Source: Candidatus Saccharimonadota bacterium (GTDB lineage Bacteria > Patescibacteriota > Saccharimonadia > Saccharimonadales > UBA4665). From it: a stretch of DNA of 32,000 bases. A model generated the notes under the pieces. It was not told the DNA's origin, searched no databases, and worked only from the letters and a program-made list of their open reading frames with translations. Below, piece after piece: positions 1-32,000 of this stretch. Each line of letters opens with the position of its first letter. Positions within the stretch are counted from its first letter, which is position 1. Made by a program: the position numbers and the translations under genes. The stretch spans positions 990,001 to 1,022,000 of the forward strand of contig CP064992.1 in assembly GCA_016699935.1 (NCBI GenBank). Reading direction: 5' to 3'.

Positions 1-699
1 GGGTTCAAAAAGTTTGTGCATTTGCTCTGGAGCCTAATACCCGACGGTTTGCAGTTGCTGCGCGGTGTACCAAAGCTCATTCTCATGGTGGAGTTCAACG
101 GTGAGACAGAGGAAGAAGTTCGCGCCAAAGTGAGTGCCTTGCACCGAGACCTCGGCAAATTCCATGCTCGGTACGAGATAAATGGTTTTGAAGAGGATCC
201 TACAGAAGGAAAAAGTGAGAAGTTCTGGGTGATGCGTCGATACAGTTTCCAGATACTCCGCAGCAAGGTGAAGGATAAGCACACAGCTCCGTACATCGAC
301 GATTTTGTTGTGCCGCCGAAGCATTTGGTTGAGTTTCTTCCAGCACTTCAGAAAATCATTAAAAAGTACAAATTGTTTGCCACAATAGCCGGGCATATGG
401 GCGATGGTAACTTCCATGTGATCCCACTTATGAAAATTGAAGATGATCGTGAGCGCAAAAAAATCGAGCCATCTCAGCGAGAAGTCAATAACCTTGTACT
501 GAAGTACGGCGGTAGCCTAAGCGGTGAGCACAATGATGGCTTGGTGCGAGGCCCATGGCTCGAGGCTCAGTTTGGAAAGCCTGTGCTTGCGCTATTTAAA
601 CAAGTCAAAGACATATTTGACCCAGAAAACATCTTCAACCCACAAAAAACCGACGCCACGTGGGATTACTCCTACAGCCACATCCGAGAACATTTCTAA
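1..699 (+). CDS. FAD-linked oxidase, C-terminal domain (GlcD / D-lactate dehydrogenase-like), 5' end outside window
   Basis: Frame 1 is open to base 1. Motifs GGSLSGEHNDGLVRGPWL and IFDPENIFNPQK are typical of the FAD-oxidase C-terminal domain. Confidence 0.75.
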   Translation, partial: GFKKFVHLLWSLIPDGLQLLRGVPKLILMVEFNGETEEEVRAKVSALHRDLGKFHARYEINGFEEDPTEGKSEKFWVMRRYSFQILRSKVKDKHTAPYIDDFVVPPKHLVEFLPALQKIIKKYKLFATIAGHMGDGNFHVIPLMKIEDDRERKKIEPSQREVNNLVLKYGGSLSGEHNDGLVRGPWLEAQFGKPVLALFKQVKDIFDPENIFNPQKTDATWDYSYSHIREHF

Positions 700-859
700 A
701 ACACAAATTTTTTTCACACGCCTGAGTTACAAGCATCACGTTTCGCTGTAGTTGTTCTTGCCTGCCAGTTACCGTTTGTCCGAGAAACGGCTCCCAAACA
801 ACTTTATGTCATAGAAGCATAGCCGCTTTCTATGTGCTGGTGTACAATTATGCGTAAGC

Positions 860-1877
860 ATGATGAAGGGGTTTAAGCGAGTTGCAGCGGATATGTCCCG
901 GGTGAAAGTCCCCGCTGTTCCACGTGTGTCCCGGACGAAAATGACCGTTTTGTGGCTCGTGGGTGGGGCGCTCGTGGTAGGTTTGCTTGTGGTGCTATCT
1001 CTGAACCATTCGTTTCCACTTTTGCAGACACGCGGTGAAATAGCGAACCGGCAGCGCGATTTGCTGGTATTTGCGACGGCGCTGGCACTGCTTGTGCTGG
1101 TGCCGGTGTACTTCATGATATTTACGTTTGCCTGGCGGTACCGAGCGGGGCACAAACAAGATTACAAGCCAGAGTGGGACACGCACAAAGGGTATGAGGC
1201 GCTCTGGTGGGGTATACCTATTGCCATCATTAGCGTGCTCGCCGTCGTGACGTGGGTGACTAGCCATAGTTTGGACCCATTCAAGCCACTTGCCAGCAGC
1301 CAAAAACCACTGCAAGTGCAGGTGGTGGCGCTACAATGGAAGTGGCTGTTTATCTACCCTGAACAAGGTGTCGCAAGCGTGAACGAAGTGGCCTTCCCCG
1401 CTAGCCGACCAGTGGAATTCACCATGACGAGCGATGCGCCGATGAATAGCTTCTGGATACCGCAGCTTGCAGGCCAAATTTACGTTATGAGTGGCATGTC
1501 GACCAAACTGCACGTGGTGGCCGATGTACCGGGCGTGTACCAGGGGATGTCGTCGAATATCAGCGGTAAAGGCTTTGCCGACATGAAGTTTAAAGGCGCG
1601 GGCAATGACCGCACGTGATTTTGACTCGTGGATAGCTACTGCATACGCTAACGAGCAGTTAACACAAGAGCGTTACGATATGCTCACCAAACCAAGTACG
1701 AACACGGTTTCGTACTTTCGCGCGCAAGATCAGACTGTCTATGACAATGTTATCATGAAGTATATGCATAGTACGGCGCCAAATGAAGTGAAAGCATTAG
1801 AGAATAAAGCACCATCCCGCGCGGGTAATGGAATGAAATTGGGCACCACATGGAGGGCATGCACCAATGAGCTATGA
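860..1877 (+). pseudogene. cyoA: cytochrome bo3 ubiquinol oxidase subunit II (CyoA), frame broken once as sequenced
   Basis: ORF 860-1618 is colinear with CyoA up to ...GKGFADMKFK. The C-terminal part (ARAMTARDFDSWIA ... YFRAQDQTVYDNVIMKYMH) continues in ORF 1605-1877, frame +1. Dropping one G at 1595-1596 gives KFKARAMTARDFDSW, matching E. coli MKFKAIATPDRAAFDQW (recalled from memory). The start codon is uncertain (860, 893 or 941). Confidence 0.85.
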
Positions 1878-1923
1878 CTTACGAGACATGAGACAAAAAG
1901 CTTCGCGCATAAGTACTCCATTA

Positions 1924-1951
1924 CTCATGACTCATGACTCATGTCTCATGA
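1924..1951. repeat. heptamer tandem repeat (CTCATGA)x4, third unit CTCATGT, in the cyoA-cyoB spacer
   Basis: Read directly: ctcatga ctcatga ctcatgt ctcatga, immediately upstream of the cyoB RBS. Confidence 0.9.
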
Positions 1952-1970
1952 CTCTCCAGGGAGGTATACG

Positions 1971-3950
1971 ATGATTTTTGCTGATCTGCTTGGGAAGATG
2001 GAGTGGAGCTATTTCTGGCACGGTTGGGTGCAATTTGGTGGCCAGGCAGGACTGGTACTTGGTCTACTCACGGTAGTGGCGCTTCTGACATATTTCAAAA
2101 AGTGGCAATGGCTGTGGCGCGAGTGGTTGACCACGCAGGACGCCAAGCGTATCGGTGTGATGTACATTGTCGTATCGGTGGTGATGCTTTTGCGTGGGTT
2201 TGGCGACGCGATAATGATGAAACTCCAGCAAGCGCTTGCCAGCGGTAATTCCGATGGCTTCCTCGATGCCGAGCACTTTCAGCAGATATTCACGGCGCAC
2301 GGCACCATTATGATATTCTTTGTGGCGATGGGGCTGATGTTCGGCATCATTAACCTCGTTCTGCCGCTAATGCTTGGTGCTCGCGATGTTGCCTTCCCGA
2401 CACTGAATTCCGTCAGTTTTTACCTGTATTTTGCTGGTGTGGTGTTGGTAAATCTTTCGCTTGTATTCGGTGAGTTTGGTGCGGTCGGCTGGCTGGCCTA
2501 CCCGCCGTTGAGCGAGCTCGCCTACAGCCCTGGTCCCGGTGTAGACTACTGGCTGTGGAGCATACAAATCGCTGGAGTGGGTAGTTTGCTGAGTGGCATA
2601 AATTTCATCGTGACCATCTTGAAACTTCGCGCTAAAGGCATGTCACTCATGAAGATGCCCATTTTCGCCTGGAGTGTGCTTGGCGCTATGATGCTCGTGG
2701 TGGTGGTATTCCCCATTCTCACTGCAACGCTATTTATGCTTTCACTTGACCGCGCAATGGGCATGCACTATTTTACGGCTGACCTTGGTGGCAATGCCAT
2801 GATGTACATTAACCTCATTTGGGCGTGGGGTCACCCGGAGGTGTACATACTGGTGCTGCCTGCATTTGGCATGTACAGCGAGATTGTGGCGACCTTAAGC
2901 CGCAAGCGACTGTTTGGCTACACCAGCATGGTGTGGGCGCTCATGTGCATCACAGTGCTGTCGTTCCTGGTGTGGGCGCACCACTTTTTCACTATGGGCG
3001 CGGGCGGCAATGTGAACGCGTTTTTTGGCATCATGACCATGGTCATCGCCATCCCAACTGGGGTGAAAGTGTTCAACTGGCTGTTTACAATGTACAAGGG
3101 TCGCATAGAGTTCATGACGCCCATGTGGTGGTTTATGGCCTTCGTGACGACTTTTCTTATAGGTGGAGCAACTGGCGTACTTCTGGCGGTACCAGCAATA
3201 GATTTCCAGGTACACAACAGCCTGTTCTTAGTAGCGCATTTTCACAATACCATCATCAGTGGCGTGGTGTTTGGCTATCTTGCAGGAATCGCCTACTGGT
3301 TCCCCAAAATCTTTGGGTTTCGATTGCATGAGCGGCTCGGTAAGACGGCGGTGACGTGTTGGGTGGTTGGCTTTTTGGTCACGTTCATACCCATTTACAT
3401 CCTTGGATTTATGGGTGCGACTAGGCGGCTTGATCACTATGACCCAAGCATGGGCTGGCAGTCGCTGTTTATTGTATCGGGTATCGGAACACTCATAATT
3501 GGTCTCGGTGTGGTGTTGCAGGTAGCTCAGCTGGTCTACAGCATATGGAAACGCCGAGAACTGCGAGATAAAACCGGTGATCCGTGGGGAGGGCGCACGC
3601 TTGAGTGGTCTGTGCCCTCGCCTGCGCCGCACTATAACTTTGCGCGTTTACCTGTCGTCACTGCCCGCGACGCATTTTGGGAGGCAAAACAAACCAAGCG
3701 GTCGCTGTATAGCGGGCCGTACACCGCATTTGAGCTTCCGCGAAATACTGGCATGGGTGTCTGGATTGGCGCATTCGCTTGTTTGTTTGGGTTTGCCGTG
3801 ATCTGGCACCTGTGGTGGCTAGCGGTGCTGGTGCTTTTAGGTATAGTAGTGACGCTCATTCGCCGTACTTTTGAGGAAGATACAGAGTACCATGTGACTG
3901 CGGCAGAGGCAAAACGACTCGATGTGGCTGCGACGAAAGGACAGGTATGA
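1971..3950 (+). CDS. cyoB: cytochrome bo3 ubiquinol oxidase subunit I (CyoB)
   Basis: Colinear with E. coli CyoB over the whole length, including [15 protein letters not shown] and HFHN metal-ligand motifs. RBS AGGGAGG at 1958-1964 favours ATG 1971 over the ORF-track ATG 1941. Confidence 0.95.
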
Positions 3951-4585
3951 GCCAAGCACGACCTCAAACTTCTGCTTTGCACGTTGGAGCACAGAAGAAC
4001 CCAAAAAGGCTGGAGGCGCCGCCGTAGATAAGACGAAGGGAACACTCGGGTTTTGGATATATCTCATGACCGATTGCGTGCTGTTCGCGAGTTTATTTGC
4101 AACATTTATGGTGCTGCGCGGAGGCACGGCTGGCGGGCCGGACGGCAAGGACATCTTTGACCTGTCGTTTGTGCTCGTAGAAACAGTGTTGCTCCTGCTG
4201 AGTAGCCTTGCGAGCGGTATGGCATTGCTTGCGGCACACGCTGGACATAGAACACACACTTTGCGTTGGCTCGAGGCGACAGGTGTGCTGGGTGTGGCCT
4301 TTCTCAGCTTGGAATTGTTTGAGTTTAGCACGCTTGTGGCGGAAGGCCATAGCTGGACGCAGAGTGCATTCCTATCGTCGTATTTTGGGCTAGTCGGTAC
4401 ACATGGGCTGCATATCTTTGCTGGACTACTCTGGTTAGGTGGCACCTGGCTGTACATATACAAACGTGGTTTGAGCGGTCGACTTTATGAGCAGGCTTAC
4501 CATGTTTACGATGTTTTGGCATTTCCTTGATATTGTCTGGATTGGTATATTCACCATCGTCTACTTACTGGGGTTATCTAAATGA
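3947..4585 (+). pseudogene. cyoC: cytochrome bo3 ubiquinol oxidase subunit III (CyoC), two frame breaks as sequenced
   Basis: The core (GFWIYLMTDCVLFASLFATF ... GLVGTHGLHIFAGLLW) lies in ORF 3922-4530. The conserved C-terminus LTMFTMFWHFLDIVWIGIFTIVYLLGLSK* is in frame +1 (4496-4585), and its TGA overlaps the cyoD ATG (ATGA at 4582-4585). The likely start is ATG 3947, overlapping the cyoB stop (ATGA). It reads [20 protein letters not shown] in another frame, joining at the A5 run 4003-4007. Confidence 0.85.
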
Positions 4586-4980
4586 AATTGTCAAAGCACA
4601 TCCAACCACTGCCAAATTTCCGAAAAGCAAGCGCGGCGACGTATGTGGCTGGGTTTGCGCTATCGGTTGTGCTGACACTGGCGTCGTTTGCCTTAGTGTG
4701 GGCGTACCGCGCAGCCGAAGAGGTGGTGTTTAGCCGTGGCGTTCTGATTGGCCTCCTGGCTGTTGCTGCCATTATGCAGATACTAGTGCAGGTCTTGTTT
4801 TTCTTGCACGTATCGACAGAGCGCCGCGTCCGAATAAACCTGTATGCTGGGGCCTTTACCGTGTTTGTGGTACTGTGCTTGGTGATTGGTTCAATCTGGA
4901 TTATGCAAAACCTTGACTACAATATGATGCCTCGTGACATAACTGAGATGGTCGAACACGACGAAAGCCTTTCACAGTAA
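4582..4980 (+). CDS. cyoD: cytochrome bo3 ubiquinol oxidase subunit IV (CyoD)
   Basis: 132-aa three-TM protein. YVAGFALSVVLT, QVLFFLH and VIGSIWIMQNLDYNMM are colinear with E. coli CyoD. Confidence 0.9.
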   Translation: MKLSKHIQPLPNFRKASAATYVAGFALSVVLTLASFALVWAYRAAEEVVFSRGVLIGLLAVAAIMQILVQVLFFLHVSTERRVRINLYAGAFTVFVVLCLVIGSIWIMQNLDYNMMPRDITEMVEHDESLSQ

Positions 4981-5120
4981 ATGACCAAAACTCAAGCATT
5001 AAAGACCAGGCACTATTTCAATTGCGCAACGACTCAAGGGGCTTTCCCGAGACTTTCGGACATCATGTCATTGCTCAGTCAGTGGTCCTGGCGTTTTGAT
5101 TATTACGAAAGAGGTATGGG

Positions 5121-5977
5121 ATGAGAGTAAAAGACTTTGTAATAGTGGCGAAGCCCGGGATAGTATTTGGCAATGTTTTTGCTGGTGTCGGAGGGTTTTT
5201 TGTTGGTTCACCTGATGTGGTGAAGTGGCCTGCTCTGTTTGGTTTGATTGCTGGCATGACGGCAATCATTGCAGCCTCGTGTGTGGTCAATAACTATCTC
5301 GATGCAGACATAGACGCACGCATGAAACGTACGGCTAAACGGCCATCGGTGACAGGTGTCATTCCTCTTCGAGTTGGACGAATCTACGCTGCGATGCTGT
5401 ATGCTCTAGGATTTGTGTTGCTGCTATGGCTTACCGGTGTCCCCACAGCGTTGATTGGTTTGTTTGGTGCTGTTATGTACACAATGGTGTATGGCTACGC
5501 CAAGCGCCGTACCCCATGGGCAACATTCATTGGCGCATTACCTGGTGCTACACCGCCGCTGGCTGGCTACGTAGCGGCGACTGGCCGGTTTGATGAGGCG
5601 GCCTGGCTGCTTTTTATCATTATGCTTGCCTGGCAAATGCCGCATTTTCACGCCATTGCTATTCGACGGCTTGCAGATTATACAGCGGCAAACATTCCAG
5701 TTATGCCAGGCGTACATGGACTCCCACGTACTGTATGGGAAATGCGGTTTTTGGTTTGGTATTCATAAGCGCCTGTTACCTGCTGGCACGCTGGGGTCAC
5801 GCGGGCTTTATGTTTGGCCTAGCGACGGTTGCCGTAGGTCTATACTGGTTGCAGCCCATGTTCAGCCCCCGCTGGCGACGTGACCGTGAAGATATCGCTA
5901 AAATTGTTTTCAAACGCTCCCTGCTTGTCCTGATGGTACTAAACACCTTCATGACCCTCTCGCATGTGCTGCTATAG
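5121..5977 (+). pseudogene. cyoE: protoheme IX farnesyltransferase / heme O synthase (CyoE), one frame break as sequenced
   Basis: ORF 5121-5768 (VAKPGIVFGNVF, NNYLDADIDARMKRT, WQMPHFHAIAI, ANIPVMP) continues in ORF 5735-5977 (frame -1). Lengthening the T5 run 5748-5752 by one base gives a colinear 286-aa CyoE. RBS AAGAGG at 5107-5112. Confidence 0.85.
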
Positions 5978-6092
5978 CATGTTTCATCAATACATAACCA
6001 CCCCAGACGTTTAGCAAATACCCTACACTACAATGAGCGAAGCGAACGAGCCGATAGACGAGCTTTAGTGAGGGTGGAGAGTTCGATAGGTT

Positions 6093-6115
6093 ATGTCGAA
6101 CTCGGTATAGAATAG
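6093..6115. repeat. 23-bp direct repeat, copy 1 (ATGTCGAACTCGGTATAGAATAG)
   Basis: Identical 23-mer recurs at 6267-6289. Confidence 0.9.
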
Positions 6116-6142
6116 TCTGGGTTAAACATAACTGTCGACCTC

Positions 6143-6173
6143 AAAAGTGGAGGGCTCGCCCTCCCCACTTTTT
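6143..6173 (+). terminator. rho-independent terminator-like hairpin downstream of the cyo operon
   Basis: AAAAGTGGAGGG-CTCG-CCCTCC(C)CACTTTT followed by a T run. The A-tract on the 5' side makes it potentially bidirectional. Confidence 0.6.
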
Positions 6174-6197
6174 GGCTGGAGTAAATCCAGCCAAAAG
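6168..6197 (+). terminator. second tandem hairpin (CTTTTGGCTGGA-GTAAA-TCCAGCCAAAAG)
   Basis: 12-bp perfect stem sharing the T run of the previous hairpin. Confidence 0.45.
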
Positions 6198-6266
6198 TTC
6201 CCCAACCCCTAAAGGCGCCGCTCTCGCATCGCTGCTGACGGCGAGTAGGGCCTTTGTAGTATGCTC

Positions 6267-6289
6267 ATGTCGAACTCGGTATAGAATAG
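6267..6289. repeat. 23-bp direct repeat, copy 2
   Basis: Identical to 6093-6115. Lies 9 bp upstream of the ATG at 6298. Confidence 0.9.
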
Positions 6290-6297
6290 AGTAGAAT

Positions 6298-7224
6298 ATG
6301 GTTATGGTTCGTTTAGAGAAAAAAATGATTCGTCCGGTTGTTTCGCTTGGTTTCGTTGCTCTGGTAGCAGTGTTTGTCTGGCAAAACTGGGAAACGTTTG
6401 GACAGAGTATAAAGGTAATAAAAAGTGCTTCGTTGGATGATTTCTGGTTGGCGATTCCCTTGGTTGGCCTTACCTTTTTACTCGCAGTGTTTTCGTATGG
6501 TTTTTGGCTTTCCGGCGGCTAAAGCTACGGGAGCTACTGATCGTTGAGCTTGCAGCAGCGTTTATAAATCGTTTAATCCCCTCTGGCTTAGGCGGATTGG
6601 GCGTGCACGGCCTGTACCTACACAAACGGCGCCATTCGGTCGCAGAAGCAACCGCGGTGGTAAGTATCAATAACCTCCTCGGAATGAGTGTTCACTTACT
6701 TTTGCTTGGGTTTATTCTGGTGGCTGGATCTGCTGGCCAGTTACACCTGGGATGGTCACAAAAACAGGGGTGGGTATTACTTGGGATTGGTTTCGTGATT
6801 GGAGCGGCACTGCTAATGCGGCGCGCTAGGCGCATAGTAATTCGCTTTGTGCGAAACTTGCTAGTTAGCCTGCGTCGGTATGAACGTCAGCCGCACAGAC
6901 TCGTTTACGCTGCGCTGCACTGTGCGCTCTTACGATCACCAATGTGCTCATCCTCCATTTGGCTGCTCGTAATTTTGGCGTGTGGCTCGACCTTCCCAGC
7001 TGTTTCTCGTCTACACAGGTGGCGTCTTGCTCGGTGCGGCCGTACCGACTCCAGGCGGTCTTGCGGGTGTTGAAGCTGGGCTTGTGGGTGGTTTCATGGC
7101 TTACGGTGTGGCCGGTACCACCGCCATAGCAATCGCCCTCGCCTTTCGCCTGGCTACCTACTGGCTCCCAATGCTACCCGGAGTCATAGCTTTGTTTGCG
7201 GCAAATAGAAAACACTTGATCTAA
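6298..7224 (+). pseudogene. UPF0104 / lysyl-PG-synthase-TM-like (flippase-like) polytopic membrane protein, about three frame breaks as sequenced
   Basis: Pieces in frame 1 (6298-6522), frame 0 (6504 to ~6930), frame 2 (~6920-7006: LTITNVLILHLAARNFGVWLDLPS) and frame 1 (6982-7224) read as one protein. The C-terminal AVPTPGGLAGVEAGLVGGFMAYGV...AFRLATYWLPMLPG is the family signature. Confidence 0.6.
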
Positions 7225-7279
7225 GGTTGAATTTAACGACCCCTCAGGTAGAATTACGTCTAGCTATATCGGTAGCCAT

Positions 7280-7641
7280 TGGGGTTATCAAGTGGTAAGG
7301 CACCAGCTGTTTGAGCGCTGAAAGCGCGAGTAAATATTCAAACGGTCCTGGACCAAAACATTACCAGTTGGCGGACCCGCACCGTACATTTCACATCATT
7401 GGGGGTTGGCCAAGTGGTAAGGCACCAGCTGTTTGAGCGCTGAAAGCGCGAGTAAATAATCAAACGGTCCTGGACAAAACATTACCAGTTGGCGGACCCG
7501 CACCGCACATTTCACATCATTGGGGTTGGCCAAGTGGTAAGGCACCAGCTGTTTGAGCGCTGAAAGCGCGAGTAAATAATCAAACGGTCCAGGACCAAAA
7601 CATTACCAGTTGGCGGACCCGCACCGCACATTTCACATCAT
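7280..7641 (+). repeat. three tandem 120/121/121-bp units, each starting with the 5' half of tRNA-Gln and containing an antisense tRNA-Gln half
   Basis: Unit starts at 7280, 7400 and 7521. Units are near-identical with a few substitutions and indels. See findings. Confidence 0.95.
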
Positions 7642-7714
7642 TGGGGTTGGCCAAGTGGTAAGGCACCAGGTTTTGGTCCTGGCATTCGGGGGTTCGAATC
7701 CCTCACCCCAGCCA
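7642..7714 (+). tRNA. tRNA-Gln, anticodon UUG, CCA encoded
   Basis: TGGGGTTGGCCAAGTGGTAAGGCACCAGGTTTTGGTCCTGGCATTCGGGGGTTCGAATCCCTCACCCCAGCCA. The anticodon arm is CCAGG-TTTTGGT-CCTGG and the T loop is TTCGAAT. Closely resembles E. coli tRNA-Gln2 (from memory). The acceptor/T-stem junction looks 1 nt short by hand folding. Confidence 0.9.
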
Positions 7715-7735
7715 AATTAGTTTTAACTATTTTAA

Positions 7736-7768
7736 CCAAACCACGACCCCTGTCGTGGTTTGGCTTTT
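7736..7768 (+). terminator. rho-independent terminator after tRNA-Gln
   Basis: CCAAACCACGAC-CCCT-GTCGTGGTTTGG followed by CTTTT. Confidence 0.75.
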
Positions 7769-7790
7769 ATGTTAGGTATAGTTTGGTTAC

Positions 7791-7818
7791 GTTCTATATG
7801 ACCCCTGAAATATAGAAC
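7791..7818 (-). terminator. hairpin just downstream of the copA stop
   Basis: GTTCTATAT-(10 nt)-ATATAGAAC, 9-bp stem, 16 nt after the copA stop. No clear T tail. Confidence 0.4.
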
Positions 7819-7833
7819 GATTTATGCAAAAAC

Positions 7834-10800
7834 CTATTCAGTAACTACGAAACTTGAATCAACAAAGTGCATATTATCTAGTTCGGTCTTTGTTTCTGGC
7901 AATGTGTAAACAATGACATTATTGCCGAAGAAGTCTTTGATCGTATCTCCATCATTGGCAAACAATTTGTTTTCTCTCATCATCTTGGCTTCAGCGTATC
8001 CGACATACATAGGGTAGTATGTTGTATCACCGATTATTGCAGGTACCGTAGATTTTATATCGTCTTTGAGCTTCTCGGGTACCAGGCCTTCTATGAAGTA
8101 GAACATCTTGGTAGTGCCATTGGTTTCATCGACAACTTGTAAGCGGGCGGCATTTTCAATATCCTTAAATGAATTTGGTGACAAGAAATGATATGAATCC
8201 GCAAGGGTGCCAGTTGGTTTCAATATGCCCCGCACGGTGACATTTTTTGCCCCGAACAAGTCTGGCAGTACATCTCCAACATTCTTGAACAGACCTTCTT
8301 CTTTCATCATCTTCGCTTCACTGCTTCCTATGACGACGCTTTGCCCCGTCAACTCACTTGTTCCACTTTCTACCTGAAATGAGCCAGGCAGTGACGACAC
8401 CGACGCAAACAGCTTAGGCGTTTCGTTTTCGGTGAAGGCAACGACATTTTCGCTACTGGCAATAGTGTCATTTATAGACTTTTGACTTTCGATTGACACG
8501 GTTGCGCTATTAGCTGACATTGCCCCTTGTGCATCCATCTCAGAACTCAGTTTCGCAAACGATATAAACAAGGCAGTGAACAGCACGGCCATTACTATAG
8601 GAGCGACGGCTGAGATCCAATTTCGTTTACCTGGTCGATAGGTACGCAATGTTAACGAGTTTGTAACCACCGATATCGAGCTAAGCGCCATTGCAATTCC
8701 AGCGAGCTCGGGTCTCAATACTAGCCCCGCAAATGCAAATACTCGGGCGGCTATAGGTATACCAACAACGTTGTAGAACAAGGCGAAGAACAAATTCTGA
8801 CGAATTTTGCTAACTGTCGCCTTAGAGATCTGGATCGCCTCTGCCACATCGCGCAGGTCGTTTTTGATGATGACAATGCCGCCAGCTTCCATGGCGACAT
8901 CAGTGCCATTCCCCATAGCTATACCCAGATCAGCTTGTGCAAGTGCAGGCGCATCGTTTATGCCATCACCTACCATCGCAACAACTTTACCGCCCTGCTG
9001 AATACGCACAATATTTGTAGCCTTGTCCTCTGGCAACACTTCAGCAAGTACATTGGTTATGCCTACTTGAGCAGCAATAGCCTGTGCGGTTCGTTTATTA
9101 TCTCCCGTAATCATCCAAGTCTCTATGTCTCGAGCATGAAGAGCGTCAATAGCCGCTTTAGAGGTCTCTTTGACTGTGTCCGCAACGGCAATTACACCTA
9201 CGATTTCAGTCTCCGTAGCGAGGATCATTGCGGTCTTCCCCCCAGTCTCAAGCCGTTCAATTTTTTTCTCAAGACGATCCAGCGCTAGCCCGAGCTTTTC
9301 GGTCACCAGTCGACGATTGCCAAAATAGTACCATTTATCATGTAGTTTCGCTTTAACCCCATGGCCAGGGATAGCCTCGAACCCGTTTGTTTCAATTAGC
9401 GTTACGCCTTCTTCTTCTGTGTGACGGTAAATCGCTTCGGCAAGCGGGTGCTCGCTGGCTTTCTCTATGCTGGCAGCAATCTGAAGCACGTCATCCTCGT
9501 CAAATGCGCCCAATGCAATGATGTCTGTTACTTCTGGCTTACCGTTTGTGAGCGTACCTGTTTTGTCAAAAACTATGGTGTTAACCTTACAGGCAATTTC
9601 TAATGGTTCTCCACCTTTGATAAGAATGCCATTCTCAGCAGCCTTACCTGTACCCACCATCAGGGCTGTTGGTGTAGCTAATCCCAGCGCACATGGACAC
9701 GCGATGACTATTACTGCAGTAAACGCCATGATTGCATAGGCGAATGTTGCTCCGAGCAGAAAATACCACACGACGAAAGTCAGAATGGCTATGCCGATGA
9801 CTGCCGGGACAAACCACGATGAGATACGGTCTGCAAAGCCCTGAATCGGCGCCTTGGAGCCCTGCGCATCTTCGATGAGGCGAATGATACGAGACAGGGT
9901 AGTTTCGCTTCCGACACGGGTTGCTGTGAATTCAAAACTTCCAGTTTTATTGATCGTTGCCCCAACGACAGTATTTCCAACTATTTTTTCAACGGGTAAA
10001 CTTTCACCAGTTATCATGGATTCGTCAACCGCAGATGTACCTTTACTGATCACGCCATCTACCGGAACTTTTTCACCAGGACGAACAAGAATCGTCTCGC
10101 CATTTACTACTTGGTCAATGGGTATATCGATGGTCACGCCGTCACGTATAACACGCGCGGTTTTGGCCTGCATCCCCATCAACTTTTTGATGGCATCAGA
10201 TGTTCTATTTTTAGCACGGGCCTCAAGCCACTTTCCCAAGATAACAAACGTGATCAGAAATGCAGCGGTTTCAAAATACTGCTCGGGAATCTTTTCACCA
10301 TTCAGTCCTATCAGTGACTGGTTTGTCACTGCATAGATAATGAAGTAGATTAAGCTATAGAAAAATGCTGTCGATGTACCAATAGCAATAAGACTATCCA
10401 TGTTAAATGTCTTCATCTTGAAGCCAGACCACATTCCTTTATAGAATCCGGCACCGATAATGAACTGGATAGGAAGCGTCAAGATAAGTGATACGATAGC
10501 AAAATAGGGTGGCAGTGTCTGGCCACCAGGCAAAGCCGGAAAGAAATCCAGCAACATGAAGTAGAGCATGGGCAAACTCAGCACCATACTAATGAGAAAC
10601 TTATTGCGAAGGCTGGTTATAGCATGTGCTCGGTTCATCTTCTCTTTTGCTTCTGCTTCTTCGCTGTCGAGCATTTCGGCGCGATACCCAGCCTTTTTAA
10701 CCGCGTCGAGAAGCGCAACGGGCTGCACAGAACCATCCGTATTTACGAGTGCCTTCTCAGCAGCAAAATTGACATTCGCCTTGGAAACACCGGGTACTTT

Positions 10801-11436
10801 AGACAGTTGCTTTTCAATAATACCCGCACACGACGAGCAGTGCATGCCATAAATTGCCAATCTTGATGTCGCAGATCCTTGCGAAACTGGTTGAGGAAGT
10901 TGGATGGGTGCTGATGGTTGTGGCGCACTATCAGCTTTATTTTTTGGCATAAAGATGGATGATAGGGCCTGCACGATGCTGGTTGCAGCCACCGCTTGTT
11001 TTGACGGTGTATTCTCGTCAATATCGTGATCTTTTCCATCTATGGTAATTGATTTCGTGTCGCTCATTTTACCGATAAATACTGGTTTTCCGTTTGAATC
11101 AAGGGAAACAGTGCCATCGGCAACAGTTTGCAGTTCAACTTTCACATGCTGTGGATGCTTCGCCGGTATGTCGATAGTTTCGCTAGCTGATGAATCTGAA
11201 GGGCTCGCCGACAGCGATTTGCCACTAACTATAGAGGCGTCGTACCCCGCAGTTTTTACTGCAGAAAGTATACCGTCTTCATTTACGACTTTCTCGTCAA
11301 ACATTACTTCGCCACCCTTATCTGTGGTAGTTATGGTGGAGTGGTGAATTCCAGGTAAGTCTTCTAGTTCCGATGCGATGAGCTTTTCGCAGGACTCACA
11401 GTGCATCTTAGGAACTGATAGCTGTATTGTTTTCAT
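7834..11436 (-). CDS. copA: copper-translocating P1B-type ATPase with two N-terminal HMA domains, an extra C-terminal TM helix and a 237-aa repeat-containing tail
   Basis: MHCESC and MHCSSC HMA motifs, [37 protein letters not shown]. Single uninterrupted 1200-aa ORF. RBS GAGGAT lies upstream of the ATG. Confidence 0.95.
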
Positions 11437-11438
11437 AA

Positions 11439-11648
11439 TTATTTATCCTCAGCTCGGTAGCTGCTATCACCAAAAGCAGTGTTAATTTCTTGGGCGGTGA
11501 TAGGTCGTTCGGCCTGAACATTTGCTGTTTTGGTTTCTAGATCTACCTGTGCATCAAGCACGCCGTTAATATTCTTTATTCGTTTTGTCGTCAGTTTCGC
11601 GCATGCCTCGCATGTCATGCCACTGATAGTAAATGTTTGACTCGTCAT
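11439..11648 (-). CDS. copZ: copper chaperone, HMA domain
   Basis: 69 aa with a GMTCEAC metal-binding motif. Its stop is 2 nt before the copA ATG. Confidence 0.9.
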
Positions 11649-11657
11649 ATTCGTCCT

Positions 11658-13002
11658 TTACTCCGTTACTGTTATTGAACCGCGAGGCACACCCATGGCA
11701 CACGCAATTGTATAGGTGCCTGGTTTTGTTGCGGTAAAAGTTAATTCTATCTTCTTACCCTTCTTCAAATACTGCGGGCTATCGTCGAGACCGATGATCA
11801 TGATCGTACTCATACAACCTTGGCCATCCTCTTTCACATCAACCACTAGGGTTGTTTTTTGTCCTGCCTTGGCGGTAAATGTGCTCGGGGCAATATCTTC
11901 TTTCAGTTTAAATGTCGTATTTAAGATTACTGAGCCTTCGGAGGACTCCTGCTGTACTGCCGTATTTACCATCGGCTTTGAGCTATCGAGGAATCGATTG
12001 AGACCAGCGAGAGTAAACCCGTTTGTGAAATTGATCAGTGCCATTGCGACAACGACCACTCCAACTATGCGAAAGAACCGCTGTGCAAATGCTCCCTTAA
12101 CTACTGACGTAAGACCACCTAGGGTTAATAGTCCCGGAGTTGTACCAATCGCAAATGCACCCATAATTACCGCTGCCTGCAATGGATTCCCCGTACTCAC
12201 GGCAAATAACTGCATGGCCTGTGTGAAACCACACGGCAGAAAGAAAGTGGCCGCTCCCATTAGAAACGCGTTTTTGTGGCTATACTCACGTTCTTTTCGA
12301 GTGTGTATGCTTTTTTTTGGCAAGGCCACTCGGCAGGGTGAGCCCACGCGTTATCCGCGGGAATATCTCTGTCAGTTGCAACCCGAGTACCAGCATGACA
12401 GCCCCGACGGCAATCGTGATAAGACCGAGCAATGTACCCTTGAGTGCAAACGCTGAGCCAATCGCGCCAATGAATGCACCGAATGCGATGAATGAGACTA
12501 TCCGACCAGCATTGAAAAATAAATGTGGACGGAATTTCTGTAACGCTGTCTCGGTTGGGTGGTTCTCGGCATATTTAGAAGCAACGCTTATGACAAGGCC
12601 GCCGATCAGAGCCATGCAGGTTGAGAACCCTGCAGTCAATCCTACCAAAAGTGCCATCGTCCCGGTGCTGCTATTACTGGTTGTAGAGGAGGTTAATTTA
12701 TCTATTCCAAATACCTGAAAGAGCACATATAGTCCCAGAACGACTATGATGCCAATCGCAAAATCTTTCCAAATTCGCTCGTTACGTGTGAAGAGAGGCT
12801 TTTGTTCACTTTCGTACCCAACTTCATATCCTGCAGCCTGCACGGCTCTCTCAATATCCTTATCTGATACTTGTTCCACGCTGATTATTGTTGCTGAGTT
12901 AGATTTGAGGCTTGCTCTAGCGGAAGTAACACTAGGGATTGATTCTAGCTCCTCAGCTATGAGTAGCTCACATGATGCGCAGTGCATGCCTTTGATTGGC
13001 AC
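11658..13002 (-). pseudogene. HMA domain - DsbD_2/TauE-SafE-like permease - cupredoxin-like domain fusion, frame broken in an A8 tract as sequenced
   Basis: ORF 12286-13002 carries GMHCASC, TM helices and GFSTCMALIGG. ORF 11658-12347 carries FFLPCGFTQAMQ, TM helices and a beta-rich C-terminus (KPGTYTIACAMGVPRGSITV). They join inside the T8 run (plus strand) at 12311-12318. The start (GTG 13002) is uncertain. Confidence 0.75.
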
Positions 13003-13170
13003 AGTTTTTCGAGGGCGTGCGATTGCGAATCGTCGTCTCGCTGCATGAGTCGATTCCTTCGAGATGATTTATGTTTTGTCATCGCTGACGCCTTGTACGA
13101 AGATTTATTTTTAATGATTCCATAGTAGTTCCTTCTTTGTAGTTAATAGATACAGTCAAAGAAGGTTGGT

Positions 13171-13530
13171 CTAAATACGCAGATTTTCAGTCAGAATTAC
13201 TATGTCTGGCGGTCGGAATGACGATGAGGTAATTCGGTTCGTTTTCTGCTTTTTAGGTTCGGCATAGTCGGTAGAGATGCTCAAATAGTATGACGACTCT
13301 TGAGGAGCGCCGTCATCATCGTCATTTTTAAGTTGATCTATCTCTTTTGCTGTAGGCGGAGTAGGGGCTTGATGCTGATTCATGCAGCTGACAATATCTA
13401 CGTCTGAATGACCCATATCGTCCATTGATGACATAGCGAACGTCGGTGAGCCTGCAATGGCAGGTATGATAATAGAAATCGCAACTACGATGGGTAAAAG
13501 AAGTCGGTTAATGTGTAGTTTATTTAACAT
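13171..13530 (-). CDS. small secreted protein with a Met/His/Cys-rich N-terminal mature region and an acidic tract (function unknown)
   Basis: The signal-like MLNKLHINRLLLPIVVAISIIIPAIAGSPTFA is followed by MSSMDDMGHSDVDIVSCMNQHQ. An AGGA sequence lies 9-12 nt upstream of ATG 13530, so I prefer that start to the ORF-track start 13608. Confidence 0.5.
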   Translation of the reverse strand: MLNKLHINRLLLPIVVAISIIIPAIAGSPTFAMSSMDDMGHSDVDIVSCMNQHQAPTPPTAKEIDQLKNDDDDGAPQESSYYLSISTDYAEPKKQKTNRITSSSFRPPDIVILTENLRI

Positions 13531-13616
13531 AGTGTGCATCCTACTCACAAATATACTCCAAATAAATAACATATTCAATAGTGCGCATATATGTATATTA
13601 TGGTACACTTAGTGAC
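13531..13616. promoter_or_regulatory. divergent promoter/operator region between the two metal-homeostasis transcription units
   Basis: 86-bp AT-rich spacer with the palindromes CATATATG and TATT-C-AATA, and AATATAC/GTATATT inverted repeats. No operator is proven. Confidence 0.4.
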
Positions 13617-14111
13617 ATGAGCAGTGATATATTATCTATCCAAGAAGAAATCTTTAAACTTATTGGTAACCAGAAACGGCTTGAGATACTTCTTTTACTA
13701 GAAAACCGTAAGCTAAACGTTGGTGAGATGACTGACATGCTAGGTCTCCGACAGGCAAATCTCTCACAACATCTCACCCTTCTCCGCGCACAACATCTTG
13801 TTGAAGTACGAAAGAAAGGGCGTGAATCTTTTTATAGCCTTGCCGATGATAGTATCGCAGTCGCGATTCGAACAATCCATGACTTTCTTCGCAAGACCCA
13901 CCGTATTGATGCGCCTTTTGATAGCAATTCCTTGTTCCCAATTGTCACTGATCCAGTTTGCGGCATGCGATTCAGCGCTTCGAAAGCATTTTCGCATATT
14001 GATAAAAACGGTAAACAGTACCATTTTTGTGCGAGTGGCTGCGAGTCTTCCTTTAAGGCTAGCGTAAAACTAACTAATGAAGAGCAATTTGCTCAAACCA
14101 TTCACGCATAG
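13617..14111 (+). CDS. ArsR/SmtB-family metalloregulator fused to a C-terminal YHS/TRASH metal-binding domain
   Basis: The wHTH region reads KRLEILLLLENRKLNVGEMTDMLGLRQANLSQHLTLLRAQHLV. The C-terminal DPVCGM...YHFCASGC is a YHS/TRASH motif. ATG 13617 is preferred to GTG 13581. Confidence 0.85.
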   Translation: MSSDILSIQEEIFKLIGNQKRLEILLLLENRKLNVGEMTDMLGLRQANLSQHLTLLRAQHLVEVRKKGRESFYSLADDSIAVAIRTIHDFLRKTHRIDAPFDSNSLFPIVTDPVCGMRFSASKAFSHIDKNGKQYHFCASGCESSFKASVKLTNEEQFAQTIHA

Positions 14112-14120
14112 GAGGAAAAC

Positions 14121-14764
14121 ATGAAAAAACTCAATTTGTAGCCTTTGGGTTGATAATTATACTGTTGTTAGTTGTAATATTGCTTCTGAACAATAAATCA
14201 CAGAATATGTTGAACTCTTCTACTGAAACAGGTCAAAATTCTCAGTCAGGTAGTCAAACAGGCAGTATGTATGCCAGCATGACGGGCGATCAGTTCGACA
14301 AAGCATACCTAACTGATATGATTGCACATCATCAAGGCGCCCTCAACATGGCAAGCCAAGCCCGAGAGCTGGCAACAAAATCAGAAATTCGAACCCTAGC
14401 TGATGCGATACTTTCTTCTCAAGCTACTGAGGTTCAACAAATGATGGATTGGCAACAGGAATGGGAGTATTCAACAACTGATATCAGTAACCCGCATGCA
14501 GGCCATATGATGGAATCAAGCGGTAGTATGGGCGACGATATGGCCAATATGGAGGCAAAGCTAAACGGTTTGAGTGGCGAAGCCTACGACAAAGAATTTT
14601 TAAAACAGATGATTCTGCATCATCAACAAGCGGTTGATATGTCGAAATATGCAGATACAAACGCCAAGCATCAGGAAGTGAAAGATTTAGCACAAGCGGT
14701 CATTTCTGCACAAGAAAAAGAAATTGCTGACATGAAGAGTTGGCAACAAAAGTGGGGATTCTAA
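14121..14764 (+). CDS. DUF305 family protein (two HH-motif repeats), N-terminus displaced by a 1-nt frame problem
   Basis: FDKAYLTDMIAHHQGALNMA and YDKEFLKQMILHHQQAVDMS are DUF305 signatures. AGGAGG at 14110-14115 plus ATG 14121 is out of frame with ORF 14150-14764 unless the A6 run 14124-14129 is A7. Confidence 0.8.
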
Positions 14765-14770
14765 AGGCAT

Positions 14771-15412
14771 ATGCGCAAGGTGCTGGTGGGCGGGGCTTTA
14801 CTAATCCTAATTACTGGAGCCACTTATCTTACGCCCACCATTCAAGATTTCATTAGCAACAAACAGACACCTACTAAAGTTGCCACTAGCAAGACACAGG
14901 CGAAAGTAGCTGAGTCCAGAGACCCTCATGCTCATGATTTTAGCGACGTTGATTATGCCCAAAAGAAATTAATCCATCACCAATTAGGTGCCATGATTGC
15001 CGACAAAGCAAAAATTGATGCAACCAGGCCAGAAATACGACAACTAGCCGAGCAAGTAAGCTCACAGGAAACGGAACGAGCAAACGTCTATACGGCACTG
15101 CTCACTTCATGGGAAGAAAGCTACTTGAATATTACCGATTTCCCGGAAACAGGTGGCTGTAATGGTTACCCAACGTTTTCTGGCATGTTACCTCATCTTG
15201 ATGTTGGAAAATATCGGTTATCGAGCGGCGAAAGCGTAGACACAACATTTTTAGCCCTATTAATAGAGCATCATAAAAAAGCCACTGATCTAATGAAACT
15301 TGAAGGTGCAAAAATAGGGTATGGCGAGTTAGTTAAGCTGCGCGAGACTTCACAGGAAGATTACAAAGCAGAAATAAGCACCTTTGAAACGTTACAAAAA
15401 TCAATTCTATAG
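14771..15412 (+). CDS. DUF305-like protein, divergent paralog with N-terminal TM/signal
   Basis: DVDYAQKKLIHHQLGAMIA and VDTTFLALLIEHHKKATDLM repeats. N-terminus MRKVLVGGALLILITGATYL. Confidence 0.7.
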   Translation: MRKVLVGGALLILITGATYLTPTIQDFISNKQTPTKVATSKTQAKVAESRDPHAHDFSDVDYAQKKLIHHQLGAMIADKAKIDATRPEIRQLAEQVSSQETERANVYTALLTSWEESYLNITDFPETGGCNGYPTFSGMLPHLDVGKYRLSSGESVDTTFLALLIEHHKKATDLMKLEGAKIGYGELVKLRETSQEDYKAEISTFETLQKSIL

Positions 15413-15433
15413 CCATACCGTTGATTCATTTTA

Positions 15434-15907
15434 CTAATTAGGACATCTAATGTGCTTCTTCATTTGGCGGACTAGTGAGCTCGAAACCGATCGGCGCATT
15501 ATTTCGCAACTGTCACTTTGAGATAATATATTAAGGCTTCCTTCCCACAGAATCTCATTGTCAATGATAGCGATCTTCCGATGGTGTTTAACCGTATACA
15601 ACACCGTTATGCCGATGCTCTGCATATCCTGCACGGCTTTGTATGCCTGGTCGATATATTTGCCATCGTGTTCATTCGGAGGTCGCGTGTTTACTGTAAT
15701 TTGAATCCCTCTTTGTCGTGCTTGCCTCAATATGGGCAAAAGCATATCTATTCGCTTTGTTGTTATGAACGGGCTCTCAATATATATGTTTTGGTTTGCG
15801 CGCCGAAGATCTCCGATGAACGCTTTGTAGAATGTTTCGTTATCAAATAGTCGTGAAGTGCATAGCGCGGCTGTATCAAGGCTGTTGGAGAATAGTCGCT
15901 TAAACAT
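15434..15907 (-). CDS. phospholipase D-family (single HKD) Nuc-like nuclease
   Basis: HHRKIAIIDNEILWEGSLN matches HxK(x)4D(x)6GSxN. About 157 aa. ATG 15907 overlaps the upstream gene's stop (ATGTTTAA). Confidence 0.75.
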   Translation of the reverse strand: MFKRLFSNSLDTAALCTSRLFDNETFYKAFIGDLRRANQNIYIESPFITTKRIDMLLPILRQARQRGIQITVNTRPPNEHDGKYIDQAYKAVQDMQSIGITVLYTVKHHRKIAIIDNEILWEGSLNILSQSDSCEIMRRSVSSSLVRQMKKHIRCPN

Positions 15908-16184
15908 CGCTATTATCCACGTCCTCATCATCGTCATCTCGTTCGCCGACGCCTAGGCTATCTAGTCCGATCAAAGTTCTATAATCGTCCCTCATCCCCA
16001 GCCATGAAGTTTTACAGAGAAGATAGTGTCCGATTATTCTAGATATAGCGATGTAGATGCTTTTTAAATGTGGCAAAGACTCAGCTAGATGAGACAAGAG
16101 GAACATATTCCTCGTTTCTTCATCAACATGTCTTATCAGACGAGTTACTAAATAAGATAGGTTCAAGACTAGTTCAGAAGCCAT
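15900..16184 (-). CDS. hypothetical 94-aa protein with acidic C-terminal tail (GERDDDDEDVDNSDV)
   Basis: ORF translationally coupled to the PLD gene. I recognise no motif. Confidence 0.45.
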   Translation of the reverse strand: MASELVLNLSYLVTRLIRHVDEETRNMFLLSHLAESLPHLKSIYIAISRIIGHYLLCKTSWLGMRDDYRTLIGLDSLGVGERDDDDEDVDNSDV

Positions 16185-16361
16185 GTAGTGTGCTTCTAAC
16201 GGATGGAAGACAAGTATCTAAGACATTCACATATTTCTAAGTCATTTTCAAAAATCTGGGGGTATAAAATTTTTACACTAATTGCATTCTAACTAAGCAT
16301 GGGGTAAAATTTCGCATCATGAAGACTATGAAAAAAGTTATGCTTTTTTTGAGTAGCATTT

Positions 16362-16772
16362 TTGAGTTTAGTTGTGTTTCTTATTATTGCCAGCCTTGTT
16401 AATGGATTAAACGAAAATAAAACAAAAGAATTCTTCATTCAAAAATCCAAACTGGTATCACTACCAAGTGGCTGTACGGAAACCGGGCAATATTTCCAAG
16501 GTAATAGTTTAGACGTACAGGCAAGACTAAGTAAGCATTACTCCTGCAAAAATACCAAAGTGAAAGACGTTTGTGATGCGATTTTGCCGAAAATATCACG
16601 CGAAGAATTTACTATTCAGCCTGCTGAATGCTCGGAAGAGTTTAGCTTTAGCAAAAGTGGAGCCAGCGATGAAAGATACATAGTTACAGTTAGAATTCCA
16701 ACAAAAGATTATACTTCTACTTTGGACTTTAAAGAAGCTGAAATTGTGTATGTAATAATATCCAGAAGCTAA
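16362..16772 (+). CDS. hypothetical secreted/lipoprotein-like Cys-containing protein
   Basis: Hydrophobic N-terminus LSLVVFLIIASLVNG. A possible true start is ATG 16319 (MKTMKKVMLFLSSI), in another frame across the T5 run 16359-16363. Confidence 0.5.
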   Translation: MSLVVFLIIASLVNGLNENKTKEFFIQKSKLVSLPSGCTETGQYFQGNSLDVQARLSKHYSCKNTKVKDVCDAILPKISREEFTIQPAECSEEFSFSKSGASDERYIVTVRIPTKDYTSTLDFKEAEIVYVIISRS

Positions 16773-17000
16773 CAGCTAATCTAGAACCATTACATTTACT
16801 AGATCTCATACCTTAGCCACAATTTTTACTTATTCTGATAATCAATCTATACTACTAATATGAAATGGCCGGGATGGAAGGCTTGGGGGCACTGGGGCTG
16901 GGCTTTGCTGTAGTCGGGACTGGAGCATGGTTGTTGGTAGGCAGGTCAGACCCACCTGCGTCTAGGCCGTCCCCAACGCTACAAAAAACTGTCAAAAAGG

Positions 17001-18059
17001 TTGAACCGAGCGGTGTACTTACTTTTTGCGGCTATGGGCGACATGCTGGCGCATGATTCCGTGGTAACACAGGCAAAAGTGGCAGATGGAAGCTATGACT
17101 TCAAACCGTATTTTTCAGCTATTCGACCGCTCTATACCGAGGCAGATGCGGTGTTTTGTAATGCCGAAGGGCTGACGGTGGGCAAAGAATTTGGCATAAG
17201 CGGGTACCCTAGCTTTAATGCGCCGACAGAGTTTGCTCATGATCTTACGGCAGGCGCGGGATGTAACGTCATCAACCTGGCGAATAATCACATTAATGAT
17301 AAAGGTCAAGCCGCGATAGATGCTAACAACGCCGTATGGGAAGAATTGAAACCATTGGCTTTTGCTGGGGCAAATCGTACTCCCGAGGAACAGATGACAG
17401 TGCGGTATTTTACCAAAAATGGGGTGACGGTAGCATTCTTGGCCTTTGCCGACTACAGCAACAACGAAAACTATACCCCATATGGATTGAACATCTACCA
17501 CAATACAGATTTAGTTGAGCGACTATTAGGTCGCGCACGGGCTAATGCGGATGCTGTGATTGTATCGGCCCACTGGGGTACGGAAAATTCCAATGCTGTG
17601 AACCCTGACCAGACAGCCGCGGCTCAACTTTTTGCAGATAATGGTGCGGATGTTGTCATAGGTACTGGGCCTCATGTAATTCAGAAAGCGACGTACGTTA
17701 CTGCTGCAGACGGTAGGAAAACATTCGTTTGGTATAGCATAGGCAATATGCTGTCGTCTCAGCTGCAGGTAAACGAGCTCACGGGCATAATAGCCGGGTT
17801 TACACTGAAGAAGCAACCACAAGGCGGATTGATAGTTGAGCAGCCAACGGCGCAGATTACCTACATGAGCTATGATTGGTCAACTGGTGATAGGGCGGCA
17901 CAGCGATTGAATACGCGAAGTAATTTGCAGCTCAGGTCGCTGAGCCAAAGCGGCACGGCGGTGCGTGATATGTTTGGACAGGAATATAGCGCAAGTGAGC
18001 GAGAAACCTATGTGAAAACCACACTAGGCAGCGACACGGGTGTAGAGGTTAAGCCATAG
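17001..18059 (+). CDS. CapA/PgsA-family (PGA_cap metallophosphatase-like) protein
   Basis: AAMGDMLAHDS, NLANNHINDKG, SAHWGTENS and GTGPHVIQ motifs. The N-terminal TM segment appears to lie in ORF 16865-17056 in a different frame (T5 at 17023-17027). Confidence 0.8.
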   Translation: MNRAVYLLFAAMGDMLAHDSVVTQAKVADGSYDFKPYFSAIRPLYTEADAVFCNAEGLTVGKEFGISGYPSFNAPTEFAHDLTAGAGCNVINLANNHINDKGQAAIDANNAVWEELKPLAFAGANRTPEEQMTVRYFTKNGVTVAFLAFADYSNNENYTPYGLNIYHNTDLVERLLGRARANADAVIVSAHWGTENSNAVNPDQTAAAQLFADNGADVVIGTGPHVIQKATYVTAADGRKTFVWYSIGNMLSSQLQVNELTGIIAGFTLKKQPQGGLIVEQPTAQITYMSYDWSTGDRAAQRLNTRSNLQLRSLSQSGTAVRDMFGQEYSASERETYVKTTLGSDTGVEVKP

Positions 18060-18231
18060 TTTAGAGAGTTCAATTCGTATTTTTTCTATTCCTTCTTTCT
18101 CTTGTTAGAAAGAAACAAAGTACACCGAGGAGGACGGGAAGTCAGTTTCGACCGTATCCTCGGCTCTGGCGGCGACCCGACCCTTCTCTGCTTTGAAGTG
18201 AAACATTTTTCCAAAACTTTAGGTTTCAAAA

Positions 18232-18265
18232 CCTACGCCCTAAGCCCTACGCCCTAAGCCCTAGC
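18232..18265. repeat. 14-bp tandem repeat (CCTACGCCCTAAGC x2 plus a partial unit)
   Basis: Read directly in the convergent intergenic region between capA and the M15 peptidase. Confidence 0.85.
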
Positions 18266-18273
18266 ATCATGCA

Positions 18274-19080
18274 TCAGTTCGCGGCGCCGCGGGCTTTCAT
18301 TTCGGTGAGGGCAGCTTGCAAATATGGGCATGCTTCGTCGAGTGTGAGCTTGCTGTCATGAAGAGCTTTTGCAAGGTCGCGGCCGACGTAGCGGAAGTGC
18401 CATGGTTCGTACTGGTACTGGGTTATTGCGGTTTTATCTTCTGGATAGCGGAGGATAAAGCCGTATTCGTAGGAATGGGCTGCGAACCACTTCCCTGCTT
18501 CGCGTTCTGAGAAGCATATTTCTAAGTAACACTCACGCGAGGTAAGACTGACGTCAAAAGCCAAACCAGTTTGGTGCTCGCTTTGACCAGGCCGCGCGCT
18601 AAATTTGTTTGCGGCTTCTTCTCCGTACTGACGGGAGTAACTCGTGAAATAGATCTGTTGCTGTTCGTAGGAACGATAACCACTGGCAACCATTACACTG
18701 TGTCCGGCTGCTTCTGCAGCACCAAATAGCGCTATGACGTCGGGTTCAATATCGGAGCGCAGCGACTGTTCAGCGATGGATTTGTCGATGCGCGTTCTAA
18801 CGGGCGGGACTGCTAAGCCTGCGGGTACAAAGTGGGCATCGGGCAACGGGTGTTCTTTGCTTACGACTGCCCACAGACTTGTCGGTTGATTGTAGTCTTC
18901 GACACGCGCAGTAATTGGTGAGGCATTTGGTAGCACAAGCTCAACTTGCTTTACTTTGGTTTTTGGCTGGTTAATTGGTATTACGGGAGCCTGAACGGAG
19001 TTGTATTGTGGGGTGAGAGTATAGGCGGCGAAGACAATAGCAGCAACTCCTAGTATCGCAATGAGAATTTTCTTAGGCAT
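18274..19080 (-). CDS. M15-family D-alanyl-D-alanine carboxypeptidase (VanY-like)
   Basis: SEHQTGLAFD and YEPWHFRYVG metal-site motifs. N-terminal anchor MPKKILIAILGVAAIVFAAY, so ATG 19080 is preferred to the ORF-track start 19179. Confidence 0.85.
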   Translation of the reverse strand: MPKKILIAILGVAAIVFAAYTLTPQYNSVQAPVIPINQPKTKVKQVELVLPNASPITARVEDYNQPTSLWAVVSKEHPLPDAHFVPAGLAVPPVRTRIDKSIAEQSLRSDIEPDVIALFGAAEAAGHSVMVASGYRSYEQQQIYFTSYSRQYGEEAANKFSARPGQSEHQTGLAFDVSLTSRECYLEICFSEREAGKWFAAHSYEYGFILRYPEDKTAITQYQYEPWHFRYVGRDLAKALHDSKLTLDEACPYLQAALTEMKARGAAN

Positions 19081-19235
19081 GATGTCTGTAGTATACCTAA
19101 AATGACACAGCTTTCCGAAAGTTTTCGGCCGAAAAGAATGAGCGAAAAGTTCGGAAAGCCGTCTTGTTTGGGTTTGCACACCTAGAACTACTTGCTACCG
19201 GTGGTATTACGTCGTATAGTACATGACAATACAGT

Positions 19236-20168
19236 ATGAAAAACCAGACAAACCCGACCGATTTCATCGAGCCGCTGCATGTGAATGGCATGCGCGGACG
19301 CTTGCTCAGAGTACCTTCGTCCAATCGTCGAAAGCGCGAAATTTTATTGCTGTATGGCCATCATGCCCAGCTGGAACGATGGTGGGGTCTCGTTCAGAAC
19401 CTCCAGTCTTACGGCAATATCACTGCTCCGGATTTACCCGGTTTTGGGGGGATGGATAGCTTTTTCAAAATCGGCAAGCAACCGACCATTGATGCATATG
19501 CAGACTACTTAGCTGCATTTATCAAAATGTACTATAAACGACATCGTGTGACGCTCATGGGGATTTCATTCGGGTTTCTGGTCATTACTCGCATGTTGCA
19601 GAGGTATCCTGAGCTAGCGAAAAAAGTGGATTTTGTTGTCAGTATCGTCGGTTTTATGCACAAAGATGATTTCTTGTTTCCACCAAAACGGCGCGTTGAT
19701 TACCACATAATTACTCGTATCATGGGTGCGGCACCGGTGTCTTATCTTATTCGTTATCTAGCACTAAATACATTTGTCATCAAAAACGTGTATGTGCGGC
19801 TGCCTGCTGGACGGCGTCGTTTTATTGCAATGGAGCGTGATGATTTCAAGAGACTGATGGACTATGAAGTGAGACTGTGGCAGATCAACGATGTACGGAC
19901 GCATTGGCGCACGACCAGCGAGTTTCTCGAAATTGACAATTGCCAGGTGCAGATTAATCTACCGGTTTGGCATGTGCAATCTAGTGGCGACCACTATTTT
20001 GACAATGCTATTGTTGAACAGCATATGCGGGTTGTTTACCGGACTTATGAGGGTGTTATCATGAAATCACCCGCCCATACTCCGAGTATCCTTGGCGACA
20101 AAAATGAGCTCAGCGTTATGCTTCCGCCACAGCTTCGCAAGCAGCTTGCTCGTAAACAGGGAGCGTAA
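19236..20168 (+). CDS. alpha/beta-fold hydrolase
   Basis: Nucleophile elbow GISFG, LLLYGHH oxyanion region, and late D (SSGDHYF) and H (SPAHTP). Confidence 0.7.
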   Translation: MKNQTNPTDFIEPLHVNGMRGRLLRVPSSNRRKREILLLYGHHAQLERWWGLVQNLQSYGNITAPDLPGFGGMDSFFKIGKQPTIDAYADYLAAFIKMYYKRHRVTLMGISFGFLVITRMLQRYPELAKKVDFVVSIVGFMHKDDFLFPPKRRVDYHIITRIMGAAPVSYLIRYLALNTFVIKNVYVRLPAGRRRFIAMERDDFKRLMDYEVRLWQINDVRTHWRTTSEFLEIDNCQVQINLPVWHVQSSGDHYFDNAIVEQHMRVVYRTYEGVIMKSPAHTPSILGDKNELSVMLPPQLRKQLARKQGA

Positions 20169-20225
20169 GAGAATGCCCCGCACGATATGTCTGAAACGCT
20201 AAAAATGCTATACTAATCTACAATT

Positions 20226-21350
20226 ATGAAAATTGGACTGGTTTGTCCCTATAACATCACGCGTGGCGGTGGAGTTCAGGAAGTTGTAAAAGCGCTTCAG
20301 CTTGAGTTTACTAAGCTAGGTCACGATGCGGTAATTATTACGCCGCAGCCGAAAGAACCGTACACATTCCGTGATCACCGCGTTATTTTCTTGGGAACGG
20401 CAACCGATTTTAAATCACCGCTGGCTACAACAACCCAAGTTAGCGCGAGCGTGCTCACTGATGAAATAGATAGTTTGCTAGAGTATGAAAAGTTTGATGT
20501 GCTTCATTTTCATGAACCATGGGTTCCGGTACTAAGCCGGCAGATTCTTAGCCGAAGCACTTGTGTGAATGTTGCAACCGTACATGCCAAGCTACCAGAA
20601 ACAATTGCCAGTAGGGCGCTCATGCGGGTGGTGACACCTTACACGAAGCCGCTTATACGCTATATAGATTCTTTCACGGCGGTTTCTGAAGCAGCCGCAG
20701 AGTACCTTCGAAGCTTGACCAATGAACCGATACAAATTATCCCCAATGGTATCAACACAGGTCACTATCGTCACCCTGCCCACCTTGCTGATGTCCCGAA
20801 TGGTAAAACTATTCTTTACATTGGTCGGCTAGAAAAGCGTAAAGGTGTGAAATATCTGCTCAGAGCCTTTCAGGTACTGCAAGATCGGCAGCCAGATGCG
20901 CGTCTCATCATTGCTGGCGATGGGGTGGACAGAGTAAAAACAGAGGAGTTGGCCGAAGAGTTAGGCCTCAGTAACGTCGCGTTCCTCGGCTATATAGATG
21001 ATCATACTAAGCTACAACTTCTTCACAGCGCTGACCTTTTTTGCTCGCCGGCGATTTACGGCGAAAGCTTTGGTATTGTCCTGTTGGAGGCCATGGCAAG
21101 TGGTTTAGTCACGGTTGCAGGCAACAACCCAGGGTACGAGAGTGTCATGACTGGCCTTGGCCAGTTATCGTTAGTTGACCCGCGGGATAGTAAAGAGTTT
21201 GCTCACCGTATGGAGTTACTGCTCAATGATGTCGGCATTCGCGATCGGTGGAAAAAATGGGCGAAAAAACATGGGAAACAGTTTGAGTACCATAAGGTCG
21301 CTGCGCTGTATCTGGCAGCGTATGAAGATGCAATAAAAAATCAACTATAA
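20226..21350 (+). CDS. glycosyltransferase family 4 (PimA-like)
   Basis: N-terminal MKIGLVCPY..GGGVQ and C-terminal GESFGIVLLEAMASG motif. Confidence 0.85.
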   Translation: MKIGLVCPYNITRGGGVQEVVKALQLEFTKLGHDAVIITPQPKEPYTFRDHRVIFLGTATDFKSPLATTTQVSASVLTDEIDSLLEYEKFDVLHFHEPWVPVLSRQILSRSTCVNVATVHAKLPETIASRALMRVVTPYTKPLIRYIDSFTAVSEAAAEYLRSLTNEPIQIIPNGINTGHYRHPAHLADVPNGKTILYIGRLEKRKGVKYLLRAFQVLQDRQPDARLIIAGDGVDRVKTEELAEELGLSNVAFLGYIDDHTKLQLLHSADLFCSPAIYGESFGIVLLEAMASGLVTVAGNNPGYESVMTGLGQLSLVDPRDSKEFAHRMELLLNDVGIRDRWKKWAKKHGKQFEYHKVAALYLAAYEDAIKNQL

Positions 21351-21365
21351 AACCAAGGAGCAAGC

Positions 21366-22499
21366 GTGAAGATTGGTTTAGTGATTGATGACTCGCTTGA
21401 TAGCACTGACGGCGTACAGCAGTACGTCCGTTGTGTCGGTGAATGGATGCGGGAGCGTGGTCACCAGGTGCACTATCTGGCGGGCTCAACAGTACGTACG
21501 GACATAGAAAATATTCATAGCCTCAGTCGTAATATGAAGGTGCGCTTTAACGGCAATCAGTTATCAATACCACTTCCAGCAAACCAAGGTAAGCTTCGTC
21601 GTTTAGTTGCACGTCTGGAACTCGATATCCTCCATGTACAAGTGCCATACAGCCCTTTTCTAGCGGGAAAACTCATTCGCGTTGTTGGGCCAAATGTTGC
21701 TGTGGTTGGGACATTTCACATTTTACCCTATAGCCGTTTAGCTCAGTTTGCAAGTAATGTTCTTGGTAAAATAAATACCGCGACCGCTCAGCGTTTTGAT
21801 GCCCTGATGGCTGTATCTGAACCGACACAGGTATTTGCTGGGCGATTTTTCGGATTTACGAGTATTGTGGTGGCCAATCCATTCCATCACGATGCGTTCT
21901 CTGTGGCGCGGCGCGGGAAACCGGCGAAGCATGCTGTGAGGCGAATAGTGTATCTCGGCAGGTTGGTTGAGCGTAAGGGACCGTTTGAGCTTGTCCGTGC
22001 GGTAGCTGAGATTGAGCGCCAAAACCTAACAAGTACCCCATATGAAGTGATTATTGCTGGCAAGGGTTTCCTTCGGCCAAAACTGGAACAATTTACCCGG
22101 GATAACAAAATAACAGATAAGGTTATATTCCCGGGCTTTGTTGATGAATCAGAAAAAGCAAAGCTACTCGCCAGCGGTGATATAGTCGTATTTCCAAGTA
22201 CAACTGGTGAAAGTTTTGGCATAAGCTTGCTCGAGGGGATGGCGGCGAGCCGGGGTGTTGTTCTGGCTGGCGATAATCTTGGCTATGCTTCGGTGGTGGC
22301 AGACAAGAAACAATTGTTTAACCCTCGGGACACTGCCGCGTTTGCGCGTTTACTTGCACGGTGGATCGATGACGATACGGGTCGACTAACTATGGCCAAA
22401 AAGCAGCAATCGTATGTAAAGCAATTTGACGTAGATGTTATTGGGCCGAAAATTGAAGATTTATACGCCCATGCTTTGCAAAAACGCAGGCAGTCGTGA
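21366..22499 (+). CDS. glycosyltransferase family 4, second paralog
   Basis: GTG start preceded by AAGGAG. GESFGISLLEGMAA motif. Confidence 0.85.
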   Translation: MKIGLVIDDSLDSTDGVQQYVRCVGEWMRERGHQVHYLAGSTVRTDIENIHSLSRNMKVRFNGNQLSIPLPANQGKLRRLVARLELDILHVQVPYSPFLAGKLIRVVGPNVAVVGTFHILPYSRLAQFASNVLGKINTATAQRFDALMAVSEPTQVFAGRFFGFTSIVVANPFHHDAFSVARRGKPAKHAVRRIVYLGRLVERKGPFELVRAVAEIERQNLTSTPYEVIIAGKGFLRPKLEQFTRDNKITDKVIFPGFVDESEKAKLLASGDIVVFPSTTGESFGISLLEGMAASRGVVLAGDNLGYASVVADKKQLFNPRDTAAFARLLARWIDDDTGRLTMAKKQQSYVKQFDVDVIGPKIEDLYAHALQKRRQS

Positions 22500-22512
22500 C
22501 ATAATACAGACT

Positions 22513-23634
22513 ATGGCACGATTATTTCCCAAAGAAAATTCAGATTTCGCAGTTACAATATCAACCCACACAATCTTAAGAGTAATTGGGCTCACAGTTC
22601 TTGCGGTTTTGCTATTCTTTGCGGTAAAGCAAAGCGCTGGCACGCTCACGCTCATCGGTGTCGCCTTTTTCTTAAGCCTTGCTCTGAATAGTCCTGTGCA
22701 ATGGTTGGCGAAGCGACTTCCCGCCAAAAAGAAAAATCGCCGTAGTTTGGCCACAGGCATATCAATTGGCCTAATTCTCTTGGCGCTCATTGGTTTCCTG
22801 GCAGCTGTTGTGCCGCCTATAACCAAGCAAACGGCTGGCTTTCTGAGTGACTTGCCTCAACTCATTGATCAAACACGCAATGGTGAGGGTGCTTTGGGAG
22901 CTTTTGTTGAGAAATATAACCTTGAACCTCAAGTTGAAAAGCTTTCTTCTCAGCTATCGACGCGCCTCGATGACGTGGGTAGCTCTGCGGTAACGGCTGT
23001 CTCAAAGATAGGTAGTAGTATTTTTGCAACGCTAACTGTGCTCGTGTTGACAATAATGATGCTCGTAGAGGGTCCAAAGTGGGGTAAGCTGCTTGAGGGG
23101 CTGCTACCGGTAGCTCGCCGTGAGGACACTCACCGCTTGGCGACAGATATGAATAAGGTTGTGAGGGGCTATGTGAACGGTCAGGTGATATTGGCGGCTA
23201 TTGCGGCTATGCTCATAGTGCCCATGCTCTTTCTTGCTCATGTGTCCTATCCGCTCGCCTTGATGGTTGTTGTCTTCGTGTGCGGCCTTATACCCATGGT
23301 CGGACATACTATAGGAGCTGCAATTTGTACGCTTGTAGCTTTGTTCACTTCTCCCGCTTCTGCAATCTTGGTTCTGTCGTATTATATTCTCTACCAGCAG
23401 ATTGAAAATTATGCTGTTCAGCCAAGGGTACAGGCAAACTCTACCAATATGTCACCACTATTGGTTTTCATTGCAGTCTTGCTTGGTGCAAACTTTGGCG
23501 GTCTTCTCGGCGCACTCGTCGCTATTCCTGTTGCAGGCTGTGCACGGATTATCGTTCTTGATTATCTTGAGCGCCGAGATATTCTGACCCCTGCGACTGT
23601 GCACGATGCCAAAACGCCTGGTGGCGATATCTAG
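22513..23634 (+). CDS. AI-2E family transporter (PerM/UPF0118)
   Basis: Polytopic membrane protein. GYVNGQVILA, IPMVGHTIGA and YQQIENYAVQPRV are characteristic. ATG 22513 is chosen to avoid overlap with the upstream GT4 gene. Confidence 0.85.
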   Translation: MARLFPKENSDFAVTISTHTILRVIGLTVLAVLLFFAVKQSAGTLTLIGVAFFLSLALNSPVQWLAKRLPAKKKNRRSLATGISIGLILLALIGFLAAVVPPITKQTAGFLSDLPQLIDQTRNGEGALGAFVEKYNLEPQVEKLSSQLSTRLDDVGSSAVTAVSKIGSSIFATLTVLVLTIMMLVEGPKWGKLLEGLLPVARREDTHRLATDMNKVVRGYVNGQVILAAIAAMLIVPMLFLAHVSYPLALMVVVFVCGLIPMVGHTIGAAICTLVALFTSPASAILVLSYYILYQQIENYAVQPRVQANSTNMSPLLVFIAVLLGANFGGLLGALVAIPVAGCARIIVLDYLERRDILTPATVHDAKTPGGDI

Positions 23635-23723
23635 CCTAATCAACTAACGAGAGAGCTCAAACTACCTCAGCCACGCTCTTCAAGCTACGATTTCTCTTTA
23701 GAATGCGGTTTAATCAGTTAAGT

Positions 23724-25118
23724 TTATAGCCAGTACCAAACGGCGCCATTCTGTGTGTCTTTAAGCCCGATACCTTGTGACATGAGCTGGGCGCGAAGTT
23801 CATCCGACCCTGCCCAATCTTTGTCAGCTCGCTTTTGCTCGCGTTGTTTTACGAGTACTTTCTGATCGTCAGCAATATCATCCCGAAAGAGTGAGATACC
23901 AAATGTGTCCCGAACCAGTTGCATTAGTTTAGTGACAAGCCACAGATTGTTCGATGTCATGCCCTGTTGCTCGATTGTATGTACAACAGAGTCGATGGTA
24001 CGAAGAGCGGTAACGGTATCAAGATCATTGAGTAGTGCGTTGGTAAAAGAATCTAGTAGCTTTTCTGGGTCTGTGTTTTGTGTGGCTTGATCGCCCATCT
24101 GTTGCCAGCGCATGTCGAAAGTTTGCTGCCAGTTCCTCAGCCGATTAGCGGCCGCCTCAAGGTTATCCCAGGTGAAGTTGCCCTCTGTTCTATAGTGCTT
24201 CCTAAGTGCAAAGACGCGGAAGGCGTCCATGTCATAGCCTTTGCTAGCAATATCTTGCAGGGTGTAAATATTGCCAAGACTTTTACTCATTTTTTGGCCA
24301 TCCGCTTTTAGGTGATTGTTATGCACCCAAAACTGGCTGAATTGCTTCCCGGTGACGGCTTCGGTTTGGGCAATTTCATTGGTGTGATGGACGGGGATGT
24401 GGTCTATTCCGCCTGTGTGGATGTCAATGCAGTCGCCGAGTGTTTCTCGGGCTATTACCGAACACTCAAGGTGCCAGCCAGGAAAGCCAACGCCCCAAGG
24501 ACTCTCCCACTCCATATCTCTTTTGCATTGAAGGTGAAAATTTCCAGACGGCAAAGTCGGTAATGTTGCGCTTCCTTCTACGCTGACGCGGGAGCCAGCT
24601 TCGAGCCCGGAGATGTCGAGGCGAGCGAGTTTGCCATAGTCAGTGAGCTTGCTTGTATCGAAATACATGCCGTCACCCGGGATTTCATACAGGAAGCCTT
24701 TTGCGTCGAGGGTTTTTGCAAAGTCTATTTGCTGCGCAATCATGTCTGTTGCGCGGACAAGATGCTCAGGGATGAGTAGGCCGAGGAGATTCGACTCTCT
24801 CTCAGCAACCTCGATGTATTTGGCGGCCACATCCCACGCGGTGCTTCCTTCGTGCCGTGCCCCTTTTTCCATTTTGTCTTCACCATTGTCATCGTCGCTT
24901 GTCAGGTGACCAACGTCAGTGATATTTTGGGTGCGCTCGACGGTGAATCCTTCGGTTCGTAGTGCCCTAACCAGGACATCCCAGTAAATGTACCCTAGCC
25001 AGTTACCAATGTGTGGCTGGCTGTAAACGGTCAGCCCACAGGTATAGAGTTTAACGGTGCCGTTTTGAAGCGGCCTAAGTTCGTCTACCTGTCTTGTGAG
25101 CGTATTATACAGTTTCAT
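23724..25118 (-). CDS. cysS: cysteine--tRNA ligase, with a ~50-nt internally out-of-frame patch
   Basis: HIGN and KMSKS class-I motifs, WHLECS. ATG 25118 overlaps the upstream stop (ATGA). See the finding on 24519-24577. Confidence 0.9.
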   Translation of the reverse strand: MKLYNTLTRQVDELRPLQNGTVKLYTCGLTVYSQPHIGNWLGYIYWDVLVRALRTEGFTVERTQNITDVGHLTSDDDNGEDKMEKGARHEGSTAWDVAAKYIEVAERESNLLGLLIPEHLVRATDMIAQQIDFAKTLDAKGFLYEIPGDGMYFDTSKLTDYGKLARLDISGLEAGSRVSVEGSATLPTLPSGNFHLQCKRDMEWESPWGVGFPGWHLECSVIARETLGDCIDIHTGGIDHIPVHHTNEIAQTEAVTGKQFSQFWVHNNHLKADGQKMSKSLGNIYTLQDIASKGYDMDAFRVFALRKHYRTEGNFTWDNLEAAANRLRNWQQTFDMRWQQMGDQATQNTDPEKLLDSFTNALLNDLDTVTALRTIDSVVHTIEQQGMTSNNLWLVTKLMQLVRDTFGISLFRDDIADDQKVLVKQREQKRADKDWAGSDELRAQLMSQGIGLKDTQNGAVWYWL

Positions 25119-26122
25119 GCGGTATCTCCGTGATTGGTTTGAACAAGATCGGTAGCGAACCGAAGACATTCAGTTTTAACCTCGGTATACGGTCGCCCGT
25201 CAACGACTTTGAAGCCGGCAGCATAGTCGTGGCCACCACCACCCATGTGCTCGGCGAGCTTTGCGGCGACCGGGTAGCCGTTGTTTGCTCGCAAGGCGGC
25301 CGTCACTCGTCCGTCATCGTAGCTTTTAATGACGATAGCAAGAACGACGCCGCGGACCTGTAGCATATCGAACTGAATGAGCGGTGCGGGATTGTACAGT
25401 GGGCTGAATTCATTGATTTCCGGTTGGGGAATATGTACTAGCGCAATCTTACCACCAGCATGAAATTCAGTACGGGCAATGAGTTGGCCTTTATAGCTAT
25501 AAATTTTTTCGGGCATTTTCCCGTACTCGCGGCGTAACTCTTCAAGACGAGGTCGATTGGCGCCGATATCGGTCAAATCGGCCATGACACGGTAGGTTCC
25601 GGCGGTTGTTAAGTCGTTCATGAGGCCTTGCGTGTCGCCCAAAATTGAGCTCATGATGTGTTCGGCTGCTTCAGCAGAAACATTCCAACCAAGTGAAGTA
25701 CTCAGATGAAAAATGAGTTCCCCGGTGGAAGCAACGTGTTCATCGATAATCTGCAAGTTGGTAAAATCAATCTTCTTTTCGACGGTAGCGTGGTGATCGA
25801 GGACAATACACGGCTTACTTTTCAGCCAACTGAGTTGCCCGCTTTTCTCGAGCTTATCAAGCAATGTGTATGTGCTGGCATCGACGATAATGCTCAGGTC
25901 AAATTGATTGGGCAAGCTATCAACCACCCTATCCCATCCATGTAGGTAGCGTAAGTATTCTGGTACGTTGACGCCACAGTAAAGGACGATGTCTTTACCG
26001 AGATCACCAAGAATGTGCTCGAGCGCCAGAGCGCTACCCAGTGAATCAGCATCTGGGTTGTCGGCCTGTACGATAACGATTTTTTGAGCTTCTTGCACAG
26101 CCCCATGAATTTTGTCTTGCAT
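25115..26122 (-). CDS. DHH/DHHA1 family phosphoesterase (NrnA-like)
   Basis: DADSLGS, VLDHH, DTQGL and GGGGHDYAAG motifs. Confidence 0.8.
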   Translation of the reverse strand: MQDKIHGAVQEAQKIVIVQADNPDADSLGSALALEHILGDLGKDIVLYCGVNVPEYLRYLHGWDRVVDSLPNQFDLSIIVDASTYTLLDKLEKSGQLSWLKSKPCIVLDHHATVEKKIDFTNLQIIDEHVASTGELIFHLSTSLGWNVSAEAAEHIMSSILGDTQGLMNDLTTAGTYRVMADLTDIGANRPRLEELRREYGKMPEKIYSYKGQLIARTEFHAGGKIALVHIPQPEINEFSPLYNPAPLIQFDMLQVRGVVLAIVIKSYDDGRVTAALRANNGYPVAAKLAEHMGGGGHDYAAGFKVVDGRPYTEVKTECLRFATDLVQTNHGDTA

Positions 26123-26179
26123 GCCCCTATTGTACTTGGGTTGATGGCTGACGCAAAACGCTTGTGGTATGATGGCGTT

Positions 26180-26449
26180 ATGCAAAGTAATAAAAACACG
26201 CAACAATTGCGCGAATTGCTCGCCGAAGCTACCGCCCTAGTTCCTGTTGGTTCAAGATGGCGGCATTACAAAGGTGGAGAATATCTGGTGACCGCAGTGG
26301 CGTTCGACGAAGAGTCGCTAAATTTTGAGGTCATATATAGCCCAATCGATGCTCCAGACATTCATTTCGCTAGATGGATGAGCATATGGCTCGAAACGGT
26401 ACGGTGGCAGAATGTCTCACTACCCCGCTTTAAACAGATGGCTGATTAG
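26180..26449 (+). CDS. DUF1653 domain protein
   Basis: WRHYKGGEYLVTAVAFDEESLNFEVIYSP resembles the DUF1653 core. The start is taken at ATG 26180. Confidence 0.6.
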   Translation: MQSNKNTQQLRELLAEATALVPVGSRWRHYKGGEYLVTAVAFDEESLNFEVIYSPIDAPDIHFARWMSIWLETVRWQNVSLPRFKQMAD

Positions 26450-27051
26450 AGAGTTTGGCGTCCATCAAGGGCGCGACTGAGGGTAATTTGGTCGGCATAT
26501 TCCAAATCGACACCGATCGGTAGGCCGCGAGCTAGGCGAGTGATTTTTAGTGGTCGGTCGCCAATTTGCTGCTGGATGTACAATGCGGTAGATTCACCTT
26601 CCACGCTGGCATTAGTTGCAAAAATGATTTCAACTACATTGTCTTCATCAATACGTTTGATAAGTTCGGTAATGTGAAGTTGTTCAGGAGTGACACTATC
26701 TATCGGCGAAACCAAGCCGCCTAGCACATGATAAGTTCCTCGAAAGCTGCCAATTTTTTCAAGTGCGACAATATCTAGAGGTTCTGCTACTACGGCGACA
26801 ATTGTCCGATCCCGTCGTGGGTCACTATACAGTTCTGATACGTCAGATTCAGCATCAATTAAGGTAAAAGTTTTCGGGCAGTATTTGACATTTTTATGCA
26901 GGTCACTAAGAGCTTGGGCAATTTGCTGCGACTTAGCCGGATCTCGCCTGACTAAGAAATAAGCATAACGTTCAGCCGTACGTGAACCAACTCCTGGGAG
27001 ATTACCTAAAGCTTCAATAAGCGATTCGAGTGCTGCTGGTAGAATCTGCAT
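26446..27051 (-). CDS. recR: recombination protein RecR
   Basis: HhH motif LPGVGSRTAERYAYFL and a Toprim region (FATNASVEGESTALYI). Lies immediately downstream of ybaB. Confidence 0.9.
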   Translation of the reverse strand: MQILPAALESLIEALGNLPGVGSRTAERYAYFLVRRDPAKSQQIAQALSDLHKNVKYCPKTFTLIDAESDVSELYSDPRRDRTIVAVVAEPLDIVALEKIGSFRGTYHVLGGLVSPIDSVTPEQLHITELIKRIDEDNVVEIIFATNASVEGESTALYIQQQIGDRPLKITRLARGLPIGVDLEYADQITLSRALDGRQTL

Positions 27052-27054
27052 GTT

Positions 27055-27347
27055 TTAAAGACCAAGATTGCCGAGCATGCCCATAAATGGCTGCATTTTC
27101 TCTGCAGCGACTTTCTGGCTTTCAGAAATGGCATCTTTGACGGCGTCTTCAATCCACCGCTCCAATTGTTCAATATCGTCTAGGTCGATCTGCTGCGGAT
27201 CTATCTTCACTTTTTTAATTTTTGTTCACCTGTAATCTCAACACGTACCGCACCATCACCCTGTTCGACGGTAATTACCATTTTTTGTAATTCTTTTTGA
27301 ATTTTTTTCACTTGCAGTAACATCTTCGCTTGGTCAAATCGACTCAT
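27055..27347 (-). pseudogene. ybaB: YbaB/EbfC nucleoid-associated protein, frame broken in an A-run as sequenced
   Basis: GGAGGAAAAT precedes ATG 27347. MSRFDQAKMLLQVKKIQKELQKMVITVEQGDGAVRVEITGEQK then hits a stop. The remainder (KVKIDPQQIDLDDIEQLERWIEDAVKDAISESQKVAAEKMQPFMGMLGNLGL*) is in the next frame. The join is at the A5/A6 runs, plus-strand 27211-27223. Confidence 0.8.
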
Positions 27348-27525
27348 ATTTTCCTCCGTTAGTCCTACTATTGTAACAGATTATTAAGGCTGTTTTATGG
27401 AATAGACAGCCTTTGTCTCAGGAGCGTTTGGCCAGGCGGTAAAGTATGCTCGCAAGTGATACAGCATCGAGAAGCTGATAAGGGTAAGTAGTAAAACGAC
27501 ACCACTATATTTGGCGACTGGATTT

Positions 27526-28569
27526 TTAGGAAAACACTGACAGCCATTGGTCAAGCAAATAAAATAACCCGCCAGCGATAGTCAGATACACCAAAGGGAT
27601 GAGCATAGCAATAGTTGCGCTTCCGCCAATTACTATCAGGGCTGTCGCTACGAGAAGAGTTCCAATAAGGAAGTAATTACCACGAAGAACGGGACGCTTC
27701 ATTATTAGCAATAGACCGGCTATGAATAAAATGGTTTCTCCTACAGTTAGGAGCGGCGCGCCGTACATCCAATATTCAGTTGGCCAATAACCCCTATATA
27801 TAATCGATGAGCCGAGGTGAAGAAAATTTTCCACAATGAGTACAGGATTTGGTATTGTGGTTGGTAGACCAAAGACTGCCCTCAGAACCGCAAGGTCGCG
27901 TACCATTCCAACTAGAAGCGGCACGATAATGCTTAACCCCAGGGTAAAAATGAGTGTTGTGTGTACGACACCCAGCTTGCCAAACAAGTGCTGGATTTGT
28001 TTTCGCATAAGGTATAAGCCAATCAGTGCAAACCAAGCCATTCCGGGCACATACAAACACGTTGCAATGACCGCGGTAATACCGTACGACATAAGGCGCT
28101 CATGCTTTGTTCTTCGCATTAAGAACACGCACGATATTAACACAAGCGTTCCCATTTGGAGTATGTGCGCGCTGCCAAACCGTCCAATATGTAAAAAGCC
28201 CGATGAGCAAACAAAGAGAAGACTGCTTAACAGTGCTACACGCTTGGAGTACCAATGCGTTGCAACCCAATAAAACAGCACCGCCGCAATGACTGCAAAG
28301 AACGCTGAAGCGATTCGTGTTACCGCTAAACTGTCATGGCCCATTTTTTGTCCAGTCCACACGAGTGCTTTATATGGCGCGTTGACCGGGTTTTCGTATA
28401 TAACCCGGAGACTGCTTGATTCTTGCTTCGTCTGGACTTCTTGCGCTGCGTAATTGCCTGGTAATGTAGTGATACCTCTAAAAAGCAGCACATATGCAAT
28501 ACATCCTAGCCCGATGCTGGCAACTGCGAGACGCCAATGCGTACTAATGAAGCTTAAAAATCTGTCCAT
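27526..28569 (-). CDS. polytopic membrane protein, possibly a GT-C fold (ArnT/PMT-like, GT39/83) glycosyltransferase
   Basis: About 9-10 TM helices. The early loop and FYWVATHWYSKRVALLSSLLFVCSSGF region resemble family 39 proteins. The reading frame appears to continue to 27384 after a 1-nt shift near 27531-27534. Confidence 0.45.
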   Translation of the reverse strand: MDRFLSFISTHWRLAVASIGLGCIAYVLLFRGITTLPGNYAAQEVQTKQESSSLRVIYENPVNAPYKALVWTGQKMGHDSLAVTRIASAFFAVIAAVLFYWVATHWYSKRVALLSSLLFVCSSGFLHIGRFGSAHILQMGTLVLISCVFLMRRTKHERLMSYGITAVIATCLYVPGMAWFALIGLYLMRKQIQHLFGKLGVVHTTLIFTLGLSIIVPLLVGMVRDLAVLRAVFGLPTTIPNPVLIVENFLHLGSSIIYRGYWPTEYWMYGAPLLTVGETILFIAGLLLIMKRPVLRGNYFLIGTLLVATALIVIGGSATIAMLIPLVYLTIAGGLFYLLDQWLSVFS

Positions 28570-28607
28570 AAGAAGTATGTGTGTAAGTATACAGCGAGCT
28601 TGTCGTG

Positions 28608-28637
28608 AATGCCAATGCCAATGCCAATGCCAATGCT
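28608..28637. repeat. hexanucleotide microsatellite (AATGCC)x4 plus AATGCT
   Basis: Read directly. Located between the dnaB stop and the start of the downstream membrane-protein gene. Confidence 0.9.
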
Positions 28638-28674
28638 AGGGAGTATTACCGTAGTGGCGGCGTACTTCCTGGGG

Positions 28675-30030
28675 TTACTCTGTCCCAAACGGTACAGATG
28701 CGTGACTACTGTCGAGCGAACGAATGCGTTGCTTTTCGCGGTCGAAATATAGTTCGACACCACCGGTCGGTCCATTACGGTGTTTTTTAATCAGAACGTC
28801 CATGATGTTTTTACGCTCGCTGTCGGGCTCGTAGTATTCTTCTCGGTACAAAAACGCCACGACGTCCGCATCCTGTTCAATAGATCCTGACTCTCGAAGG
28901 TCGGCAAGCTGTGGAATTTTTGGGCTGCGACTTTCTACGGAGCGACTCAGCTGGCTAAGCGCAATCAGTGGGACATTGAGTTCCCGGGCGATGCCTTTGA
29001 GACCTCGTGAAATTTCGGATATTTCTTGAACTCTATTGCCGTCACCGCCGTATTTGCTCCCGCCGCTCATAAGTTGAAGATAGTCGACAATAATGAGACC
29101 AATTTTTTGGGTGTGGGCTTCCCGTCGAGATTTTGTACGGAGGTCGCTAACAGTTATCCCTGGCGTGTCGTCAATATAGATTTTGGCCTCAGAGAGTGTC
29201 CCCATGGCTTCTCCAAGTCGTTCAAAATCATCGTCGGTCAACTTGCCGGTGCGGAGTGCCCATGCGTCAACACCAGACTCCATTGCCAACAGACGATCAA
29301 CAAGCTGTTCCTTGCTCATTTCCAGACTGAAAATCAAGACAGCTTCCTTTGCTTGTGTGGCGACCTTATGAGCCAGGTTTAGAACGAAGGCTGTTTTTCC
29401 CATAGATGGACGTGCTGCTATGATAAACAGATCAGACCGCTGCAGACCGGCGAGAATGTTGTCGAGATCACGGTAACCGGTTGGCACGCCGCGTAACTTA
29501 TTTTTATCTTTGTGCAGGTCGTCAAGGCGCTCAAAACTCTCGGCAAGGACTGACTCTAGGCTGACAACATTTTGTTTGACATGCTGCTGGCTGACAGCAA
29601 AGAGCCGGCTTTCAGCTTCCTCTATAAGTTCCTTGAGCTCTTTTGATTCATCTTGACCGAGGTCTGCCATGACGGCGCTAGCTGCAATGAGGCGTCTTCG
29701 CAATGCTTTCTGGGCAACAATGTCGGCGTACTGTTCGACATGGGCAGCGGTAGGGACAAAGTTGGTGAGCTCGGTTAAATACGATGGGCCGCCAACCATA
29801 TCGAGGAAGCCGTTACCTTTCAGTTGATCGGCTAATGTTAGGATGTCTATAGCTGAGCGCTTTTCATACAATGATTGCAGGGCTTCGTAAATACGCGCAT
29901 GCTTTTGGTCGTAAAAATCATCTACAGATATACGGTCAGCAATTTTTACAATAGCGTCGGTGTCGATAAGGATAGCGCCGAGCAGGCTCGCTTCCGCTTC
30001 AACATTGTTGGGAGGCGTTGTATTGGCCAT
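28675..30030 (-). CDS. dnaB: replicative DNA helicase DnaB
   Basis: NVEAEASLLGAIL N-terminal domain, Walker A ARPSMGKTA, IVDYLQLM, ALSQLSR and RESGSIEQDADV. Confidence 0.95.
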   Translation of the reverse strand: MANTTPPNNVEAEASLLGAILIDTDAIVKIADRISVDDFYDQKHARIYEALQSLYEKRSAIDILTLADQLKGNGFLDMVGGPSYLTELTNFVPTAAHVEQYADIVAQKALRRRLIAASAVMADLGQDESKELKELIEEAESRLFAVSQQHVKQNVVSLESVLAESFERLDDLHKDKNKLRGVPTGYRDLDNILAGLQRSDLFIIAARPSMGKTAFVLNLAHKVATQAKEAVLIFSLEMSKEQLVDRLLAMESGVDAWALRTGKLTDDDFERLGEAMGTLSEAKIYIDDTPGITVSDLRTKSRREAHTQKIGLIIVDYLQLMSGGSKYGGDGNRVQEISEISRGLKGIARELNVPLIALSQLSRSVESRSPKIPQLADLRESGSIEQDADVVAFLYREEYYEPDSERKNIMDVLIKKHRNGPTGGVELYFDREKQRIRSLDSSHASVPFGTE

Positions 30031-30114
30031 AGTGTCTCTTAACTCTTATCTCTTTACTCTTATCTCTGTCTGTTGACTATGATTCTAGCAGTTCGGCGCC
30101 GCCAAAGATATTGC

Positions 30115-31584
30115 TTATGGTTGTAATTGCATCGTTGGTTGACGCTTTGTGCGCAACGGGCTCACCTTTTGACAGCGAATGGTGGTTGGCTTGTTCCGCA
30201 CCGCTTCGGTGAATTTTGTTAAAATTGCGATATTGCGTGGTTCACTCAGGCGCTTTTGGTGAAACGCAAAGGAAAGTTCAAGTGTGAGGGTATCGTCACT
30301 GAGGGTCGGACGAGCCATGCGTGCAATACCGTACAGAGTATTGTGTGTTTGCTTGAGCTGCTGTAAGACATCACGCCACACAGATTCGACGTCGTCTGTA
30401 TCTGTATTGGTAGCTACAGCCTGTTTCTCCGTGGTTCGCGATGTTTCGCTATGCGTATCGTCAGTAGCTTCGGGAGCGGGAGATGTTTCTGTTACTGGCG
30501 AAGGCTTTGGCTGTTGTATTGTGGGTTTCGTGGGTGTTTCGGGCGCGGGTATAGTAGTTTTAACCTGGGATGGCTCTAGGACCACTGTTGGGCTTAACGC
30601 CATTTGTGATTCGGCGTTCGTGCTTTGTAAACAGCTACGCAAAATAACGACTTCGAGCATTGCAGAAGGATTGTGTGCAGGCGGTATGTCGAGTAGTTGT
30701 CGCAATAGCGATAGTGTCAGCTCTGGACTCATCGCTGGTTTGGTGCTGTGATCAAGCAGGTTTAAGCGAAGAAGTTGGCTTAGCTGACGAGCGACCATAG
30801 CCGGTTCATACCCTTGCACCAGAAGTGCGTGCAGCGCCGAGAGAGCCTTTTGGGCATCGTGATTGACGGTGGCATTCAGAATTTCATCGATGTGTTCCGC
30901 CGGTACTCGTCCGAGCAATGATTCAACTTGAACTTTAGTGATGTGACTGCTCAGGCTACTCGCTTGATCAAGCAGGCTTATACTGTCACGAAAGCTGCCT
31001 TCGCCGTGGTCCGCTATGAGCTGCAGTGCGTCATCATCGAGTGTGATATGTTCTGTTTGGGCGATAGTTCGCAGATGATTAACGACTTGTTCCACTGGAA
31101 CGGGCCGAAAACTGAAACGTTGAGTGCGGCTAATGATGGTCTCGGGTAGCTTGTGTGCTTCTGTGGTTGCAAGAATGAAAACGACATGTTCAGGTGGCTC
31201 TTCAAGCGTTTTTAGCAGTGCGTTAAAGGCTGCCTTGCTCAGCATGTGAACTTCATCGATGATAAACACTTTGTACTTGGCGCTGGCTGGTGCGGACATG
31301 ATCTTATCGCGGAGGTCGCGCACGTCTTCGACGCCATTATTGCTCGCAGCATCAATCTCAATGATATCGAAATGCGGTTCTTCGCTGTAAGTGAGGCTAT
31401 TGATTTCATGTGCGAGGATACGGGCGATGGATGTTTTGCCGACGCCGCGCGGGCCAGTCAGTAGATAGGCGTGCGCGATTTTCCCTGATTTGAGAGCGTT
31501 TTGAAGCGTCGTCGTGATATGGTCTTGTCCGACAATTTCACTCAGTGACCGTGAACGGTATTTTCTGTATAAAGCCTTCCCCAT
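30115..31584 (-). CDS. dnaX: DNA polymerase III subunit gamma/tau
   Basis: GPRGVGKTS Walker A, IIDEVHMLS, SRTQRF. Pro/Thr-rich linker and a C-terminal domain. Confidence 0.9.
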   Translation of the reverse strand: MGKALYRKYRSRSLSEIVGQDHITTTLQNALKSGKIAHAYLLTGPRGVGKTSIARILAHEINSLTYSEEPHFDIIEIDAASNNGVEDVRDLRDKIMSAPASAKYKVFIIDEVHMLSKAAFNALLKTLEEPPEHVVFILATTEAHKLPETIISRTQRFSFRPVPVEQVVNHLRTIAQTEHITLDDDALQLIADHGEGSFRDSISLLDQASSLSSHITKVQVESLLGRVPAEHIDEILNATVNHDAQKALSALHALLVQGYEPAMVARQLSQLLRLNLLDHSTKPAMSPELTLSLLRQLLDIPPAHNPSAMLEVVILRSCLQSTNAESQMALSPTVVLEPSQVKTTIPAPETPTKPTIQQPKPSPVTETSPAPEATDDTHSETSRTTEKQAVATNTDTDDVESVWRDVLQQLKQTHNTLYGIARMARPTLSDDTLTLELSFAFHQKRLSEPRNIAILTKFTEAVRNKPTTIRCQKVSPLRTKRQPTMQLQP

Positions 31585-31943
31585 CGTCTTAATGATTATA
31601 GTCGCTTATCCGCAAGATTTCGAATGTAGTTATTACAATCAATCACGAACTTCGCACCAGCCAGCCTGCCTGAAACGATCCGCTGTCTTACCATAACCCC
31701 ACGAAACCAGTTACGTGGTGACCCCGTTCTTTATGCTCCTGCGCATTTTTCCTCTCCAGTACTATCTTCACCGTACTTTATAGTACAACTCGTTCCGTGC
31801 ATCGAGGAGAAAATGATTTAAGAGCGTGAGAGTGCGAAACTTGTGTCTATACCAGCCAAATTTGTTTCACTCATTTCGATCATGTGCTGTAGGTGTTATG
31901 CGCCCTACGATTTGCGCCTGAAGCGCAAAACGTACTGGTAAGA

Positions 31944-32000
31944 CTACAAAGCGGTGATAATGACACCGATTACAGCGAGGCCTATGGCTACCCAAAGCAG
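31944..32000 (-). CDS. 3' end of an unidentified membrane protein gene (partial)
   Basis: The minus frame is open from the window edge: LLWVAIGLAVIGVIITAL then TAG. Followed by the hairpin TTTGCGC-TTCAG-GCGCAAA. Confidence 0.25.
   Translation of the reverse strand: MLWVAIGLAVIGVIITAL

Follow-up and report, generated by a model that had tools for sequence, protein, structure and literature searches.

T-box leader RNAs (Rfam RF00230) are 5' leader rods in which the Specifier loop of Stem I displays, on the 3' side of an internal loop, a single-stranded stretch complementary to a tRNA anticodon, and in which a terminator/antiterminator switch, or a sequestrator, lies between the leader and the regulated gene, a synthetase or biosynthetic gene. 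Other known arrangements bring non-tRNA or partial tRNA sequence next to a tRNA gene. Integrases leave partial tRNA copies (att repeats) at genomic-island junctions, and these duplicate the 3' part of the tRNA and lie at the far end of the island. In the split tRNA genes of Nanoarchaeum and related archaea, a tRNA half is followed by a sequence that forms a long helix with a complementary partner; split or intron-containing tRNAs of the archaeal type have a bulge-helix-bulge motif at the junctions and a splicing endonuclease. Regulatory RNAs can be released from pre-tRNA spacers, as with the 3'ETS of leuZ in Escherichia coli, which is co-transcribed with the tRNA and acts by base pairing with an sRNA. 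Finally, tRNA-derived MITE/SINE-type repeats are hairpin-forming and dispersed. Here we describe a locus in a Candidatus Saccharibacteria genome in which three tandem copies of a hairpin, built from a sense and an antisense half of tRNA-Gln, sit between a promoter-like site and the intact tRNA-Gln gene. Because single copies of the same unannotated element are kept in other Saccharibacteria, it is probably a functional leader RNA rather than a scar.

Results

We analyzed a 32,000-nt stretch of contig CP064992.1 (assembly GCA_016699935.1), referred to here as the window. The tandem tRNA-Gln-half array described in a sequence-only reading of this DNA is real. Tandem Repeats Finder reported a period of 121 nt, 3.3 copies at 7277-7669, 96% matches and a score of 728, with the array ending inside the tRNA. 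ARAGORN and the Rfam tRNA model (RF00005) saw only one tRNA, tRNA-Gln(UUG) at 7641-7713 (55.7 bits), and called none of the units. All five unit parts of the sequence-only reading were present: the tRNA 5' half, the 39-nt insert, the complement of the anticodon arm, the antisense arm and the linker. The features of the locus are as follows, where L numbers designate the roughly 160 loci fetched for comparison.

7227-7254 (+), promoter-like site TTGAAT-16 nt-TAGAAT, 25 nt upstream of unit 1 and homologous to the region upstream of the leftmost tRNA fragment in L039; its function is inferred.
7280-7399 (+), unit 1, the most diverged copy, whose sense half reads TGGGGTTATCAAG instead of the tRNA sequence and whose hairpin is the weakest.
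7400-7520 (+), unit 2.
7521-7641 (+), unit 3, next to the tRNA; the central base of the GGTCCNGGACC palindrome is A here, giving 13 contiguous bases complementary to tRNA nt 31-43.
7521-7548 (+), sense half of unit 3, tRNA-Gln nt 1-30 (acceptor 5' strand, D arm, CCAG of the anticodon stem), identified by identity with 7642-7669; also at 7280-7306 and 7400-7428.
7549-7587 (+), apical module of unit 3, CTGTTTGA-GCGC(T)-loop-(A)GCGC-GAGTAAATAA-TCAAACGG, not derived from the tRNA; also at 7307-7345 and 7429-7467. Its GAGCGC...GCGCGAG core is conserved in L107, L132, L094 and L136.
7594-7601 (+), anti-anticodon stretch ACCAAAAC of unit 3, on the 3' side of an internal loop and complementary to tRNA-Gln G31-U38, so that it contains the Gln codon CAA; also at 7352-7359, and at 7474-7480 as ACAAAAC.
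7602-7623 (+), antisense arm ATTACCAGTTGGCGGACCCGCA of unit 3, a diverged reverse complement of tRNA nt 1-22 that pairs with the sense half.
7624-7640 (+), linker CCGCACATTTCACATCA; the motif G(C/T)ACATTTCA recurs in the linkers of family-1 loci (those with the unit described here) and of family-2 loci (those with a second module, below).
7641-7714 (+), intact tRNA-Gln(UUG), including the encoded CCA.
7736-7763 (+), terminator-like hairpin followed by a T-run, the first such site after the promoter-like site.

The 39-nt insert occurs three times in the window with at most 1 mismatch, against 0 expected by chance. As the sequence-only reading had stated, GGACCAAAAC is the exact reverse complement of the anticodon loop plus 3' stem. 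The antisense arm matches the reverse complement of the tRNA 5' half at 18 of 22 positions with one gap, where 17 had been counted by hand. Each unit is predicted to fold on the + strand as a long hairpin, a rod of about 105 nt, with energies of -36.9, -47.9 and -44.2 kcal/mol for units 1 to 3 and z-scores of -2.2, -4.3 and -3.6 against shuffles, whereas the - strand folds no better than shuffles. The anti-anticodon stretch is largely unpaired in the folds of the best-folding units, although part of it pairs in some, and its predicted duplex with the anticodon loop is -12.5 kcal/mol. Because the whole 121-nt period is repeated at 96% identity without unique spacers, the array is not a CRISPR array.

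We next asked whether the differences between copies are real. The 1-nt indels that the sequence-only reading had listed among them (GGGG versus GGGGG, ACC versus AC) fall in homopolymers. The assembly carries frameshifts in three genes, most of them at T5-T8 runs, and its tRNA has G4/C4 where relatives have G5/C5, so that the acceptor G and C runs are probably each under-called by one base. These indels are therefore probably sequencing errors. The substitutions remain: copy 1 has TTATCAAG, AATATT and CCGTACA, and the central base of the palindrome is T, T and A in copies 1 to 3. The homopolymer errors, together with the fact that short-read contigs of the closest relative break in or at the tRNA, raised the possibility that one unit is real and the extra copies reflect mis-assembly. 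We consider this very unlikely, since the copies differ by substitutions and not only by indels, the error type suggests long reads, which span 400 bp easily (an inference), the contig is reported as 1.23 Mb, and contig breaks in the relative are what a true repeat would cause.

To determine whether the unit exists elsewhere, we surveyed 105 Saccharibacteria-type tRNA-Gln loci with at least 300 nt of upstream sequence. We defined family 1 as sense tRNA-Gln nt 1-30, a GAGCGC/GCGCGAG apical hairpin, A(C/A)CAAAA in an internal loop and an antisense arm, all placed 117-127 nt upstream of the tRNA-Gln start. A covariance model of the unit (R1) found it only directly upstream of tRNA-Gln, with scores of 119 bits in L132, 110 in L107, 90 in L094/L138 and 40 in L136, which was not in the seed. 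The three window units matched R1 over its full length at 69.6, 85.3 and 87.3 bits, respectively. Single copies lie between a promoter and tRNA-Gln in four other lineages, and L113 and L159 look like two further, divergent members, whereas about 88% of the sampled tRNA-Gln loci lack any such element, so that it is dispensable. The neighboring gene of L138 has Saccharibacteria homologues, and look-ups around those homologues gave no new members. The flanks of these loci share no detectable similarity, while unit plus tRNA are 74-84% identical.

We found no support for the suggestion that the unit is a tRNA-derived MITE-like repeat: no copy away from tRNA-Gln was found in the window or in about 160 loci, and the unit has no target-site duplications and no terminal inverted repeats of the MITE type. 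A scan of a genome collection with the apical 24-mer CTGTTTGAGCGCTGAAAGCGCGAG returned 21 hits, all unrelated, comprising a dispersed hairpin repeat of about 200 nt in Methylophilaceae and a repeat in one Blautia genome. These share only the 24-mer with the unit and have no Rfam family; as the 24-mer holds a GCGC...GCGC palindrome, chance or convergence is plausible, and we rejected the hits as evidence of dispersal. A scan of 2.9 million viral contigs with the apical-core pattern gave mostly coding-sequence matches (LFER...RE) and no copy of the unit, and viral scans with the family-2 P1 pattern gave nothing.

A different possibility is that the units are the footprint of a small intron-like, homing or integrative element that entered the anticodon region of tRNA-Gln, brought or created a second copy of the 5' part, and spread between lineages by recombination through tRNA homology, the hairpin being an end structure of that element. 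Consistent with this, the native promoter lies next to the leftmost fragment, as expected after insertion into the gene, fragment junctions differ between loci (nt 17/18, 30/31 and the T arm), and the distribution across tRNA sequence types is patchy. An array of tRNA-Gln 5' fragments in L119 holds a GIY-YIG nuclease gene, and a tRNA-Arg in L159 also has a 5' fragment plus an insert upstream, both of which hint at an insertional origin; only 10 non-Gln tRNAs were present in the loci, too few for a rate comparison. In addition, tRNA-Gln is demonstrably an integration site (see below). However, the unit has no coding capacity, no integrase or transposase lies nearby, no copy was found at any other site in the window or the fetched loci or, for the core pattern, among the viral contigs, known tRNA-targeting integrases duplicate the 3' and not the 5' part of the tRNA, and the antisense arm tracks the lineage-specific sense half, which a newly arriving element could not do. 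We therefore regard this origin as unlikely.

The stem is conserved as structure. In the alignment, 89% of cells are paired, against 33-41% when partners are slid, seven pairs show double changes, and 0 of 500 shuffles reach the observed values. Examples are G6-C with U7-A versus U6-A with G7-C, and C9-G versus U9-A. The antisense arm fits the unit's own sense half better than the adjacent tRNA at 6 of 7 informative positions. Only five independent lineages support the covariation, the alignment was fitted to the model, and the shuffle control ignores relatedness; apparent covariation could also partly reflect units born from, or exchanged with, different tRNA alleles, and a DNA palindrome can be kept complementary by gene conversion. 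The structure is biased to the tRNA strand: G-U against A-C mismatches are 21:9, and the + strand fold is 7-18 kcal/mol better than the - strand fold in four lineages, although L136, L113 and L159 show no + strand advantage. The anti-anticodon stretch is invariant or nearly so across family members, with A(C/A)CAAAA kept in every member and at least partly unpaired in most predicted folds. A second, unrelated structured module in tRNA-Gln leaders (family 2) also covaries, with 20 of 30 pairs showing compensatory changes, indicating that leaders of this tRNA do host selected RNA structures.

These data bear on whether the unit might instead act as DNA, for example as a cruciform or folded single-strand recombination site recognized by a recombinase or a replication protein. 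The unit is an imperfect palindrome, and GGTCCAGGACC in unit 3 is a perfect DNA palindrome. However, the strand asymmetry and G-U bias are not expected for a double-stranded DNA site, no recombinase gene lies nearby, and the position between promoter and tRNA is fixed, making this reading very unlikely.

A promoter scan placed the promoter-like site 25 nt upstream of unit 1 and found no terminator-like site on the + strand between 7254 and 7736. A -10 box lies 15-40 nt upstream of the unit in L094, L113, L107, L136 and L159. A further promoter-like sequence inside units 2 and 3 (TTGAGC-16-AATAAT) is not conserved in other members. Likewise, we discounted a 41-amino-acid open reading frame inside the array, because members differ by indels that are not multiples of three, and a kink-turn reading of UUU-GA-GCGC/GCGC-GA, rejected by inspection because the position that should start the C stem would be G opposite G.

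The metal-resistance cluster next to the array proved to be a separate event, defined by two features:

7715-15987 (no strand assigned), an 8.3-kb island inserted into the 3' end of tRNA-Gln, carrying a P1B-ATPase, HMA proteins, an ArsR/YHS regulator, two DUF305 proteins and a PLD-like protein (Pfam hits).
15988-16004 (+), a 17-nt direct repeat of the tRNA-Gln 3' end, TCCCTCATCCCCAGCCA, followed by the native downstream flank (16005-16023) and thus the far junction of the island.

The repeat plus flank aligns closely, with only a few mismatches, with the tRNA 3' end plus downstream flank of L039, and the PGA_cap-VanY-hydrolase synteny with L035 resumes after the island. The ATPase has Saccharibacteria homologues at 87-91% identity, and the protein encoded upstream is 100% identical to an NCBI Saccharibacteria protein on a 1.23-Mb contig, both supporting the assignment of the genome to Candidatus Saccharibacteria. 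The same gene cluster sits in other contexts in relatives, and following synteny through the ATPase led away from the tRNA because the cluster is mobile. The statement of the sequence-only reading that no integrase lies nearby is correct, since Pfam scans of open reading frames across 860-21350 found no integrase or recombinase, but the cluster is nonetheless an integrated island whose repeat is that of an integrase att scar. The 5' units, in contrast, repeat the 5' part of the tRNA, lie upstream and bound nothing, carry a conserved structured insert and an antisense arm, and covary across lineages.

We then compared the units with the other described systems. Like a T-box, each unit is a 5' leader rod with the cognate codon, followed by a purine, on the 3' side of an internal loop (A-C-CAA-A-A-C in the folds of the window units, L107, L132 and L094). 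However, a covariance-model scan of 7150-7850 at E values up to 10 listed no T-box hit, although the T-box model does fire on an unrelated locus, L021. There is no T-box sequence and no terminator/antiterminator switch, the downstream gene is the tRNA itself, the complement covers the whole 7-nt loop, and the scaffold is built from tRNA halves. In contrast to archaeal split tRNAs, the partner strand lies within the same unit, and an intact tRNA gene is present in this bacterium, so that neither joining nor splicing is needed. As with the leuZ 3'ETS, a non-tRNA segment co-transcribed with a tRNA could be released by normal processing and act by base pairing, but here the segment is a 5' leader derived from the tRNA itself, and its candidate target is the tRNA's own anticodon loop. 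The remark of the sequence-only reading that no described element has this architecture agrees with Rfam 15, which returned nothing but the tRNA, and full-text literature searches found no description of such an element.

Discussion

We propose, with only moderate confidence, that the array is three tandem copies of a conserved, co-transcribed, tRNA-derived 5' leader element of the tRNA-Gln(UUG) transcript of Saccharibacteria. The interpretations offered by the sequence-only reading were thus supported in part. Of its three candidates, a structured leader is best supported, although the more specific idea of bait for anticodon nucleases, itself speculative, fits poorly, because the unit displays the complement of the anticodon loop and not the loop itself. 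Scars of repeated recombination are only partly right, in that they do not explain a unit conserved across lineages with unrelated flanks, whereas unequal recombination remains the likeliest cause of the triplication and a true integration scar exists on the other side of the tRNA.

Our analysis shows that the family exists and always sits in this position, that its stem is conserved through compensatory changes, that the structure is biased to the tRNA strand and that the anti-anticodon stretch is conserved. Transcription, processing, tRNA binding, function and the route to three copies are inferred from sequence alone, without expression data. In this view, one promoter (7227-7254) would drive units 1, 2 and 3 and then the tRNA, each unit would fold on itself, with the sense copy of tRNA nt 1-30 paired to the antisense arm and the apical GAGCGC/GCGCGAG hairpin capping the rod, and RNase P would then release the tRNA. 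Expansion from a single unit, as carried by other lineages, would have occurred by unequal recombination or replication slippage between the 30-nt direct repeats formed by each unit's sense half and the 5' half of the tRNA.

An alternative that we consider less likely, but possible, is that the unit is a neutral or slightly harmful relic, an old direct plus inverted partial duplication of the tRNA-Gln 5' region. The antisense arm would then be kept complementary only because it neutralizes a leader-borne decoy 5' half, or through palindrome gene conversion, and the three copies would be a recent slippage product with no function. Most sampled loci lack the element, copies 2 and 3 are almost identical, so that the amplification is recent, and 30-nt direct repeats spaced 121 nt apart are a classic slippage substrate. 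Moreover, nearest-neighbor folding of the whole precursor prefers the other register, in which the antisense arm pairs with the real tRNA, and the element could therefore be harmful rather than useful. However, the parts not derived from the tRNA (GAGCGC...GCGCGAG and the anti-anticodon stretch) are conserved across lineages whose flanks have lost all similarity, and the G-U bias and strand asymmetry point to selection on RNA. In addition, Saccharibacteria genomes are about 1 Mb and compact, so we infer that a useless 120-nt insert should be lost by the same recombination that amplifies it. Even as a relic, the locus would remain a clear example of how 30-nt repeats at a tRNA gene expand, and such repeats break short-read assemblies at tRNA-Gln.

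The likeliest activity, which on its own is only a tentative inference, is pairing of ACCAAAAC, displayed in the conserved internal loop, with the anticodon loop of tRNA-Gln, either in the precursor or in trans. Such pairing would couple folding, processing or availability of tRNA-Gln to the free tRNA-Gln pool, the principle being the codon display of a T-box Specifier loop in a different scaffold. Taken further, an unlikely but not excluded possibility is that the leader senses or titrates its own product, in cis or after RNase P release, setting how much mature tRNA-Gln is made or left free, with copy number (one unit versus three) acting as a dosage knob. It would then be a tRNA-binding leader class unrelated to T-boxes, found in CPR bacteria, and together with the family-2 module it would mean that Saccharibacteria tRNA-Gln loci carry a small repertoire of unannotated tRNA-derived regulatory RNAs.

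If the leader is functional, it adds a new structured RNA family to a phylum with almost no characterized noncoding RNAs, in which genomes of about 1 Mb make retained noncoding elements notable. It would also be, to our knowledge, the first case of a tRNA transcript that carries a conserved complement of its own anticodon loop, suggesting self-regulation of a tRNA, a principle so far seen, in T-boxes, only for genes that use tRNAs.

Three tandem units precede an intact tRNA-Gln gene

The observation made in the sequence-only reading, that three tandem units built from tRNA-Gln halves are fused to an intact tRNA-Gln, holds, whereas its interpretation is only partly supported. Tandem Repeats Finder reported a 121-nt period with 96% matches and a score of 728, and inspection of the sequence showed that the fourth repeat of the first 28-30 nt is the 5' end of the intact tRNA. 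The features of the locus are as follows.

7277-7669: tandem array, 3.3 copies of a 121-nt period
7280, 7400 and 7521: starts of units 1, 2 and 3, each of which folds into one long hairpin on the + strand
7641-7713: intact tRNA-Gln(UUG), as placed by ARAGORN
7736-7763: first terminator-like hairpin, which follows the tRNA
7834-11436: heavy-metal ATPase gene
15988-16004: 17-nt direct repeat of the tRNA 3' end

The Rfam tRNA model scored the intact tRNA at 55.7 bits, and neither ARAGORN nor the Rfam model called any unit a tRNA. The 39-nt insert occurs three times with at most one mismatch, against zero occurrences expected by chance, GGACCAAAAC is the exact reverse complement of the anticodon loop plus 3' stem, and the next 23 nt match the reverse complement of the tRNA 5' half at 18 of 22 positions. 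The predicted hairpin energies of units 1 to 3 were -36.9, -47.9 and -44.2 kcal/mol (z = -2.2 to -4.3), whereas the - strand folded no better than shuffled sequence.

The heavy-metal ATPase has 87-91% identical homologues named Candidatus Saccharibacteria, and the gene upstream of the array is 100% identical to an NCBI Saccharibacteria protein on a 1,226,308-bp contig. Three genes in the window, cyoE, the flippase-like gene and the HMA-DsbD gene, are broken by frameshifts (5747, 6503, 6917, 7002, 12300 and 12995), most of which fall at runs of 5-8 T, which looks like long-read homopolymer error rather than gene decay. The tRNA also has four G and four C in its acceptor stem where relatives have five. 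As the 1-nt differences between the copies (GGGG/GGGGG, ACC/AC) are likewise in homopolymers, they are best treated as sequencing errors. The substitutions remain, however: copy 1 is the most diverged, and copy 3 differs from copy 2 at the central base of GGTCCNGGACC. An assembly artefact in copy number is very unlikely. Short tandem repeats with periods of 6-14 nt, such as CATGACT x5 just upstream of cyoB, also occur in the window at 1919-1954, 18232-18263, 28608-28636 and 30035-30067.

The metal-resistance cluster is a separate event

In relatives, the gene order is cyo operon, flippase-like gene, tRNA-Gln, and then PGA_cap, VanY and a hydrolase. The window has the same order, with 8.3 kb of metal-resistance genes inserted after the tRNA (7715-16023). 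The 17-nt copy of the tRNA 3' end at 15988-16004 is followed by the flank that lies directly downstream of the tRNA in L039, a tRNA-Gln locus of a relative, and the two stretches align closely. This is the usual signature of an island integrated into the 3' end of a tRNA gene. No integrase was found in the window, a PLD-like gene sits at the far end of the island, and the same gene cluster sits in other contexts in other genomes, next to FtsK, HNH and Eco57I-type genes or csoR. The integration explains why the array sits at the border of the cluster, as the sequence-only reading had noted, but it does not explain the 5' units. A tRNA 3'-like remnant (CTGTTA(A)TCTGGGGTTCGAATCCCTTA(A/T)GCC) also lies downstream of tRNA-Gln in two other genomes (L026 9670-9720; L027 5650-5700; L039 6278-6312); it could be an older integration scar or the remains of a neighboring tRNA.

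The unit is one member of a family

To ask whether the unit occurs elsewhere, we scanned metagenome contigs with the Saccharibacteria-type tRNA-Gln pattern, which gave 120 loci. Among 105 metagenomic and genomic loci with at least 300 nt of upstream sequence, 13 carry a tRNA-Gln 5' fragment in front of the intact tRNA. In six distinct loci (seven contigs, since loci L094 and L138 carry the same sequence), the fragment belongs to the same element as in the window, although we count two of them, L113 and L159, which share the layout and the anti-anticodon stretch but score weakly, only as divergent or possible members. The element comprises tRNA nt 1-31, C(C)UGUYYGAGYGC-loop-GCRCGAG, an A-rich stretch, UCCAUG(C)GACCAAAAC, an antisense arm and a linker of 20-28 nt, and it starts 117-127 nt before the tRNA. 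A covariance model built from four of these loci found, in about 0.9 Mb of loci, only L132 (119 bits), L107 (110 bits), L094/L138 (90 bits), L136 (40 bits, not in the seed) and the three window units (70-87 bits). All of the other loci carry one unit, and only the window carries three. The neighboring gene of L138 has Saccharibacteria homologues. The flanks of these loci share no detectable similarity, whereas unit plus tRNA are 74-84% identical. A neutral relic is possible, though we consider it unlikely, as it does not explain the conservation of the parts not derived from the tRNA across lineages with unrelated flanks.

Dispersed hairpin repeats in Methylophilaceae (loci L001-L019; about 200 nt long, several copies per genome), in Blautia (L020-L021) and on a viral contig (L164) carry at their apex the same CUGUUUGAGCGC-loop-GCGCGAG(U) motif as the apical module of the unit. 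They have no Rfam family, and the similarity may reflect either a shared RNA or DNA motif or convergence.

Other tRNA loci carry related layouts. In a second leader family, upstream of tRNA-Gln in L039 (5982-6137), L041, L096, L105, L120 and L146, a pseudo-tRNA-Gln is interrupted after nt 17 (D loop) and/or in the T arm by a module of about 90 nt that reads UGA(A)GA, hairpin, UYGCAAGG, long hairpin, GUGAAG, hairpin. Across 7 copies, 20 of 30 pairs show compensatory changes, and there is no Rfam match. L120 has one module in each of the two loops that normally form the tRNA elbow. In tRNA-Gln locus L119 (about 7827-8301), three 89-nt tandem units lie upstream of the intact tRNA, each holding a tRNA-Gln 5' fragment in which the anticodon arm is replaced by CCCGC-UUA-GCGGG, and an 81-amino-acid GIY-YIG nuclease ORF is inserted in one unit (Pfam E = 2.9e-11). 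In L159 (about 319-413), tRNA-Arg(CCG) is also preceded by an 18-nt copy of its own 5' end and a structured insert of about 77 nt, showing that the layout of fragment, insert and intact tRNA is not limited to tRNA-Gln. The GIY-YIG gene in L119 and the tRNA-Arg of L159, together with the position of the native promoter next to the leftmost fragment and the different junction positions between loci, suggest that the units could be the footprint of a tRNA-targeting mobile element. We consider this unlikely, because there is no integrase or transposase nearby, no dispersed copy in the window or in about 160 fetched loci and no phage copy in 2.9 million viral contigs scanned for the core pattern, and because the antisense arm tracks the local sense half.

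Evidence that the hairpin is selected as RNA

On the model-based alignment, 89% of cells are paired, against 33-41% when partners are slid, and seven pairs have changes on both sides, with no shuffle out of 500 reaching the observed values. Concrete cases are G6-C with U7-A in the window versus U6-A with G7-C elsewhere, and C9-G in L107 versus U9-A in L132. These figures rest on only five independent lineages and on an alignment that was fitted to the structure, and palindrome gene conversion or exchange between tRNA alleles could mimic part of the signal. Where the sense half of a unit differs from the adjacent tRNA, the antisense arm pairs with the unit's own half at 6 of 7 positions. G-U pairs outnumber A-C mismatches 21 to 9, and the + strand folds 7-18 kcal/mol better than the - strand in the window, L107, L132 and L094, although it does not in L136, L113 or L159. 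A DNA-level site is accordingly among the least likely explanations.

Transcription context

A promoter-like site, TTGAAT-16-TAGAAT, ends 25 nt before unit 1, and the first terminator-like hairpin, at 7736-7763, follows the tRNA. In L094, a promoter with an extended -10 box also ends 25 nt before the unit and, by eye, good -10 boxes lie 15-40 nt upstream of the unit in L107, L113, L136 and L159. The linkers have no promoter with usable spacing. A further promoter-like site, TTGAGC-16-AATAAT, lies inside units 2 and 3 (7433-7460 and 7553-7580), but it is not conserved in other family members. We therefore infer a single transcript, consisting of the leader unit or units and then the tRNA.

A candidate activity and the origin of the three copies

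The most conserved single-stranded feature is A(C/A)CAAAA(C), on the 3' side of the internal loop. It is complementary to G31-U38 of tRNA-Gln and includes the codon CAA followed by a purine, and the predicted duplex with the anticodon loop is -12.5 kcal/mol in the window. L105, a member of the second leader family, carries a perfect mirror-image anticodon arm, CCAGG-ACCAAAA-CCUGG. This resembles the codon display of a T-box Specifier loop, but the element is not a T-box, because there is no model match, no antiterminator and no terminator.

Folding of the whole precursor (7262-7716) gives a warning, in that the predicted minimum-energy structure uses the other register, such that each antisense arm pairs with the next sense half, the last arm pairs with the 5' half and anticodon arm of the real tRNA, and the unit 1 acceptor strand pairs with the tRNA 3' acceptor strand. 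The result is a giant tRNA-like fold instead of three hairpins plus a cloverleaf, and the duplex energies are -49.8 against -32.7 kcal/mol. The order of transcription and the covariation favor the in-unit hairpin. Even so, the leader can in principle compete with tRNA folding, which could be a cost or a control point.

One unit places two 30-nt direct repeats, the sense half of the unit and the tRNA 5' half, 121 nt apart, and unequal recombination or slippage between them deletes or duplicates exactly one period. This mechanism is established, but its action here is inferred. Copies 2 and 3 are nearly identical and the outermost copy is the most diverged, which fits recent expansion. Short-read contigs of the closest relative (ATPase 91% identical) stop at nt 1 of the tRNA and inside it, which is consistent with a repeat there but is not proof. 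Taken together, the array, its single-unit homologues and the pairing changes in their stems come directly from the sequence comparisons, whereas cotranscription with the tRNA, expansion by recombination or slippage and any pairing with the anticodon loop are inferred.

Rfam 15 gave only the tRNA for the window and for twelve related loci, and searches of the literature found nothing similar. We regard the element as probably a structured 5' leader RNA derived from a tRNA; that kind of RNA is already known, and what is new is the form that it takes here. If the anticodon-pairing reading is right, it would be a new class of tRNA-binding leader.

Follow-up and report, generated by a model that had tools for sequence, protein, structure and literature searches.

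A CopA-type P1B-1 ATPase of a Saccharibacteria bacterium with a ninth transmembrane helix and a predicted extracytoplasmic tandem-repeat tail

The copper pump gene of a Saccharibacteria (CPR) bacterium was found to continue in frame beyond the last CopA helix into a ninth transmembrane helix (TM9) and a tail of two tandem repeats, which is predicted to lie outside the cell. The gene was located in a 32,000-nucleotide stretch of DNA (the window), and its features are summarized in Table 1. The tail probably serves as a dedicated partner on the outside, which receives exported copper or releases it, because in dozens of CPR bacteria the same domain was part of the pump protein, and in DPANN archaea a separate neighbour gene encoded it. 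A full CopA with one extra helix and a tandem-repeat tail had already been proposed in a sequence-only reading of the window, and this architecture proved to be genuine.

Table 1. Coordinates of the tail-bearing copA gene, its domains and its neighbouring genes in the window
Feature	Position	Strand	Description
copA-tail gene	7834..11436	-	CopA P1B-1 Cu(I) ATPase, ninth TM helix and predicted extracytoplasmic two-repeat tail; 1200 aa and stop
HMA domain 1, N-terminal	11239..11427	-	CxxC at aa 13-16 (CESC 13)
HMA domain 2, aa 193-251	10684..10860	-	best stretch for Pfam HMA; CxxC at aa 200-203 (CSSC 200)
ATPase core, aa 270-935	8632..10629	-	eight-TM region with A, P and N domains
Ninth TM helix, aa 939-961	8554..8622	-	from hydropathy; preceded by a 10-residue basic cytoplasmic loop
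Juxtamembrane linker, aa 962-995	8452..8553	-	SSxM...M motif; low AF2 confidence to about aa 977, helix from about aa 982
Repeat 1, aa 996-1092	8161..8451	-	alpha/beta, strand-strand-...-strand-helix-hairpin-short helix-strand; AF2 and alignments
Repeat 1 motif	8185..8328	-	G1037-x2-E-A-x-M-M...G-D1055...F-G1062...T1075-x-T-x2-D1080-x2-H1083-F; conserved in fused and stand-alone classes (392 pooled repeats)
Repeat 2, aa 1096-1200	7837..8151	-	BLASTP against repeat 1; separate AF2 model
Repeat 2 motif	7864..8001	-	G1146-x2-E-A-x-M-M...G-D1164...F-F-G1171...T1182-x-T-x2-D1187-x2-H1190-F; conserved in fused and stand-alone classes (392 pooled repeats)
CopZ-like HMA chaperone gene	11439..11648	-	directly upstream of copA, same operon; Pfam HMA 1.5e-12
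Gene for HMA, DsbD_2 membrane protein and cupredoxin-like domain	11658..13082	-	Pfam; two frame changes in the window
ArsR-family HTH and YHS-domain regulator, divergent	13581..14111	+	Pfam HTH_5 1.3e-9, YHS 1.1e-6
Two DUF305 genes	14150..15412	+	Pfam DUF305 2.5e-51, 8.6e-16

The pump and its reading frame

The P-type catalytic motifs were all present in the 1200-aa ORF, namely TGES 476 in the A domain, DKTGT 624 at the phosphorylation site and GDGINDAP 823 at the hinge, and a further ATPase motif was found at SEHPL 661. In the classification of Arguello, subgroup 1B-1 is recognised by CPC in M4, N-x6-YN-x4-P in M5 and M-x2-SS-x5-[NS] in M6. The Cu(I) transmembrane signature was complete (CPC 580 in M4, N-x6-YN-x4-P 881 in M5 and M-x2-SS 916 in M6), and the 17-residue segment at the last CopA TM helix corresponded to aa 919-935. 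The Pfam matches were E1-E2_ATPase (3e-59, 199.8 bits), Hydrolase (6e-36, 125 bits) and two HMA domains (90.1 bits). With all signature motifs kept, the protein is assigned as a genuine P1B-1 ATPase that is predicted to export Cu(I). The sequence-only reading had described a complete Cu-ATPase with two HMA domains, and every motif was found where it had been placed. The catalytic and TM motifs, the N-terminal HMA and the CopZ gene upstream were common to the CopA-type P1B-1 ATPases of Legionella pneumophila, E. coli and A. fulgidus, whereas the ninth TM helix and a predicted extracytoplasmic module of about 240 aa were added here. In the two reviews cited here, P1B pumps have neither a ninth helix nor an outside domain, and the sole C-terminal extra is the cytoplasmic metal-binding site of A. 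fulgidus CopA (PMC10654040, PMC7558416).

A lost stop or a frameshift in assembly or annotation could have joined copA to a separate downstream gene, and other genes in the window do look frame-shifted (11658-13082 and 5121-7224). Moreover, two metagenomic homologue contigs were broken at the junction, one by a stop (L001, TAA at 3x coverage) and the other by a 1-nt frame change (L002), both of which look like contig errors or decay. On the other hand, the identical 1200-aa protein was on record from independent sources, and the exact window protein belonged to a cluster of at least 90% identity with 94 members from many independent contigs. The fusion was also carried in one ORF by about 60 species genomes at 29-87% tail identity, and no spacer, start codon or ribosome-binding gap was found between M6 and TM9, where the loop and TM9 sequence was conserved. 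An artefact is rejected because of the 94-member cluster and the roughly 60 species genomes with a single ORF; the explanation has a negligible probability and is effectively refuted already. The frame, which had been claimed to run without a stop into the extra helix, is therefore regarded as an authentic in-frame continuation. Programmed frameshifting at the CopA/TM9 junction, an idea taken from L002, was also considered and was rejected because all other loci were in frame.

Topology and distribution of the tail

The hydrophobic segment consisted of 23 residues with a hydropathy above 2, and the TM9 sequence was conserved in the fused homologues (APIxM...F..F.FAK). In 60 fused homologues, the 12 residues before TM9 held 4.0 K/R and 0.02 D/E, and the values after TM9 were 1.25 K/R and 1.58 D/E. 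The positive-inside rule was satisfied by these 60 fused forms and by 13 stand-alone forms; furthermore, the archaeal stand-alone form started with an N-terminal signal-anchor, for which an N-in/C-out orientation is predicted. An outward-facing tail, as suggested earlier, is predicted because of this charge distribution and the archaeal signal-anchor, and the domain would be placed outside the cell in both its fused and its stand-alone forms. The hydrophilic tail of the sequence-only reading was real (aa 962-1200), but its length was 239 aa, not 237; the coordinates given there, 7837-8625, corresponded to aa 938-1200.

The segment might instead not span the membrane, in which case the repeats would act inside as a cytoplasmic regulatory tail, comparable to the metal-binding domain at the C-terminus of A. 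fulgidus CopA. C-terminal cytoplasmic metal-binding domains are indeed known in some CopAs (PMC7558416). However, a 23-residue helix of this hydropathy with a +4 charge on its N-side and a net negative charge on its C-side in 60 homologues, the signal-anchor at the start of the stand-alone form, and a tail with no CxxC and no Cys of any kind make a cytoplasmic location very improbable.

In the AF2 model of the tail, pLDDT values were below 50 at model residues 22-39 in the linker region, and a helix was formed at residues 45-57. Of the fused forms, 57/60 had a juxtamembrane Met no more than 16 aa after the TM helix, as did 57/66 of the stand-alone forms, and SSxM occurred in the linker of 49/60 fused forms.

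The related loci were gathered with a 7-sequence alignment of the family, and the labels "Gammaproteobacteria", "Bdellovibrionales" and "Methanosarcinales" of some TPA MAGs were not trusted. The species genomes with the ATPase, the TM helix and the domain in one ORF belonged to CPR bacteria and two Actinomycetota. The fused ORFs were 900-1241 aa long, with tail identities of 82-87% in Saccharibacteria and down to about 29% in other lineages, and the length of 1200 aa recurred in six related Saccharibacteria genomes (L004, L006-L010). In DPANN archaea, the domain was a separate single-pass membrane protein of 259-291 aa with an N-terminal TM helix (13/13 loci). At all 13 loci its gene adjoined a tail-less copA of 722-750 aa (shortened by the contig end in L064) on the same strand, the two often overlapping or lying within tens of bases of each other. 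About 54 more stand-alone cluster representatives were found beyond these archaeal loci. The genetic partner was always copA in the loci inspected, and the domain was associated only with Cu(I) pumps, within copper operons. In other words, the domain was found both as a separate protein and fused to other P1B ATPases. The fused and the neighbouring arrangements together form a classic fusion/fission pattern, and the domain is best regarded as an old, separate evolutionary unit.

Current annotation calls the fused members "P-type ATPase" and those that stand alone "hypothetical protein". The domain family was covered by no Pfam or NCBIfam model, and no description of the architecture was found in literature searches, whose coverage is incomplete, so that absence is no proof. 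The architecture had been called undescribed, which survives with respect to the family models and the literature found, although it is widespread and not unique to the window.

Tandem repeats, Met/His motif and fold

The two divergent internal repeats reported earlier were real, with 25/58 identities (43%) between repeat 1 and repeat 2 (BLASTP E 1e-11), and the family alignments lengthened each of them to about 100 aa. The EAKMM sequence, said to be kept in both, was located at aa 1040-1044 and 1149-1153. The AF2 model of the tail had a pLDDT of 85 and a pTM of 0.77, and in the domain the majority of 10-residue blocks reached 90 or more; the model of repeat 2 alone had a pLDDT of 83.7. No Pfam family was assigned to the window tail or to the six homologues scanned with it, there was no NCBIfam match among 28 family members, and PDB sequence-profile searches of the tail gave no meaningful match. 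The matches to CRABP2 and to an integron cassette protein (E 0.03-0.9) were judged to be noise.

Conservation was evaluated in 392 distinct repeats. The Mets and the His of the motif were kept in 84-98% of them (Met2 383, H 368, Met1 331), and the counts for D, T and E were 391, 376 and 371. The Met pairs were hence conserved, as had been claimed, and they co-varied with the conserved His. Met1 was also missing from 18 of the 24 His-less repeats (OR 22.7, p 2e-11) and His from 8 of the 9 Met2-less repeats, both counts ignoring phylogenetic non-independence, whereas G, E, A, GD, FG, T and D persisted where Met/His were lost. Among 1275 long-range pairs ranked by APC-corrected mutual information, Met1-His was at rank 12 and Met2-His at rank 21. 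The Mets and the His may be close in space, as their co-variation suggests. Both repeats contained Met-Met-His in 122 of the 163 two-repeat proteins, at least Met2 and His occurred in one repeat in 161 of them, and the full motif was present in all single-repeat variants (7/7). The tails were Cys-free in 123/126 cases with a Met content of 4.1%, and the window tail had exactly two His, both inside the motif. Met and His ligands in a Cys-free context are the chemistry of extracytoplasmic Cu(I) proteins. The tail, predicted to be anchored outside, would share this chemistry with anchored or secreted chaperones, a likeness in chemistry only. Met2, when changed, became only Leu, Val or Ile, and in the alignment with the MacB_PCD-type helix it took the place of a buried Leu; it may therefore belong to the protein core.

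In FtsX-type permeases, which have four TM helices and an ABC ATPase as partner, the MacB_PCD-type domain is inserted after TM1 and before TM2. The periplasmic domains of MacB, LolCE and YbbP bind proteins or lipoproteins, not metals. The tail shared with the MacB_PCD domains (MacB, LolC/LolE, YbbP, FtsX-like) a strand-helix-hairpin pattern of hydrophobic-hydrophobic-G..A..hydrophobic...GD...V.G.L...D, and both are extracytoplasmic (by prediction for the tail) and directly follow a TM helix. YbbP, LolE and LolC were the top Foldseek matches whether two repeats or one had been modelled (E 0.07-0.6, TM 0.23-0.46), including YbbP 9ge7_A (E 0.068, prob 0.97, 124 columns, rmsd 4.3), LolE 9rld_E and LolC 7ark_C (E 0.12), and neither model had a match at E<=0.001. 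MacB_PCD (PF12704) was the most frequent Pfam match among the members (3/28, best E 7.4e-5). The one match examined (homologue P0053) scored 20.6 bits against a cut-off of 27 bits and fell on the strand-helix-hairpin segment of the repeat 2 motif; the window tail had no MacB_PCD match at E<=10. The hhalign comparison of the family alignment with about 120 archaeal MacB-like PCDs gave a probability of 2.8%. As expected, repeat 2 was matched to the VVVIGGRLAKSYF...FRVVGIL segment, but without significance, and the test was weak given how little the target sequences diverged (>=63% identity). The relation to MacB/LolCE was thus below significance in every single test. The earlier proposal of a MacB/FtsX likeness agreed with the top Foldseek ranks but not with their E values, the sub-threshold Pfam scores or hhalign, and the resemblance is considered weakly supported by these models.

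Several differences from the type VII ABC permeases were also apparent. The FtsX domain was absent from the protein according to Pfam, and the tail domain, preceded by a single TM helix, forms the C-terminal end. There was neither a four-TM FtsX domain nor an ABC ATPase partner, the partner being a P-type ATPase, and the tail consisted of two tandem similar units, apparently in place of Porter and Sabre. The Met-Met, FFG, TxT and His of the tail were absent from the MacB_PCD-type motif of the one permease read (L054: VVVIGGRLAKSYF...FRVVGILDD).

The conserved motif could also be a structural or protein-interaction surface of a metal-free domain. Such a domain would stabilise, fold or gate the pump like a beta subunit, or would couple pump-cycle movements to an envelope partner (cell wall, S-layer or host surface) as FtsX/MacB-like domains do, in both cases without copper. 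The sole fold and family signals, which point to protein- and lipoprotein-binding periplasmic domains, the core-residue behaviour of Met2 and the conservation of the TM9 sequence, as expected for a helix packed against the pump, are consistent with this. Furthermore, P2C pumps such as Na,K-ATPase have single-pass exoplasmic beta subunits and P4 pumps have Cdc50-type subunits, which serve maturation and stability (PMC10654040). The known subunits of this kind act in assembly or stability and not in substrate binding. However, Met was preferred over Leu at two adjacent helix positions, Met and His were lost jointly while the structural Gly, Ala, Phe and Asp stayed, and the juxtamembrane Mets and the Cys-free, Met-rich make-up are hard to ascribe to structure alone. 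The domain was also tied exclusively to Cu(I) pumps in copper operons. A metal-free role is possible, though less likely than an acceptor role.

Operon context and possible role

The genes around copA-tail (Table 1) place it in what reads as a copper operon with CopZ, the HMA-DsbD_2-cupredoxin gene, the ArsR/YHS regulator, which is likely metal-responsive, and DUF305. The HMA-DsbD_2-cupredoxin gene had tblastn frames -1/-3/-1 in the window and was a single 475-aa ORF in two related loci (L008 and L004). It was conserved upstream of copA-tail genes, with equivalents beside copA in L001 and an HMA and DsbD_2 gene in L069. The ORFs of 600-640 aa with an N-terminal CxxC at the same position in L012, L022 and L058 were recognised by their position and CxxC. 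The DUF305 genes were syntenic with the copper cluster in L008, L004 and L007. The window also contained, 3-10 kb away, an operon for a haem-copper quinol oxidase and a gene for haem O synthase.

The most likely role of the tail is that of an exit-side Cu(I) acceptor or release module, to which we assign somewhat less than an even chance. CopA is known to transfer Cu(I) to periplasmic chaperones without an intermediate; CusF, one of them, has Met and His ligands (PMC7558416). The pump may have acquired an extracytoplasmic partner as a permanent part of its polypeptide, in which TM9 would be tethered to M6 by the basic loop of about 10 residues and followed by the Met-bearing linker and two alpha/beta modules of about 100 aa, each with a conserved Met-Met/His constellation (together with Asp, Glu and Thr). 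The modules would be placed over the outer mouth of the pump. Cu(I) could be taken from the exit site in the E2P state, by the juxtamembrane Mets first and by the Met/His sites next, and could then be released away from the membrane or handed to the co-encoded cupredoxin/DsbD_2 proteins. Re-entry would thereby be prevented in cells without an outer membrane or a Cus-type relay. The fold is probably distant kin of the MacB/LolCE-type periplasmic core domain, and movements of TM9 in the pump cycle could therefore also reposition the domain. Three points could speak against an acceptor role: the known P-type accessory subunits serve assembly and stability, Met2 is perhaps a core residue, and the tail was similar to no known copper-binding fold or chaperone family in Pfam, NCBIfam, PDB sequence and Foldseek searches.

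The exported Cu(I) might be delivered to cuproproteins in a CcoI/CtpA-like manner rather than for detoxification, either to the co-encoded cupredoxin domain or, in the window, to the nearby quinol oxidase. A cupredoxin-domain protein fused or adjacent to the HMA-DsbD_2 protein was conserved beside copA-tail genes, and the oxidase and haem O synthase genes of the window fit this destination. The supply of copper to oxidases by P1B ATPases, and to SodCII by CueP via CopA/GolT, is established (PMC7558416). However, CopZ, the ArsR/YHS-type regulator and DUF305 make up a typical resistance cluster, and no oxidase operon was noticed beside copA-tail genes in the related loci inspected by eye. Metallation is a sub-case of the acceptor explanation with another destination, and it is unlikely.

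As an acceptor, the tail would share with CusF, and likewise with CueP, CopC/PcoC and PCuAC, the proposed job of an outside Cu(I) acceptor and the Cys-free Met/His chemistry (PMC7558416). Those chaperones are soluble, whereas the tail is membrane-tethered or covalently fused; its fold appeared unrelated, with no OB, cupredoxin or beta-barrel match in Foldseek. The archaeal form, in turn, resembled the beta subunits of Na,K-/H,K-ATPases and the Cdc50 proteins of P4 flippases in being single-pass, N-in/C-out by prediction, with an exoplasmic domain tied to one pump (PMC10654040). There was no sequence or fold kinship with these subunits; here the domain also exists in a covalently fused form, and association with the pump is indicated by gene adjacency.

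We know of no accessory exoplasmic subunit described for P1B copper pumps. To our knowledge, the exit acceptor of Cu(I) from a P1B pump is settled for Gram-negatives only (CusF, CueP), and none is known in organisms without an outer membrane. An accessory exoplasmic subunit such as the tail would be a first for heavy-metal P-type ATPases. Whether fused or neighbouring, the partner would form with its pump a natural stoichiometric complex, suited to structural and kinetic studies of pump and acceptor. A bolder proposal, rather unlikely in its full form, is that CPR and DPANN share an obligatory exoplasmic subunit of Cu(I) P1B pumps, unrecognised until now, that has a common alpha/beta ancestor with the MacB/LolCE/FtsX periplasmic domain, is mechanically coupled through TM9 to the E1/E2 cycle, and captures Cu(I) via Met/His at the exit of the pump and then ejects it. 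If true, a heavy-metal pump would for the first time be seen to have a substrate-handling "beta subunit", and a P-type ATPase to have recruited a type VII ABC mechanotransmission domain.

Given the lack of a model and the generic labels, a definition of the family would lead to better annotation in hundreds of CPR and DPANN genomes. Both groups are ultra-small and mostly host-attached, and the presence of the domain in CPR bacteria and DPANN archaea alike is another case of gene sharing between them. This sharing is a hint that the management of copper at the cell surface is important to an ultra-small, host-attached lifestyle.

Architecture and authenticity of the fused copper ATPase

The 1200-aa protein was matched in Pfam by E1-E2_ATPase (3e-59), the HAD-type Hydrolase domain (6e-36) and two HMA domains, and no Pfam match was found for its last 263 residues. 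Every CopA motif named in the sequence-only reading was located: CxxC at residues 13 and 200, TGES at 476, CPC at 580, DKTGT at 624, SEHPL at 661 and GDGINDAP at 823. Also present were the membrane signatures specific for Cu(I), N-x6-YN-x4-P (881) and M-x2-SS-x5-N (916). By its signatures the protein is a genuine P1B-1 copper exporter, with export as the predicted function. M6 ended at residue 935 (...LTLRTYRP), and the open frame ran on into an extra ninth TM helix (TM9). A fused 237-aa tail with two repeats had been proposed; the architecture was confirmed, and the tail length was corrected to 239 aa. The repeats were 43% identical across 58 residues (E 1e-11), and family alignments showed that the unit was really ~100 aa long (residues 996-1092 and 1096-1200).

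Features of the copper-export locus and its surroundings
Feature	Window position	Strand	Remarks
cyo-type haem-copper quinol oxidase operon (COX2-, COX1-, COX3-, COX4_pro-like) and haem O synthase	860-5977	plus	
UbiA-family haem O synthase gene	5121-5768, 5735-5977	plus	two overlapping ORFs
LPG_synthase_TM-like gene	6298-6522, 6504-7073, 6982-7224	plus	three ORFs
tRNA-Gln (anticodon TTG)	7641-7713	plus	121 bases past copA stop, opposite strand
copA-tail ORF	7834..11436	minus	1200 aa
TM9	8554-8622	minus	aa 939-961; strongly hydrophobic, 23 residues; in-frame continuation after M6
Hydrophilic tail		minus	aa 962-1200; 239 aa; C-terminal to TM9
HMA + DsbD_2 + cupredoxin gene	11658-13082	minus	upstream of copZ-copA; two frame changes in window (tblastn frames -1/-3/-1)
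ArsR-type HTH fused to YHS domain, then two DUF305 genes	13581-15412	plus	syntenic in related Saccharibacteria loci

The concern that a lost stop or frameshift had joined copA to a separate gene was answered by comparison. A scan with each species represented by one genome returned 80 loci. ATPase and domain shared a single ORF of 900-1241 aa in ~60 bacterial loci, and the cluster at ≥90% identity around the window protein held 94 sequences; an artefact is essentially excluded. The exact 1200-aa sequence was on record from independent sources, and the names found in the cluster (six of the 40 members read) were only 'heavy metal translocating P-type ATPase', 'copper-translocating P-type ATPase' or 'Cu+-exporting ATPase'. 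The closest fused relatives were Saccharibacteria with tails 82-87% identical, several of them also exactly 1200 aa long. The other CPR hosts were Falkow-, Gracili-, Peri-, Parcu-, Micro-, Collier-, Levyi- and Gottesmanbacteria and unclassified Patescibacteria; outside the CPR, the scan returned two Actinomycetota. Two short metagenomic contigs carried interruptions, namely an in-frame TAA inside the P domain of L001 (496-504; 3x coverage) and a 1-nt frame change in L002 (900-925), exactly at the CopA/TM9 junction between ...NWLSA and APIVM.... ATPase, TM9 and tail were still contiguous in both, with no intergenic spacer setting the tail apart, and the interruptions are most simply errors or decay. 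Single-repeat CopA fusions occurred at seven loci (L075-L081, each matching ~8001-8320) and kept the complete G-EA-MM...GD...FG...T-T-D-H motif in 7/7; judging from these, one ~100-aa unit would evidently be enough.

The invariant Gly of the family appeared as Trp in some members (proteins P0030 and P0100), and several loci (L026, L042, L047, L052, L057, L072, L079 and L083) gave an intact ORF only with TGA read as Gly (table 25). These members and loci belong to UGA-recoding lineages such as Gracilibacteria, for which the databases used the wrong code in translation. Some TPA MAGs with CPR-like fused or DPANN-like split genes were labelled Gammaproteobacteria, Bdellovibrionales or Methanosarcinales (L012, L013, L015, L020, L021, L028, L030, L033, L034, L038, L046, L061, L065), and these labels look unreliable.

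Stand-alone form in archaea and predicted topology

An exhaustive profile search for the tail domain gave 195 cluster representatives in two classes. The first comprised fused forms, many contig-end fragments among them. The second comprised ~54 stand-alone proteins, which were 245-280 aa long, had a TM helix at the N terminus and shared 33-44% identity with the window tail, so the tail does occur as its own protein, as had been suggested for checking. The stand-alone hosts in the species-genome scan were DPANN-type archaeal MAGs in 13/13 cases (Woesearchaeota, Nanoarchaeota and unclassified archaea), and in all 13 loci the gene directly adjoined a tail-less copA of 722-750 aa (truncated by the contig end in L064). 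Usually it directly preceded copA on the same strand, and in two loci it directly followed it, the two genes often overlapping or lying within tens of bases of each other; the copA identity at L054 was confirmed by Pfam. Because this is a textbook Rosetta-stone pattern, the domain is predicted to be a dedicated copper-pump partner, joined covalently to the ATPase in bacteria and encoded by its own gene next to copA in archaea.

CopA structures show eight TM helices in P1B ATPases and place both termini in the cytoplasm. Since TM9 is one helix more, the tail is predicted to lie outside the cell. Charges were counted in the 12 aa before and after the TM helix. K/R fell from 4.0 to 1.25 and D/E rose from 0.02 to 1.58 in the fused form (n=60); the stand-alone form (n=13) had K/R of 2.85 and 1.15 and D/E of 1.46 and 0.92. 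The positive-inside rule agrees strongly with the predicted outside location, and the stand-alone proteins have a predicted signal-anchor layout (N-in/C-out). The outward-facing tail of the sequence-only reading was thus predicted likewise from helix number and charge, and a cytoplasmic tail is essentially excluded. Moreover, the TM9 sequence was itself conserved (APIxM...F..F.FAK), which suggests that the helix packs against the pump and is more than a mere tether.

Predicted fold and the relation to MacB/FtsX

The AlphaFold2 tail model, built from seven sequences only, was confident, with a mean pLDDT of 85 and a pTM of 0.77. Across both repeats, pLDDT was ≥90 in most blocks of ten residues (lowest 85), and the TM helix and first ~15 linker residues were poorly defined. 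Each repeat was predicted as two N-terminal strands followed by strand-helix-hairpin-short helix-strand. Foldseek against the PDB gave no match at E≤0.001; every one of the best matches was the periplasmic domain of a type VII ABC permease, with YbbP 9ge7_A (E 0.068, probability 0.97, 124 columns, rmsd 4.3 Å), LolE 9rld_E/9rlc_E and YbbP 9ge6_A at the top. With repeat 2 modelled alone (pLDDT 83.7), LolC and LolE ranked first again (7ark_C, E 0.12), and 7ark_C, 7arh_C, 7ark_E and 9gvk_C had TM values of 0.41-0.46. MacB_PCD was the commonest Pfam family among 28 diverse members, yet only three matched (best E 7.4e-5). One of these matches was examined; it aligned the strand-helix-hairpin of repeat 2 with profile positions 123-172 of 207 at 20.6 bits, below the cut-off of 27. 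The window tail had no MacB_PCD match in Pfam, no NCBIfam model matched the domain, and profile-profile comparison with an archaeal MacB-like alignment, itself narrow, was not significant.

The MacB/FtsX likeness claimed earlier was weakly supported by the leading Foldseek matches and reached significance in no test. Since three independent weak signals agree in direction, none of them significant, distant kinship with these domains, or failing that a shared structural motif, is likely, if unproven. The domain is not a MacB_PCD member in the operational sense, and it differs from MacB_PCD permeases in having neither the FtsX membrane domain nor an ABC partner.

Conserved Met/His motif and proposed role in copper export

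Both repeats in both classes carried the motif G-x2-E-A-x-M-M-x2-E-x-L-[FI]...G-D...F-F-G...G-[IV]-L-x2-T-x-T-x2-D-x2-H-[FIL]. Over 392 distinct repeat instances, the final Asp was kept in 391, the second Met (Met2) in 383, the first Thr in 376, Glu in 371, His in 368 and the first Met (Met1) in 331, so the Met pairs pointed out previously are conserved across homologs. Loss of the Mets went with loss of the His: Met1 was missing in 18 of 24 His-less repeats (odds ratio 22.7, p 2e-11, statistics that ignore shared ancestry), and His was missing too in 8/9 repeats without Met2. General decay is excluded as the cause, because repeats without Met/His still kept Gly, Glu, Ala, Thr and Asp at their motif positions, as well as the Gly-Asp and Phe-Gly pairs. 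Among 1275 long-range pairs ranked by APC-corrected mutual information, Met1-His was 12th and Met2-His 21st, and most pairs above them merely told repeat 1 from repeat 2. The full Met-Met-His set was present in both repeats of 122/163 two-repeat proteins, and in only 2/163 did neither repeat keep Met2 together with His. Selection appears to preserve at least one intact Met/His site per protein.

Cys-free Met/His sites are a hallmark of Cu(I) proteins of oxidising compartments. The extracytoplasmic parts were Cys-free in 123/126 proteins, with 4.1% Met, and the window tail had exactly two His, each within a motif. In 57/60 fused and 57/66 stand-alone forms a Met stood ≤16 residues from where the TM helix ends on the outside, and in 49/60 fused forms it belonged to an SSxM motif. 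In the window, this conserved Ser-Ser-x-Met stood just outside TM9 (8452-8553, aa 962-995); homologs usually had a second Met a few residues on. CusF takes Cu(I) directly from CopA and binds it via Met and His (PMC7558416), and the composition of the tails, with their putative sites, resembles this ligand chemistry.

The module is tentatively read as a device on the exit side that accepts or releases Cu(I), the most likely interpretation of these patterns. TM9 would tether it next to M6, and the juxtamembrane Mets would pick up Cu(I) as the ion exits the pump. The Met/His sites of the repeats would then hold Cu(I) and let it go outward or hand it to the co-encoded cupredoxin/DsbD_2 proteins; either route would limit back-diffusion in small cells without an outer membrane or Cus relay. 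As a variant of this acceptor reading, a chaperone for cuproprotein metallation is unlikely. Met2 was replaced by aliphatic residues only and may be partly structural. The main rival, possible but less likely, gives the module an accessory role without metal, comparable to that of the Na,K-ATPase beta or Cdc50 subunits (PMC10654040), or one in FtsX-like protein docking.

Conservation extended to the wider cluster, which included genes for an HMA+DsbD_2 membrane protein that often bears a cupredoxin-like domain, for a CopZ-like HMA protein and for regulators of the ArsR/wHTH type. In L008 and L004, both close relatives, the first of these genes was intact as one ORF of 475 aa; the window copy is either a pseudogene or affected by indel errors. 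Together, the split haem O synthase, LPG_synthase_TM-like and DsbD_2 genes suggest several genomic frameshifts or an error-prone assembly. The ArsR-YHS and DUF305 genes are probably a regulator and further parts of the copper response. Because the oxidase operon with haem O synthase lay 2-10 kb from the copper-export cluster, exported copper may possibly also serve oxidase assembly. The copper cluster DNA was 83-87% identical to several Saccharibacteria MAGs, and the quinol oxidase, haem O synthase, VanY-type carboxypeptidase and glycosyltransferases of the window fit an aerobic Saccharibacterium.

In the reviews consulted, accessory subunits are described for P2C and P4 pumps alone (PMC10654040), and the terminal extras of P1B pumps are confined to cytoplasmic metal-binding domains (PMC7558416). 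Full-text literature searching turned up neither a described P1B pump that combines a ninth helix with an outside domain nor any account of a MacB_PCD-like protein linked to copA. The domain had no model in Pfam or NCBIfam. The database entries of two stand-alone proteins read 'hypothetical protein', and the fused proteins were named plain ATPases. Since family models, annotations and literature agree in this respect, the partner domain is counted as undescribed. Hence, a well-known pump is predicted to have an undescribed, widely conserved exoplasmic partner domain, common to CPR bacteria and DPANN archaea.
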